Assembly: GCA_965203175.1 (NCBI GenBank)
Contig: OZ241867.1
Span: 6,304,001 to 6,368,000 of the forward strand
Direction: 5' to 3'
DNA length: 64,000 nt
From: Candidatus Latescibacterota bacterium
GTDB lineage: Bacteria > Latescibacterota > UBA2968 > UBA8231
A program made the position numbers and the translations under genes. Below, piece after piece: positions 1 to 64,000 of the stretch (positions are counted from its first letter, which is position 1; each line of letters begins with the position of its first letter). The notes beneath the pieces are model-generated. The model was not told the origin of the DNA and searched no databases. It worked only from the letters and a program-made list of their open reading frames with translations.

Positions 1-1472
1 CCTTCGTCGCCGGGCGCTTGGGCCACCTGCTGCAGTTCGGGCACCCGCTCGATGGCCTTGTCGAGGGTAATTTTCAGTTCGGTCGGCACCTGCTTGGCGA
101 TGCGGTCCACCTCGCCAAAGGGCATCCCCAAAACCCGCCCGACGTCGCGCACCACCGCTTTAGCCCCCAAAGTTCCAAACGTGATGACCTGTGAGACATT
201 GTCCTTGCCGTACTTATCCACTACATAGCGCAGCACCTCGTCGCGCCGGGTATCGTCAAAATCAATGTCGATATCGGGCGGCTCAATGCGCTCGGGATTG
301 AGAAAGCGCTCGAAGATCAGGTCGTACTTGATGGGATCTATATTGGTAATGCCGAGGCAATACGAAGCCAAGCAGCCGGCGGCCGAGCCGCGCCCCGGCC
401 CCACGGAAATGCCCTGATTACGGGCGTGGTTGACAAGGTCCCAGACGATGAGGAAGTAGCCGGAAAAATCCTGACTGGTGATGATGCTTAGCTCGTAGTC
501 GAGCCGCTCCTGCACGGCCGGATCGACGGTGCCGTAGCGCCGCTCCAAACCCTCCCGCGCCAGCTGCGTCAGATAGTCGTCGCTGGAAGCGTAGCCAGAC
601 GGGATCGGAAAATCCGGCATATAGGTTTTCCCGAACTCGAGCTCGACGTTGCACTTGTCGGCAATTTCGAGGGTCCGCTCCAGCGCATCGGGCAAATCCG
701 CAAATAGCGTTTGCATCTCTGCGGGACTCTTCATGTAGAGTCCGTCGGGATAGCACAGGCGATTCTTCTCGTCAACCGTCTTGTTGGTCTGAATGCAAAT
801 CAGGGCGTCGTGGGCGTCGTGGTCGGTGGCGCGGAGAAAGTGGAAATCGTTGGTGGCCACCAGCGGCACTCCCAGCTTGCGGTGCAGCTTGAGCAGGCCG
901 TCGTTCACCTTGGCTTCGGGGTCGATGTCGTGGCGCTGGATTTCCAAGTAGTAGTCGTCGCCGAAGAGGTCCATAAACTCGCGGGCGACCTTTTCGGCTG
1001 CGGCTAGCCCTTCGCGCTGGATCAGGTGCGGAATCTCGCCGCCTATGCAGGCCGACATGCAGATTAGGCCCTCGGCGTGTTCGCGCAAAAGCTCCTTATC
1101 GATGCGGGGATTGTAGTAGTAGCCTTCGAGATAGCCCTTGGAGACGAGCTTAGTCAGATTGCGATAGCCGGTGGCGTCTTTGGCCAGCAAAACCAGGTGG
1201 TTGGAGGCGTGCGTTAGGCCGCGGGCGGCTTGGCGCGAGTGGCGACTATCAATCGCCACATAAACTTCGCAGCCGATGATGGGCTTAATGCCAGCGTCTT
1301 GGCAGGCCCTGTAGTGCTCAATGACACCGAAGAGGCTGCCGTGATCTGTGATAGCCAAGGCAGGCATGCCCTGCTCGGCCGCCAACTCGGCCATCTCGCC
1401 GATCCGACATGCTCCGTCGAGCAGGCTGTATTCGCTGTGACCGTGTAAATGGACGAAATCAGCCGAAGCCAT
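1..1472 (-). CDS. dnaE: DNA polymerase III alpha subunit (5' part, runs off window start)
   Basis: Hand translation from ATG 1472: MASADFVHLHGHSEYSLLDG, PHP motifs TDHG and ATNDFH, GPGRGSAAG, FERFLNPERIEPPDIDIDF; SD GGAGGT upstream. Absent from the ORF track because no stop lies in the window. Confidence 0.97.
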   Translation of the reverse strand, partial: MASADFVHLHGHSEYSLLDGACRIGEMAELAAEQGMPALAITDHGSLFGVIEHYRACQDAGIKPIIGCEVYVAIDSRHSRQAARGLTHASNHLVLLAKDATGYRNLTKLVSKGYLEGYYYNPRIDKELLREHAEGLICMSACIGGEIPHLIQREGLAAAEKVAREFMDLFGDDYYLEIQRHDIDPEAKVNDGLLKLHRKLGVPLVATNDFHFLRATDHDAHDALICIQTNKTVDEKNRLCYPDGLYMKSPAEMQTLFADLPDALERTLEIADKCNVELEFGKTYMPDFPIPSGYASSDDYLTQLAREGLERRYGTVDPAVQERLDYELSIITSQDFSGYFLIVWDLVNHARNQGISVGPGRGSAAGCLASYCLGITNIDPIKYDLIFERFLNPERIEPPDIDIDFDDTRRDEVLRYVVDKYGKDNVSQVITFGTLGAKAVVRDVGRVLGMPFGEVDRIAKQVPTELKITLDKAIERVPELQQVAQAPGDE

Positions 1473-1574
1473 GACCACCTCCGCTACCTGTATGCGCTAG
1501 AAAAACCTCTGGACTTAGAAAGCACGACCGAACAACGGGCCAAACTGCCTGGGGAAGGGCATCGCCTCGGGTGA

Positions 1575-1603
1575 AGCATAGCCAATTCAAAAGGGGATGT
1601 CAA
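1575..1603 (-). promoter_or_regulatory. sigma70-type promoter for dnaE
   Basis: Minus strand TTGACA-17 bp-TATGCT. Confidence 0.75.
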
Positions 1604-1629
1604 TGGTCTACAGAAGAGATTATTTTTCA

Positions 1630-1654
1630 TAACATATTATTATTATTTTATTTA
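1630..1654. promoter_or_regulatory. AT-rich 25-bp motif, IHF-like site (copy 1 of 3)
   Basis: TAA-N4-TTATT-N10-TTA; same pattern at 46414 and 54296. Confidence 0.45.
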
Positions 1655-1765
1655 CAAAAAGAGAAATTTGTTGTACACCGCTGACAAAAAGACCACCTGC
1701 ACGGCGAACTTGTCTCTGAAAATAGACCGGTCTATCTTTGATTTTTTTCCAAGGAGATATATCTG

Positions 1766-2014
1766 ATGATCGACCAAGAATTGTTGGCAATTCTCGCCTG
1801 CCCCGAGACTAAAGAGCCGGTCGCGCTCGCCGAGGAAGAACTCATTGCCGAACTCAACAGCCGCATTGCGCGCGGGGAAGTCAAGAATCGGGCCGGTAAA
1901 ACCGTAGAAGGCAAGATCGACGGCGGCCTAGTGCGCGCAGATGGCGCGTACCTCTATCCGATCCAAGACGAAATCCCCATCCTGCTTCTCGACGAGGCCA
2001 TTCCCCTTCACTAG
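1766..2014 (+). CDS. Trm112-like (YcaR/UPF0434) small protein
   Basis: LLAILACP...YPIQDEIPILL signature; SD AAGGAG. Confidence 0.85.
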   Translation: MIDQELLAILACPETKEPVALAEEELIAELNSRIARGEVKNRAGKTVEGKIDGGLVRADGAYLYPIQDEIPILLLDEAIPLH

Positions 2015-2032
2015 CGCCTGCCGCGTCCGCAC

Positions 2033-2065
2033 AAAAAAAGGGACTGTGCGCTTGCACAATCCCTT
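2033..2065 (-). terminator. Rho-independent terminator after tRNA-Leu
   Basis: Minus strand GGGATTGTGC-AAGC-GCACAGTCCC followed by T7. Confidence 0.8.
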
Positions 2066-2075
2066 CAACTTACAA

Positions 2076-2160
2076 TGGTGCCGAAGCGGGGATTCGAACC
2101 CCGACGCCCGAAGGCACTGCCCCCTCAAGACAGCGTGTCTACCAATTTCACCACTTCGGC
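2076..2160 (-). tRNA. tRNA-Leu(GAG)
   Basis: GCCGAAGTGGTGAAATTGGTAGACACGCTGTCTT-GAG-GGGGCAG...GGTTCGAATCCCCGCTTCGGCACCA; long variable arm, encoded CCA; classical position after secG. Confidence 0.97.
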
Positions 2161-2180
2161 ACAAAAACTAGGCTAGCTTG

Positions 2181-2570
2181 CTACTGAGCCTCGGTCGGCG
2201 GCTCCTCAGCAGTCGAGGTCTCAGCTGCCTCTTCCTGCTCGCCCAGCAGGTGCTCTGCTTCCGGGATGGCGGGCACTGGCATCGCCTGTTCCTCTACCAT
2301 CGTCCGTTGCGTCGCTGTCGTCGGAGTAGTCTCGGCCGTCTGAAAGGCAACCGACTGCACCAAACAGCTAAGCATAAAGGCCGTGGCCAAAACGGTCGTG
2401 GCCTTGGTCAGAAACGTGGCTGCAGTGCGCCCGCCCAATACGGAGGAAGAGGCCAAGCCACCGCCGATCGATCCGGCCAAGCCGCCCCCTTTGCCCGCCT
2501 GCAAGAGCACGGTCACGACTAGGAGCACGCAAATCAGCACGTGAAAAATCGTAAATAGAATTTCAAACAT
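2181..2570 (-). CDS. secG: Preprotein translocase subunit SecG
   Basis: VLLQAGKGGGLAG motif, two TM helices, tpiA-secG-tRNA-Leu synteny. Confidence 0.95.
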   Translation of the reverse strand: MFEILFTIFHVLICVLLVVTVLLQAGKGGGLAGSIGGGLASSSVLGGRTAATFLTKATTVLATAFMLSCLVQSVAFQTAETTPTTATQRTMVEEQAMPVPAIPEAEHLLGEQEEAAETSTAEEPPTEAQ

Positions 2571-2620
2571 AATTTTGTGATGGTTTTAGTTAGTAACTAG
2601 AGATAGAAATAAATTTAAGG

Positions 2621-3373
2621 CTAAAGGGCGGCCTTCACAATAGCGGCAAACTGTCCTGCGTCCAGTGCGGCACCGCCGATCAAGCCCCCATCGATGTTGT
2701 CTTGGGCCAAGAGCTCGGCTGCGTTTTCGGGCTTGACGCTGCCGCCGTACTGGATGCGCACTTCGTCGGCGGCTGCTTTTCCCAAGTGTTCCGCAAGGAA
2801 GTGGCGGATCATCGCATGCACCTCTTCGGCTTGCGCGGCCGTTGCCGTCACACCGGTGCCAATCGCCCAAACCGGCTCGTACGCCCACAGCACCGCCCTA
2901 GCTGCGCTCGCCTCAATCCCGGCTAGGGCACCGCCCACTTGGCCGAGGATGACCTCCTCAATTCGGTTGGCTTCGCGCTCTTGCAGGGTCTCGCCAACGC
3001 AGACGATCGGGCACAGGTCGGCTTGGAGGGCACAGGTTAGCTTGCGGTTGACCAGCGAGTCGTCCTCGCCGCAAAACTGCCTTCGCTCGGAGTGCCCTAG
3101 CAACACGTAAGAGCAACCAGCCTCCAAGAGCATATCGGCGGATATTTCCCCGGTGAAAGCTCCCTGCCGCTCCCAGTGCATGTTCTGGGCCCCCAGCCCA
3201 ATGGCGCTGTCGGCAAGGACGGCGCGCACGGCTTGCAGGCTAGTGAAAGGCGGACAAATCACGACTTCTACGTCGAGCCCCGCGACGAGCAGCTTGATTC
3301 CTTCGACCAACTCGACGGCCTCAGCAGCGGTCTTGTGCATCTTCCAGTTGCCAGCGACAATGGGTCGGCGCAT
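2621..3373 (-). CDS. tpiA: Triosephosphate isomerase
   Basis: AGNWKM, GHSERR, AYEPVWAIGTG, YGGSVK; start set at MRRPIV (3373). Confidence 0.98.
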   Translation of the reverse strand: MRRPIVAGNWKMHKTAAEAVELVEGIKLLVAGLDVEVVICPPFTSLQAVRAVLADSAIGLGAQNMHWERQGAFTGEISADMLLEAGCSYVLLGHSERRQFCGEDDSLVNRKLTCALQADLCPIVCVGETLQEREANRIEEVILGQVGGALAGIEASAARAVLWAYEPVWAIGTGVTATAAQAEEVHAMIRHFLAEHLGKAAADEVRIQYGGSVKPENAAELLAQDNIDGGLIGGAALDAGQFAAIVKAAL

Positions 3374-3374
3374 C

Positions 3375-4577
3375 TCAGCTTTCCTCGTCATCCAAGACCG
3401 CAACCCCGGGCAAGACCCGCCCACTCATGCACTCTAGCGAAGCCCCACCCCCAGTGGAGATGTGGGTCATCGCTTGGGCCAATCCGGCTTGGGTTACAGC
3501 TGCGGCCGTGTCCCCGCCGCCAATAATGCTCAACGCACCCTCGCGGGTGGCATCAGCTAGGGCTTGAACGATCTGTTGGGTACCCTGGGCAAAGGACTCC
3601 ATCTCGCAGACTCCGAGGGGGCCGTTCCACACTATGGTACCTCCCCGAACGATCTGGTCGGCGTAGCGCTGCCGGGTCTGGGGGCCGATGTCCATGCCCT
3701 GCCAACCGCGCGGTATGGCGTCGCGGGCGACCACTTGCGCTTGGGCGTCGGCAGCAAAGCGGTCGGCGACTACGCAATCTGCGGGAAGCTGGAGATCCAA
3801 TCTCTCATCTTCTACTCGGGTCAATAGCTGCCGGGCCGTATCTAGGCAATCCTCTTCGAGCAGCGAATCCCCGATCTCTAGCCCCATAGCTTTGAAAAAG
3901 GTATAGGCCATGCCACCACCGATGAGCAGGGCATCCACCTGGTTGAGCAAGTGCTCAATCAACTCGATCTTGCCCGAGATCTTGGCCCCTCCCAGAACGG
4001 CGATAAATGGCCGCTGCGGACGGCGCAGAGCCTCGTCGAGATAGGAAATTTCCCGCTCCATCAACAGGCCGCTGGCCCCCGCGCCCATACAACGCGGCAC
4101 CCCCTCGGTCGAGGCGTGGGCCCGGTGCGCCGCCCCAAAGGCATCGTTGACGTACACATCGCCCAACTCGGCCAATTGCTGGGCAAAAGTCCGCTCGTTT
4201 TGCTCCTCTTCCGGGTGGAAACGCACGTTCTCCAAGAGCAGGACCTGCCCCGGCTGCAAGGCAGCAGCTTGGGCCGCTACTTCGGCACCCACGCAGTCTA
4301 TAGCCATGCCCACCGCGCGTCCCAACAACTGGCTCAGGCGCTCGGCTACCGGAGCCAGAGACAGCGCCGGTACTCTCTGACCCTGGGGGCGACCCAAGTG
4401 CGACATCAGAATTACGGACGCACCCTGCGTCAACAAGTGCTCGACCGTTGGCAGGACTGCGCGAATCCGCGTGTCGTCAATGATCCGGCCAGCCTCGTCG
4501 AGCGGCACATTGAAATCCACTCGCACGAGAACCCGCTTGCCAGCTACATCGAGGTCCCTGATGGTGCGCTTGGCCAT
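3375..4577 (-). CDS. pgk: Phosphoglycerate kinase
   Basis: RVDFNVP, SHLGRP, NDAFGAAHRAH, HISTGGGASLE. Confidence 0.98.
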   Translation of the reverse strand: MAKRTIRDLDVAGKRVLVRVDFNVPLDEAGRIIDDTRIRAVLPTVEHLLTQGASVILMSHLGRPQGQRVPALSLAPVAERLSQLLGRAVGMAIDCVGAEVAAQAAALQPGQVLLLENVRFHPEEEQNERTFAQQLAELGDVYVNDAFGAAHRAHASTEGVPRCMGAGASGLLMEREISYLDEALRRPQRPFIAVLGGAKISGKIELIEHLLNQVDALLIGGGMAYTFFKAMGLEIGDSLLEEDCLDTARQLLTRVEDERLDLQLPADCVVADRFAADAQAQVVARDAIPRGWQGMDIGPQTRQRYADQIVRGGTIVWNGPLGVCEMESFAQGTQQIVQALADATREGALSIIGGGDTAAAVTQAGLAQAMTHISTGGGASLECMSGRVLPGVAVLDDEES

Positions 4578-4581
4578 GATA

Positions 4582-5631
4582 TTAACCGAAGAATACCGTC
4601 GCTAAATCGTATAGCTCTTGGTCCACCACCTTGATCTGATTGACCGCGTCGGCCAGTGGGATCGCCACGATTTCATTGCCTTGCAGACTCACCATCTTGC
4701 CGAAATCGCCTGCGTGCACCAAGTCGATGGCGGCAATGCCAAAGCGCGTGCCCAAGACGCGGTCGAAGGCCGTGGGCGTCCCCCCGCGCTGCAAGTGCCC
4801 GAGCACCGTAACCCGCGTCTCGTAACTCGTTGCCTCCTCGACCGCGTTGGCGACGAGTTGGCCGATTCCACCCAGCTTGACGTGGCCGAATTCGTCGAGC
4901 CCTCCCTCAGAGACCACGTATTCGTTTTCCTTGCCTTCCGCTGAGATCTGTGCCCCCTCGGCCACTACCACGATCGAAAAATCCTTGCCGCGCTCGTGTC
5001 GTTTGCGGATAGTGCTGACGATTTCCTCGATGGTGTATTTCTGCTCGGGGATGAGGATCATATCCGCGCCACCGGCCAAGCCAGCGTACAGGGCAATCCA
5101 ACCGCTGTGTCGCCCCATGACCTCAATGACCATCACTCGGTTGTGGGATTCAGCCGTGGTGTGAATCCGATCGATGGCTTCGGTGACGATATTGACCGCG
5201 GTGTCAAAACCAAAAGTGTAGTCCGTGCCGCTCAGGTCGTTGTCGATGGTCTTGGGCACGCCTATGACTGGCACGCCCATACTCGCCAGCTTGTTGGCAA
5301 CCCCGAGTGTGTCCTCGCCACCGATGGCCACGAGCGCGTCTAACTTCATCCGCCGCATGTTATCAATGACGATTTCACCGCCATCTTCCTCTTTGAACGG
5401 GTTGGTTCGCGACGTGCCGAGGATGGTACCGCCCTTGGGCAAAATACCGGAAATTTCCTCCGGGCCCAAAGGCTCCCAGTCGCACTCCATCATTCCTTTC
5501 CAGCCCTTGAGAATGCCGCGAAAGCGGTATCGGTACGCAGTAATGCCCTTGCGCACCACAGCGCGAATGACGGCGTTAAGGCCCGGACAGTCGCCTCCTC
5601 CGGTCAATATGCCGATCGTCTTTTCGGCCAT
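4582..5631 (-). CDS. pfkA: 6-phosphofructokinase, group III (probably PPi-dependent)
   Basis: TGGGDCPGLN, GGEDT, PKTIDND, EVMGR, LGHLQRGG; start set at MAEKTIG (5631) after SD AGGAG. Confidence 0.93.
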   Translation of the reverse strand: MAEKTIGILTGGGDCPGLNAVIRAVVRKGITAYRYRFRGILKGWKGMMECDWEPLGPEEISGILPKGGTILGTSRTNPFKEEDGGEIVIDNMRRMKLDALVAIGGEDTLGVANKLASMGVPVIGVPKTIDNDLSGTDYTFGFDTAVNIVTEAIDRIHTTAESHNRVMVIEVMGRHSGWIALYAGLAGGADMILIPEQKYTIEEIVSTIRKRHERGKDFSIVVVAEGAQISAEGKENEYVVSEGGLDEFGHVKLGGIGQLVANAVEEATSYETRVTVLGHLQRGGTPTAFDRVLGTRFGIAAIDLVHAGDFGKMVSLQGNEIVAIPLADAVNQIKVVDQELYDLATVFFG

Positions 5632-5720
5632 ATTCGGACTCCTTGGCTCGCGGCCAATTCTGAGTACAGCTTGGAGTATGGGGGATTCCAAAAGCGCCTA
5701 AATGTAGGATCTTATTAGAA

Positions 5721-6389
5721 TTAGGTCAATAGATTGCCCGCGCCCGAGTGTGCCAAGACAACCGCCCACAGGCGGTCGCTCTCCACGGCTTGAGCACAAG
5801 CAACCATGGTCTCTCCGGTCGTCCACACGTCATCTACTATCCCGATCCGAACGCTTGCGGGCAACGCGGCCACGGGCGCAAAGGCACCGCGGAGATTGGC
5901 GCGGCGTTCCTCTGCCGACAAAAAGGCTTGCTGCCGAGTATTTCTCTGCCGGCGCACGACCCCGTGGCACACGGGCACGCCGAGCGCGGCTCCCAAGCCA
6001 GCGGCGATTTCCACGCTCTGATTGAATCCGCGCTCCCGCTGCCGAGCCGGGTGCAAGGGCACGGGCAACAAGCAGTCCAGCGGAGCGAGTTGCTCAGCCA
6101 AGCACTGTCCCATGCGCTCTCCCAATGCCCTCCCTAGCCGGACTTGGTTGCGAAATTTAAGCGCGTAAATGGCCTGTTGCAGCGCACCGGTGAAAGGCCC
6201 CAAGGCGACAATCTTTTCAAAGGCACGTCCTCCGTCATCAGCACAAGGTCGCGGGTGGCGCGGCACAATCTCCGCCCAGCACGATCCGCACAGCAGCGCG
6301 GCGGCCTCAATGTCCGCTTCGCAAACCGCGCAGTGCGGCGGATAGGCAAAGTCCAACAGGGCACGACCCCATGTCTGTATTGTTTCCAT
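5721..6389 (-). CDS. comF: ComF family protein (zinc ribbon + PRT domain)
   Basis: CxxC..CxxC, PVPLH..RERGFNQ, RRANLRGAF, VDDVWTTG; ATG 6389 preferred by SD spacing (GTG 6398 alternative). Confidence 0.9.
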   Translation of the reverse strand: METIQTWGRALLDFAYPPHCAVCEADIEAAALLCGSCWAEIVPRHPRPCADDGGRAFEKIVALGPFTGALQQAIYALKFRNQVRLGRALGERMGQCLAEQLAPLDCLLPVPLHPARQRERGFNQSVEIAAGLGAALGVPVCHGVVRRQRNTRQQAFLSAEERRANLRGAFAPVAALPASVRIGIVDDVWTTGETMVACAQAVESDRLWAVVLAHSGAGNLLT

Positions 6390-6574
6390 TTCGCCCACTC
6401 CTCGTTACCCAAAGACCACGTCATGGGTGCTCTGCATTGGTTGCGTACAACAAAGAAAAAAACGTGCCAACCCAACGCGTTGCTCGCTTCCTTGCGGACT
6501 TGCCATAATTCACTCCTTTCTCGTATTTCCGATGACCTCGTTACACAATTCACACTCCGAACAAAGGATCAATC

Positions 6575-9463
6575 ATGCCCTTGCTGTACGCGCTCTTCTT
6601 TCTCGCCTTGGCCGAGGCCCTTCCCGCTGAGTACAAACTGCTCCACGGCCCGGACCCCAAAGATCCCATGGCGGCCCATATCTACCAGTTGGACAACGGC
6701 CTGACAGTCTATTTGACTCAGAACACACAAGAGCCGCGCTTCTACGCCGAAATCGCCGTTCGCGCCGGTTCCAAGCACGACCCCCAAGATGCCACCGGCA
6801 TCGCCCATTACCTAGAGCACATGCTCTTCAAGGGCAGCCAGAAAATCGGCACCCTCGACTACGAACAAGAGCAGGTCCACCTCGACCGCATCGAGGAGCT
6901 CTACGAGCAGCACTTTGTCGAGACCGACCCAGAAAAAAGGGCCGCGATCTACGCCCAGATCAACGCCGAAAACCAACTCGCCGCGGCGTACGCCATTCCC
7001 AATGAACTCGACCGCCTCTACACCGCAATGGGCGAGCGCGGCCTCAACGCCCACACCTGGGTCGAGGAAACCGTCTATAAAGTGGAACTGCCGGCCAATC
7101 GCCTAGCGCAATGGGCCAAGGTCGAGGCCGAGCGCTTCCACGAGCCCGTCTTCCGCCTTTTCCAAACCGAGCTAGAGACCGTCTATGAGGAAAAAAACCG
7201 CTCCCTCGACAACAAGAGCCGCGTCATCCACAAAGCCGTACAGGAGCAGTTCTATAAAATCCATCCCTACCGCGTCACCACGCTAGGCACAGTAGAGCAC
7301 CTGAAAAATCCCTCGCTGGAGCGCATGTACGAGTTCTATCACACGTATTACGTGCCCAACAACATGGCCATTTTCATCTCCGGCGACATCGACATCGACG
7401 AGACCATCCAGCTCATCGACCGCGAATTTTCTCTTTGGGAGCGCAGGGAATTGCCCCCATTTCCCGACTACAAAGAGCCTGCTATCGACGGAGTGGAACG
7501 GACCGAGGTCAATTATCCCGGTGAGGAATACGTGCTGTTGGCCTTTCGCACGGCCGAGCGGTTGCACGAGAACGCCGAGACACTGCAAATCCTCGATATG
7601 ATCCTCGACAACGCCACCGCCGGGCTAATCAACCTAAATCTCAATCAGCAGCAGAAGGTGCGCGAAGCCGGCTCTTACCCTTATCTACTCAACGACTACG
7701 GTGCCCAGTACTTGTGGGGCATCCCCAAACAGGACCAAACCCTTGAGGAAGTCGAGGCTCTGCTCTTGGAGCAGATCGATCTGATCAAGGAAGGGCAATT
7801 CGAGGATTGGATCATCCCGGCCATTGTCACCGACTTCAAGAAGAGCGTAAAACAAGGGCTGGAAAACAACAATTCTCGAGTCGGCTTCATGCGCGATGCG
7901 TATCTCGGGTTCGAAGAATGGAGCCACGCGGTGCGCGCGCTCGACCGCATGGCCGAGATCGAGAAGCACGACATCGTCGAAGTCGCCAATAAGTACTTCA
8001 ACGGCGCGTATGTCGCCGGCTACCGCCGCGACGGCGAACAGGACATACCCGAGATCGCCAAGCCGCCCATCGATAAAATCGACATCGATGCCTCGCGCCA
8101 ATCGGCCTTTTTCGCCGAGGTCATGGCCATGCCCTTTGAGGAAACTGAGCCAGCGTACCTCGTGCCCGAGCGCGACTTTACCACCCGTGAACTAGCGGGC
8201 GGCAGCAAGCTCTACTACGCCCGCAACCCGCTCAACGACCTCTTCGAATTTTCCATCGCGATCGACATCGGCTCCCTAACTGAAAAGCGCCTACCCGTGG
8301 CCCGCGAACTGCTCGACAAGTCGGGCACCCCGCGCTTTTCCTCCGAAGACCTGAAAAAGGAATGGTACAAGTTAGGCACCGACTTTAGTATGAGCGTCCG
8401 AGACCAAGAAACTACGATCTCTATATCGGGCCTCGACGAAAACTTCGCCGCGTCGCTCGCACTTTTATCCGAGCTAATGCACGGCCCGACCACCGACGAC
8501 GCCACGCTCGCCGAGCTTCAGGCCATCATCATCGCTCGGCGCGACGACGCCCTCAAGGACCACCGCACCATCCACGAGGCCCTCTACCGCTACCACCGCT
8601 TAGGTGACATGGCGTACTACCGCCGGATCCCCTCCAACGAGGAAGTTCGTGCTCTAGGGCGTCAAGAACTTATCGACCTACTCAGCGGCTTGCTCTCTTA
8701 TCGCCAGACCCTCAGCTACACCGGATCGCAAACCATCGAGGACGTACAAGCCATCCTCGCCCAGCACTACCCGCTGCCTGAGTCTCCAGTAGAGCCGTCG
8801 CCCTATCAGGTGTTAGAATTTACCCAACCCGAAAAAACCCAGATCTACTTCTTTGACAAGGAAATGGCCCAAGCCCTCGTGAGGATCGAATACGTGGACG
8901 TGCCCTACCAAGCGGCGCTCGAGCCAGCAGTCGAGCTGTTCAACGACTACTTCTACGGCGGCATGGCCGGCATCGTATTCCAGGAAATTCGCGAAGCGCG
9001 CGCCCTCGCCTACTCGGTGGGTGCCCTCTACTTCAACGGCCGCGACAAAGCCGACTACAACTACATGGTCGGCGGCATGGGCACGCAAGCCGACAAGACG
9101 CCGGAAGCGGTTACGGCCTTCGTCGGCCTGCTCGACGACATTCCCTCCTCGCCCGAGCGCTTTGCCGCCGCCCAACTTTCAGTGCTCAACAAGTACCGCA
9201 CAGAACGCCTCGGCTTCCGCTCAGTACTAGGGGCTGTGCGCGGCTGGGAGCGCAAGGGGCTGACCGGCGACCCACGCTCTTGGCGCTTTGAGCAACTCCA
9301 AGCCAGCGGCCTCGACGAAGTGCTCGAATTCTACCGCCAGCACGTCCAAGGACGCCCCAAGCTGATTTCGATTACAGGCGACAAGAGCAAAATGGATCTA
9401 GAGGCGCTAGCAGCGCAGGGCGAGATCGTCGAACTCGGTTTGGAGGACCTGTTCGCTTTCTGA
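6575..9463 (+). CDS. M16 family zinc peptidase (insulinase-like), secreted
   Basis: Inverzincin motif GIAHYLEH, NAHT, downstream Glu (VYEEKN); C-terminal IREARALAY; N-terminal signal peptide. Confidence 0.92.
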   Translation: MPLLYALFFLALAEALPAEYKLLHGPDPKDPMAAHIYQLDNGLTVYLTQNTQEPRFYAEIAVRAGSKHDPQDATGIAHYLEHMLFKGSQKIGTLDYEQEQVHLDRIEELYEQHFVETDPEKRAAIYAQINAENQLAAAYAIPNELDRLYTAMGERGLNAHTWVEETVYKVELPANRLAQWAKVEAERFHEPVFRLFQTELETVYEEKNRSLDNKSRVIHKAVQEQFYKIHPYRVTTLGTVEHLKNPSLERMYEFYHTYYVPNNMAIFISGDIDIDETIQLIDREFSLWERRELPPFPDYKEPAIDGVERTEVNYPGEEYVLLAFRTAERLHENAETLQILDMILDNATAGLINLNLNQQQKVREAGSYPYLLNDYGAQYLWGIPKQDQTLEEVEALLLEQIDLIKEGQFEDWIIPAIVTDFKKSVKQGLENNNSRVGFMRDAYLGFEEWSHAVRALDRMAEIEKHDIVEVANKYFNGAYVAGYRRDGEQDIPEIAKPPIDKIDIDASRQSAFFAEVMAMPFEETEPAYLVPERDFTTRELAGGSKLYYARNPLNDLFEFSIAIDIGSLTEKRLPVARELLDKSGTPRFSSEDLKKEWYKLGTDFSMSVRDQETTISISGLDENFAASLALLSELMHGPTTDDATLAELQAIIIARRDDALKDHRTIHEALYRYHRLGDMAYYRRIPSNEEVRALGRQELIDLLSGLLSYRQTLSYTGSQTIEDVQAILAQHYPLPESPVEPSPYQVLEFTQPEKTQIYFFDKEMAQALVRIEYVDVPYQAALEPAVELFNDYFYGGMAGIVFQEIREARALAYSVGALYFNGRDKADYNYMVGGMGTQADKTPEAVTAFVGLLDDIPSSPERFAAAQLSVLNKYRTERLGFRSVLGAVRGWERKGLTGDPRSWRFEQLQASGLDEVLEFYRQHVQGRPKLISITGDKSKMDLEALAAQGEIVELGLEDLFAF

Positions 9464-9469
9464 GTCCTA

Positions 9470-9498
9470 TTGACAAAGCCCCCCCCACCGTCTAGCTT
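9470..9498 (+). promoter_or_regulatory. sigma70 promoter of tRNA-Met
   Basis: TTGACA-17 bp-TAGCTT, 13 bp before the tRNA. Confidence 0.8.
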
Positions 9499-9511
9499 TT
9501 AAACAGGTTTT

Positions 9512-9588
9512 GGCGGCGTAGCTCAGTTGGTTAGAGCAGTGGAATCATAATCCATGGGTCGGGGGTTCGAGTCCCTTCGCCGCTACCA
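9512..9588 (+). tRNA. tRNA-Met(CAT), elongator type
   Basis: GGCGGCGTAGCTCAGTTGGTTAGAGCA-GTGGA-ATCATAA-TCCAT..GGTTCGAGTCC..CGCCGCTACCA; paired 1-72 and no GGG/CCC anticodon stem argue against initiator; Ile2 not strictly excluded. Confidence 0.92.
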
Positions 9589-9594
9589 TATTTC

Positions 9595-9661
9595 CCGCCG
9601 CTAACTTTGGCGGTTTGTTGTTTAACACAAGCCCCCGGGGATCATCTCCTCGGGGGCTTGT
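9595..9661. terminator. Two hairpins between tRNA-Met and a convergent gene
   Basis: CCGCC..GGCGG followed by TTTGTTGTTT; second stem ACAAGCCCCCGGGG..CCTCGGGGGCTTGT (9627-9661). Confidence 0.65.
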
Positions 9662-9698
9662 CGCATGTGTCGCCTAGATGATGCGGGCGAGTTGCGCC

Positions 9699-10769
9699 TC
9701 AGCCTGTTATCTCCGACAGCTCAACCTGCCGCCTTTCCTTCCCTGCCAGCTCCGCCGCCGCCAGAATCTGAACGCATTCCCTGCCGTCATACATCGTGAT
9801 CGGCATCTCCTCCCCGTTGGCTAGGGCGTCGAAGAATTTGCCGAACACGCTGTATCCCGGTGGGACGAAGCTGCGGTGGAATTCTGACAGGGGTTGCCAA
9901 GCTTCGGTTTCCCTTGTGTAGAGCATCAGCGTGGCCGGGTCGCCAAAATCCAGCTTGGTGGAGGGATGGTCGCCCCTGACCTGCACTAACGCTCCTTTGT
10001 GACCGTAGATCTCGGTGGCTAAGGGAGCCCGAGTTTCCGTCTCGCTCGTATGGAGAGTTACGAGTGGACCATTGGCGTAGCGGAAGACGGCGGCATTGTT
10101 GTCCTCGACCGGGAGTCCTTTGACACTGGAGACGCCCAGGGAAACGACGCTCTCGGGCATGCCGAACATCCACTGCATCCAGAAAGCGGAGTGGGAGCCA
10201 GCGTGGTAAAGCGAACTGCGGCCTTCCGCATCCGCGTCGAACCATGGGTCGGCGGGATCGTTCTGAATTCTCTGCGCAGCGAAATCCTGGGCGCTGTACT
10301 TGTCGTGCCCGTGGCGCCGCCGCACCTGCGCGATGGGTCCGAGCACACCGGAGTCGACGATTTCCTTCATGCGCTCATGCGCAGGGGAGAAGCGCAGGTT
10401 GTGGACGGGCATGACCTGGACACCCGCTTTCTCAGCCGCGGCGATTGCTTCGTCCGCCTGCTCGGGGGTGCGGGTGAACGGCTTCTCGACCATGCAGTGT
10501 TTGCCCGCTTCGGCGGCACGGATGATGTGTTCACCGTGAAGCTGGGTTTCCGAGGCAATGCCGACGGCATCAATGTCATCGCGGGCGAGAAGCTCATCCA
10601 GATCGGGGATGAATTCGACGCCGAAGTGATCGGCCGCGGCCTGTCCGCGCTTGGCGTCGGCGTCCCAGATTGCGATGAGATCAACGCTGTCGTGTTTCTG
10701 CGCGGCGTTGCAGATGCCGTGCGCGTGACCGAACCAAAAGGAGAGCTGGGCGAATCGGATGTTTGGCAT
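9699..10769 (-). CDS. Gfo/Idh/MocA family oxidoreductase
   Basis: H..IIRAAEAGKHCMVEKP motif, typical length; SD AAGGAG. Confidence 0.9.
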   Translation of the reverse strand: MPNIRFAQLSFWFGHAHGICNAAQKHDSVDLIAIWDADAKRGQAAADHFGVEFIPDLDELLARDDIDAVGIASETQLHGEHIIRAAEAGKHCMVEKPFTRTPEQADEAIAAAEKAGVQVMPVHNLRFSPAHERMKEIVDSGVLGPIAQVRRRHGHDKYSAQDFAAQRIQNDPADPWFDADAEGRSSLYHAGSHSAFWMQWMFGMPESVVSLGVSSVKGLPVEDNNAAVFRYANGPLVTLHTSETETRAPLATEIYGHKGALVQVRGDHPSTKLDFGDPATLMLYTRETEAWQPLSEFHRSFVPPGYSVFGKFFDALANGEEMPITMYDGRECVQILAAAELAGKERRQVELSEITG

Positions 10770-11003
10770 GGTTGCTCCTTGTCTCTATCGGGCGCTACCC
10801 CGACCAAGGCGGGCGGAATCCCTGAAAAATTTTCCAATGATCTCCATTTTTAGTCCAACTATCTCCAAATCAAGGCCATTTGGATTACTTGGCAAGCCGA
10901 CCTATGTGATCGTGCGCCCGCGCCTACCGGAACTTGCCGCACCGGGTTCGTTCTTTGTGTCAAGGCTTGTCTTCGAGACCTTGTAACTAATACATTCAGA
11001 CCC

Positions 11004-12578
11004 GTGATCGACGAACTGGCACAGACATACGCGCACTATGTAGCCTTGCGGCGCGAACTCTCGCTGTGGGTCGAGCAGAGCATTCGCCGCGACGGGCCGG
11101 ACCAAAACCAAGGCGGCGAGGACGAGGCTAATTTCGCGCTGGCCTTCTTTCCGCATTATCTGATCAGCGGTGACGAGCGGGTCGCGGTGCGGTTCCGCTC
11201 GCTGGCCAACGACCTCAAGGCCTGGGTTAGAGCCGAGTGCCTGCACGGGTACGAGGCCGAGGCCGAGGCCCACCACGGCACCGAGCCTTTTTTGTTGTTT
11301 CTCCCCCGCTATCTGGGACTCTTTCCCAACGACAGAGAAGCCGCCGCCCTGCTCGATGACGTAGCGCACCACATCGGCAACTGGGTCGAGGGGGTGCCCG
11401 CTTGGTACGACTGGACGCGCGATGTCTTTTTGAGCTACTGGATCGGCACGCGGACCGTCGGTGGGGCGCACGGCGCTCGCGAGTTGGCCGAGCACTTCCG
11501 CTTCTTGCACATTGCGCTGGCCGCTTGGCGCGTCACGGGCGAGGCGCGCTACCGCGACTGGGCGCTGCGCTATGGGCGCAAGCGGGCCGAGCGGTTGCTT
11601 GCGGCGGACGGACGGATGCCCGTGTTGTGGAATCTGGACGGGCGTGGATTGCAGCCGGAGGATTTTCAGACCCGCGCAGAGCAAAAGATGGCCGGCAACA
11701 ACCACCACATTGCCGACGACCCGCTCGCTGGTATCGAAAATCTGCTGGCATCGGGCGCGGTTTACGCGCTGGGCGATCTCTTTTTGCTGGAGGGCGACGA
11801 TATCTTTCGCCGCGCGGCAAAGAGAATCGTCGAGCCGCTAATCGGCCAATTGCTCGATCCCTACGCCGACCCGGCCGCGGCCGCGCTCTCCTACTATCGC
11901 CGGACCTTCGCCGATTCTTCGCTGGACGACGCGATGTGCGCGGTGCTGGCGCGACAACCCGCCGAGTCGGAAGCACCATGGGCGATGGTCTTTCCCCAAG
12001 AGCGGAAGCGTCGCGAGCCGGGGGTGGGCAAACGCAGCGACATGATCTACTGGGGCCATTGGGCGGAAGATGGCTCGGTGCAGCCCTCGCGCGAGCCGAG
12101 CACCGCGGCATTGGCGCTGGGGTATCAATTGACGGGCGAATGGACCATGGCCCGGCGGGCGCTGGGGGCGGCAGCGGCCAAATTCGCAATGGCCCGGCGG
12201 GTGTTGCGCGGCGGGCGCGAGCACGCCGATATGGGCGGGGCGATTTGCTCGGTGGCTGCGGGGCACGGGCGCAATTGGGGCTGCGGGGCGGTGACGGGTT
12301 GCTACGGGCCGCTGTTGATGGGCACGCGCGAAATACAGGGCGCGGTGGTGCCGCTGGTCGAGTGGGCCGAAGGCCATTTGCCCGAGCAGATCCTAGCGCT
12401 CTTGCAACCGCCGGTTGGTGGGCCGGGCACAGTGGTGTTTTACAATAAGGGCGAAGAGCAGCAAGCGCTGGAGTGGCGCATGGCGGGGGCGGCCGATTGG
12501 CAACGCATTGAGCTGGCTCCGAGCGAGGTGCGGGAATACCCACTGGAGACAAAAGGCGTGAGGTGGGGGACACCATGA
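11004..12578 (+). CDS. Hypothetical protein, possible alpha/alpha-toroid carbohydrate-active enzyme
   Basis: 524-aa ORF with repeated 'A(W/Y)xxTGExxY'-type helical turns; no family recognised with certainty. Confidence 0.6.
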   Translation: MIDELAQTYAHYVALRRELSLWVEQSIRRDGPDQNQGGEDEANFALAFFPHYLISGDERVAVRFRSLANDLKAWVRAECLHGYEAEAEAHHGTEPFLLFLPRYLGLFPNDREAAALLDDVAHHIGNWVEGVPAWYDWTRDVFLSYWIGTRTVGGAHGARELAEHFRFLHIALAAWRVTGEARYRDWALRYGRKRAERLLAADGRMPVLWNLDGRGLQPEDFQTRAEQKMAGNNHHIADDPLAGIENLLASGAVYALGDLFLLEGDDIFRRAAKRIVEPLIGQLLDPYADPAAAALSYYRRTFADSSLDDAMCAVLARQPAESEAPWAMVFPQERKRREPGVGKRSDMIYWGHWAEDGSVQPSREPSTAALALGYQLTGEWTMARRALGAAAAKFAMARRVLRGGREHADMGGAICSVAAGHGRNWGCGAVTGCYGPLLMGTREIQGAVVPLVEWAEGHLPEQILALLQPPVGGPGTVVFYNKGEEQQALEWRMAGAADWQRIELAPSEVREYPLETKGVRWGTP

Positions 12579-15500
12579 CCCGACGCGATACTGTGTGGAT
12601 TCTTTCCTTCCTGATCTCAGGCGCTCTCGGTCTTGTCTGTTATGTCCAGTTCTTTGACCGGGCCTTTCCCGTTGCTTCACTTAACTTTCGCGTAGACCGC
12701 GAACAGGCTTATCAGGCTGCCGAAGCATATCTCCACCGCCTCGGCTACGACCTCACCGAATACGAGAGCGCTCAAGTCTTCTCCCATGCCAGCCTGCCTC
12801 AGATCTTCCTCGAACGCACCTTGGGCTTGGCCGAGGCCAACCGCCTCGTGCGGGAGTGGGTCTCGGTATGGTATTGGAACATTCGCTATTTCAAACCACT
12901 GCAGAAGGAAGAACTCCGCGTCCGCATTGATCCCGGCGGGCGCATCGTAGGGTTTACCCACAGCATCCTCGAGTCCGACGAAGGCACCAGCCTCTCAGAA
13001 GAGGATGCCCGGCACATCGCCGAGGCCTTCCTCGCCGATGTTCAGGGTTTTTCACTCGACGCCTACGAACCCATTGAGGCCTCCAGCATCGACCGCCCCA
13101 AGCGGAGGGACCACACCTTCACCTACCGCAAGAGAGACTTCGTCGTCGGGGATGATGGACACTACCGCCTGTACGTCACAGTCCAAGGGGACCGGGTGGG
13201 TAGCTTCTCCGAATACCTCAAGATCCCCGAGACCTTCTCGCGCGACTACCGCGAGATCCGCACTCGCGCTAGTCTGCTCGCCAAGGTCGCCAGAGGATTT
13301 ACCCTCGCCCTGACCATTGCCATGATCGTCGTCCTAGTGCGCAAGTATCGCCAGCGCACACTCACATGGCGCGTCGCCGTATTCATCGGCATCCTCGTGG
13401 GAGCCGTCTCCTTGCTCGGATCCATCAATGGCTATCCGCTCAGTCTGTTCGGATACGACACCATGCAGTCCTATGTCTCCTTCATTCTCAACTTCATCTT
13501 CACTGGTCTCCTCAGCGCCGCTGTTATGGCCCTCATCGTCGCCGTGTGCGGCGCGGCAGGCGGCACCATCGCGCAGGACGTAAGAGACTGGAGCAACCCC
13601 TTAGAGCGGGTTTCCCTGCGGCACTGGCGGTCGGCGAGCTTTGCACGCGTCACCCTTGTCGGTTATGGCCTAGCATTTGCCCACTTGGGTTACGTCACCC
13701 TCTTCTACATTCTGGGCAACGACTACCTCGGGGTCTGGTCGCCTGCCGCCATGACCCAATACAGCAATGCCTACAGCACGTACCTGCCTTGGATATATCC
13801 CCTCCTGACGGGGCTCGTGGCGGCCACCATGGAGGAGTTCCTCTTCCGGCTGGTGGCCATCTCCCTCCTCCTTCGCTGGTTTAAGAGAAGTTGGTTGGCC
13901 CTTCTCGTTTCCGCTGTGGTGTGGGCCTTCCTTCACGCCGACTATCCGCAGGAACCGATCTACATCCGGGGCTTGGAACTGACTATCGTGGGAATCCTCT
14001 TCGGCCTAGTCTTCCTGCGCTTCGGTGTCTGGGCGACCATCATCTCCCACTACGTGTACAACTGCTTTCTCGGCGTCTATCCTATGGTGCAGTCCGACAG
14101 CCTCTACTTCAAGGTTTCGGGCATCCTCGCTGTCGCCATCATCTCCATCCCGGCCCTTCCCGCCATCTGGAGCGCCGTCCGCGGCCGCTACGAGGACGCG
14201 CCCCTTGAACCCACTCCGGAAGCACCAAAGACCGCACCCCCGCCATCTGCCCTTCCCGCGGAGACGGAGACGCCTGAACCTCCAATCGAACGCAAGAGGC
14301 CCTCTGACTACCTCATCTCCGGCAAGGGTCTCCTCGTCTTTAGCATCCTCGGTCTGTTGGGCTGGTCTGCATACTTTGCTTTCGAACCGCGGAATTTCGC
14401 TGAATACGCACGCGAGAAGGTCCCCACCCGCGTGCAGGCTATCGAGATTGCCGAAGGGATTCGGGGACAGCTCGGACTCGACCTCGAAGGTTATCGCCGC
14501 ACCACCTCATTCTCGAGCAGTCTCGGTTCCAACCACTTTACACACCTGCTGCGAAACGCCGATGTGGCGCGGGCGGACACGCTCGCGGCGGAGCACACGG
14601 GCTCGTGGCGCTGGAGTGTGCGATGGTTCAAGCCCCTCGAAAAAGAGGAACTCACCATTAGCGTCGACGGCCACGGCGACCTCTCCTACATCTCGCATGC
14701 CGTGCCCGAGGGTCAAGAGGGTGCAGAACTCACCATTGAAGAGGCGCAGGAAGTGGCCAAGGCCTTCCTCCGCCAACACCTGAACCGGGATGTAGCTGAT
14801 ACGACGCTCTACAAGCGTCTCAATGCGCGGTCCTTCAAGCGCGAGAACCGGATGGACCACAGCTTTGTGTGGGAACGCATGGACGTCAAGGTGGAAGAGG
14901 GCGAGTTTCGCATTTTCGCCTCTGTACAGGGCGACCGGATCGGCTATGCGTACAAGGCCTACAAGGCACCCGAGGAATTTTTGCGCAAACTAGGAGAGAA
15001 GACTGCAAAGAGCACCATTGTCTCCACCCTCCCTACCATCGCCGTCATTGTCACCCTCGTCCTAGCCGTCATTCACCTACTACGCGCCTACCGAAACGGG
15101 CTGGTCAAGTGGCGATTGCCCATCGGCATCGGCATCCTCTATGGCCTGTGTTTCCTACTCGAGGATCTCAACGAACTGCCCACATTCTACCGAGGTTATG
15201 ACACCAGTGAGGTCATGGGTACCTTCCTCCTTGGCGAGCTTGTCAGTGTCGTTCAGGGCCTCGCTGGTGCGGTCATCCTCGCCCTGTTGGTCTGCGCCCT
15301 CGGAGATACGCTATACCGCGTGGAGCGTCCCGGAGAGATGCGCATCTCCGACTGGATCGATGTGCTCCGCCTGAAGGCGGGCAGCGCGGCACTGTGGTGG
15401 CAGGTCGTCTTTCTGGTGGCGTGCTATTCCGGTATCAGAAGAGGCACCGGCGTTCTCTCCGCTCACGTACATCTTACCTATCTCACAGACTACCTTTTCG

Positions 15501-15970
15501 CAGGCGGCGGTGTGCCCGCCAACATCAACACCTATCTGCCCGCGCTCGGTGAACTCATCGACGAATTCAGCGGTATGCTCATAGCCCCCATTGGGATCCT
15601 CGGCCTTCTCTTTATCTGGGGGCGAATCCTGGGCAGGACAAGCCTGACTATTCTCGGCGTCTTCGTCGTTCTCATCTTCCAATCCGTCGTCTCGCCAGCC
15701 AAGGACTTCTACCACGCAGGCGTACTCCTCGCGACGAGCACTCCATTCTGGCTGATCTCGGCTTTCCTCTTTCTGAGGTATATCCGCTTCAACCTGCTCT
15801 TCTACGTTGTATTGGGCTGGAGTTCCATCCTGTTCGAGGGCATTTGGTACCTCAAATTCGATGCCCACGTATGGAAGATCAACGGCATCCTGATGATCCT
15901 CTTCGGCCTCATCCCCGTCGTGTTCGCCGTCATCTTTTGGCTCAGGGAACGAGGATCTAACTATCCATGA
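12575..15970 (+). CDS. Large membrane protein with CPBP (CAAX/Abi) intramembrane protease core and duplicated extracytoplasmic module
   Basis: EEFLFR, WAFLH, SHYVYN motifs; ATG 12575 overlaps upstream TGA (ATGA); two homologous halves. Confidence 0.85.
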   Translation: MTRRDTVWILSFLISGALGLVCYVQFFDRAFPVASLNFRVDREQAYQAAEAYLHRLGYDLTEYESAQVFSHASLPQIFLERTLGLAEANRLVREWVSVWYWNIRYFKPLQKEELRVRIDPGGRIVGFTHSILESDEGTSLSEEDARHIAEAFLADVQGFSLDAYEPIEASSIDRPKRRDHTFTYRKRDFVVGDDGHYRLYVTVQGDRVGSFSEYLKIPETFSRDYREIRTRASLLAKVARGFTLALTIAMIVVLVRKYRQRTLTWRVAVFIGILVGAVSLLGSINGYPLSLFGYDTMQSYVSFILNFIFTGLLSAAVMALIVAVCGAAGGTIAQDVRDWSNPLERVSLRHWRSASFARVTLVGYGLAFAHLGYVTLFYILGNDYLGVWSPAAMTQYSNAYSTYLPWIYPLLTGLVAATMEEFLFRLVAISLLLRWFKRSWLALLVSAVVWAFLHADYPQEPIYIRGLELTIVGILFGLVFLRFGVWATIISHYVYNCFLGVYPMVQSDSLYFKVSGILAVAIISIPALPAIWSAVRGRYEDAPLEPTPEAPKTAPPPSALPAETETPEPPIERKRPSDYLISGKGLLVFSILGLLGWSAYFAFEPRNFAEYAREKVPTRVQAIEIAEGIRGQLGLDLEGYRRTTSFSSSLGSNHFTHLLRNADVARADTLAAEHTGSWRWSVRWFKPLEKEELTISVDGHGDLSYISHAVPEGQEGAELTIEEAQEVAKAFLRQHLNRDVADTTLYKRLNARSFKRENRMDHSFVWERMDVKVEEGEFRIFASVQGDRIGYAYKAYKAPEEFLRKLGEKTAKSTIVSTLPTIAVIVTLVLAVIHLLRAYRNGLVKWRLPIGIGILYGLCFLLEDLNELPTFYRGYDTSEVMGTFLLGELVSVVQGLAGAVILALLVCALGDTLYRVERPGEMRISDWIDVLRLKAGSAALWWQVVFLVACYSGIRRGTGVLSAHVHLTYLTDYLFAGGGVPANINTYLPALGELIDEFSGMLIAPIGILGLLFIWGRILGRTSLTILGVFVVLIFQSVVSPAKDFYHAGVLLATSTPFWLISAFLFLRYIRFNLLFYVVLGWSSILFEGIWYLKFDAHVWKINGILMILFGLIPVVFAVIFWLRERGSNYP

Positions 15971-16758
15971 GCCTGTACACTTATCTGCTAAAGCTCCAAC
16001 TGCTCAACGCGCTGGCCTACCGCTTCGAGTATCTGTCGTCCATTGGGCGAAATTTGTTTTTCCTCCTTGGCTCCGTCTTCCTCTGGCGCACCGCGTATCG
16101 CGGGATTGACCAAGTCGCCGGTGTCACCGAGGCGCAGATGGTCACCTACGCCGTCGTCGCCGTGCTGATGAATGCATGCTTCACGGTCAGCATCGACAAC
16201 GAGCTCTTCGGCAAGATCCGCGCAGGTGAGATCGCGCTCGATCTAATCCGGCCGATGAACCTCGTCTGGTACTGGATGACCGAAGATGTGGGGCGTTCAC
16301 TGGCGGCAGTCACGCAGTTCGCCCTGCCCCTGCTGGCCATCTCGCTCCTCTTTGTGGCTCCCCCACTGCCAGCGGGAGTGGGAGCGTGGTTGCTGTTTCT
16401 GCCGAGCTGTGCGCTGGGCTTCCTGCTGCTGTGGCTGCTTAGCGTCCTGGTGGGCATGACGGCCTTTTGGGTCACCGATTTGTGGGATGTGAGCACAGTG
16501 AAAAACAGCCTCGTCTTCGCCCTGTCGGGACGATTGGTGCCAATGTGGCTGTTCCCCGACCTCATCGCCGATGCATCGCGGTGGCTGCCCTTCCAGTATA
16601 TGTTCCAGGCACCGCTGGAGATCTACATCGGCCGCGTCTCTGCCACAGAGGTCGTCCACATCCTCTCCGTGCAGGCCATCTGGGTCGCGGTGTTCGCCCT
16701 GCTCACAAGTCTCGTCTGGACGCGCGCCCAGCGGCGGGTCTTCGTACAGGGAGGATAG
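15967..16758 (+). CDS. ABC-2 family exporter permease
   Basis: IRAGEIALDLIRP, LSG.LVP..FP, LPFQY..P motifs; hydrophobic. Confidence 0.88.
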   Translation: MSLYTYLLKLQLLNALAYRFEYLSSIGRNLFFLLGSVFLWRTAYRGIDQVAGVTEAQMVTYAVVAVLMNACFTVSIDNELFGKIRAGEIALDLIRPMNLVWYWMTEDVGRSLAAVTQFALPLLAISLLFVAPPLPAGVGAWLLFLPSCALGFLLLWLLSVLVGMTAFWVTDLWDVSTVKNSLVFALSGRLVPMWLFPDLIADASRWLPFQYMFQAPLEIYIGRVSATEVVHILSVQAIWVAVFALLTSLVWTRAQRRVFVQGG

Positions 16759-16765
16759 GTAGCCC

Positions 16766-17581
16766 GTGATAGCCGACGTGCGTCATCACTTGTCCGTTGC
16801 AGCCCTGTACGGCCGCCTGTCGGCGCAGCGGGCGTTGGAGTATCCCTTCTCGCTGCTGAGCATCAGCCTTGGACTAGGCTTCAACTACGTCTGGATTGGC
16901 GTCGCCCTGAAGGTGCTGGTCGACCAGTTCCAGCCGCTATCGGGATGGACTTTCCCACAGCTCGCTTTCCTGTATGGGCTGAGCCTGATGAGCCGTGGCG
17001 TCATGTCCATCCTGTCATTTCAGTCGCGGCTGATCGATCGCTTTGTCACGCGCGGCGAGTTCGACTTGATGCTTCTCAGACCCCTGGAGATCACCTTCCA
17101 CTTTTCCTGCCACCGAATCAATGTGGTCGGCCTCGTGCATCTGGGCATCGGCACGGGCTACTTCCTCTATGGGGCTCGGCTGGCTGGCTTTGTCTGGACG
17201 CCGCTGCACGTCGCCGAGGTACTCCTCGTCATTGCCGGCGGGACCCTGATCTACTGGTCCTACCTCACCCTCATCAGCTCCATCGCGTTCTGGACCATGC
17301 GCAGCCAGCCCCTCGTGGACGCCAGCATAGAACTGATGGCGCGCGGCACGTTCTACCCGCTGACCGTGTACCCGTGGCATCTGCAGGCGCTGCTGACCTT
17401 TGTGCTGCCCCTCGGCTTCATCGGGTTCTACCCCGCCTGCGACTTCCTCGGCCAGAGCGCGAACACTTCTCTGCCCCTCGATGTAGCCCTGTGGACTCCC
17501 GCTGTGGGTGCCGCGATGCTCGTCCTGGCGCTGGCCGTCTTTGCCGCCGGCCTTCGCCGCTACGAAAGTGCGGGGTCGTAG
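16766..17581 (+). CDS. ABC-2 family exporter permease (DUF990-type)
   Basis: GEFDLMLLRP, YPL.VYP, C-terminal RYESAGS. Confidence 0.88.
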   Translation: MIADVRHHLSVAALYGRLSAQRALEYPFSLLSISLGLGFNYVWIGVALKVLVDQFQPLSGWTFPQLAFLYGLSLMSRGVMSILSFQSRLIDRFVTRGEFDLMLLRPLEITFHFSCHRINVVGLVHLGIGTGYFLYGARLAGFVWTPLHVAEVLLVIAGGTLIYWSYLTLISSIAFWTMRSQPLVDASIELMARGTFYPLTVYPWHLQALLTFVLPLGFIGFYPACDFLGQSANTSLPLDVALWTPAVGAAMLVLALAVFAAGLRRYESAGS

Positions 17582-17584
17582 GCC

Positions 17585-18583
17585 ATGGCACATATAGAGC
17601 TAGAGAGGGTTTGCAAGACCTTCCGCGTGACCCGGAAGCAAAAGGGGCTGGCCGGTGCGGTGAAGGGCTTGTTCCGGCCCGACCGACGCGAAGTGCACGC
17701 GGTGCGCGACGTGAGCTTTGCGATTGAGCCAGGCGAGCTAGTCGGATTCATCGGCCCCAACGGCGCGGGGAAGTCGACGACGATCAAGATGCTCTCCGGC
17801 ATCCTCTATCCCACGTCTGGGCGCGTCTCCGTCGTCGGCCTCTCACCCCAGAGGCAGCGGCGGTCGGTCGTCCAGCGCATTGGTGCCGTGTTCGGCCAGC
17901 GCAGCCAGCTAAACTGGGACCTTCGCCTAGGCGAGTCCTACGAACTGTTCAAACGGATCTACCGCATTGCCGACGACGACTTCGAGCGGAGCCTAGCCGA
18001 GCTCTGCGAGGTCCTCGGCATCGAGGACCTTCTCGACACACCGGTGCGTCAGATGTCCCTGGGGCAACGCATGCGCGGGGAGCTAGCCGGTGCCATGCTG
18101 CACGAGCCAGATATCCTATTTCTCGACGAGCCTACGATGGGCATGGACATCGAAGTGAAAGCGTCGATCCGGGCCTTCATCCGAGACATCAACCTGCGCC
18201 GGCGCACCACCGTACTGCTCACCACGCACGACCTAGACGACGTGGAAGAGCTCTGCGAGCGACTCATCATCATCAACCAAGGACGCATCATCGAAGACGG
18301 GCCTCTGGCGGCGCTCATCGACTCGATCACCCCGCACCGCTATCTGATCGTCGAGTGCGATTCCGGTGCCGGAGAGCCGCTGGCTGGATTCGCCCATGCC
18401 CACGCAGAAATCCTCGAACGGCGAGACAGCGTCGTCCGCATCCGCTTTGCGCGGAGCCACGTGTCGGCGTCGGCGCTGATCTCGGAACTGTCAGCCCGCT
18501 ACCCGGTGCGCGACGTGTCCGTCCAAGAGCCCGACATCGAGGACGTGATTCGCACGGTCTACGGGCGCGACGTAGGAGGTTAG
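17585..18583 (+). CDS. ABC exporter ATP-binding protein
   Basis: GPNGAGKST, MSLGQRMR, FLDEPT, TTHD. Confidence 0.95.
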   Translation: MAHIELERVCKTFRVTRKQKGLAGAVKGLFRPDRREVHAVRDVSFAIEPGELVGFIGPNGAGKSTTIKMLSGILYPTSGRVSVVGLSPQRQRRSVVQRIGAVFGQRSQLNWDLRLGESYELFKRIYRIADDDFERSLAELCEVLGIEDLLDTPVRQMSLGQRMRGELAGAMLHEPDILFLDEPTMGMDIEVKASIRAFIRDINLRRRTTVLLTTHDLDDVEELCERLIIINQGRIIEDGPLAALIDSITPHRYLIVECDSGAGEPLAGFAHAHAEILERRDSVVRIRFARSHVSASALISELSARYPVRDVSVQEPDIEDVIRTVYGRDVGG

Positions 18584-18596
18584 ACGCAGTCAGCCG

Positions 18597-18639
18597 GTTC
18601 CAGCTGATCGCCAGCGATTCGGCGACCGGGCGCTGGAAC
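18597..18639. other. Imperfect hairpin after the ABC operon
   Basis: GTTCCAGC..TCGCC/GGCGA..GCTGGAAC; no U-tract. Confidence 0.45.
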
Positions 18640-18661
18640 GTCTGGTAGTTTGAGCATTCCC

Positions 18662-18691
18662 TTGACGCTGTGGCCTTTGCGCAACTATCTT
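18662..18691 (+). promoter_or_regulatory. sigma70-type promoter
   Basis: TTGACG-18 bp-TATCTT. Confidence 0.6.
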
Positions 18692-18696
18692 TTCCG

Positions 18697-18820
18697 CAAG
18701 CGCCCCAGGAAGGCCTTCCCGTCCGCGGTAAGGGTCCCAGATCCACCCCTTCATTCCACAATTTCGACCTTCTTTCGCCTGACTTCGCGGATTACAGGCA
18801 CGAAAACGAAAGAGGGTACT
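18697..18820 (+). ncRNA. Candidate structured cis-regulatory 5' leader
   Basis: Helix GTCCGCGG(18721-28)/TCGCGGAT(18785-92) plus GCCT/AGGC; alternative 11-bp helix 18767-77/18807-17 covering the SD. Confidence 0.5.
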
Positions 18821-19519
18821 ATGTCTGCAAGCCTTCCTCCCAGTCCCTACCTGCAGCAAATTAGAAAACTCGCCAAGGAGTTGCTTCACCAGCACAGAGC
18901 GGGTGACCGCGAAGCTGCCGAGCGCATTCGCAGACACCATCCCCGCTATCTTCAAGCCAACTCCAACGAGGAGGGGATATTATCGCTTCAGGACGCCCAG
19001 TTGGTCATCGCTCGCGAATTCGGACAGAGAAACTGGTCGCGGCTGGTGGCGGTTGTCGAATTGATGCGACAGGTTCACCGAGCAATCATAAATACCGAAT
19101 GCATCCACGTAGTCGCCAGAGATGCCAGTCAATTGCAGGCTTTCAAAGCGCTCCTGCGACCTCACTACAACGCTGACCAGCTGAGAGTTCTGCGCCCATT
19201 TGCGCGCGGCGGCGAGGCAAAGTCCATGTTGTCCAGCGCCATTAGTCTCGTAGTGAGCGCGCCGATCCTGTTGTCAGAGTATCGAACCCTTGGACTGGCA
19301 CATCTGATGGAGCATCAGCACAAGCCGAAAGCTCCATTTCAGGTTGAATCGCATCTGGCGCGAACCCACGCCATTCTTCCAAGATCGGTTCATGGAAGAA
19401 GATCCGTTCTGCTCGGCGTTAAGGCTCGCGTCGACGAGTCTGATTTCAAGGAGGTCTTCGAGCTGAGTCCCCGGGAATTGGCCCAGCTCTACGGATCGAC
19501 GACCGTGGTGAACCTCTAA
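18821..19519 (+). CDS. Hypothetical protein with N-terminal 'LPxxPxLxQxRKxAKELL...LxDAQLVIARExGxxxW' module
   Basis: ATG 18821 after GAGGG; module recalled from N-termini of ankyrin-repeat and other fusion proteins; C-terminal part unrecognised. Confidence 0.7.
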   Translation: MSASLPPSPYLQQIRKLAKELLHQHRAGDREAAERIRRHHPRYLQANSNEEGILSLQDAQLVIAREFGQRNWSRLVAVVELMRQVHRAIINTECIHVVARDASQLQAFKALLRPHYNADQLRVLRPFARGGEAKSMLSSAISLVVSAPILLSEYRTLGLAHLMEHQHKPKAPFQVESHLARTHAILPRSVHGRRSVLLGVKARVDESDFKEVFELSPRELAQLYGSTTVVNL

Positions 19520-19926
19520 TGGGCAGGCGTGCGGAGGCGATTGAGGGCACGTGATAGCGCCGCTTGAGCGCGCGCTACGTCGATCTCCTCTTGTCCGGCG
19601 CGCGCCTGAGCGAGGCGTTCCTCAGCGCGCTGGCGCGCAGACTCGGCCCGCTCAACGTCGATTTCCTCGATCCGTTCAGCCGTCTCAGCTAGCACCGAAA
19701 CCTGCTCGCGCCCGACCTCGACAAAACCGCCGCTGATGGCCATTTGGACCTCACTGCTGCCCTCCTCGACAAAGCGCAACCGCCCTATCTGCAACGAGGT
19801 TAAAAGCGGTACGTGTCCAGCGAGGACGCCGAAACTCCCCTCGCTACCGGGCGCTTGCAGACTGGCTACCTGACCCGAGTAGGCCACCCGCTCTGGTGTG
19901 ACAACCTCTAAGGCGAAGGCGGGCAT
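19516..19926 (-). CDS. atpC: ATP synthase F1 epsilon
   Basis: LEVVTPE, GVLAGHVP, ISGGFVEV; operon position. Confidence 0.96.
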   Translation of the reverse strand: MPAFALEVVTPERVAYSGQVASLQAPGSEGSFGVLAGHVPLLTSLQIGRLRFVEEGSSEVQMAISGGFVEVGREQVSVLAETAERIEEIDVERAESARQRAEERLAQARAGQEEIDVARAQAALSRALNRLRTPAH

Positions 19927-19929
19927 GGA

Positions 19930-21354
<1,425 letters not shown>

Positions 21355-22209
21355 CTATTGAGCCACAGCATTGGCACCGCCGATAATGTCCATCAATTCG
21401 AGGGTTATCGAGGCCTGCCGCTCCTTGTTCATTTCGCGGGTCAGATCCTCAATCATGTCTCTGGCGTTCTTAGTGGCGTTGTCCATCGCCATCATCTGGG
21501 CGGCGAAAAAGCCCACATTTGACTCCAGCAGAGCGCGCCATACCTGGAAGTTGATCTGACGCTCAACCAAAGTGCCCAACAGGACCTCGGGCGATGGCTC
21601 GAAAGCGTACTTGGCACTCTCACCTGTTTCCTCCTCGGGCGCGATGGGCAGGAGCTGGCGGACGGTCGGCACTTGGGAAGTAACAGAGGAGTATTCGCTA
21701 TAGCAGAGCAACACCCGGTCGGTCTGGCCAGCGACAAAGCGACTCGTTAGATCCTGAGCTATATCCGCGGCGCGAACTAACTCGAGCTGGTTGAACACAT
21801 CGGCGTGATGGCGGGAGATTGAGTAGCCGCGATGGCTGAAGAAGTCCCAGCCCTTGTTCCCGATGGTGATCAACTCAGGTTGGGCGTCCCCATACTCGTC
21901 CAACTCGTCCTGAACCCGACGGCACATGTTGGTGTTAAAGGCACCGCAGAGGCCGCGATCGGAGGTTATGACCACCAGCGCAACGCGCTGGACCGGGCGA
22001 ACCGCAAAGAGCGGCTGCTCGTAGACATCGACGCTCTGGTGCAGCGCTTTCAGTACTTGGTCCAGTCGCTGGGCGTACGGCCGGGCAGCTAAAATCGCCG
22101 CCTGAGCGCGGCGCATCTTGGCCGCGGCCACCATCTGCATGGCGTTGGTGACGCGCTGGATATTGGTGATGCTAGCGACGCGCGTCCTGAGTTCGCGAAG
22201 GGTAGCCAC
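21355..22209 (-). CDS. atpG: ATP synthase F1 gamma
   Basis: AMQMVAAAK, SDRGLCGAFN, RQASITLEL. Confidence 0.98.
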   Translation of the reverse strand: MATLRELRTRVASITNIQRVTNAMQMVAAAKMRRAQAAILAARPYAQRLDQVLKALHQSVDVYEQPLFAVRPVQRVALVVITSDRGLCGAFNTNMCRRVQDELDEYGDAQPELITIGNKGWDFFSHRGYSISRHHADVFNQLELVRAADIAQDLTSRFVAGQTDRVLLCYSEYSSVTSQVPTVRQLLPIAPEEETGESAKYAFEPSPEVLLGTLVERQINFQVWRALLESNVGFFAAQMMAMDNATKNARDMIEDLTREMNKERQASITLELMDIIGGANAVAQ

Positions 22210-22212
22210 CGC

Positions 22213-23745
<1,533 letters not shown>

Positions 23746-23759
23746 AGATCCTCCTGTGA

Positions 23760-24296
23760 CTAACCGGCCAGACGCGCTTGTAGGCGCTCTAGATAGGTGT
23801 TCACGCTGCCGTCGAATACGGTGTCGCCGACGCGGACGATCGCGCCGCCCCGCAAACTGGCATCGACTTGGACATCCAAGCGCACGGTGCGACCGCTGCG
23901 GTGTTCTAAGCGCTCCCGCAGACGCTGGCACTGCTCCCCACTCAACGCCACGGCCGAGCGCACCTCAGCAGTGATTATGCCCTCGCGCTCGGCAACCTGA
24001 TCGAGAAAACTTTCGAGTGCTGCGCCGATAATAGAAGCGCGGCCCCTGACAGCCATGAGCCGGAGAAAATTCAGGGTCAGCACCTCGACCTTGCCGCTGA
24101 AGAGCTCCCGCAGGACATTGCCTTGCGCTTGGCTATCGGCTAGAGGATTGGCCAAAAACTCGGCCAACTCGCCGGACTGGCGCACGGTCTCCAAAAGCCG
24201 CTCGACATCGCGCTGCACCGCCGCAGTCGCGCCTGTTTCATCGGCGGCCTCCAGCAGCGTAGCCGCGTAGCGTCGCACTACTTCGGGTGCGTTCAT
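23760..24296 (-). CDS. atpH: ATP synthase F1 delta
   Basis: [23 protein letters not shown]. Confidence 0.95.
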
Positions 24297-24318
24297 TGTC
24301 CTGCTCGCGCGATGGCGT

Positions 24319-24810
24319 TCAATTGGATTCGGGAATTCTGGCTATAAAGTCGTCGACGAGGCCGCGGTTTTTCTCGTCGTCCAAATTGGCGTCGATCAGC
24401 GCACCAGCAGCTTGAACCGCGAGATTGGCCGTCTCGCGGCGCAGCTCGGCAATGGCAGCGCGCTTCTCGCTTTCGATACTGGTCCGCGCTTGGTCGAGCA
24501 TCCGCTCTGCCTCTTCCCGCGCTTGGGAGACGATTGTCTGCCGCACGTTCGCCCCAGCCTCGCGGGCTTCGGCGACGATCTGCCGCGCCTCTTCATCGGC
24601 CGCGGCGAGCTTCTGCCGGTGCTCGCGCAAGACCTCTTCGGCCTCTTGGCGCGCCTGCTCAGCCGTGGCGATCGCGTCGCTGATGCGTTGCTCGCGCTCG
24701 TCGAGAGCCGCCAAAAGGTGGGGCCAAGCGAATTTTTTGAGGACGAGCAGCACCACCAAAAAGGTGATGATCGTCCATATTATGAGCCCCACATGGGGAT
24801 CGAGTAACAT
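24319..24810 (-). CDS. atpF: ATP synthase Fo subunit b
   Basis: N-terminal TM then KFAWP..LDERE coiled coil. Confidence 0.96.
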   Translation of the reverse strand: MLLDPHVGLIIWTIITFLVVLLVLKKFAWPHLLAALDEREQRISDAIATAEQARQEAEEVLREHRQKLAAADEEARQIVAEAREAGANVRQTIVSQAREEAERMLDQARTSIESEKRAAIAELRRETANLAVQAAGALIDANLDDEKNRGLVDDFIARIPESN

Positions 24811-24820
24811 AGCGCTTGCG

Positions 24821-25920
<1,100 letters not shown>

Positions 25921-25979
25921 TTACTGCCTTGTGAAATATCCAAAAATAGGAGGGAATCTGTCGCAGTAACCAACCGAAT

Positions 25980-26008
25980 AAATTAATTAGACCGTAAATT
26001 CCTGTCAA
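25980..26008 (-). promoter_or_regulatory. Internal sigma70-type promoter before atpB
   Basis: Minus strand TTGACA-17 bp-TAATTT. Confidence 0.6.
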
Positions 26009-26024
26009 CACCTCACGGGCGCTT

Positions 26025-26315
26025 CTAGGGCTTTGAACGGCCTTGTAACTTGAGTACGTAAAAGATTTCAAACGCGAGAAAAAGCAAGTACGCAGCCACT
26101 AGCGCGACGAAGTAACTTTCGGCATGGATCTTAGCCCATCTGAGCACCACTACCGACAGGACGGCCACCGCGATCAACCTCGCGATCATCCCCCCGAAGA
26201 AGGCGATCACAAAGGTTTGCATGCCCTTGCCCCAGCCCCAGCGAATCGCCGCCAGCGCGAGCGCGCCGTTGACTCCGGCGACCATCAATCCAGCGGCGAT
26301 ACTGTCCCAATTCAC
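26025..26315 (-). CDS. atpI: ATP synthase protein I-like membrane protein
   Basis: Small hydrophobic ORF with GMIARL, directly upstream of atpB. Confidence 0.7.
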   Translation of the reverse strand: MNWDSIAAGLMVAGVNGALALAAIRWGWGKGMQTFVIAFFGGMIARLIAVAVLSVVVLRWAKIHAESYFVALVAAYLLFLAFEIFYVLKLQGRSKP

Positions 26316-26554
26316 GGTCCGTCCTCCCGCTTGCGCCGCTCATCTAAATCCATCAGCGTCCGATAGAGTTTGTAAAACCCACCCCCCGCGCCGAGCAGGG
26401 TGCCCAATACGAGAAAGAGTGGCGTAGTTGCAAATTTGTCGTCGAGCCACCAACCGAGAAACACAAAGATCAGGATCGTCGCCGCGAATTGAATCCCCAG
26501 ACTGACGTAAGGGCCGATTTCCGCGTATGCCCCGGTCTTTTTTTTGGCGACCAT
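26312..26554 (-). CDS. AtpZ/AtpI family protein
   Basis: LGIQFA..LGWWLD.KF.T.P signature; start set at MVAKKK. Confidence 0.85.
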   Translation of the reverse strand: MVAKKKTGAYAEIGPYVSLGIQFAATILIFVFLGWWLDDKFATTPLFLVLGTLLGAGGGFYKLYRTLMDLDERRKREDGP

Positions 26555-26620
26555 ATTCTCTACGAGCGAAGAAAAGCGGCGGACCACCGTCCGCCGCTAT
26601 ATCAAAGCTGCCGACAGTGC

Positions 26621-26824
26621 TCAACTCGTCTTCGACTCGGCATCCCCGCACGAGCCGGGAGCCTGACCACACTCGCACATAGGCTCGCCCAACGTATCGC
26701 GCATAGTGCCCAGCCCTCCACACGAACCTTGGAGGCGGCGATTGCTGAAGATCACGCCGACGGCCATGGCGGCCATGACCAGCCCAAACACGGCAAACGC
26801 GGCAATAAGCATGCTCATAGTCAT
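26621..26824 (-). CDS. nqrM: Na+-NQR maturation protein NqrM
   Basis: MAVGVIF...LQGSCGG plus further Cys; directly after nqrF. Confidence 0.85.
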
Positions 26825-26841
26825 CCTGCATTCCTCCCGAC

Positions 26842-28080
26842 TTAAAACTCGTCGAAGCGGATCATTTCCTCTTCAATGCCTAGATCGTCGAGCATCCCGA
26901 GCGCGGCTCCGAGCATCAGCGGCGGGCCGCACAGATAATATTCAACGTCTTCAGGGGCGGAATGATCCCTGAGGTAATGATCGTACACCACTTGGTGAAT
27001 AAAGCCCACATAGCCGTCCCAATTGTCCTCTGGCCGCGGCTCGGACATGGCGATGTGGAAGGTGAAATTGGGGAACTCCTCTTCTATTTTGCGGAAGTGG
27101 TCCTCGTAGAAGACCTCGTTGGGATTGCGCGCCCCGTACCAATAGGACACCTTGCGTCCCGTCTTGAGCGTGTGGAAGAGGTGATATAGATGCGAACGCA
27201 AAGGCGCCATGCCCGCGCCACCGCCGATATAGACCATCTCGCGGTCGGTTTCCTGAATAAAAAATTCGCCGAAAGGCCCCGAGACCGTCACCTTGTCTCC
27301 CGGCTTGCGGCTGAACACATAGGAAGAGGCAATGCCGGGTGGCACATCCTCCCAGCCACCCTTTTCGCGGTCGGGCGGCGGGGTGGCGATGCGGATGTTG
27401 AGCATGATGATGTCGCCCTCGGCCGGGTGATTGGCCATTGAATAGGCGCGGAAGACGGGTTCGGTATTGACCAACTTGAAGTCCCAGACGTTGAAGCGAT
27501 CCCAATCGGGGTGGAAGCGCTCGTCAATCCCCTCAAAGTCCTTGAACTCGCACTCGAAGGGCGGCACTTCGATCTGGATAAAGCCGCCGGGCTGGAAATC
27601 CAGCGTCTCGCCCTCGGGGAGCTTGACGACAAATTCCTTGATAAAGGTCGCCACGTTGTCGTTGGAGACAACTTCGCACTCCCACTTTTTGACCGAGAAC
27701 ACTTCGGGCGGCACTTCAATCTTCATGTCTTGCTTGACGTTGACTTGGCAAGAAAGCCGCACGCCCTCGCTCGCTTCGCGCTTGGTAATGTGGCCGGTCT
27801 CGGTCTGCAAGATATCGCCACCACCCTCGTAGATGTTCACCTTGCACTGGGCGCAGGTGCCGCCGCCGCCGCAGGCCGAAGACACGAAGACCTTGTTGTC
27901 AGCCAGCACGTTGAGCAGCTTGCCCCCTGCTGGAACAGAAAGAGCCTTGCTCTCGTCGTCGTTGATGAGGATTCGCACGTTGCCGCTGGGCACCAACCGG
28001 GAGCGGGCTACCAAGATTATAGTCACTAAGGCCAGCACTACGCCGGTGAACATGCCGACGCCGGAAATAATTTCAGTCAT
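26842..28080 (-). CDS. nqrF: Na+-NQR subunit F
   Basis: [42 protein letters not shown]. Confidence 0.98.
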
Positions 28081-28096
28081 AAGGTGCTCTTTTCTT

Positions 28097-28708
28097 TTAG
28101 AGCTGAATACCGGAAAAGGACATAAAAGCCAAAGACATCAGACCCACCGTAATGAAAGTGATGCCGAGGCCGCGCAGCCCTGGGGGCACGTCGCTGTACT
28201 TCATCTTCTCGCGGATGCCCGCCAGCGCGACGATAGCCAGCGCCCAGCCAAAGCCCGAGCCAAAGCCAAAGACCACGCTCTCGCCGAGGTTGTAGTCGCG
28301 CTCGACCATGAACAGCGAACCACCTAAAATCGCGCAATTGACGGTAATCAAGGGCAAGAAAATGCCCAGCGCATTGTAGAGGGCCGGCACGAACTTGTCG
28401 AGAAACATCTCGAGGATCTGCACCATGGCGGCGATGATGCCGATGTAGCTAATCAATCCCACAAAGGTCAGATCTACCCCACTCAAGCCCGCCCACGCCA
28501 AGGCGTCTTCCTTGAGCAGGTACTGGTAGATTAGGTTGTTAGCTGGAACGGTAACCGTCTGTACTACGATTACGGCAATCCCAAGCCCGAACGCCGTCTG
28601 CACCTCCTTGGAGACGGCTAGAAAAGTGCACATCCCCAAAAAGAAGGCCAGCGCCATGTTCTCGACGAACACGGACTTCATAAATATGCTTAGATAGGCT
28701 TCGACCAT
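28097..28708 (-). CDS. nqrE: Na+-NQR subunit E
   Basis: [26 protein letters not shown]. Confidence 0.97.
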
Positions 28709-28714
28709 GTTCGG

Positions 28715-29338
28715 TTACTCCTTCTCGACCTGCTTGGGCTTCCAAGTCCTGACCGCCCATATAAAAAAGCCAATGATGAAAAACGCGCTCGGCGGCAAGA
28801 GCATCAGGCCGTTGGGCGCGTACCAACCCCCCTCGGCGGCCAATGCAAACATTGGTACCCCAAACAGCGAACCCGATCCAAATAGCTCGCGCAATATGCC
28901 TACTACCAGCAGAATGACGCTGTAGCCCAAGGCATTGCCCAAACCGTCGAGAAAGCTCAGCCCAGGACCATTCTGCGAGGCGAAAGCCTCGGCCCGTCCC
29001 ATAATAATGCAATTAGTGATAATCAGGCCGACGAAGACCGAGAGCTGTTTGCTAATATCAAAGGCATAGGCGCGCAGGAATTGATCGACGATAATCACCA
29101 ACGAGGCGATGATCGTCATCTGCACGATAATGCGGATATTGGCCGGGATAAAGTTGCGGATCACGCTGACGGCCATGTTGGAACAACAGAGCACGAAAAT
29201 GACCGCCAAGCACATGGTGACGGTGGTCTCCAACTTGGTCGTCACCGCCAGCGCCGAGCATATGCCGAGGCTCAGCAAGGCAATGGGATTTTCGTCAAAG
29301 AGCGGCCTGAAGAGGACGTCTCTTGGTTTGTCAGCCAT
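28715..29338 (-). CDS. nqrD: Na+-NQR subunit D
   Basis: [30 protein letters not shown]. Confidence 0.97.
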
Positions 29339-30130
29339 TTAACTAACTCCTCGTTCTTTGAGCTTGGCCAGATACGGCCCAAAGGCTTCCGTACCCAGCC
29401 AGTAGCGCAGCATGTCCCTGACGCCGCGCGAGGTAATGGTGGCACCAGACAGCCCATCGACCTGATACTGGGTTTCGGGCCGTCCCTGGACGACCTTGCC
29501 CCTGATCACCTCGATGCGCACTGCACCGCTTTCGTCAAAGGCCTTTTTGCCGTCCCACAGGGCCTTCCAACTCGGGTTATCGACCTCGCCGCCCAAGCCC
29601 GGAGTCTCGGCGTGCTCGTAATAGACCAGCCCGCGGATGGTATTGAGATCCTTGGCATCAAGGGCCACAAATCCATAGAGCGTTGACCATAGCCCTAAGC
29701 CGTGGACGGGCAGGATGACCTTTTTGACCTTGCCCTTTTGCGAGACCATGTACACCGAGGCGTGAAGTGCGCGGCGCTTGACATTGGCGATGTCCACATC
29801 GGCCGGAACCAACTCACTTTGCGCCGGATCCTTGGCCGCCCGCCGCTGGTCATAGGCGATCGGGTCCACGCCATCGACGTATTCTCCGGTCGCCAAATCG
29901 ACGACGCGGGTATTTATGTTTTGGTACAACGCATCGATGCGCTCGCCGCTGGCGACCTCGCCGGATTTCAGCAGACCCGCGGCCATCAGAATATTGCGCT
30001 TCTTGTCGAGCGTCTTGTTGACCGCTTGGGTCGGCCTCAGCGACACCGCCGCCGCCGATACCAACACCGAGCAGACGAGGCAAACGCCGAGCGCCACGCC
30101 GAATGTTCTACCTACTGAATCGTTAGCCAC
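29339..30130 (-). CDS. nqrC: Na+-NQR subunit C
   Basis: GLWS, HAETPGLG, FMN site DGLSGATITS; start set at GTG 30130 after SD AGGAG. Confidence 0.96.
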   Translation of the reverse strand: MANDSVGRTFGVALGVCLVCSVLVSAAAVSLRPTQAVNKTLDKKRNILMAAGLLKSGEVASGERIDALYQNINTRVVDLATGEYVDGVDPIAYDQRRAAKDPAQSELVPADVDIANVKRRALHASVYMVSQKGKVKKVILPVHGLGLWSTLYGFVALDAKDLNTIRGLVYYEHAETPGLGGEVDNPSWKALWDGKKAFDESGAVRIEVIRGKVVQGRPETQYQVDGLSGATITSRGVRDMLRYWLGTEAFGPYLAKLKERGVS

Positions 30131-30144
30131 TTTGTCTATCTCTC

Positions 30145-31362
30145 CTAAGAGCTGACGGCGGTGCGGGCCAGCCTGCGCTTGATGTTGGCTTGTATTGCCA
30201 CATAGTCGATCGCGGGCGCGAAGACATTGCCAAAGAGAATGGCCAGCATTACGCCTTCGGGAAAGGCCGGATTGATCACGCGGATCAGCACGGTCATAAA
30301 GCCTATGAGCGCCCCGTACGCCCAACGACCGGCCGGGGTCATGGTTGCCGACACCGGATCCGTCGCCATATAGACGCAGCCAAAGGCATATCCGCCCAGC
30401 ACCAAATGCCAAGCCGCGTTCATCTGGAACATCGGGTTGGTATCGCTGCCAATCGCGTACAGCAATTCGGCACAGACTACCGTCGCCACCGTCATGCTGA
30501 CGATGATTTGCCAAGAGCCGACCCTAGTCGCGATGAGAATGGCCGCGCCGATCAGGCAGGCTAGAGTCGATGTTTCGCCCATGGACCCGGGGATCGTGCC
30601 CAAGAAAGCCTGCATCCAAGTCACCGTATCGGTAACGGCCGTCATGCCGTCGGCAGCAGCAGCTCCCAGCGGGGTAGCGTACGTAAAGCCATCGACCGCG
30701 ACCCAGACCGCATCACCGGTGATCTCGACGGGATACGCAAAATAGAGGAAAGCCCTCCCAGTCAGCGCTGGATTGAGGAAATTCTTGCCGGTGCCACCGA
30801 AGACCTCTTTGCCTATCACCACGCCGAAACTGATGCCGATAGCCACCTGCCACAGGGGGATCGTCGGCGGCAGGGTCAGGGGAAAGAGCATGCCCGTGAC
30901 CAAGAAGCCCTCGTTGATCTCGTGCTTGCGAACCATCGCGAAAAGCCCTTCCCACAAGCCACCCACCATATTGCACACCAAAAAGACGGGGAAGAAATAG
31001 AGGAAACCGTGGAATACGTTAGCCAATGGGTTACTGGGATTGTAGCCGATGCCGAGGATGTCGATGATTATCCCGCGCCATTCGCCCGTCGTGGTCTCCC
31101 CCATCTGCTGCATAGCCGAGTTGATCTGATAGCCAGTGTTCCACATGGCCATGAAGATGCAGGGAACGAGCGCGACGACGACCGTAATCATGGTGCGCTT
31201 GAGGTCAATGCCGTCGCGCACATGCGTCGGCCCCTCAGTGACGCGACCGGGCGTATATAAAAATGTATCGGCTGCTTCGTATAGAGCGTAGAACTTTTCC
31301 AGCCGTCCCCCCTTGTGGAAAAGGGGCTCGGCTTGGTCGAGCAGATCTCGCAAAACCTTCAT
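30145..31362 (-). CDS. nqrB: Na+-NQR subunit B
   Basis: [33 protein letters not shown]. Confidence 0.97.
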
Positions 31363-31371
31363 TGAATGCGT

Positions 31372-32748
<1,377 letters not shown>

Positions 32749-32759
32749 TTAAATATCAC

Positions 32760-32798
32760 TAAACTGGCCAGTTTAAGCCAGCCAGCCACACCTGTCAA
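32760..32798 (-). promoter_or_regulatory. nqr operon promoter with overlapping 16-bp palindrome
   Basis: TTGACA-17 bp-TAAACT (32798-32770); TAAACTGGCCAGTTTA at 32760-32775. Confidence 0.75.
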
Positions 32799-33028
32799 GG
32801 AAAATAGGACACTGATTCGCCACCGAAGAGTCTTTATGTCTCATAATCGGCCAGATATCAAAGCGCGGGCGCGCTGTCCAGCCTGTTTACCTCCGCAAAC
32901 AGCCTAAAAATAAAAGCCAAGAAACGCGATGGAGCAAGACATTTGCGCAGTGGACACGGGCTAGACCTTGCGAAACTGGGTGAAACCTCGGATTTTAGAC
33001 GCTCATCCACCAAACTGATCGAGGAATT

Positions 33029-34033
33029 ATGAGCTTGAATGCGCCCGCAACGCGCGAGGAAATCGTCGCCCTCTACAAAAGCCCCGTACTCGACCTCGTG
33101 TACCGCGCCGCAACCGTTCATCGCGAGCACCACGATCCGCGGCAAGTACAAGTCTGCACCCTGCTTTCGATCAAGACCGGCGGCTGTCCTGAAAATTGCA
33201 GCTATTGCTCGCAGTCGGCCCACTTCGACACGAGCCTCGAACGCCAAGACCTGCTGTCGCTAGAGGCCGTGCGCGAAGCCGCCGAGCGCGCCGCAGCGGC
33301 CGGAAGCACGCGCTTCTGCATGGGCGCGGCCTGGCGCCAAGTACGCGACGGCGCGGAATTCGACCGCGTGTTGGACATGGTGCGCACAGTCGCGGCCACC
33401 GGCATGGAAGTCTGCTGCACGTTGGGCATGCTCACCGCCGACCAAGCCCGCCAGTTGCGGGAAGCCGGCCTCCATGCGTACAACCACAACCTAGACACCG
33501 GGGAAGACTACTATCCCGAAATCGTCTCCACCCGCACCTATCGCGACCGTCTCGAAACCCTAGGCCACGTCGGCCGCGCCGGGATTTCAGTCTGCTGCGG
33601 CGGCATCTTGGGCATGGGCGAAAGCGACGAAGACCGCATCGACCTGCTCTGCGCGCTATTGCAACTACCAACGCCGCCGGAATCCATACCGGTCAACGCC
33701 CTAGTACCCATCGCCGGCACGCCGCTCGGGGACCGCGAAAAAGTGACCGCGTGGGAACTCGTCCGCATGATCGCCTGCGCCCGCATCCTCTTTCCCACGG
33801 CCATGGTGCGCCTCTCGGCTGGCCGCGACCAACTCTCGACAGCCGAACAAGCCCTGTGCTTTCTAGCTGGAGCCAATTCCATTTTCTCGGGCGACCGCCT
33901 GTTGACTACTCCCCACCCTGGCACTGACGCCGATCAAGCCCTCTTCGACCTGCTCGACCTAGAAGCGCGGCCGCCGCAAGGCGCTTCAGAGCGCGTCGAT
34001 CAGCTCGCAGAAGCAGTCGTAGATCGAAGCTAG
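33029..34033 (+). CDS. bioB: Biotin synthase
   Basis: KTGGCPENCSYCSQS, YNHNLDT, RLSAGR, AGANSIF. Confidence 0.98.
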   Translation: MSLNAPATREEIVALYKSPVLDLVYRAATVHREHHDPRQVQVCTLLSIKTGGCPENCSYCSQSAHFDTSLERQDLLSLEAVREAAERAAAAGSTRFCMGAAWRQVRDGAEFDRVLDMVRTVAATGMEVCCTLGMLTADQARQLREAGLHAYNHNLDTGEDYYPEIVSTRTYRDRLETLGHVGRAGISVCCGGILGMGESDEDRIDLLCALLQLPTPPESIPVNALVPIAGTPLGDREKVTAWELVRMIACARILFPTAMVRLSAGRDQLSTAEQALCFLAGANSIFSGDRLLTTPHPGTDADQALFDLLDLEARPPQGASERVDQLAEAVVDRS

Positions 34034-35272
34034 CTGAAGCTGCTCAATGCAGTAGGGCGGCAGCACGTACACGCTATTACCCAGCGGGCGCAGCAGAAAT
34101 CCCCGCGCCAAAAATTGCTCCCTCAGTAGCGGCCCTACCTCGTGCAGATATCCTTCCTCACCTTCGACAATCACGTCCGCCGCCACAATCGTACCGCACA
34201 CCCGCACCCGCTTGAGCCACTGGTGGTCGCGCAGGCGCACCACTTCCTCGCACTGCCAAGCCGCTAGGCGGCGGAAAGGCTCGCTAGCGAGCAGATCCAG
34301 CGAAGCCAGCGCAGCCGCGCACCCCAAGGGATTGGCCGTATAGGAGTGCCCGTGATAAAAGGCTTTAGCGGGATCGTCGTCATAGAAAGCCGCGAAAACC
34401 CGCTCGCTGCAAACGGTGGCCGCCATGGGCAAAAAGCCGCCGGTCAGCCCCTTGGCCAAGCAGATGATATCCGGTTGGGTCTCGGCTTTCTCACAGGCAA
34501 AGAGCACCCCGGTGCGCCCAAATCCGGTCAGCACCTCGTCGTAGATGGCCAATACGTCGCATTGACGCAAAAGCGCCTGCACGGCCGCGAGAAAGTGCGG
34601 GCGGCACATCCGCATACCTCCAGCACCCTGCACCAGCGGTTCGAGTATCATAGCCGCGTACTGGTCAGGATGGCGTGTCAACAACTCCTCCAGCCGCGCG
34701 AGTGCCTCCGCCTCTTTGGCCTCTACCTCCCCATCGCCTTCCCAAGTGGCCGGAAAGGGCACGGCATCCGTCGGAAAGAGCAAGTCGGCAAAAGGACGCG
34801 TAAAAAGCGAGCGTTCCCCCACCGACATCGCCCCGAGCGTGTCGCCGTGATAAGCCCCCTCGAAACGCAGAAAGCGCGTGCGGTCTCGCTCGCCTTGGTT
34901 GCGCCAAAACTGATAGGCCAGCTTGAGCGCGACCTCCACGGCCGTCGAGCCGTCGTCCGAGTAGAAGACCCACTTCAGCGGCGCGGGCAAGGCATCCACC
35001 AGCCGCTGGGCCAGCTCTTCGGCGGGGCGATGGGTAAATCCGGCCGCTATTACCTGTTCTAACTCTTTGGCCTGCTCAGCCACTGCCGCGGCGATCTCGG
35101 GCTGGCCGTGGCCGTGCAAGGTCACCCACCAGCTCGAAATGCAGTCGAGGATCTGCCGCCCATCCTCTAGTTCTAGCATCGCCCCGCGACCAGCCCGCAC
35201 TTGCTGTATCGGCAGCGCCGCCTTCATCTGGGTAAAAGGCGACCACACGTGGGAAACCGCGCGTTCAGTCAT
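33986..35272 (-). CDS. bioA: Adenosylmethionine-8-amino-7-oxononanoate aminotransferase
   Basis: WSPFTQ, SSWWVTLHGH, YHGDT, DEVLTGFGRTG, AKGLTGG, LRPLGN. Confidence 0.97.
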   Translation of the reverse strand: MTERAVSHVWSPFTQMKAALPIQQVRAGRGAMLELEDGRQILDCISSWWVTLHGHGQPEIAAAVAEQAKELEQVIAAGFTHRPAEELAQRLVDALPAPLKWVFYSDDGSTAVEVALKLAYQFWRNQGERDRTRFLRFEGAYHGDTLGAMSVGERSLFTRPFADLLFPTDAVPFPATWEGDGEVEAKEAEALARLEELLTRHPDQYAAMILEPLVQGAGGMRMCRPHFLAAVQALLRQCDVLAIYDEVLTGFGRTGVLFACEKAETQPDIICLAKGLTGGFLPMAATVCSERVFAAFYDDDPAKAFYHGHSYTANPLGCAAALASLDLLASEPFRRLAAWQCEEVVRLRDHQWLKRVRVCGTIVAADVIVEGEEGYLHEVGPLLREQFLARGFLLRPLGNSVYVLPPYCIEQLQLASIYDCFCELIDAL

Positions 35273-35888
35273 GGCAGCCAAAATAGCGGGCAAAAAGCGC
35301 CCGTACTTTGGTGGGCGACAGCTCTACCCGGCGATCGATTTCAGCCAGCACGGGTACCTCTCCGTAGTGTGCGATAGCTTGGCAATTCGCTGGGTTTGGG
35401 GGACCGTTGACCACCACGCCCAAGAGCGGGCAACCGCGGCGGCGCAACTGGTCTAGCGTCAATAGCGTGTGATTGATGGTGCCCAATTCGCTGCGCGCCA
35501 CCACCAGCACCGGCAGCCCCAGATCGACCATCAGATCAATCATTAAATGCCGATCGTCGAGCGGTACCATAACCCCGCCAGCCCCTTCGACGATCAAGCG
35601 CTTTTGCACGGGCAGCGCAAAGCGGCTCATCTCGATCTGCACGCCCTCGCGCCGGGCCGCCTCGTGCGGCGACAGAGGAGCGCGCAAGCGATAGGTCTCC
35701 GGCAGAACGCGCTTAGCTGATAGGCCCGTGACGCGCCGCACCCAATCGGCGTCCGCATCGGCTCCGCTTTGCACGGGCTTCCAATAGGCGGCTTCTAGAC
35801 CCACGGCCAGCAGAGCCGCCACATAGGACTTGCCAACGCCCGTGTCCGTGCCAGTGACGAACAAGCGCGGGGGAAATTCAGCCGTCAC
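35265..35888 (-). CDS. bioD: Dethiobiotin synthetase
   Basis: TGTDTGVGKS, WKPVQSG, VEGAGG, LGTINHT; start set at GTG 35888. Confidence 0.96.
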   Translation of the reverse strand: MTAEFPPRLFVTGTDTGVGKSYVAALLAVGLEAAYWKPVQSGADADADWVRRVTGLSAKRVLPETYRLRAPLSPHEAARREGVQIEMSRFALPVQKRLIVEGAGGVMVPLDDRHLMIDLMVDLGLPVLVVARSELGTINHTLLTLDQLRRRGCPLLGVVVNGPPNPANCQAIAHYGEVPVLAEIDRRVELSPTKVRALFARYFGCHD

Positions 35889-36684
35889 AATCCCTCGCTT
35901 TCTCGACAACTAAATAATGGATAGCGCATGTAATCTCCACGCCGTTGGGACAGTCGCGATCCCAGCCGCGCAAGAGTCGGCGCAATTGCACTGGGCCAAG
36001 GGCACTCAGCCGCGCTGGCGTGTGGGCACCCGTGCGCTTGAAGTGGCGCAAGAAAGCGCGCGCGCTCGGAAAGCGCAGTGCAATCACTTGCTGCCATTGG
36101 CGCACCGCGACCGACTCAGCGGCAAATACGCGAGCAACGGACGCTGAGCCGGGCAAGGCGTTGGCGCTACAGGGGATGCCTTGGCGTGCACATTGGTGGT
36201 GCCATTCGGCGTATGAACCAGCCCCTGGATAGGAGCAGAGCAATCGCCCGCCGGGTTTGAGCGCGGCCAGTAGCTGCTGTAGTCCGGCGCGCAAATCGGC
36301 GAACCAGTGCACTACAAAGCTGGCGCAGATCAAGGCGTAGCGTCCCTCGCTTCCTAACTGCTCCCCATCTAAGACCCGGTAGCAGATGTCTGGATGGGCG
36401 GCCTCGGCGGCCATTTTCTGCCGACAATGCGCGACCATGGCTGGCGCAAGGTCGGTCAACTCCAAGCGACGCCTAGGGAAGAGCGCGGCCAAGGATGCGC
36501 TCAAAAAGCCCGTGCCGCAACCGATTTCGAGCACTGGGCCTTGCACTAAGTTTTCGGCGCACTCGGCAGCACATTTAGCCAAAGTAGCAGCCCCAGCGCG
36601 CTGCTCCTCGGCGTGGCAGTCGTACGTCGAGGCGCTGCGAGAGAAATTCTCCACGACGCGCGCTTTGAAACTCGCTTCCATCAT
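35878..36684 (-). CDS. bioC: Malonyl-ACP O-methyltransferase
   Basis: FSRSASTYD..A..Q, LEIGCGTG; position in bio operon; ATGA overlap with upstream gene. Confidence 0.88.
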   Translation of the reverse strand: MMEASFKARVVENFSRSASTYDCHAEEQRAGAATLAKCAAECAENLVQGPVLEIGCGTGFLSASLAALFPRRRLELTDLAPAMVAHCRQKMAAEAAHPDICYRVLDGEQLGSEGRYALICASFVVHWFADLRAGLQQLLAALKPGGRLLCSYPGAGSYAEWHHQCARQGIPCSANALPGSASVARVFAAESVAVRQWQQVIALRFPSARAFLRHFKRTGAHTPARLSALGPVQLRRLLRGWDRDCPNGVEITCAIHYLVVEKARDCDG

Positions 36685-37343
36685 ACAGAATGCATCCCGC
36701 GCCAAGCCCATTCAACTCGTTCCCAACACGCGCGGGCATGCGTCAGGGGCAGCGCGTGGCCTGCCTCCGCGACGATAGCAAGCGCGCTATTGGGCAGCAG
36801 CTCGCGCAACTCCTCGGCTCGCTCCACCGGCACCACGCGGTCGCGACTGCCGTGCAAAATGAGCACCTGTGCTGCGGCCGGTATCGCGCTTAGTTCCAGC
36901 ACGCTCTCCTGCAACAATTGCAAATCGCGGCACAAACCGTCGGCATCAATAGACTCGGGCCAGCGGCTGTCTGGCGGCGTGCCACAACGAGTGTAAAAAT
37001 CGGCCAACAAGGCCGCTGGTTCGCGCTCCAAGCGCGCGAGCATCTGCTCTACTGTGCGGCGCGAGCGTCGGGCCTGACGGTCGCACGGCGAGTGAAAGCT
37101 GCGAAAGCCGCTGATGACCACGATCAACGCCGCCGTCGCCCATAGCTGCGGTGGCAACAGATGCAAGCCGAGGGAGTGCGCCACGACGATGCGCGGCCGG
37201 GCCGCAACCGCTACGGCTGGGCCAAAGTACCCTCGGTCTGGGCAGTGCAGCGCAAAGCCAGCGGGCAAGACATCTCGCCAGCGATCCCAGAACCAAGCGC
37301 CAAAGCCCCACCCGTGCTGGGCGACCACGTCAACGCCGACCAT
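36681..37343 (-). CDS. Pimeloyl-ACP methyl ester esterase (BioH-like alpha/beta hydrolase)
   Basis: HGWG, AHSLG nucleophile elbow, HG..D.VVP, AGH; between bioF and bioC. Confidence 0.78.
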   Translation of the reverse strand: MVGVDVVAQHGWGFGAWFWDRWRDVLPAGFALHCPDRGYFGPAVAVAARPRIVVAHSLGLHLLPPQLWATAALIVVISGFRSFHSPCDRQARRSRRTVEQMLARLEREPAALLADFYTRCGTPPDSRWPESIDADGLCRDLQLLQESVLELSAIPAAAQVLILHGSRDRVVPVERAEELRELLPNSALAIVAEAGHALPLTHARACWERVEWAWRGMHSV

Positions 37344-38496
37344 CGCGCCACTTCTGTAGCAATTCAATTAGCATATCGAGGTCGCTCTGCTGGTGCAGGG
37401 CGCTGAGCGCCAAGCGAATCCGCGCCCGGCCCGGCTCGACCGTAGGAGGGCGTATGGCCACAGCTAGGACTCCCTTTTCTTCTAGATAGGCGTTCAGAGC
37501 CAGCGCTTCGTCCTCCGCACCCACCATCACCGGCGCGATTTGCGCGGTCGCCGCGCCCGTGTCCCAGCCTTGGGTGCCGAGCGCATCGCGCAAGTAGTTG
37601 GCGTGGCCAAGCAATGCTCGTCGCTGAGCATCCATTTGCGGCACCAACTCTAGCGCCGCATCCACTGCCCCCAAGACACCCGGCGGCAGCGCCGTCGTAT
37701 AGATGAACCCCGGGCAGCAGTTGACCAAGTACTCCCACAGCTTCTCGCCGCAAGCCACGTACGCCCCAAAAGACCCGAGCGCCTTGCCAAACGTGCCGAT
37801 GCATACGTCCACGTCCTTACCGCACGTCAGCCCCATCCCCCGCTCGCCCAAAACGCCCGTGGCGTGCGCTTCGTCGATAACCAGCAGCGCGTCGAATTCT
37901 CCGGCCAACTCGACGAGCGCGTCGATATCGCTGACGTCGCCGTCCATGCTAAACACCGATTCGGTGACAATCACCCGGCGCGAGTGGTCCACCCTCGCGC
38001 TTTCCGCCAGCAGCGCGCGCAGGTGATCCAAGTCGCCGTGGCGGTAGCGCCGCATCCGACAGCGCCCCAGGACCGCCCCTTGGACCAAGCTGTTGTGGCA
38101 GAGTCGATCGAGCAATATGAGCGCGCGCCGATCGACCAGCGTCGGCAGCAGCGAAACGTTGGCCTGATAGCCAGAATTGAGCACCAGCGCCCGCTCGGTC
38201 TGCTTGAGCCTAGCCAAGGTCTGCTCCACTTGGGCAAAGCCCGGCTGCGAGCCACAGATCAAGCGCGCGGCCGTAGCACCGGCCCCGTAGCGCTCGACGA
38301 ATTCAATGGCCCGCGCCTGCAAAAGTGGGTGTGACGCTAAGCCGAGATAGTCGTTGGAGCTAAAATTGACCAATTCGCGGCCGTGGGCGCGAACGCGCGC
38401 GCCGCCACACGGCTCCCAAGTCCGCAACGATCGCATCTGCCCAGCCTGTTGCCGCCGCGCCAATTCGGCGTGAATAAAATCGAATTTCGCCCGCAT
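37330..38496 (-). CDS. bioF: 8-amino-7-oxononanoate synthase
   Basis: FSSNDYLGL, ESVFSMDGD, DEAHATG, TFGKALG, AIRPPTV. Confidence 0.97.
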   Translation of the reverse strand: MRAKFDFIHAELARRQQAGQMRSLRTWEPCGGARVRAHGRELVNFSSNDYLGLASHPLLQARAIEFVERYGAGATAARLICGSQPGFAQVEQTLARLKQTERALVLNSGYQANVSLLPTLVDRRALILLDRLCHNSLVQGAVLGRCRMRRYRHGDLDHLRALLAESARVDHSRRVIVTESVFSMDGDVSDIDALVELAGEFDALLVIDEAHATGVLGERGMGLTCGKDVDVCIGTFGKALGSFGAYVACGEKLWEYLVNCCPGFIYTTALPPGVLGAVDAALELVPQMDAQRRALLGHANYLRDALGTQGWDTGAATAQIAPVMVGAEDEALALNAYLEEKGVLAVAIRPPTVEPGRARIRLALSALHQQSDLDMLIELLQKWRDGRR

Positions 38497-38550
38497 AAAG
38501 GTGAAGCTGCGCCAAATGGTCCGCCTAGGCAAGGCAAGCAGCCTATAGGC

Positions 38551-38579
38551 TTGCCGCATGAGGTGCGCCGCTCTATACT
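38551..38579 (+). promoter_or_regulatory. sigma70-type promoter for panB
   Basis: TTGCCG-17 bp-TATACT. Confidence 0.6.
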
Positions 38580-38608
38580 ATCGCCTGTAAACTTGCCCCT
38601 CCGCTGCC

Positions 38609-39493
38609 ATGGCGACGACCAATAAAATCACCGTTTCTTCGCTCCAGTCCCAAAAGGAGCGCGGCCAAAAGATCTGCATGTTGACGGCCTACGACTACCC
38701 CACGGCCGCGCTGCAAGACGAAGCTGGCCTCGACGTGATCTTGGTCGGAGACTCCGTGGGCACCAACGTCTTGGGCTATCGCGGCCCGCAGCAGGTGACC
38801 ATGGACGACATCCTCCACCACTTGCGGGCCGTGCGCCGGGCCGTGCGCCGAGCCTTTCTCCTCGCCGACCTGCCCTTCATGTCCTTTCAGCCGTCGGTCG
38901 AGACCGCGGTCAAAAACGCCGGGCACTTGGTACAAGAGGGAGGGGCCGAAGGCGTCAAATTAGAGGGCGGCCTGCCAGTCTTGCCTCAGCTAAAAGCCAT
39001 CGTTGACGCCGGCATACCGGTCGTCGGCCACCTCGGGTTTACCCCGCAGTCCCAGGCCCGCGAATTCTACCTGTTCAGCGACCGGCGCGGCACCGTGCCC
39101 AAGTTTCACGGCAAGGGGCCGAAGGGGGCCAAGGCCCTCGTCGAGCAAGCCCTGCGCTTGGAGGACGCCGGCGTATTCTCCCTAGTTTTGGAGATGGTCA
39201 CTGAAGAAGCCGCCCAAGCCGTCACCGAGCGGCTCAAAATTCCGGTCATCGGCATCGGCGCTGGCCGCTATTGCGACGGCCAAGTGCTGATCATCCACGA
39301 TCTCGTCGGCCTCAACGAAGAAGACCTAATCCTGACCAAAGCCTACGGCCAAACGCGCCAGGATTGGCTCGAAATGTTCAAAACGTACTGTCGAGAAGTC
39401 TCCGAAGGCCACTTCCCCACAGCCGAAAATGCAGCGCACATGGCCCCCGCAAAACGCGCTCAACTGGACCAATTACTCAACAATAACGGATAG
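38609..39493 (+). CDS. panB: 3-methyl-2-oxobutanoate hydroxymethyltransferase
   Basis: LTAYD, LVGDS, VKLEGG, GHLGFTPQ, GIGAG..CDGQVL. Confidence 0.97.
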   Translation: MATTNKITVSSLQSQKERGQKICMLTAYDYPTAALQDEAGLDVILVGDSVGTNVLGYRGPQQVTMDDILHHLRAVRRAVRRAFLLADLPFMSFQPSVETAVKNAGHLVQEGGAEGVKLEGGLPVLPQLKAIVDAGIPVVGHLGFTPQSQAREFYLFSDRRGTVPKFHGKGPKGAKALVEQALRLEDAGVFSLVLEMVTEEAAQAVTERLKIPVIGIGAGRYCDGQVLIIHDLVGLNEEDLILTKAYGQTRQDWLEMFKTYCREVSEGHFPTAENAAHMAPAKRAQLDQLLNNNG

Positions 39494-39524
39494 GATCACT
39501 AATCCTTCGAGAGGAAAACTGCCC

Positions 39525-41042
39525 ATGCGCTTACTCTACGCCGCCGCTCTGATTTTGTGGACGACCGCTCCCTCCTTAGCCCAAGACGCCGAACAAAGCT
39601 GGATCCAAGAGAGCATTGCCAACGTGGACGCCGCGTTTAGCTCCATCGTCTCGGCGATGAGCACCGTCCTCTTCGCCAAATTAGGCATGGAAGTTCCCCT
39701 CATCATCTGGGTGCTCGTCCTAGGCGGCATCTACTATTCGTTCTATTTCGGCTGGATCTCCCTGCGCGGCTTCCGACACTCCATCGACGTCATCCGCGGT
39801 CGCTACGACGATCCTAACGATCCGGGCGAGATCTCCCATTTCCAAGCCCTCACCAGTGCCCTGTCGGCTACCATCGGCCTCGGTAACATCGCCGGCGTCG
39901 CCATTGCCGTCAGCTTGGGCGGGCCGGGCGCGGTCTTCTGGATGCTCCTGACTGCCTTATTCGGCATGTCCTCCAAGCTGGCTTCCTGCACCCTAGCCGT
40001 CATGTACCGCAAAATTCACCCCGACGGCCGCATCTCCGGCGGGCCGATGTACTACCTAGAGCACGGGCTTGCCGGTAAAGGACTCAAGTCGTTGGGTCGC
40101 GTCTTCGCCATTTTGTTCGCCATTTTCACTATCGGTGGCTCCCTCGGCGGTGGCAATATGTTCCAAGTTAACCAAACGGTCGAGATCCTCACCACTGTAT
40201 CCCCGGCTGTAGGGGAATACAACTGGGCCTTAGGCATCCTCTTCGCCTTGTTGATCTCCTTGGTCATCATCGGCGGCATCAAGCGGATCGGCCGCGTCAC
40301 TTCGCGGATCGTGCCCTTTATGTGCCTGCTCTACGTGACCGCCTCCCTCATCATCATTCTGTCGCACATCGGCGATGTGCCCGCCATGATCGCGACCATT
40401 TTCCGCGAAGCCTTCTCGCCGCAGGCCCTGTACGGCGGCTTTTTGGGCGTCCTAGTCGTCGGCATCAAGCGGGCGGCCTTTTCCAATGAGGCCGGCCTCG
40501 GCTCGGCGGCTTTTGCCCATGCCGCAGCCCGCACCAACGAGCCAGCGCGCGAAGGCATGGTCGCGATGATCGGCCCCTTCATAGACACGATCGTCATCTG
40601 CTTGATGACCGCTTTGGTCTGCATGATCACCGGGGTGTACACCGATCCTCAGTTCCAAGCAAGTGAAGGCTTTATCGTCGGAGCCAAAATGACTTCGGCG
40701 GCCTTTGATTCGTTCCTGCCCGGTGCCCGCTACGTCCTCGCCATTGGCGTCATGCTCTTTGCCTACTCAACCATGATTTCGTGGTCGTACTATGGGGAAC
40801 GGGCATGGGAATACCTATTTGGCAGTCGCTTCAACCTAATCTACCGGGTCATTTTCGTCGTCTTCGTCGTCTTCGGCTCGGTCGTCACGCTCAAAAACGT
40901 GCTCGACTTCACCGATATGCTCATCTTGAGCATGGCCTTCCCCAACATCATCGGCGGCGTCATTCTCAGCCCGCAGATCAAGGCGTGCTTGCAAGAGTAC
41001 TGGGGCCGGCTGAAAAGCGGCGAGATGAAGCGCTACAAGTAG
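39525..41042 (+). CDS. Alanine/glycine:cation symporter (AGCS family)
   Basis: GLGNIAGVA, GGPGAVFWM, GGPMYY, FSNEAGLGS; start set at MRLLY. Confidence 0.95.
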   Translation: MRLLYAAALILWTTAPSLAQDAEQSWIQESIANVDAAFSSIVSAMSTVLFAKLGMEVPLIIWVLVLGGIYYSFYFGWISLRGFRHSIDVIRGRYDDPNDPGEISHFQALTSALSATIGLGNIAGVAIAVSLGGPGAVFWMLLTALFGMSSKLASCTLAVMYRKIHPDGRISGGPMYYLEHGLAGKGLKSLGRVFAILFAIFTIGGSLGGGNMFQVNQTVEILTTVSPAVGEYNWALGILFALLISLVIIGGIKRIGRVTSRIVPFMCLLYVTASLIIILSHIGDVPAMIATIFREAFSPQALYGGFLGVLVVGIKRAAFSNEAGLGSAAFAHAAARTNEPAREGMVAMIGPFIDTIVICLMTALVCMITGVYTDPQFQASEGFIVGAKMTSAAFDSFLPGARYVLAIGVMLFAYSTMISWSYYGERAWEYLFGSRFNLIYRVIFVVFVVFGSVVTLKNVLDFTDMLILSMAFPNIIGGVILSPQIKACLQEYWGRLKSGEMKRYK

Positions 41043-41073
41043 GCTGGGAAATCGCTGGGAACGCCCCTGACAA

Positions 41074-43008
41074 TCACCAGCTAAAGATGCGGTTGTCGGT
41101 CATGCCAGTACAGGCGTCGATGACCAGCCAGACCCCGGCGCTGGCAAACTGACCGAGGATCGCCCCCATGAAGAACGGGCGAACGGCGCGGAAACCGCGC
41201 GGCCCCCAGTACTTGAGGACGATGGCCTTGCAGAGCCACGCCAAAAAGATCGAAAACCAAGAGTGACTCATCAGCCAGAGGCCGGCGATGGGAAAGCCAA
41301 TGGGATGTAGGGGCCACCACGTCAGATAGTGCCGGGCCAGCATCAGGCCGCCCATAATCGCAGCGCCGACCCCCGTGGAAAACCACCCCTCCCAACTAGG
41401 CCCAGTGGGGTTGAGCAAGAGGCGGGCGACGAAACTCTCAAAAGGGGCGCGGGCACCGCCGCCAAAAAACCAGCGGTTGAGATTGATACCACCGTAGCGG
41501 TAGGACAAATCGAGAATCGCCCACATCGAACTAACCATACTGACCAGCACCGCGAGCATCAGCGCCCAGAAGAAGAGACGGTGGCGTCCCTGCTGGCCGT
41601 CGAGCAGCTTGAGGGCGTGGGCGGCCGAGGCCATTACCACGACGCGCAGTTCAGTGGCCCAAGTAAAAGAGAAACCAAGAGCGGTAATGCCGGTTTCGCC
41701 GACTGCGGTCGTGCCAATCCCCGTGGCGACGAAGCTCTGCGGCATCATCGGCGTGCGCGCCTCGGGCACTCCACTTTCGGCGACAATGCGGGTCAGCGCC
41801 ACGAAGATGGCAAAGGCGCTGAGCAGAAAAAGCAGGGCGACCAGCGGCGGCATGCCGCTCAGATAGAGCCAAACCCCGGCAAAACTCAAGCTCGCCAGCG
41901 CGCCCCAGACCGCGACGCGGTAGGAAAGAATCTCGTCGGAGTCATCGACATCCACAACATTGAAAAACGCCTTGCGGCACACGTCCTTGAGGTGCCCGCG
42001 CCCCACCCACAGCGTAAGAGCGACTAGCGCGATCAGCGCTCCCATTTCCTGGTGGGCAATCGCCGGTGGACTGACGCTAAAAGTGTCTAACGCCTCGCCA
42101 GAGGTGACACCGAGCACGCCGTAGAGTCCCTTTTGCACATTGACCAGCACATTGCAAAACCACAGGCTGAAGGCGATGTCGAGGTTGATCAGGTAGGCAA
42201 AGCCGAGGACCGGGAAGCTGAGCACCACAGGCAGATGTACGGTGTCGCGGAAAAGGCCAATGCTCGCAGAGAGCTGGATCTGCGGAAAGACGTGGAAGTA
42301 ATTGTGAAAGGCGTTAGTCGAAGAGATGAGGCAGGGAATGGCAAAGCCAATCCACAAGCTCGCGCTTTTGAAAAACGGCGGTAGCCGGCTCTCGTCACTT
42401 TGGCGCACCATGTCGAGCGGCAGTTGCGCGAGCGGATAGATGAGCTTTTCGCGCTCTATCCACTGGCGGCGGAGTACCACGGCCACGCAGATCATGGCGA
42501 AGTAAACGGCGACAATGAGAACGCTCCACCCGAGCAAGGGGAGCAGCCAAGCGTCCCAGGGGATGGGCGCGCCCGTGGGTAGGCCCTCGTAGAAGTGTTT
42601 GATAGCGCGCGCGTCGTCGGGGACCAAGAAGTCGCGGATGTAGGGGTGAAACAGGTCGTCCCAGCGGTTTTCCGGCGTGGCGAAGTAGAGCCAGGACCCC
42701 ATAACCGGCAAGAGGTATTCAGAAAGGCCGCAAGTGGTAATCGCCGAGGCGATGAGCATCATGCTGTAGATCAGTAGCAGCTCGGCGCGGGCGAGGCCGC
42801 CGCTGGGGAAGGCGCATTTGTACAGCGCGTTGAATACACCAACTAAGAAGAAAAACAGAAAAAGCGCCCCAGGAGTGGAAAAATCCTGGGTCATATACGA
42901 GCCGCGCAGGACCATGTTGCAATAGGGAGCACCTGCGGCGAGCACAGCGGCGCAGAGCGCGCCCAAGAAGAAGGCCCTGAAAGTGTAACCTGAGCGTGGA
43001 GGGGGCAT
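41074..43008 (-). CDS. Polytopic membrane protein, DUF6785/DUF6784-type (putative transporter)
   Basis: RRQW..REKL.YPL, RIVAESG, WWPLHPIGF, PFFMG motifs recalled for this family; many TM helices. Confidence 0.65.
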   Translation of the reverse strand: MPPPRSGYTFRAFFLGALCAAVLAAGAPYCNMVLRGSYMTQDFSTPGALFLFFFLVGVFNALYKCAFPSGGLARAELLLIYSMMLIASAITTCGLSEYLLPVMGSWLYFATPENRWDDLFHPYIRDFLVPDDARAIKHFYEGLPTGAPIPWDAWLLPLLGWSVLIVAVYFAMICVAVVLRRQWIEREKLIYPLAQLPLDMVRQSDESRLPPFFKSASLWIGFAIPCLISSTNAFHNYFHVFPQIQLSASIGLFRDTVHLPVVLSFPVLGFAYLINLDIAFSLWFCNVLVNVQKGLYGVLGVTSGEALDTFSVSPPAIAHQEMGALIALVALTLWVGRGHLKDVCRKAFFNVVDVDDSDEILSYRVAVWGALASLSFAGVWLYLSGMPPLVALLFLLSAFAIFVALTRIVAESGVPEARTPMMPQSFVATGIGTTAVGETGITALGFSFTWATELRVVVMASAAHALKLLDGQQGRHRLFFWALMLAVLVSMVSSMWAILDLSYRYGGINLNRWFFGGGARAPFESFVARLLLNPTGPSWEGWFSTGVGAAIMGGLMLARHYLTWWPLHPIGFPIAGLWLMSHSWFSIFLAWLCKAIVLKYWGPRGFRAVRPFFMGAILGQFASAGVWLVIDACTGMTDNRIFSW

Positions 43009-43025
43009 GGTGCTTTTTTGTTACC

Positions 43026-43052
43026 GAACCTTTCGTGCTCTCCGCGATCTAA
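43026..43052 (+). promoter_or_regulatory. Candidate ECF (sigmaE-like) autoregulatory promoter
   Basis: GAACCT-16 bp-TCTAA, ending 3 bp before the first ATG of the ECF gene. Confidence 0.5.
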
Positions 43053-43055
43053 CTT

Positions 43056-43988
43056 ATGAATCCCATGACTCAACGTGCCCGCAGCGAGAAACGAGACGAG
43101 GATCTCGTCCGCGCCGTCTTGAACGGAGATGTGGAACAGTATGCCCTGCTTATCCAGCGCTACCAACAGGTCTTATGGGCAATGGCCCTTTCCCGGCTGC
43201 GGGATCATCGTCAGGCCCGAGAAAGCGTCCACGACGCCTTTGTCAATGCGTATCTGTCCCTCCACACTCTCAACCGCAAGGAGCGATTCGGTGCCTGGCT
43301 CAGGACCATCCTCTACAACTGCTGTTTAAAGACGTTAAAAAAGAGAAGCCGCGAAACGGCCCTCCCTGAACAGGCTCTAGACGCCAGCCTCAATCCCCAA
43401 GATCGTCTCGAAAGCCAAGAGGCCGGTGAAAATCTGTGGCAGGCCCTAGCCAGCCTTTCACCGCTCTTCCGCGAACCTGTACTGCTCCACTACTTCTTTG
43501 CGTTTTCCGTAGAAGACACTGCGGCGTGGCTGGATATTCCCACGGGCACAGTAAAACGACGATTACACGACGCCCGCAAACAACTAAAGCAACACCTACT
43601 TCCCCTTTCCTCCAACTTTGACATCCACTTAGAAAAGGAGATTGTCATGGAAATCAAAGATAAGAAAATCCCAGGGGCGGTCCTCGAATACGTGGACATG
43701 AGCGAAGCCGTATTCCGCAACATCGATCTATCGGGTGCTGATTTCGAATATGTCAACATCGACCGCACCCGCTTCCGGAATACCGGTGGAGGGGATCACA
43801 CCCCGGCTAAAAACATCACCTTCGAACACTGCACCATGCAGGAAAGCCATTTTGCCCATGTCGATCTATCGGGTTCCCACTTTCAGCACGTCAATCTGAA
43901 CAATGTTACGTTGGAGAACTGTTCTATCGAGGGTCTAACCATCGACGGCTTCGACATCAAAGCGCTCATAGAAAAAGAGAAGGGGTGA
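43056..43988 (+). CDS. ECF sigma factor with C-terminal pentapeptide-repeat domain
   Basis: Region 2 (DAFVNAY..L, FGAWLRTI) and region 4 (GTVKRRLHDAR), followed by DLSGA/DLSGS-type pentapeptide repeats. Confidence 0.88.
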   Translation: MNPMTQRARSEKRDEDLVRAVLNGDVEQYALLIQRYQQVLWAMALSRLRDHRQARESVHDAFVNAYLSLHTLNRKERFGAWLRTILYNCCLKTLKKRSRETALPEQALDASLNPQDRLESQEAGENLWQALASLSPLFREPVLLHYFFAFSVEDTAAWLDIPTGTVKRRLHDARKQLKQHLLPLSSNFDIHLEKEIVMEIKDKKIPGAVLEYVDMSEAVFRNIDLSGADFEYVNIDRTRFRNTGGGDHTPAKNITFEHCTMQESHFAHVDLSGSHFQHVNLNNVTLENCSIEGLTIDGFDIKALIEKEKG

Positions 43989-44003
43989 GAAGCCTAGCCA
44001 GGC

Positions 44004-46139
44004 TCAGAAATTAAACCTATAGCTCAATTTCGTCAGTAGTATCCGCTCTGGCTCTGTGGTGTCGGCCCGATGTTCGTTATAGGCGAGATATAACCGGCTG
44101 TTATTCGGGCCGAAGGTGTAGCTAAAAAGCAGATTGAGATCGACGGTGTCCCGGTGGAAGCTGCGTTGAAAAAAGCAGCGGATGAACAGATCCCGATGCA
44201 AAAAGTACGTCGTCCTCACCAGCATGGTGCGCTTCACCTCGTCCAGCGCGCCGGAGGGAAAGTACTCCCAGACAGACTCCGTGCTAGAGTCCAAAAAGAA
44301 CCCTTCCCACAGGTCGAACCGCAGCGACCCAGATACGCGGCGTATGTCGCCGAAGTAGTCGTCCGCAAAGTCGTACTGGTCCCGAAATTGACCAATAAGG
44401 CTGAGCCGGTACTTGCGTCCGTTGCCGGTGTCAAAACCGGCACTGAAGGAGTCGCCGTTGTACTTTTTTTGTTGCCATCGCAATTGCCAATTATTGTGGC
44501 TGAAAAACGCCCGCGAGTCGTCCAGCCGCCGTACGTTCACATTGACGTTGCTCCATTGCCATTCCCATCCCTCTTCATTGGTCCGCCGCTTAGCAATAAG
44601 ATTCTGTCCCAAATAGATATTTCTAATACCGAGGAAATCGGGGCGCCAACCGTAGCTTCCATAGAGGCCAAATTCTCGCTCGCCGACATCGGCGTCGTGC
44701 GGAATGAAGCCGATTTGATCCACGTTGAACTTAGGCTCGATCCAAGAGCCCCCAACTCCGTAAGAGAAGCGGTCAGAATTGTGCCTAAAGCTACCGCTGT
44801 ACATTTTGTTGCGGTGGTCCGTGTCTTCACCAAAACTCATGGCCGAATTGAGGAAGAGCTTATCGTTATCGTCCAAGCTCAAGACGAGATCGCTGCCCAC
44901 CGCCTGTTGCCCTAGCGGACCATTTTTCCCGACCGCCAAAGCACCAATAGAAGAATTGACTCCTACATCGCGCTTGAGGCGCAGGACGCCGAAATGCGGA
45001 GGGTTCCCGTTCTCGTCCGATGGGCGGTTCCGCGCTGCGATCATGCCGATGCTGTTCTTGCCGATCTTCCCCGTTATTTTAGCGCCGGCATCCGGATCGC
45101 TAATGCGACGACTGTAGAAGAGATCCATCGCCGTAAAGAGCTGTTGGCCTTCGAGAAAGAAGGGCCTTTTCTCCTCCAAGAAGAGTTCGAATCTCGTCAG
45201 ATTTATCTGGTTCTCGTCGGCTTCTATATGGGCGAAATCCGGGTTGAAGGTAGTGTCTAAGGTGAGATTGGAGGCGATGCTGTATTTCAGATCGAGCCCG
45301 AAATCGCTGGACCAGCCCTCTGTGGACCGACTCCCCACATTGCCGTAGCCTCCGGTTGCATAAGGCAATACCTCTAGGTGAAGTCCCGGTTCGATTTCTT
45401 CAAGTCCATGTAGGTGGCCAGCTTTGGACACTTTTAGGAGGTACCGGTCGTCTCTCGATATAAACGCCCAGTTGCTGTTCTCCGTATAGGTCCGCTCAAT
45501 GCGCTGGACGTTTATTCCCCACGTATGCTGGTCCAATTCGGGGAACCGCAGCGTCTTGAATGGGATGGCGATCTCGGCACTCCAGCCTTGGTCGTGGATA
45601 TGGGTTTCAGCCTGCCAAATGCCGTCCCAACTCTGATCGATTCCGCCCCAGCCCCCGGACCCGTCGTTTTCAACGCGAAAATCGTTCTGGACGCCGTAGG
45701 CGTTTATATAGAATCCGTAGGCATTTTGGTGGTCGTGATAGGTGTCTAAGACGAGACCGACGAGATCCAGTGGGGCAAACCGGCCGTCTCGCTGCATGAT
45801 GCGACTCTTTATGTTGCCGGGCTCTGCATCCATCATATTGAGGCCGATGTACAGATAATCGGCGTCGTAGAGCACGTGTATAAAGGTTTGATTAGTCGCA
45901 GCGACGCCTTCTTCAGGTTCAATCAATATGAACCCCGTCGCCGGCGTAGCCCGCTTCCAGTCTTCATCATCTAGGATGCCGTCTATGGTGGGCCGGAGGT
46001 TAGTCCTGAAGGCCGACACTTCCTTTTCGCTGGGCTTTTCGTGGGCCGGGGCAGACGGCGCGACGACGAGTGCAGCCCCTATCATCAAGAGTAGCCATAG
46101 GTGTGTACGAATGCGCCGAGTCGGATATGCCGTGCTCAT
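44004..46139 (-). CDS. Exported CBM9-like/DUF5916 beta-barrel protein
   Basis: PTIDG.LDDEDW, WSAEIAIPFKTLRF, NPDFAHIEAD, EKRPFFLE, FYSRRI, terminal YRFNF; start set at 46139 after SD AAGGAG. Confidence 0.82.
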   Translation of the reverse strand: MSTAYPTRRIRTHLWLLLMIGAALVVAPSAPAHEKPSEKEVSAFRTNLRPTIDGILDDEDWKRATPATGFILIEPEEGVAATNQTFIHVLYDADYLYIGLNMMDAEPGNIKSRIMQRDGRFAPLDLVGLVLDTYHDHQNAYGFYINAYGVQNDFRVENDGSGGWGGIDQSWDGIWQAETHIHDQGWSAEIAIPFKTLRFPELDQHTWGINVQRIERTYTENSNWAFISRDDRYLLKVSKAGHLHGLEEIEPGLHLEVLPYATGGYGNVGSRSTEGWSSDFGLDLKYSIASNLTLDTTFNPDFAHIEADENQINLTRFELFLEEKRPFFLEGQQLFTAMDLFYSRRISDPDAGAKITGKIGKNSIGMIAARNRPSDENGNPPHFGVLRLKRDVGVNSSIGALAVGKNGPLGQQAVGSDLVLSLDDNDKLFLNSAMSFGEDTDHRNKMYSGSFRHNSDRFSYGVGGSWIEPKFNVDQIGFIPHDADVGEREFGLYGSYGWRPDFLGIRNIYLGQNLIAKRRTNEEGWEWQWSNVNVNVRRLDDSRAFFSHNNWQLRWQQKKYNGDSFSAGFDTGNGRKYRLSLIGQFRDQYDFADDYFGDIRRVSGSLRFDLWEGFFLDSSTESVWEYFPSGALDEVKRTMLVRTTYFLHRDLFIRCFFQRSFHRDTVDLNLLFSYTFGPNNSRLYLAYNEHRADTTEPERILLTKLSYRFNF

Positions 46140-46413
46140 GTATCTCCTTTCAATTGGGCCAAGGTTGCCGAGGGGCTGTCTGTTCCTAGCAGGCAAATTG
46201 CAGAATCCATCTGCCGCCAGACCATGCGATAGGGATTTGTGCCTTCCCAGACTTACAACGGAAGAAATGGTGGTTAACAATGGCAAGCATCTCCCTTTTG
46301 GATCAGCCTGAACACAGTTTTCTCCATTCCGTTCCAAGATCACCCCTATAGTTGCTTCTAGGCGATGAAGGTATCCGAATGGGATAAAATAAGGAGACTT
46401 GATGAATTATCAA

Positions 46414-46438
46414 TAAGTATTTATTTATAAACAACTTA
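46414..46438. promoter_or_regulatory. AT-rich 25-bp motif, IHF-like site (copy 2 of 3)
   Basis: TAAGTATTTATTTATAAACAACTTA. Confidence 0.5.
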
Positions 46439-46452
46439 CATACATACATCCC

Positions 46453-46481
46453 TTGACAAAAGCAAAGACAATCAGTATTTT
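46453..46481 (+). promoter_or_regulatory. sigma70-type promoter
   Basis: TTGACA-17 bp-TATTTT. Confidence 0.65.
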
Positions 46482-46500
46482 ATTTATGGTAATTACAACG

Positions 46501-46535
46501 AAAGGGGGCCCGATTCGATCGGTAGCTCCCTTTTT
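46501..46535 (+). terminator. Rho-independent terminator just downstream of the promoter
   Basis: AAAGGGGGC-CCGAT-TCG-ATCGG-TA-GCTCCC-TTTTT. Confidence 0.7.
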
Positions 46536-46613
46536 GCGGCCTAAAAAAATGTTCAACAGTAAGATGATTTCCGGCGAAGACCTGCTCGGGACCATCGATA
46601 CGGAGCCAATGCA

Positions 46614-48332
46614 ATGAGCGGTGCCCTAGGAATTCTCACCGAACCCAATGTTCAAGTGCCCATGCGCGACGGCGTCCACATGGCAGCGCACGTGTTCCGC
46701 CCCGACGCCGATGGCCGATTTCCCGGAATCCTGCTGCGCACGCCGTACGACCGGCCAAAGTCTGGATTCGAGCGATACGTGCGCGCCGGGTACGCCGTAG
46801 TCTCCATGGACTCGCGCGGCCGCTACGGCTCCGAAGGCGACTGGGTGCCGTTCACCGCAGAGCACACGGGCGACGCCGAGGACGGCTACGACTCCGTGGA
46901 GTGGCTGGCGGCACAGCCCTGGTGCGACGGCAAGGTCGGCACCCTCGGGGCCTCGTATAACGCCTGGATGCAGTGGCAGCTAGCCAAGCTGCGCCCTCCG
47001 CATCTGGTCGCCATGTGCGCGTACACCATCCCACTGGAATTGACCGAAGTCGATTGGCCGGGCGGATTCCGGCCGGGGCGGCGCATCAAGTGGTGGCTCA
47101 CCTCCATGGCACCGGACCTGCGCCGTCGCCACGGACTGCCGCCGCCGCACACGCCAGAGCAAGCGCGGCAGGAGTGGGACAAGCTCGCCGGCGAGGGGCA
47201 CTGGATCGGCTACCTGCCGTGGCTCGACTTCACCCGCCACCTACCGCCGGGACTGGCGGAGTACGCAAAGGATTGGCTCGAGCACCCGAACCGGCGGGCC
47301 TGGAAATTCGACGAGGTACACAAGGAAGTAGCCGTGCCAAACCTCGACTTCAGCGGCTGGTACGATCATTGCAACGGCTCGATGCAGCACCTACAACTCA
47401 TGCAGCGCCACGGTCGCACCGAGAGCGCACGGTCGCAGACGAAGCTCATCGCCGGCCCGTGGAATCACCCGAGCCTCGGTAGCCGCATCGTAGCCGGGTT
47501 CGACTTCGGGCCGCAGGCCGATCTCAACCTGCCAGACCTAATGATCCGCTGGTTCGACCACTGGCTCAAGGGGATCGACAACGGCGTCGATCGCGAGCCA
47601 GCAGTGCGCTACTTCTCAATGGCCGGACGGCAAGGTCAATGGCGCTCGGCCGACACTTGGCCGCCAGCGGACACAACGCCCTGTGAGTACCTGTTGAGCA
47701 GCAATGGCGACGCCAAGTTTGGCGGTTCCGGCCGACTGTCGATCAACGGCGAGTACACCAACGCTGAGGCAGACCACTTCGACTACGATCCCCACAATCC
47801 CGTGCCGACGCTGTGGACGCGGGAGTGGTTCACAGGACCAGCGGACCGACGACGACTGGAGGGGCGCGACGACATCCTCTGCTATCGCTCGGAGCCGCTG
47901 GCTGACGCTGTGGAGATCGCCGGTTATCCAGAAGCCGTGCTCTTCGTCAGTTCGTCGGTACCGGACACGGACTTCTTCGCGCGATTGGTGGACGAGCATC
48001 CGCCCGCAGGCGAGACGGCGAGCGGGCCAGCGCCGGAGATGTGCTACGGCATGGTGCGCGCCCGCCACCGCAACTCCCTCGACGTTGAAGAGCTGCTGAC
48101 GCCCGGAGACGTGGTGGAGCTCCGCATCCGCATGGGACCAACGGCCTGCCGCTTTGAGCCGGGTCACCGCATCCGCCTAGAAATCACGTCTAGCGACTTC
48201 CCCAACCACGACCGCAATCACAACACGGGCAAGAACGACCTAGCCGACACTGAGCTAGTCGTGGCGACCAATGCCGTGCATCACTCGGCAGCGCATCCTT
48301 CGCGGCTCGTGCTACCCGTGTCCGAAGAGTAA
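46614..48332 (+). CDS. CocE/NonD family serine hydrolase
   Basis: MRDGV, RTPY, DSRGRYGSEG, GASY nucleophile, GWYD, GPWNH, C-terminal GHRIRLEITSSDFP. Confidence 0.95.
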   Translation: MSGALGILTEPNVQVPMRDGVHMAAHVFRPDADGRFPGILLRTPYDRPKSGFERYVRAGYAVVSMDSRGRYGSEGDWVPFTAEHTGDAEDGYDSVEWLAAQPWCDGKVGTLGASYNAWMQWQLAKLRPPHLVAMCAYTIPLELTEVDWPGGFRPGRRIKWWLTSMAPDLRRRHGLPPPHTPEQARQEWDKLAGEGHWIGYLPWLDFTRHLPPGLAEYAKDWLEHPNRRAWKFDEVHKEVAVPNLDFSGWYDHCNGSMQHLQLMQRHGRTESARSQTKLIAGPWNHPSLGSRIVAGFDFGPQADLNLPDLMIRWFDHWLKGIDNGVDREPAVRYFSMAGRQGQWRSADTWPPADTTPCEYLLSSNGDAKFGGSGRLSINGEYTNAEADHFDYDPHNPVPTLWTREWFTGPADRRRLEGRDDILCYRSEPLADAVEIAGYPEAVLFVSSSVPDTDFFARLVDEHPPAGETASGPAPEMCYGMVRARHRNSLDVEELLTPGDVVELRIRMGPTACRFEPGHRIRLEITSSDFPNHDRNHNTGKNDLADTELVVATNAVHHSAAHPSRLVLPVSEE

Positions 48333-48337
48333 GCTCC

Positions 48338-49441
48338 CTAGGAAGCCTGCAGCCGCCGCACCCGCGCCGGAGTGTGGTCCTGGGCAATCTCCGAAGAGAG
48401 AATGCCCAACGAACGGTCCGCTAGCGGCAAATCCACGCGGACAAAACCGTCGCGGTGCGATTGGCGTAGGGCAATGGCTATTTCGAGAGCGGCCCGGCCA
48501 TCGTCGCCCGAGCAGCGCGGATCCGATCCCGTCTCAATGGCCTGGATCAGATCCTCTACAATGGTCAGACCCATGCCCTGGATGTGCGTTGGATAGGGAA
48601 AGGGCACGTACGCGGGCACGCCGCGTCCCCTATTGCCACCCGAAGCCGTGCGGATGTACTCCATTTGCGTACAATTGGCTATGGATCGGATGCGGCCCTC
48701 AGTGCCAATGACGTCGATTTCCCAAGCTGCAACCCCAGTAGGAGTAGCGCGGATAAAAGCGCGCACCCCATTGTCAAAGACGAGGTAGCCGTTGCCCTGC
48801 GGGTCGGTCTCGCCCTCGGCCGCAGCGTCCGATTCCATTTCGCCAAAAACCCACTCGACCTGTCCACCGGCCATGTAGCGCACAACGTCGAGGAGGTGGC
48901 TGCCATTGTGCGACAAGCCGCACTGGGCATAGCCGGTCACTTGGAGGATTTGCCCTAGCTCGCCTTTGTCGATGAGGTCGCGGGCCTGACTGAAGAACGG
49001 ATTCCAGCGGCGGGCGCAGTTGATGGCCAAGGCCGTGCCGTGTTGGCGGCAGGCTTCGACCATGGCATCGGCTTCCGCCAAGGTCAGAGCGATAGGCTTT
49101 TCGGCCCATACGGCCTTGACGCCAGCACGGGCACAGTCCTCGACGATCTGCGAGCGAATGCGGGCCGTGGTACAGACGCTGACCAAGTCGAGGTTTTCCC
49201 GCTCCAGCATTTGGCGGTAGTCGCCGTAGAGATGGTCTTGCTCCAGACCCCAGCGGTCGCCGAAAATGGCGCGTTGTTCGTCGTGCGGATCGGCTCCAGC
49301 CACCAGTTCCGTATGGGGCGAAGCGCAGTACGAGGGAGCGTGGCAATAGGGCAGAAAAATGGATCCTCCCTCGCTCATTTCATCGTCGAACGTGCTGCCC
49401 ATGCGGCCCAAGCCGATAACGGCGGCGCGATACGTAGTCAT
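48338..49441 (-). CDS. Gfo/Idh/MocA family oxidoreductase
   Basis: IGLGRMG, EKP, HNGSH; SD GGAGGAG. Confidence 0.9.
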   Translation of the reverse strand: MTTYRAAVIGLGRMGSTFDDEMSEGGSIFLPYCHAPSYCASPHTELVAGADPHDEQRAIFGDRWGLEQDHLYGDYRQMLERENLDLVSVCTTARIRSQIVEDCARAGVKAVWAEKPIALTLAEADAMVEACRQHGTALAINCARRWNPFFSQARDLIDKGELGQILQVTGYAQCGLSHNGSHLLDVVRYMAGGQVEWVFGEMESDAAAEGETDPQGNGYLVFDNGVRAFIRATPTGVAAWEIDVIGTEGRIRSIANCTQMEYIRTASGGNRGRGVPAYVPFPYPTHIQGMGLTIVEDLIQAIETGSDPRCSGDDGRAALEIAIALRQSHRDGFVRVDLPLADRSLGILSSEIAQDHTPARVRRLQAS

Positions 49442-49460
49442 GGTCTCCTCCAGTGTTTGA

Positions 49461-49497
49461 TAGAAGTGGGATTTTACTATCGCGTACTTAGCTCATA
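49461..49497. repeat. 37-bp direct repeat, left copy
   Basis: TAGAAGTGGGATTTTACTATCGCGTACTTAGCTCATA; 36/37 identical to 50346-50382. Confidence 0.97.
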
Positions 49498-50339
49498 CCC
49501 CGGGGCGCTAGGGTCACTTCCCGCAGATAGGCACCGATACCCCGCTGGCGGTCCCACTGCTGCGGGTACCCCAGGGACACCTCTCGGAAAGGCACGCCGT
49601 CAAGCCAATGGGTGTCCCGAATGTGGAGGTGGCCGTACACCACTGCACACGCATTGAAGCGGCGGTGCCAACCTCGGGTCCGGCGGGTCCCACACCACGG
49701 AGTGAATCGGGGAACCCGTGGCAGCACGGCGTGTTGTTCTTCGAGCGGAAAGTGATTGATCAGGACCTTGGGAAGATCCGCAGGATACGACGCGAGCCGA
49801 GTGGCGGTATCCTTGCAGCGTGCAGCGCACCACGATTCCCGATCCGGAAACGGGTCGGGATGCAGCATCACTTCGTCGGCACAGGCGGCGCCGGTTTCCC
49901 GGGCCCATCCAACTACCTCGTCACGCCGGACGTGCCGGGGCCGGAAGCTGTAGTCGTAGAGCAGGAACAGCGGCGCGATCAGAACCGGCCCGGCCCGATG
50001 TTCAACCACCGGGTAGGGATCCTCCGGGGTGATAACACCGTGGGAGCGAGCAATCTGGACGAGCTGCTCGTAGAGCGCGACGCCGCGAAGTCCGTGAGTC
50101 GCGCTGGGAACTGTCCAGAGTTCGTGGTTTCCGGGAACCCAGACGATCCGGCGGAACTTCGGAGTCAGTTGCCGAAAGCACCAGTCAAGCCGCCGCGGAC
50201 CGTCGGTAACGTCTCCCGCTAGGATCAGCCAGTCCTCGGAAAAGGCCGGAAAACTCTCCAGCACTTCGCGATTTTCCGGATGGGAGAGATGCATGTCTGA
50301 CAGCGTCCATAAACGCAAAAGATTACCGTCCTGGGACAA
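49488..50339 (-). CDS. Calcineurin-like metallophosphoesterase, PptH (Rv2795c)-like
   Basis: SDMH, GDV, PGNHE, NHFP, GHLH; subfamily strings LYDYSF, WCGT, EVSLGYP recalled from mycobacterial PptH; TTG start uncertain. Confidence 0.85.
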   Translation of the reverse strand: MSQDGNLLRLWTLSDMHLSHPENREVLESFPAFSEDWLILAGDVTDGPRRLDWCFRQLTPKFRRIVWVPGNHELWTVPSATHGLRGVALYEQLVQIARSHGVITPEDPYPVVEHRAGPVLIAPLFLLYDYSFRPRHVRRDEVVGWARETGAACADEVMLHPDPFPDRESWCAARCKDTATRLASYPADLPKVLINHFPLEEQHAVLPRVPRFTPWCGTRRTRGWHRRFNACAVVYGHLHIRDTHWLDGVPFREVSLGYPQQWDRQRGIGAYLREVTLAPRGMS

Positions 50340-50345
50340 TTTGTC

Positions 50346-50382
50346 TAGAAGTGAGATTTTACTATCGCGTACTTAGCTCATA
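50346..50382. repeat. 37-bp direct repeat, right copy
   Basis: TAGAAGTGAGATTTTACTATCGCGTACTTAGCTCATA; contains the sulfatase stop codon. Confidence 0.97.
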
Positions 50383-51850
50383 GATAGGGATAAGTCGCTT
50401 CTGGATCGTAGTCCGGCAGCAGCGCGTCATGGGGTTGGCCGGGAATTAAGCGCGCGCCATCCACAAAACCTTCCGGTCTACCCTTGAGGAATTCGCTGAG
50501 GCGATCTCGCCAAGGTTGCATTCTAGTCTCAGCGTCGGATTCACGAGACAAGTCGCGCATTTCCTGGGGATCTTCATCCAAGTCGAAAAGGTGTTCTTGG
50601 CCCGTCTGCGAATACCAGATGTATTTGCAGCGCCCATCAGTGACATAGTGATTGCCGTGGGCGCGGGCGTAACAGCCGGCGTGTTCTCCGTGGAGAAATT
50701 CCCTGACGCCGTCGGCATCGCCCTGCATGACGGGCAGGAGGCTTTTGCCCGTGCAGGTATCGGGAATGTCGATGTCAGCCGCAGCGAGAATGGTGGGCAT
50801 GATGTCCTGGATGCCGACGGGACTTTGACAAACGACTTCTTCGGGATAGTTCCAATTCTTTGGCGCACGCATGAAAAACGGAACTCGCGCCGACGCTTCA
50901 TAGGGCCAGGTTTTGCGAAAGAGGTTGTGGTCGCCCAGCATTTCGCCGTGGTCGGAGGTGAAGATAACTAAGCAGTTGTTGAGACCACCAGTAAACTGGA
51001 TGAGGCGGCCGATCTGGTCGTCTATAAAATTGATCATGCCGTAATAAGCCGCGCGACAACAGCGCAGGTCGTGTTCGTTGAGGCGAATTTCCCACCCATT
51101 GGGATTGAGACCTTTTTCGGCACCATCGAATTCGGGAGCCCAATCGCCGACGAAGGGATCGGGCAGACTGCGGTCGATATAGCGATCGTAATAAGGAGCG
51201 GGTGGCGTGAGCGGAGGATGGGGATCGATAAAGGAAACATTGAGAAAAAACGGTGACGAAGGATCGCGTTTGCGCAAAAAATCCATGGCCCGGTCAACGC
51301 ACCAAAAGGTATGCATCTGTTCTTCGGGCAAATGGTGCGGGCGGCCGATCCAGCCGTTGGAGGAAATGCCGTGGGCCATGCCGGGATCTACTTCATTGCG
51401 GCCGTGGTATTGCCGCAGCCATTCGACGTAGTCGTTGTCCGCGCCCCGAGTGGCATCGGCCAGTTGCATGTGGTCAAAGCCGTAGCGCTTGCGATGGGGG
51501 GTTAAGTGGAGTTTGCCAATCATCTCCGTTTGATAACCAGCCTTGGATAGCTCGCCGGCTAAGGTGTGCGGCGGCTGCCACGGAGCGCTCTTGAAGCCAA
51601 CGGCCCCATTGGCCGCCGGTGCCGTACCGGTCATCAAGCTGCGGCGCGCAGGGATGCAACTGGGACATTCGGAGTAGCCGTGGTGAAAGTGCGTGCCCGT
51701 GCGGGCAAGCCAATCTAAGTTGGGCGTTTGCAGACACGAGGGACTGTGGGGATCGAGCCCCATGCAGTCGCCGCGCTGCTGGTCGGTCATGATGAGCAGG
51801 ATATTGGGACGAGTGTCTGAGCAGTCCGACCTCAGTATTGGGGTCGCCAT
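50378..51850 (-). CDS. Formylglycine-dependent sulfatase (S1)
   Basis: PNIL.IMTDQ, CIPAR (CxPxR), GKLH, PHPP, SDHG. Confidence 0.95.
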   Translation of the reverse strand: MATPILRSDCSDTRPNILLIMTDQQRGDCMGLDPHSPSCLQTPNLDWLARTGTHFHHGYSECPSCIPARRSLMTGTAPAANGAVGFKSAPWQPPHTLAGELSKAGYQTEMIGKLHLTPHRKRYGFDHMQLADATRGADNDYVEWLRQYHGRNEVDPGMAHGISSNGWIGRPHHLPEEQMHTFWCVDRAMDFLRKRDPSSPFFLNVSFIDPHPPLTPPAPYYDRYIDRSLPDPFVGDWAPEFDGAEKGLNPNGWEIRLNEHDLRCCRAAYYGMINFIDDQIGRLIQFTGGLNNCLVIFTSDHGEMLGDHNLFRKTWPYEASARVPFFMRAPKNWNYPEEVVCQSPVGIQDIMPTILAAADIDIPDTCTGKSLLPVMQGDADGVREFLHGEHAGCYARAHGNHYVTDGRCKYIWYSQTGQEHLFDLDEDPQEMRDLSRESDAETRMQPWRDRLSEFLKGRPEGFVDGARLIPGQPHDALLPDYDPEATYPYL

Positions 51851-51862
51851 ATCATTCTCCGA

Positions 51863-53968
51863 TTAAGAGACTTGGGGCAAATGCAGTGTCACCGCTTGGA
51901 CGTGGTCGTATCCCCCCGGCGCGCGGATCGGCTGCCGCTGGCTTTCGACGTCCACGCTTGCGTCCTGACAAGTAAAGCGGTACGCACCCACTTCGGGCAA
52001 CACAAACCACGACGTACCCGCCAGATCGGCCCGCACGGCATAGGGCAGAACCGCCTGTCCATCCAGCGGAGTCACCACAACACAGGCGCGGGCGACCGGT
52101 TGCCCGTCGCGCACCACCCGCACCAGCACCTCCGGCAATCGCTCGTGCGCCAGCGGTCCCACATTCCGCTCGGCGAGCCGGCGGAACAACTCCTGCGACC
52201 AAGTAGTCGTCGCCGTTGGGCGCGAGACCGGCTGCTGCGGATCGCACCAGTTGAGACACAGCCGGTGCTTGCCCCACGCCGCCGACGTCCCCACACCGAA
52301 AGGATCAATGCGGGCGTCCGCTCCCGACTGCGACGGCCACGTAACTTTCACGTCGAGCGGTCCAACCAACATCCCCGGCACGTGGTCGGTAAAGCCTCGG
52401 TAATCCATGTCGGCGAGGAAAAACGTCTGTAGCCCGTGTACATTGCGCTCCGGCATTGAGGTCAAAAATTCCCACCAGCCTTCCGCCAGCGGCGGCTCTT
52501 CCTGCTCTCCCCAAGAGCCCCCGTCGAAGATGCCCGCCTCACCGACCCGAATCGGCTTCACCGGGAGGCCGCTGCGAATCGCCTCAATGCTCGCCTCGAT
52601 GCTCTCCAAGCTGCTGAACAGCCGGTAGCAATCAATCAGTCCAATCAACTCGTCCGTGGCCACAGACGGGTCAAAAGTAACTTCGGCGATGCGGCTGTCG
52701 TCGAGTTCCTTCACCTTGCGCAGCAGGGGCACGCAGTATTCGGGATCTCGCGCGTCCGTGATGTCCCAGAACAAGATCGACGGATGGTTGCGGACCGAGC
52801 GGATCCAGTAGTCGGCCACTGCTAGCTGATACGCCCTTACCAGTGCCTTCTCCCGCACGTCTATCTCCGGCGTGTACACCTGTCCCGTGCCGACGCAGAA
52901 ATTGGCCCCCACCACGAACACGCCAAGCTCGTCGGCCACGTCGTAAAACACCGGCGGCGGGTCGTAGCGGTGGTGCTCGACAATGCTGACATTGGCGTCG
53001 GCCAAATCGACGAACTTCCGCGTCAACCATTGGCGCTCGTACACGTACGGCACCGTGTGGTCGCCCCAAGGCATTAGCTGAATGCCGTTGAGCAGCAGCC
53101 GATCCTCCTCGGCCCAGACCTCGCGAAAACCAAAGCGAGTCACGACAGTATGCACGGCGCAACCTGCCGAGTGCAGTGAACTTTCGAGGAAGTACAGAAC
53201 CGGCTCGCCGTACGGCGGACGGCCCCAAAGCACGGCGTCTCCCCAAGGCGCTGCGGTCTCTAGACGACGACTCTCCCCTGGTGCCAGATCAAAATTACAA
53301 CCTTCGAGTTCCAACTCAGTCTCACCCGCGCAGCGCACCCGCAGGCGAATGTCGCCGTGGAACGCTTCCTCAGCATCGTTGCAGACCGTCAACCCAACGC
53401 GGATTTCGCGCTCCCGCACCGACGTGACGATCTGCACATCTTCGACCCGCACCCGCGACTCCCAGCTCAGCCACACATCCGACTCCATGCCAATGGTGGC
53501 GGCGCTCGTGTACCAGAAGCGAGTGTCGAGGGCTTTTTCCGCTTCTTCGCTCAGCCGTGGGGCGTCGGGATGCGCATAGCGGCCGCTGCAGTTGTGAGTG
53601 AACACGTCCAGCCGGTGATCGCGCGCCGGACGGATGCTATCAGTCAGATCAATGCGCCAAGGCAAGCGCATGCCGTAGTGCTCGCCGAGCACCTCGCCAT
53701 CGAGATAAGCGCGCCCAAAGTGACGGACCCTCCCCAAGTCGAGAACGATGCGCCCGTCTGCATCCCAGCCGTCGGGCAGGCGCAGTTCCGCGCGGTACCA
53801 ACCGGACTCAGGCGGCTCGTCTTCAAACTCGCGCGAGCGATGCGGCACGCGCACGCGCTCCCAGCCATCGGTCGGCGGATCGCCATCGGGTCCCTCGGCA
53901 AACTCCCACTCGCCGTTCAGCAGCAGGCGAACATCGCCGTTCATCCCCAGCGGCGATTGGCAGAACAT
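51863..53968 (-). CDS. Glycoside hydrolase family 2-like protein
   Basis: LNGEWEF, P.LYFL, FGFREV, ADELG, RNHPSILFW, KPI.VGE.G. Confidence 0.8.
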   Translation of the reverse strand: MFCQSPLGMNGDVRLLLNGEWEFAEGPDGDPPTDGWERVRVPHRSREFEDEPPESGWYRAELRLPDGWDADGRIVLDLGRVRHFGRAYLDGEVLGEHYGMRLPWRIDLTDSIRPARDHRLDVFTHNCSGRYAHPDAPRLSEEAEKALDTRFWYTSAATIGMESDVWLSWESRVRVEDVQIVTSVREREIRVGLTVCNDAEEAFHGDIRLRVRCAGETELELEGCNFDLAPGESRRLETAAPWGDAVLWGRPPYGEPVLYFLESSLHSAGCAVHTVVTRFGFREVWAEEDRLLLNGIQLMPWGDHTVPYVYERQWLTRKFVDLADANVSIVEHHRYDPPPVFYDVADELGVFVVGANFCVGTGQVYTPEIDVREKALVRAYQLAVADYWIRSVRNHPSILFWDITDARDPEYCVPLLRKVKELDDSRIAEVTFDPSVATDELIGLIDCYRLFSSLESIEASIEAIRSGLPVKPIRVGEAGIFDGGSWGEQEEPPLAEGWWEFLTSMPERNVHGLQTFFLADMDYRGFTDHVPGMLVGPLDVKVTWPSQSGADARIDPFGVGTSAAWGKHRLCLNWCDPQQPVSRPTATTTWSQELFRRLAERNVGPLAHERLPEVLVRVVRDGQPVARACVVVTPLDGQAVLPYAVRADLAGTSWFVLPEVGAYRFTCQDASVDVESQRQPIRAPGGYDHVQAVTLHLPQVS

Positions 53969-54006
53969 GCTATATCCCTCTCTTCTTCTCTTGAGTGGAT
54001 GTATGG

Positions 54007-54021
54007 GCTAAGGATATGCCA
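54007..54021 (-). promoter_or_regulatory. Possible sigma54 promoter for the GH2 gene
   Basis: Minus strand TGGCAT-N5-TAGC (GG-N10-GC retained). Confidence 0.4.
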
Positions 54022-54159
54022 AAATGTTAGTGAATCGACGGCAAAAGCTACGGGGCATTAGTTGGTTGGTCAATTACTGACGGCACGCATCGACCCCTTG
54101 GATAAGGAGAAGCTGGCGTGAACAGCATCCCATACCTGCATAACATCAATAACCCCTAC

Positions 54160-54196
54160 TGTCCAATAGTGAACACTCGCTGTCCGATAGCGCACA
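54160..54196. promoter_or_regulatory. Tandem TGT-N10-ACA enhancer-like sites
   Basis: TGTCCAATAGTGAACA (54160-75) and TGTCCGATAGCGCACA (54181-96), 21-bp period. Confidence 0.6.
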
Positions 54197-54295
54197 GCAC
54201 ACACCCTCCGAGCATTCCGTATCAACTGACATTAGAGCTGCAAAAGGGCCGATAAAAAGAGTTTGAGAGACGAACAAAAAATCGACTTAGTTTTG

Positions 54296-54320
54296 TAACG
54301 TATTATTTAACAGTAAGTTA
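54296..54320. promoter_or_regulatory. AT-rich 25-bp motif, IHF-like site (copy 3 of 3)
   Basis: TAACGTATTATTTAACAGTAAGTTA, between the enhancer-like sites and the sigma54 promoter. Confidence 0.55.
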
Positions 54321-54371
54321 TAGGTACAAAAAGAAAAAACAACGCGATTGACGACTGCTAACTCCCTCCAT

Positions 54372-54387
54372 TGGCACGATAGTTGCA
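54372..54387 (+). promoter_or_regulatory. sigma54 (-24/-12) promoter
   Basis: TGGCACGATAGTTGCA, exact TGGCAC-N5-TTGC consensus. Confidence 0.85.
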
Positions 54388-54437
54388 ATAGTGCGTACCG
54401 AAGCAACAACTCGCACTCTTCCACAAAGGAGGGCATC

Positions 54438-55328
54438 ATGCAACCCTTAGCCATTTTCGTCCTGATCGCCGCTTGGTTCACCGCCAGCACGGTCGCTGCC
54501 ATTCCCCATAGTCAGTACCGCGACTTTCCGCCCGATGCCGGCCACCAAGCCCGCCTCGACTACCTCAACGGCCTAGAGATGATCAAGGTTGAGTCTGGCG
54601 ACCAATTGCAGCAGGCCGTTGAAGCCATCCCCGTCGAGGCAGACATTGCCATCACTCCTCAGCAAGAAGCCGACCTGCGCGCTTGGCTCTACGACTTCTT
54701 GGTCGCCTTTTCCGTCTCGGGCAGTGACAGCCTCGCCTCCGAATTTTATCTGCGTGGGAGTATCAATCCCGAAGGAATAGCGGATATAAAAAGGCAATTT
54801 GAAGCCATTAAACTAGGTGGCCCCTTAACCGCCCAGCAGCTACAGGCAATGGGGATACAGATCCCCGAGTTACCCGTCGACGCAACCCCCTTTGACCTCT
54901 TCAAAGCCATGCACCGATTCGGCATCAGCATAAAGAGGGACGATCGCCACATAAACAGACGCGATTACTTCTTTGGCAACGCTTCTTTTTTCGACAGCGC
55001 CTATAGAGTGTTTGAGCTGCAAGGCAACTATTATGAGAGCTATCGGGGCTACGCCCAGACCCACGGTCTGATCCCCATGAGGCCTGCGGAGTGGTCTCCC
55101 AAGCTGAGAGGCGAGATTGAGGAAGGGCTAAAGGCAGGAGGGCAGTGGACAGCGGCCGAGTTCATGTTCATCGCCGAAGAGCCTGAAGAGTTCGCCGGCT
55201 CTGAGGAGCCGAGGTGCTACCCATTCTTCGTGCGACTCGTCTGGAGCCGAGTGCAGGACACATGGCGTCTTGTAGAAGCCTTCGCGCCTAATGATGCGCC
55301 GGTTATGTTTCTATTTAATGCCACGTGA
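54438..55328 (+). CDS. Hypothetical secreted protein
   Basis: ATG 54438 after AAGGAGG; signal-peptide-like N-terminus; no family recognised. Confidence 0.75.
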   Translation: MQPLAIFVLIAAWFTASTVAAIPHSQYRDFPPDAGHQARLDYLNGLEMIKVESGDQLQQAVEAIPVEADIAITPQQEADLRAWLYDFLVAFSVSGSDSLASEFYLRGSINPEGIADIKRQFEAIKLGGPLTAQQLQAMGIQIPELPVDATPFDLFKAMHRFGISIKRDDRHINRRDYFFGNASFFDSAYRVFELQGNYYESYRGYAQTHGLIPMRPAEWSPKLRGEIEEGLKAGGQWTAAEFMFIAEEPEEFAGSEEPRCYPFFVRLVWSRVQDTWRLVEAFAPNDAPVMFLFNAT

Positions 55329-55351
55329 TCCAGCCTGTAAGCAACGCGGAA

Positions 55352-55385
55352 GAAGCGGGCAGTTCACAAACGAACTGCCCGCTTC
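55352..55385. repeat. Perfect 14-bp-stem inverted repeat between convergent genes
   Basis: GAAGCGGGCAGTTC-ACAAAC-GAACTGCCCGCTTC. Confidence 0.75.
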
Positions 55386-55438
55386 CGCGGACGCCTGCCC
55401 CGAGCGAAGCGAGGCGGAGTCGCTTCACCTCGATGGAG

Positions 55439-57229
55439 TCATGGACTGATCGACAGGGGCGCGGATGGCCCTTGTCCACCGGTCGGCTCCAACCGGATAA
55501 AGGTCTTCAACAATTCCCACTGCCAAGAGTGCGGGAACCCGTAGGGGTCTTGCTGGCTCGGCCAGCCAGTCCAGCGGGTAGTGTTACAAGGATAGCGAAT
55601 AATTAGCTGCGCCAAGAAGATGTCGGGCAACTCCCCCACCCAGATTTCCATCGCCTCGACGAACAACTCCAACAGTTCCTCGTCGCCGACCTGCAGGGGC
55701 GCGATGCGCTCGACAATGCGGTCGAACTCCTCGTTGCGCCAGCGCGAGGTGGTCGACCACAGCGGTGCCGGCTGCCCCGTAGGCCGAAAGTACTGCGAGG
55801 TGTAGTAAGACAACATTAGGTAGGGGTCCATGCCGCGCACCCCACTCGGCCCCTTACAGCCGAGGGAAACCTTCTGCTCCCCCGTCTGCACAAGCGAGGT
55901 CAAACCGGGCGAGGTGTCAAAATTCGCATCAAAACCAGCGTCGCGCAGTTGTTGCGTCAGCGGCGGACCGTAGGCCCGCAGCCACTGCGGCACGTACATG
56001 GCGATCTCGACGTGCTCGCCCTCCGCGTTGACCCACAAATCCTCCTCGTCCTTGCGATAGCCTTTCCCCTCCATGATCCGATCCACCTCTTCCAAGTGCG
56101 GCTTGGTGTCGTACCCGTGCCGCGCGAGGATCTCCTGCAGAGCTTCGTCAAAAGGCGCGAACCATTCGTAGGGCGTGAAGGGATGCAGCGCAACCACGCC
56201 CGCCCCCGACTCGGCTAGCTGGACGAGTTTTTCTCGGTCGATGGCCATGCTAATCGCCCGGCGAATCTGCGGATCGTCAAACGGCGGCTCCGAGCAATTC
56301 ATGTTGAGGTCGATGGGACACCAGTCCAAGTAGCCATAGGGCGGCTGCCGATCGGAAAAGGTCACGACCCGTGCATTGCGCTCTAACACGCTTTCGAGGG
56401 TGAGCACCTGCATGATGGGCGCCATGTCGAGCTGATCAGTCAGCAGCAGTTGCGCGGCTTGGCTCTCCTCTTGCTGCGGCACATAGATGATTCGCTGGAT
56501 TCTCGGCAGCCGTTTAAACCCCGCCTTAGCCCCCCACCAGTCCTGGCGCAAATCGTAGATCTTCTGGTGCGGCGAAGCGTAGACTAGACGGTAGGGACCC
56601 GTGCCCAAGGGCAAGCCGCCCTCGATGTCGTGGAAGGTAAACTCTAAAGGATCCTGATCCTTCCAGATATGCTCGGGCAAGACGAAGATACCGTGGTTAC
56701 TACTCAGCGTAGTCGCCCAAAACGCCGGCCCCACCTTTTGCAGCACCAGCCGCACAGTGTGGTCATCAACAACTTCAGTGGAGTCGAAGAACTCAGGCAG
56801 GTCGGCCAGATGCACCATGGACTCGGCGTGATCGCGCAGCATGTCGAAGGTAAAAGCCACGTCGCGCGCGGTGAAGGGGACGCCATCCGCCCATTCGATG
56901 CCCTCGCGAATCTTCACGGTGAGCGCGGTAAAACTGTCGTTGTACTCCCAACTCTCAGCCAGCCAGTTCTCGTATTCCCCGGTGAGCACGTTGTACATAA
57001 TCAGCGGCTCGAACACCGCCGGCAGCGTGCCCATGTGGAATCCCTGATCGGAGCCGGGGATGTAGGGGTTCTGATTGTCGAACAGGGCATACTGATTCGG
57101 CCCACCGTTCATCAAGATCATGGTGCGGTCCCGAGGGACATCGTCTAGCACCACAGCCGGCCCGCAGCTAGCCAAAATTGCCCACGCCGCAAGCAGGAGC
57201 CAGCGACAAGTCCAGCCCATTCTCCACAT
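55439..57229 (-). CDS. ABC transporter substrate-binding lipoprotein, family 5 (OppA/DppA-like)
   Basis: Lipobox LASC, LAESW, W.DG.PFTA.DV.FT, GTGPY, RRAISMAIDR. Confidence 0.93.
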   Translation of the reverse strand: MWRMGWTCRWLLLAAWAILASCGPAVVLDDVPRDRTMILMNGGPNQYALFDNQNPYIPGSDQGFHMGTLPAVFEPLIMYNVLTGEYENWLAESWEYNDSFTALTVKIREGIEWADGVPFTARDVAFTFDMLRDHAESMVHLADLPEFFDSTEVVDDHTVRLVLQKVGPAFWATTLSSNHGIFVLPEHIWKDQDPLEFTFHDIEGGLPLGTGPYRLVYASPHQKIYDLRQDWWGAKAGFKRLPRIQRIIYVPQQEESQAAQLLLTDQLDMAPIMQVLTLESVLERNARVVTFSDRQPPYGYLDWCPIDLNMNCSEPPFDDPQIRRAISMAIDREKLVQLAESGAGVVALHPFTPYEWFAPFDEALQEILARHGYDTKPHLEEVDRIMEGKGYRKDEEDLWVNAEGEHVEIAMYVPQWLRAYGPPLTQQLRDAGFDANFDTSPGLTSLVQTGEQKVSLGCKGPSGVRGMDPYLMLSYYTSQYFRPTGQPAPLWSTTSRWRNEEFDRIVERIAPLQVGDEELLELFVEAMEIWVGELPDIFLAQLIIRYPCNTTRWTGWPSQQDPYGFPHSWQWELLKTFIRLEPTGGQGPSAPLSISP

Positions 57230-57232
57230 CGC

Positions 57233-58279
57233 TCATCCACCTCCGTAGGACAGGCCGGCGACCTGCTCTTCCGACAGCACTGCGGCGTCCTCGTAGAGAT
57301 AGCAAGCCGCAGCGCGGCCAGCATCGGTCTGCACCAGCGGCGGACGTTGCTGCCGGCAGCGCGGCATGACGTGGGGACAGCGCTCGGCAAAGGCGCAGTT
57401 GCCGGTAGCGTTCGCAACCTCTGCGCCCTCCTCCACTGTCGGCCCGCTATGCGTGACCTCAACCGAGCCTTCTCCCCAGCGGCGCTTTGCATCCGGCAGC
57501 GGAATGGAACTCACCAGTAGCTGCGTGTAAGGGTGCGTCGGTGCCTTAATAACCTGCTCCACGTCACCCACCTCGACCACTGCACCTTGGTACATAACGA
57601 GAATGGTGTGGCTCAGTTGGTACGCCGTAGTCAGATCATGCGTGATGTACACGAGACTAATGCCGCGCTCCCGGTGAATGCGAGACAAGGTCTCCAAGAT
57701 GGTAGCGCGCAACGAGGCGTCCACCATCGACACCGGCTCGTCGGCCACAATCACGCGCGGGTCGAGCAACAAGGCCCGCGCCACCATGATGCGCTGGCGC
57801 TGACCGCCGCTTAGCTGATGGGGATAACGCCCGAGGGTTTCCTCCGGACGCAGGCCGACCGCTTGCAGCCCCTCCTCAATCCGCTGCCGCCGCTCGGCAC
57901 GCGACAGTTCCGGAAAGAACTTGGCGATCGGTACCGTCAGGGAATGATCCACCCGGTAAAACGGGTTAAATACCTCAAAGGGATCCTGAAACACAGCTTG
58001 CACTTGCCGGCGAAACGTCTGGCGCGCCTTGGCGTCGAGATCGCGCAATTCCGTGCCCTGATAGCGCACCGATCCGTCAGTCGGAGGTAGGATCCCCAAC
58101 AGCAGACGCGCTAGGGTAGTCTTGCCACTCCCACTTTCCCCAGCAATGGCCACCACCACCGGATCGTCCTCCGGGATTACCAGCGAGGCATCGGCAACCG
58201 CGACGATCCGCTGCCGGTCAAACACACCGCCGCCAAAGGCTCGGCTCGCACCCCGCGCTTCTAATAGTGGCGTATTCAC
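57233..58279 (-). CDS. Oligopeptide-type ABC transporter ATPase (OppF/DppF-like)
   Basis: GESGSGKT, YPHQLSGGQRQR, DEP, C-terminal Cys motif. Confidence 0.95.
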   Translation of the reverse strand: MNTPLLEARGASRAFGGGVFDRQRIVAVADASLVIPEDDPVVVAIAGESGSGKTTLARLLLGILPPTDGSVRYQGTELRDLDAKARQTFRRQVQAVFQDPFEVFNPFYRVDHSLTVPIAKFFPELSRAERRQRIEEGLQAVGLRPEETLGRYPHQLSGGQRQRIMVARALLLDPRVIVADEPVSMVDASLRATILETLSRIHRERGISLVYITHDLTTAYQLSHTILVMYQGAVVEVGDVEQVIKAPTHPYTQLLVSSIPLPDAKRRWGEGSVEVTHSGPTVEEGAEVANATGNCAFAERCPHVMPRCRQQRPPLVQTDAGRAAACYLYEDAAVLSEEQVAGLSYGGG

Positions 58280-59259
58280 GAGACCTCAGTATGCAGGTGA
58301 CAAGCTGCCCAGCGCTCGGCAGCCACCACCTCCAACTCCGGCACGCGATCCGAGCAGCTATCCATCACCTGCGGACAGCGCGGATGGAAGGGACATCCCG
58401 GTGGCGGCTCCAGCAGCGAAGGCGGCAGTCCGGGAATGCCGCGAAACACGCCCTTGCGCTCCAGCGACGGCAGACTTTCTACTAACATCCGCGTGTACGG
58501 ATGCAACGGCTCTTCAAGCAGACTTTGCACCGGCCCAAGCTCGGCCAGCCGGCCGGCGTACATCACGCCGATGCGGTCCACGCATTGAGCCATCAGCCCC
58601 ATGTCGTGACCCACCAAAATCACCGCGGCGTCGAGTTCCTGCTGCACGCGGAACAAGGTGTCCATTACCCGCTTCTGCACGACCACGTCCAAGGCGCTAG
58701 TCGGCTCGTCGGCGATAATCACTTGGGGCCTCAAGGCCACGGCAATGGCCATGCCCACGCGCTGCTTCATGCCGCCGCTGAGTTCGTGGGGGTACATGCG
58801 CGCCGTCGCCGGGTCCAATTCGACCAGTGCCAGCAGACTTCTTACTCGCTCCTGCAGGGCCTCGCGGTCCGGCCACTCCTCGTGCGCCTCAATCGTGTCG
58901 GCGATCTGCGCACCCACCCGCATCACCGGATTGAGCGAGTTCATCACGCCTTGGGGAATCAAAGAGATCCGCGAAAAGCGCACGCCCCGCATCTCCTCCT
59001 CAGACAGCGACAACAACTTCAGTCCGTCGAGATCGACTCGGCCCCCCTCAATCCGCCCAGGCGGCCGAATCAGTTGCATTAGAGCCATGGCCGTCGTCGA
59101 TTTGCCCGAGCCGGATTCCCCCACCAAGCCCAGCCGCTCTCCCGACTGCAACTCAAAGCCAACGCCCTCCACGGCGCGCACCGGCCCCCTCGGAGTGTGG
59201 TAGTGGACGCGCAGATCCTGCACCCGCAGCACGACGCGGCTTTTGCGCTTGGCGTTCAC
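58276..59259 (-). CDS. Oligopeptide-type ABC transporter ATPase (OppD/DppD-like)
   Basis: GESGSGKS, YPHELSGGMKQR, GCPFHPRC; start set at GTG 59259 (GTGA overlap). Confidence 0.95.
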   Translation of the reverse strand: MNAKRKSRVVLRVQDLRVHYHTPRGPVRAVEGVGFELQSGERLGLVGESGSGKSTTAMALMQLIRPPGRIEGGRVDLDGLKLLSLSEEEMRGVRFSRISLIPQGVMNSLNPVMRVGAQIADTIEAHEEWPDREALQERVRSLLALVELDPATARMYPHELSGGMKQRVGMAIAVALRPQVIIADEPTSALDVVVQKRVMDTLFRVQQELDAAVILVGHDMGLMAQCVDRIGVMYAGRLAELGPVQSLLEEPLHPYTRMLVESLPSLERKGVFRGIPGLPPSLLEPPPGCPFHPRCPQVMDSCSDRVPELEVVAAERWAACHLHTEVS

Positions 59260-60113
59260 GACGAGACCTTCCATATGCGCGGATTGGCAATGCGGTCCAA
59301 TCCCATGGAGACGAGAAACAAGCCGAGAAAAATCAGCACGATCATCGCAATCGGCGGTGCCCACCACCACCACATTCCCCGCAGCAGCGAAGTGTAGAAC
59401 AAAGCCCAGTAAATGGTCATCCCAAGCGTAGGTTCATTCTGCGGCCCCAAACCCAGCGCCTCTAAACCAATCGAAGCCAACACCGCAGCCCCTACGGCAC
59501 TAACAAAGCTAGCCGCTAGATAGGGCAACAGATTCGGCAGCAGCTCGCGGGCGATGATCTCCAAGTCCCTCATGCCGGAGAGCCGCGCCACCTGCACGTA
59601 CGCGCGCTCGCGCATCGACAGCACCTGTGAGCGGATCGTGCGCGTCGGCAGCATCCACGCCAGCGAGGCCACCACGAGGGCCATCATATCGACCGTGACG
59701 GCTGTGCGCAGCGAAGTGGCCAGCACCACGAGGAACAACAGACCTGGCACAGTCAGCAGCACATCGGCAGCACCCCGAATCAAGGTATCCACTAAGCCAC
59801 CGAAGTACCCAGCGAGAAAGCCAAGGATAATACCGATACCAAGTCCCACGGCACCAGCGAGAAAGCCGACCCTAAGTGTTAGCGGCGTACCCGCCACCAT
59901 CACCGCGAGCAAATCCCGCCCCGCCGCGTCAGTACCGAGAAGGTGCTCCAGCGACGGCGACAGATTCGGTTCAGCAGCACCAACGCGGGACAAATCCGTA
60001 TCGACGAACAGGGTTCCCACAGGACCGAAGGCTAACACGACAAAGACGACGATTAAGCCGGCCGCAAGCTGGGGATGGCGGCGCGCCGCCGCGAAGATCG
60101 GCGAGAGCGTCAT
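59256..60113 (-). CDS. ABC transporter permease (OppC/DppC-like)
   Basis: HLLGTD..GRD, EAA-like loop, ELLPN. Confidence 0.93.
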   Translation of the reverse strand: MTLSPIFAAARRHPQLAAGLIVVFVVLAFGPVGTLFVDTDLSRVGAAEPNLSPSLEHLLGTDAAGRDLLAVMVAGTPLTLRVGFLAGAVGLGIGIILGFLAGYFGGLVDTLIRGAADVLLTVPGLLFLVVLATSLRTAVTVDMMALVVASLAWMLPTRTIRSQVLSMRERAYVQVARLSGMRDLEIIARELLPNLLPYLAASFVSAVGAAVLASIGLEALGLGPQNEPTLGMTIYWALFYTSLLRGMWWWWAPPIAMIVLIFLGLFLVSMGLDRIANPRIWKVSS

Positions 60114-61111
60114 CGGCGGTAGGCAATGCGCGGGTCGAGAAGCGGGTAAACCAAGTCGAGGATCAACGTCACCACAGCGATGGCCAAGATAACCATGAGC
60201 ACGACGCCGTAAATGACAAAGTAGTCAAAAGTCTGCACAGCTCGGTACAGCACCGTGCCCACACCCGGGTACGCAAACACCACCTCCACCAGCACAGCCC
60301 CAGACACGACATAACCCATGGCCAGCGCCAAAGCCGTTGTCTGCGGCAACAGCGCGTTGCGCAAGGCGTAGCGGAAGAAAATCTCGCGGCTCTTCAAGCC
60401 CCGCGCCTCGGCGTAGTTGACGTAGTCCTCGCCCTGGACAGTGACCATCATGCCGCGCATCGACAAAGCCCAAAACCCTACCGACGACAGCACGATCGAC
60501 AGAGCGGGGACGATGGAGTGATAGATCACGTCAATGGCAAAGGCCAAGGTCGGCCCAGGCAGCGTTCCCAAGGTAAAGCCCCCGCCGAGAGGAAAGGCGC
60601 GCAAGGTGAAACCTAGAAGAAAAACGAGAACTAGTCCGAGCAAGTAGTAGGGAATCGCCGACAGCGCCAAGAAAGGCGCGGCAAAGTAGTGCAGGGCACC
60701 GGGTGATCGCGGCCAAGCCAGCAGCGCGCCGAGCACCGTACCGAGGGCAAAGGCGATCAACGTCGCCGTCGTCAGCAGCCCGAGCGTCCACGGCAGGGCG
60801 CGCATGATAATGTCGGAAGCGCGGCTCGGAAAGTTGGCGATGGAGACCCCAAAGTCGAGGCGCGCCACATCGCCGAGATAGCGCAGATACTGCTTCCACA
60901 AAGGTTGGTCGAGACCGAAGCGAGCCTCGTACGTGGCTACCACGGCCTCCATGTCCGTCTTGCCCGCGCCGCCAAAGGAGACCGCCTGCAACAGGCGCTC
61001 GCGGATGGGGTTCACCGGGGCCATCCGGGGCATCAAAAAGTTGATGGTAGCCCCTGCCCACACGATCAGTAGGAACACTCCAAAGCGGCGGAATACGTAA
61101 TTAAGCGACAA
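60110..61111 (-). CDS. ABC transporter permease (OppB/DppB-like)
   Basis: GLDQP..QY, YALRNA, VEVVFAYPGVG, LDPRI; start set at TTG 61111. Confidence 0.93.
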   Translation of the reverse strand: MSLNYVFRRFGVFLLIVWAGATINFLMPRMAPVNPIRERLLQAVSFGGAGKTDMEAVVATYEARFGLDQPLWKQYLRYLGDVARLDFGVSIANFPSRASDIIMRALPWTLGLLTTATLIAFALGTVLGALLAWPRSPGALHYFAAPFLALSAIPYYLLGLVLVFLLGFTLRAFPLGGGFTLGTLPGPTLAFAIDVIYHSIVPALSIVLSSVGFWALSMRGMMVTVQGEDYVNYAEARGLKSREIFFRYALRNALLPQTTALALAMGYVVSGAVLVEVVFAYPGVGTVLYRAVQTFDYFVIYGVVLMVILAIAVVTLILDLVYPLLDPRIAYRR

Positions 61112-61118
61112 GTCAGCT

Positions 61119-62255
61119 TTACTCCACGTCGAAGAAACCGAGGTCTTCGCGCGCCGCGCTGCGCGCCACTTCCTCGTCGAGCGCAACTCCAAGACCGGGA
61201 GCCTGCGGCAAGGGAATCCGCCCGTTGACGATCAGGTCGCGCTCCACCGTGAGGCTGTTCCACAACTCGTTGTCGAGATGGTGGAACTCCAACACCTGAA
61301 AGTTCGGCGCAGCAGCGCACGTGTGGCACATGGCCACAGTGCCAATCGGGCTACAGATGTTGTGCGGTGAAATCGGGATGTAATAGATGTCGGCCAGATC
61401 GGCGATGCGCCGTCCCTCGGACAGACCGCCGGCCTTGGCCAGATCGGGCGAGATAATGTCCGTCGCCTGCATCTCGACCAACTCGCGGAACCCGTGGCGC
61501 GTGTACAGGTTTTCGCCGGTGCAAATCGGCGTGCGCGTCGCGTTCTTCACTTCCTTGAGCGCGGCGACGTTTTCAGCCGGAATCGGATCCTCCAACCACA
61601 TCAAATTCAGCGATTCCAAGGCGTAGGCAACCTTGAGGATGTCGTGCGGAGCGTACGCCCAGTGGGCGTCGATGAGCAAATCCGTATTGGGATGCAGCGC
61701 CTCGCGGAGCGCCGTGACCACTTCGATGTGGAAGGCGATGTCGCTATTGCTCATGGTGCGGTTGTAGTGATCGCGTCGGTCGGGACGCGGATCAATGTCA
61801 AACTTGATGGCGTCGAAGCCTCGGGCTTCCACTTCCTTGGCCTTGGCTACCCAAGATTCGGGATTGTCGTCCTCGTCGCCGGCGTGGCAGTCGTTGTACA
61901 CGCGAATCGAGTCGCGGTACGCGCCGCCCAGCAATTGCCAGATCGGCACGCCAATCGCCTGCCCGGTGATATCCCACAGCGCCATCTCAATGCCGCTAAT
62001 CGCGCTCATCACCGCCCCTTGGTAGTACCCCGACGCCGACATCGAGCTTTTCATGTCGCGGAAGAGCTTGTCAACATTGCGCGGGTCTTGGCCGATGAGC
62101 GCGCGTTGGGTGAGGCGCTCGTCCACGGCGATGTGGTGGACGCCAGCCCCGTGATAGGCCTCGCCAATGCCGGTAATCCCCTCGTCGGTGCGCACCTTCA
62201 CCAGCACCCACGGCATGGGTTGCAGCAGCACAGCACCCACGTCAACAATCTTCAT
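61119..62255 (-). CDS. Mandelate racemase/muconate lactonizing enzyme family (probable acid-sugar dehydratase)
   Basis: TDEGITG.GE, ALWDI.G, KFD, metal ligands DAH/EDP/GEN, PHN. Confidence 0.92.
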   Translation of the reverse strand: MKIVDVGAVLLQPMPWVLVKVRTDEGITGIGEAYHGAGVHHIAVDERLTQRALIGQDPRNVDKLFRDMKSSMSASGYYQGAVMSAISGIEMALWDITGQAIGVPIWQLLGGAYRDSIRVYNDCHAGDEDDNPESWVAKAKEVEARGFDAIKFDIDPRPDRRDHYNRTMSNSDIAFHIEVVTALREALHPNTDLLIDAHWAYAPHDILKVAYALESLNLMWLEDPIPAENVAALKEVKNATRTPICTGENLYTRHGFRELVEMQATDIISPDLAKAGGLSEGRRIADLADIYYIPISPHNICSPIGTVAMCHTCAAAPNFQVLEFHHLDNELWNSLTVERDLIVNGRIPLPQAPGLGVALDEEVARSAAREDLGFFDVE

Positions 62256-62340
62256 CGCTATCCTCTACGCCTGTCGATATACAAATATTGAATGAAGACA
62301 GGCACCTTATTAGATTGAACACGGCGTCCAAAGCGCCGCC

Positions 62341-62369
62341 AATGTATCGCCTTCCCCACCCTCCGTCAA
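62341..62369 (-). promoter_or_regulatory. sigma70-type promoter for the dehydratase-ABC operon
   Basis: Minus strand TTGACG-17 bp-TACATT. Confidence 0.6.
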
Positions 62370-62458
62370 GCCGCGTCGCCAGCGGCGACGGCCTCCCGCA
62401 GAGCCTCGCCGGGAAACAGCCGTTGGTAGGGGAAATCGACGACAATAAGGGGTACCGA

Positions 62459-63304
62459 GTGATCAAAACCGTAGGCATCTCAAGCCCAGGTGAGATGGGC
62501 CACGCCGTCGCCAAGGTTCTAGTAGATCGCGGCATGCCGGTAATCGCCTGCCTCGCGGGCCGCGGCGAACGCTCGCGCCAACGCGCCAATGCAGCCGGTA
62601 TCGAGGCGGTTCCCACCCTCGCTGAGGTCGCGCAGCGGGCCGACCTCTTTCTGTCGATCCTGCCGCCGGAGCACGCCAGTGCAATGGCGCGTCAGATCGC
62701 CGCCACCGGTGAGTCCCTCACCTACGTCGACTGCAACGCCATCTCTCCGAACACCGCCGTCGCCATCGGCGACCTAGCCGCAGCCGCAGGCCTCACCTTC
62801 GTCGACGCCGGTATCATCGGTCCCCCGCCTCTGAAAGCGGGCATCACCCGATTCTACGCCTCTGGCGAGCAGGCCGATGAATTCGCGGCCCTGTCGCAGT
62901 ACGGCCTCGACATTCGGGTAGTCGGCAGCGAGATCGGCCAGGCTTCCGGCTTCAAGATGTGTTACGCATCGCAGACCAAGGGGCGCTATGCGATCTTCAT
63001 CGAGTCTCTAGTGGCGGCCCAGCGCTTGGGCTTTTACGATCTGCTCGTCGCAGAGCTGAAGTCGAGTCAGGCAGCGACCTACGCCGACATTGAGAAAATG
63101 GTTCCAGGCATTCCTTTAAAGGCGGGCCGCTGGATCGCCGAAATGGAGGAAATCGCCGCGACCTTTGGCGAGGTCGGCATGACGCAGCACATTTTTCGCG
63201 GAGCCGCCGACCTGTATCGAGCCATTGACGGAGCCGATCCCGAGACCCTGGATGGAACTGCGCTCGAGCAACTGATCGCCCGACTCGCCAGCAAAATGGA
63301 GTGA
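62459..63304 (+). CDS. NAD(P)-dependent oxidoreductase, beta-hydroxyacid dehydrogenase-like (DUF1932)
   Basis: SPGEMG, DCNAISP, DAGIIGPPP, KMCYA, RW..EMEEIA; start set at GTG 62459. Confidence 0.85.
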   Translation: MIKTVGISSPGEMGHAVAKVLVDRGMPVIACLAGRGERSRQRANAAGIEAVPTLAEVAQRADLFLSILPPEHASAMARQIAATGESLTYVDCNAISPNTAVAIGDLAAAAGLTFVDAGIIGPPPLKAGITRFYASGEQADEFAALSQYGLDIRVVGSEIGQASGFKMCYASQTKGRYAIFIESLVAAQRLGFYDLLVAELKSSQAATYADIEKMVPGIPLKAGRWIAEMEEIAATFGEVGMTQHIFRGAADLYRAIDGADPETLDGTALEQLIARLASKME

Positions 63305-63336
63305 CCTTTTCTACACTTTCTGCCGGGAGAAACCAC

Positions 63337-64000
63337 ATGATCCGCCTCAACCAACAGCAACTCAACTTTTTCGACACCTTCGGCTACCTCGCGCTGCCGG
63401 GCTTGATGGCCGACTGTATCGACGAAATCATCGACGCCTTCGAGCAAGTCTGGGCCGAGCGCGGCGGGGGCCACTACGGCCAACCGCACGACGGCGAACG
63501 GCGCTCCTGCATTGTGCCCTTCATCGATCAACACGAGCGCCTGTGCGCGCTGCTCGACGATCCGCGCATCGAGGGGTTGCTCGCCAGCCTGCTCGGCGAC
63601 GACTTCAACTACAGCGGTTCCGACGGCAACTACTACGCCGGCGACACCCGGTGGCACTCCGACGGCTACCAGAAGGAAATCCGCCACGTCAAGATCGCCT
63701 TCTACCTCGACCACCTGACCCGCGACACCGGCTGCCTGCGCGTGATCCCGGGCAGCCACCGCCGCGGCGACCAGTACGCCGAGACGCTTGAAGCGAACGT
63801 CAAGCAATCGCAGGAGCAATGGGGCATCTCCGGCGACCAAGTCCCAGCCGTCGCCCTGGAGATCATCCCAGGAGACGTCGTCGTCTTCCAGCACAACCTC
63901 AAACACGCAGCCTTCGGCGGCAGTGGACGTCGCCGCATGTTCACCATCAACTGCATGGTGCGCGTGCCCGACGATCAGATCGATCTTGTCAAACAGGACA
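63337..64000 (+). CDS. Phytanoyl-CoA dioxygenase family Fe(II)/2OG enzyme (runs off window end)
   Basis: Hand translation: FFDTFGYL, WHSD, GCLRVIPGSH, PGDVVVF..NLKH; not in the ORF track because no stop lies in the window. Confidence 0.9.
   Translation, partial: MIRLNQQQLNFFDTFGYLALPGLMADCIDEIIDAFEQVWAERGGGHYGQPHDGERRSCIVPFIDQHERLCALLDDPRIEGLLASLLGDDFNYSGSDGNYYAGDTRWHSDGYQKEIRHVKIAFYLDHLTRDTGCLRVIPGSHRRGDQYAETLEANVKQSQEQWGISGDQVPAVALEIIPGDVVVFQHNLKHAAFGGSGRRRMFTINCMVRVPDDQIDLVKQD

Follow-up and report, generated by a model that had tools for sequence, protein, structure and literature searches.

The window, by which we mean the whole stretch of 64,000 nucleotides analysed from this Candidatus Latescibacterota genome, contains a gene for a 232-residue protein that is preceded by a promoter and by a structured RNA leader of about 125 bases, in which an upstream anti-Shine-Dalgarno (anti-SD) strand pairs with the Shine-Dalgarno (SD) sequence of the gene. 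From the promoter sequence, transcription is predicted to start at approximately 18697-18700, a few bases 5' of the first hairpin of the leader, and the leader is predicted to make up the entire 5' untranslated region of the gene. Of 117 distinct upstream regions, 45 have a promoter of the form TTGAC-16..19-TAnnnT (at least 9/12) at a constant offset, compared to 1.4% of shuffles, and the end of the -10 element in these promoters lies 25-32 nt 5' of the motif UCCGCGG. No terminator-like site was found in 18300-19800. From two RNA-library runs, one contig each overlaps the leader, at 18649-18870 and at 18748-18968, with a depth of 2-3; both may be DNA carry-over, and one of the two extends across the promoter too. 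The gene is flanked by a transporter operon and by ATP synthase genes. No conserved partner gene adjoins it at the window locus.

Features of the leader and of the gene that follows it, with positions in the window.
Feature	Positions	Strand	Details
Promoter, sigma-70-type	18662..18691	+	TTGACG 18662-67, 18-nt spacer, TATCTT 18686-91
Full match of model R1, leader to start codon	18693..18823	+	92.6 bits, E 2e-19; contig positions 6322693-6322823
P1, 5' hairpin	18702..18714	+	GCC 18702-04 / GGC 18712-14; AGG in loop
PK1	18707..18750	+	AGG of P1 loop (~18707-09) with CCU 3' of P2 (~18748-50)
PK2, 5' strand GUCCGCGG	18721..18728	+	partner 18785-92
P2 hairpin	18732..18744	+	GGGUC / GAUCC
Linker from PK1 to anti-SD strand	18751..18766	+	G-poor; length and sequence differ among copies
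P3, anti-SD strand ACCUUCUUUCG	18767..18777	+	11 bp with 18807-17
P4 hairpin	18778..18799	+	GCCUG 18778-82 / CAGGC 18795-99; loop holds PK2 3' strand UCGCGGAU, 18785-92
P3, SD strand CGAAAGAGGGU	18807..18817	+	SD core GAGGG 18812-16
Gene, 232 aa	18821..19519	+	ATG 18821-23; N-terminal module and C-terminal alpha/beta domain without known family
N-terminal module, five helices	18821-19075	+	residues 1 to ~85 of the 232-aa protein

Covariation across 101 leader sequences resolves the leader into four helices (P1, P2, P3 and P4) and two pseudoknots (PK1 and PK2). In this alignment 94.9% of cells are paired, compared to 86.5% in shuffles, with 0 of 500 shuffles reaching as high a value, and changes on both sides are found at 29 of the 35 pairs. 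Cells of the two pseudoknots are paired to 94.3%, against 86.8% when shuffled and 41-52% when slid; both pseudoknots lie outside R1, our covariance model of the leader. RNAalifold, when run on a structure-free alignment, returned P2, P3 and P4. About 40 bases are near-invariant in the leader family, which accompany the two covarying pseudoknots. For the window copy by itself, the minimum free energy does not beat that of shuffles (z +0.69), so that the support for the fold is comparative rather than thermodynamic.

P1 is weak in the window copy, where only the GCC/GGC pairs form; its covariants in relatives are GCUC/GAGC, GCCUC/GAGGC, GGCGU/ACGCC and GGCGC/GCGCC. The P1 loop takes part in PK1 (columns 17-21 with 69-73), which is 88.4% paired, has changed on both sides at 4 of 5 pairs (AU/GC/CG), and in the window copy consists of about 3 pairs with an estimated duplex energy of -6.3 kcal/mol. 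P2 is 99.3% paired, and all 4 of 4 pairs have changed on both sides (GGGU/ACCC, GGGC/GCCC, GGGA/UCCC, GGCC/GGCC). PK2 (columns 43-48 with 158-163), where 98.7% of cells are paired and both sides have changed at 4 of 6 pairs, has an estimated energy of -12.9 kcal/mol in the window copy; its core, UCCGC with GCGGA of the P4 loop, is replaced elsewhere by CCCGC:GCGGG, UUCGC:GCGAA, UCUGC:GCAGA or CCUGC:GCAGG. P4 itself is 98.2% paired, with the variants GCUUG/CAAGC, GCCCG/CGGGC and GCCGG/CCGGC, and its helix is longer in the relative L050 (GGUAAUGCCUG/CAGGCAUUACC). P3 is 94.7% paired in the 101 sequences, with both-side changes at 10 of 11 pairs (e.g. AACUUC:GGAGUU, UUCUUC:GGAGAU, ACCCCU:GGGGGU), and pairs the SD with the upstream anti-SD directly 5' of the start codon, which in every full match follows the end of the R1 model. 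The SD is buried in a conserved fold: P3 and P4 together fold at -17.5 kcal/mol, and the SD pairs with the anti-SD of the leader at -16.9 kcal/mol, compared to -10.3 kcal/mol with the 16S 3' tail of the same genome. The linker 5' of P3 may serve as a ribosome standby site.

Several other pairings and constraints were considered and set aside. RNAalifold extends P2 by a GG/CC step (columns 49-50 with 69-70) that is 93.5% paired, but is mismatched wherever the GG changes; as the same CC is 97.5% paired with the P1 loop, in a helix that continues with strong covariation, we prefer PK1; the two might also exchange with one another or join in a base triple. If AAGG is paired to the anti-SD instead, no covariation is seen, GGA sites of the CsrA type are not looped out, the GGG being paired in P2, and a constraint at the RNA level on Leu-Pro codons does not fit with their variable wobble bases. 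Mimicry of the 16S 530 loop through CCGCGGUAA, which we take to be a sequence common to that loop and the leader, was rejected because the U position varies among family members.

The original prediction had described the leader as a two-state switch, in which a fold A, made of an outer helix GCCT/AGGC and an 8-bp helix GTCCGCGG (18721-28)/TCGCGGAT (18785-92), frees the SD and competes with a fold B, made of ACCTTCTTTCG (18767-77) paired with CGAAAGAGGGT (18807-17) and of CCTG/CAGG (within 18778-82/18795-99). The promoter, the 8-bp helix, the anti-SD and SD strands and CCTG/CAGG are all found at the positions given for them, and the window copy allows either set of pairs to be drawn. The 8-bp helix and fold B are moreover each real, being conserved and covarying, the former as PK2 and the latter as P3 and P4. 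The outer helix, in contrast, did not survive comparison: in 100 sequences only 55-64% of its cells are paired, as in the slid controls, covariation is absent, and its GCC belongs to P1, a covarying hairpin, as part of the 3' arm. The proposed competition is lost as well, since PK2, placed within the P4 loop, is a pseudoknot that neither steric nor topological constraints set against fold B, and the two can form together; we see a single, doubly pseudoknotted fold, and no alternative pairing is conserved. A switch of this kind is thus highly improbable.

R1 finds 4 copies in the source genome, all of them leaders. Within the order it has matches in 48 of 76 genomes, with as many as 16 copies in one genome, and in a sample of the phylum in 58 of 151 genomes, although genomes of the same lineage are not independent in such counts. 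A strict pattern occurs at 45 places in 23 of the 76 genomes, while the reversed-pattern control gave 0; with the R1 score of the window copy, this places the element well above anything expected by chance. An exact search of the source genome with the 5' core recovered the 3 strong leader copies and one unrelated place; the degenerate fourth copy was not matched. In other phyla, a pattern scan gave at least 119 stretches, and at least 8 phyla carry the element, among them Acidobacteriota, Gemmatimonadota, Planctomycetota, Actinomycetota, Armatimonadota and Chloroflexota. Each gene has a single RNA unit, without tandem repeats, and in distant phyla, for example in Amycolatopsis, the element can be present as a single copy. 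There is no sign of a phage or plasmid as vehicle: only 1 match was obtained in 2.9 million viral contigs, and one Amycolatopsis copy had no plasmid match.

The leader had been thought to correspond to no recognised riboswitch, and a covariance-model search against Rfam 15 bears this out. At the gathering threshold the whole window gave two tRNAs only, and at E <=10 the region 18600-18900 produced nothing but a chance lncRNA match on the opposite strand (16 bits, for a gathering score of 55). A search of open PMC and bioRxiv with a few keywords in main texts found no published description of the leader RNA. The leader belongs to a large family of RNAs for which Rfam 15 has no entry.

The N-terminal module of the 232-residue protein is helical, comprises about 80 residues and is basic (median pI 9.8), with two invariant K/R positions in helix 1; AlphaFold models have a pLDDT of 88. 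Searches of the module with Pfam, NCBIfam and PADLOC gave nothing significant, and the window protein had no Pfam match at E <=1. Weak matches to Glyoxalase_8 (PF20066) appear in 15 of 29 module sequences (best E 0.002, below the gathering score), which suggests a distant likeness, at most that of an 'AQ..IARE.GF..W' helix pair. Against solved folds, Foldseek and VIA-align reached at best Z 4.1, with Foldseek E >1, and the ESM Atlas gave unnamed clusters only, with scores <0.85. The sole hit of a PDB sequence search, the 89-aa chain JUBO2 (E 0.01), has a design-like sequence without an explanatory paper and was discarded. As the module does not significantly match any known fold or named family, its proposed role as the cognate RNA-binding domain is drawn from its co-occurrence with the RNA.

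This co-occurrence is close. The original prediction had mentioned similar leaders in front of other genes with the same module, and had proposed RNA and module as a portable unit; both points are borne out among the relatives, where the unit stands ahead of differing C-terminal domains. The module begins at the start codon given by the model in 85 of 100 full R1 matches, and among the 15 misses, the module is found in a later gene of the unit in 4, and in 4 others it is at the start but in a different reading frame. There are units whose first gene 3' of the leader does not have the module. In other phyla, the module lies directly downstream of the RNA at 76 of 80 loci. Of the 76 genomes of the order, 47 have both RNA and module, 1 has only the RNA, 2 have only the module and 26 have neither, and module and RNA counts per genome run in parallel (4/4, 5/6, 18/16, 5/4 and 10/10; in other phyla 1/1, 3/2, 4/2, 1/1 and 10/7). 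Gains and losses of the RNA coincide with those of the module. The C-terminal partners of the module comprise Ank, FliG/MotA-like, FliM-like, PcfJ, methyltransferase and AAA+ domains, as well as unknown families.

With the ribosome-binding site closed in the fold, translation would be repressed in cis, and we consider this the most likely function of the leader. We tentatively suggest, as a reading that is possible rather than probable, that the effector is the protein with the downstream module, which would act in an autogenous feedback by binding to the leader. Transcription would start a few bases 3' of the promoter. The leader folds compactly, with the P1 loop pairing to the bases after P2 in PK1, and UCCGC pairing to GCGGA in the P4 loop in PK2; P4 is stacked on the 11-bp P3, in which an internal copy of the 16S anti-SD is paired with the extended SD of the gene. 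The basic module would then bind the folded leader and hold it closed, so that free module protein might cap the translation of its own mRNA along with that of all mRNAs with the same leader. Promoter, leader and module would in this way form a portable, self-limiting expression cassette that is fused to many C-terminal domains.

Such a feedback would resemble the autogenous control of ribosomal-protein operons. The rpsO/S15 and rpmI-rplT/L20 operators of E. coli are autogenous, pseudoknotted leaders of narrow distribution that mimic an rRNA site. The present leader shares with them the pseudoknotted structure around the ribosome-binding site and the translational control, with binding predicted here, but it is found on many paralogues with differing C-terminal domains and in about 8 phyla, and has no second genomic site: R1 revealed no second RNA site for the leader to mimic (all 4 genome matches are leaders), though a distant mimic would escape this search. 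What speaks against autogenous control is that nucleotide conservation over about 8 phyla, paired positions included, is more typical of riboswitch aptamers than of leaders bound by proteins; furthermore, P3 and P4 are stable alone, so that an activator fits as well as a repressor. The units whose first gene lacks the module, and the failure of the module to match a known RNA-binding fold, count against it too.

The main rival of feedback by the module is a translational riboswitch, with the 5' domain (P1, PK1, P2, PK2 and the conserved unpaired G-G-N-A-A and A) as the pocket for a small molecule or ion; the ligand would fix PK2 and thereby set the opening of P3/P4 for the ribosome, and the module genes would be its regulon. 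The strong conservation across phyla, which includes unpaired junction bases, would fit with this, as would the absence of a recognisable RNA-binding fold in the module and the presence of up to 16 copies per genome, c-di-GMP and T-box elements also being found in many copies per genome. The compact, doubly pseudoknotted fold that includes the SD points in the same direction: SAM-II/SAM-V, preQ1-II/III and NAD+-II are translational riboswitches with the SD within the aptamer, in SAM-II, preQ1-II and similar classes as part of a pseudoknotted fold, and the present leader is like them in that its SD lies in such a fold, directly 5' of the start codon and without a terminator. It differs from them in having no Rfam match, no metabolic theme and a long SD helix that is stable by itself, without a ligand. 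In addition, the downstream genes have a domain in common but no shared pathway, enzyme or transporter from which a ligand could be guessed, the joint gain and loss of RNA and module is not needed by a ligand sensor, and all supported helices are mutually compatible, with no conserved competing structure that could act as an expression platform. We believe that a riboswitch is rather unlikely.

A default-closed fold requires an opener, and the SD helix might also be opened or closed by another trans-acting factor (an RNA-binding protein, helicase or small RNA), for which the module genes would form one regulon. That the same leader stands before up to 16-18 genes per genome, and that the module has no known RNA-binding fold, would both be in line with this; the window gene, however, has no conserved neighbour, and single copies in distant phyla such as in Amycolatopsis mean that the factor must travel along or be universal, which leaves us with a quite unlikely explanation. 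The leader could finally be a constitutive element without a specific effector, whose 5' structure shields the mRNA and keeps the translation of proteins that are harmful in excess at a low, fixed and perhaps temperature-dependent level. One conserved fold with no conserved alternative, a stable SD helix and a hairpin at the extreme 5' end of the predicted transcript are what such an element would have. Two covarying pseudoknots and some 40 near-invariant bases nonetheless exceed what masking of the SD or capping of the 5' end would need, and the strict tie to one module across phyla is left unaccounted for; we regard this explanation as very unlikely.

Type III toxin-antitoxin RNAs (ToxI) are tandem repeats that are followed by a terminator before the toxin gene and are processed by the toxin. 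Both ToxI and the present leader are pseudoknotted RNAs just 5' of the gene for a presumed binding protein, but the leader is a single unit with no repeat and no terminator, and contains the SD of the gene itself. A tie between an RNA and an uncharacterised protein family has a precedent in the DUF1646 motif, which was named for the domain of the downstream gene and later shown to be a Na+ riboswitch (PMC9337991). Both RNA motifs were recognised by comparative analysis and by such a tie, with the difference that in the present case the tie is to an N-terminal module on otherwise unrelated proteins, and that the RNA is gained or lost jointly with the module. Structured RNAs of Acidobacteria include Acido-1 (RF01686) and Acido-Lenti-1 (RF01687), which PMC2864571 lists as not cis-regulatory. 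The present element also occurs in Acidobacteria, and neither Rfam model matches the region at E <=10.

Copies of the leader number in the hundreds, and their hosts range from Acidobacteria and Actinomycetota of soils to Latescibacterota. To our knowledge, few structured leaders are conserved over many phyla, and the majority have proved to be riboswitches or key autoregulatory sites. If the module binds the leader, a new RNA-binding domain would be defined together with its RNA partner; if it does not, the leader would make a strong candidate riboswitch of a new class. In either case the near one-to-one tie between RNA and module provides a first testable property for a promiscuous N-terminal domain. 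We speculate, though we hold it to be somewhat unlikely, that the unit is a mobile 'expression governor', in which the module is a new RNA-binding domain with its own leader family as its sole RNA target. One translational feedback loop would then govern up to 18 proteins per genome whose effector domains are unrelated. Gene transfer and domain shuffling would have carried the unit into at least 8 phyla, and it would represent a new class of RNA-protein regulatory module, usable as a portable autoregulatory part.

Every base listed in the original prediction, promoter included, lies at its stated position, and the leader belongs to a family. Residues 1-82 of the 232-aa protein encoded behind it have three clear paralogues in the same genome, and the upstream regions of two of the three share the blocks of the leader (GCC..UCCGCGG-N-AAGGG..CCCACC....CCUUCUUUC.GCCUG..CGCGGA..CAGGC...GAAAGAGGG..AUG), which confirms the suggestion of similar leaders ahead of other genes with the same N-terminal module. 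A strict pattern made from these blocks occurred at 45 places in 23/76 genomes of the order, against 0 for the reversed-pattern control; downstream of each of the 38 distinct copies is an ORF that opens with the module (M-x-x-x-L-P-x-x-P...LKKQAK), six of these ORFs being cut short by stops. Rfam 15 gave no match to the leader, either in the whole window at gathering scores or in window 18600-18900 at E up to 10.

A covariance model built from an alignment of 33 copies (R1; 131 positions, 23 pairs) finds four copies in the window's genome, with the window copy at 92.6 bits (E 2e-19). It matches 48/76 genomes and 14/18 genera of the order, with a maximum of 16 copies per genome, and, when the phylum was sampled, 58/151 genomes (38/63 in family f1, 4/30 in f2, 13/19 in f3, 1/1 in f7, 1/5 in f8 and 0/32 in nine other families). 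A pattern scan with one genome per species returned at least 119 stretches. Going by record titles, the matches listed come from Acidobacteriota (the majority), Gemmatimonadota, Candidatus Latescibacterota, Armatimonadota/Chthonomonadales, Planctomycetota (Tepidisphaeraceae, Isosphaerales), Actinomycetota (Amycolatopsis, Actinopolymorpha), Chloroflexota (Tepidiformaceae) and 'Deltaproteobacteria' MAGs. In an Acidobacteriota sample the element is patchy and mostly single-copy (13/151 genomes, centre genome counted); viral contigs gave one match in 2.9 million, and a plasmid search with one Amycolatopsis copy gave none. Tandem leader-plus-module genes, each with its own leader and 1.2-2.6 kb apart, were seen at G069:C73:90761-92666, G038:C1:1611303-1612667 and G064:C8:19683-22467.

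The leader is one conserved, doubly pseudoknotted fold that contains and buries the Shine-Dalgarno (SD) sequence. As a single sequence, the window copy folds into an anti-SD:SD helix stacked on a GCCUG/CAGGC hairpin, at an energy no better than that of shuffles (z +0.69); RNAalifold on the 33-copy alignment, unfitted to any structure, predicted the P2 hairpin, the anti-SD:SD helix P3 and the P4 hairpin. For a larger alignment, 101 matches were aligned to R1, 80 further matches having been fetched, including some from four other families of the phylum; it revealed two long-range pairings absent from R1. PK1 joins the loop of P1, the 5' hairpin, to the bases directly 3' of P2 (variants AAGG:CCUU, AGGG:CCCU, CCGG:CCGG, CGGG:CCCG, GGGAGA:UCUCCC and GCAGA:UCUGU); in PK2, UCCGC pairs with GCGGA inside the P4 loop, with joint changes to CCCGC:GCGGG, UUCGC:GCGAA, UCUGC:GCAGA and CCUGC:GCAGG, and a flanking G-C becoming A-U. 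Over these 101 sequences, 94.9% of cells pair in the full 35-pair structure, compared with 86.5% in shuffles and 39-53% in slid controls, and 29/35 pairs change on both sides (16.2 expected), which is the conserved, covarying structure upstream of homologues that had been proposed as a check; on four of five measures none of 500 shuffles reached the observed value. The two pseudoknots alone give 94.3% (86.8% shuffled, 41-52% slid), with both-side changes in 8/11 pairs, and these counts owe nothing to model fitting, since PK1 and PK2 lie outside R1. The counts for P1 to P4 lean towards R1 because these helices were part of it, a lean offset for P2, P3 and P4 by their prediction from the unfitted alignment. 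The strong helices of the window copy are PK2 (8 pairs, -12.9 kcal/mol) and P3+P4 (-17.5 kcal/mol); its P1, with 3 pairs, and its PK1, with about 3 pairs and -6.3 kcal/mol, are weak.

Two mutually exclusive folds had been proposed for this RNA. The 8-bp helix of the first is the covarying PK2, and the pairing of the second is the conserved P3+P4; they do not compete, because PK2 lies within the P4 loop. The outer GCCU/AGGC helix of the first fold is not supported: only 55-64% of cells pair, and the GCC in it forms the 3' arm of P1.

The 3' end of the 16S rRNA, read from the same genome, is GAUCACCUCCUUUCU, and the leader anti-SD, ACCUUCUUUC, repeats it but for a single C-to-U change, which fits the SD variant of the gene. 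Pairing of the SD comes to -16.9 kcal/mol with the leader anti-SD and to -10.3 kcal/mol with the 16S tail, so that by default the ribosome-binding site should be closed. Of 117 distinct upstream regions, taken from several phyla, 45 carry a TTGAC-16..19-TAnnnT site (at least 9/12) at a fixed distance, its -10 ending 25-32 nt before UCCGCGG, compared with 1.4% of shuffles; given this spacing, the element probably starts at the 5' end of the transcript.

The leader is tied to one protein module. Using a module profile built from the first set of copies, we found the module at the model's start codon in 85/100 full RNA matches. In four of the 15 misses it is a later gene of the leader's own unit, as in the fourth copy of the window's genome, where a 339-aa ORF comes first; in another four it is at the start in another frame or offset, and the remaining seven give no module match at E up to 0.01, several opening with a recognisable but broken module. 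At loci from other phyla, the module lies 42-91 nt after the anti-SD in 76/80 cases, one being at 178 nt. Module and RNA matches per genome are 4/4, 5/6, 18/16, 5/4 and 10/10 in Latescibacterota, 1/1 in Amycolatopsis, 3/2 in Gemmatimonas, 1/1 in Chthonomonadaceae, 10/7 in Actinopolymorpha and 4/2 (three loci) in an Acidobacteriota genome, and in nearly all pairs the RNA is directly upstream. Both occur in 47 of the order's 76 genomes, the RNA only in one (weak hits), the module only in two and neither in 26; the statistical weight of these counts is overstated in that related genomes are not independent. Joint presence and absence is clear within the window's genus, where the RNA-positive and module-positive sets are identical (17/30 genomes).

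The fourth leader copy of the genome (G000:C1:896439-897878, minus strand, outside the window; loci L055 and L002) scores 66.1 bits and has a degenerate core (UCCGCCAAAAGGG); the 339-aa ORF behind it lacks the module and is followed by a 142-aa gene comprising little beyond it. By matching coordinates, eight or more further genomes of the genus share this arrangement of a leader, a gap of ~1 kb and a stand-alone module.

The module comes in a short (~45-50 aa) and a long (~85 aa) form, with an LP.RP.LEQLKKQAK..L helix, an optional helical insert and an L.DAQ..IARE.GF.SW..L..HV helix pair; AlphaFold models it as five helices (pLDDT 88). The only sequence leads are weak Glyoxalase_8 matches (15/29 members) and one, apparently designed, PDB chain. 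It precedes ankyrin repeats, FliG_C with a MotA-cytoplasmic-loop-like segment, FliM-like, PcfJ-like, methyltransferase and sigma-54-type AAA+ parts, or domains without a family, as in the window protein; this joint occurrence with differing downstream domains agrees with the portable unit of RNA and module originally proposed. For the window protein, Pfam gave nothing at E up to 1, and the one NCBIfam row is a chance match. Its model (pLDDT 88) has no significant match among solved structures, nor has the module; the C-terminal domain resembles the RecA-like motor domains of SecA, XPD and Snf2 weakly and non-significantly (Foldseek E 0.006-0.09), with no P-loop motif evident in its sequence. 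Some soluble proteins join the module to FliG_C and a segment resembling the MotA/PomA cytoplasmic loop (L029, L031, L048), others to a FliM-like part (L028, L047, L051); they look like components of the flagellar rotor-stator interface that have been reused away from a flagellar locus. At L119, L142 and L146, the leader is followed first by a small FliG/MgtE_N-like ORF and then by two module copies.

Features of the window at and around the leader
Feature	Window position	Strand	Description	Basis
Sigma-70-type promoter	18662-67 / 18686-91	+	TTGACG, 18-nt spacer, TATCTT	Promoter scan
Leader RNA	18693-18823	+		
Downstream gene	ATG at 18821	+	232 aa	ORF list, translation
C-terminal domain of its protein	19096-19516		aa 93-232, alpha/beta, confidently modelled	
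Upstream ORFs	12563-18583	+	1135-aa multi-pass membrane ORF, two ~265-aa membrane ORFs, 332-aa Walker A ORF	
ATP synthase epsilon, beta, gamma, alpha subunits	19516-23931	-		Judged by sequence, ORF list
tRNA gene (RF00005)	2079-2160	-		Rfam, 50.8 bits
tRNA gene (RF00005)	9512-9585	+		Rfam, 66.3 bits

The window sits within one 6.58-Mb contig, and by the ORF list the leader gene is a separate unit between the upstream membrane/ATPase ORFs, together resembling an ABC-type exporter operon (Walker A motif GPNGAGKST), and the ATP synthase genes; window 18300-19800 contains no terminator-like site. A small share of window 18500-19600 is present in two metatranscriptome runs, and two RNA-library runs each yield one low-depth contig over the leader; one of these also spans the promoter, so that the contigs may stem from DNA rather than transcripts. 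Public runs with at least half of that stretch include several labelled sponge metagenome. Near-relative contigs (95-99% identity) carry substitutions at window 18679, 18696, 18742, 18820 and 18848, the T>C at 18742 turning a G.U pair of P2 into G-C.

By what is established about SD sequestration, the leader most likely represses translation. As its effector we tentatively favour the module itself, in autogenous control, for two reasons: RNA and module share their gains, losses, duplications and transfers, even where the remainder of the protein differs or another gene stands between them; and the module is basic (median pI 9.8, net charge +3, two invariant K/R positions in helix 1). The main rival, a riboswitch for some ligand, appears somewhat less probable; very strong nucleotide conservation across phyla and a module without a known RNA-binding fold speak for it, but the downstream genes have no metabolic theme. 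That some other trans-acting factor acts on the leader strikes us as unlikely, and that the leader is a constitutive attenuator or stabiliser as unlikelier still. The switch between competing folds of the original prediction is the reading to which we give least credence, as PK2 and P3+P4 are compatible and no evidence for two states was found. Whatever the factor, one acting on the 5' domain might open rather than close the site, since the P3+P4 hairpin is stable alone, and we speculate that ribosomes could use the variable, G-poor linker ahead of the anti-SD as a standby site.

Some ribosomal-protein operons have pseudoknotted autogenous leaders, and some riboswitches hold the SD inside the aptamer; the element would work like the former or like the latter. 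CCGCGGUAA, at window 18721-18730, is identical to the 16S rRNA 530-loop core generally described as universally conserved; we regard this as chance, because the U varies across the family. Type III antitoxin RNAs consist of repeats, whereas the leader has none. Acido-1 and Acido-Lenti-1, listed in Table 1 of PMC2864571 as not cis-regulatory, are distinct from the leader, being in Rfam, where it is not. A keyword search of open-access main texts found no description of this RNA, although it may have been listed earlier in a motif catalogue. We rate it a new family of SD-sequestering leader; what makes it unusual is that, across at least eight phyla, it is coupled one to one with a portable N-terminal protein module.
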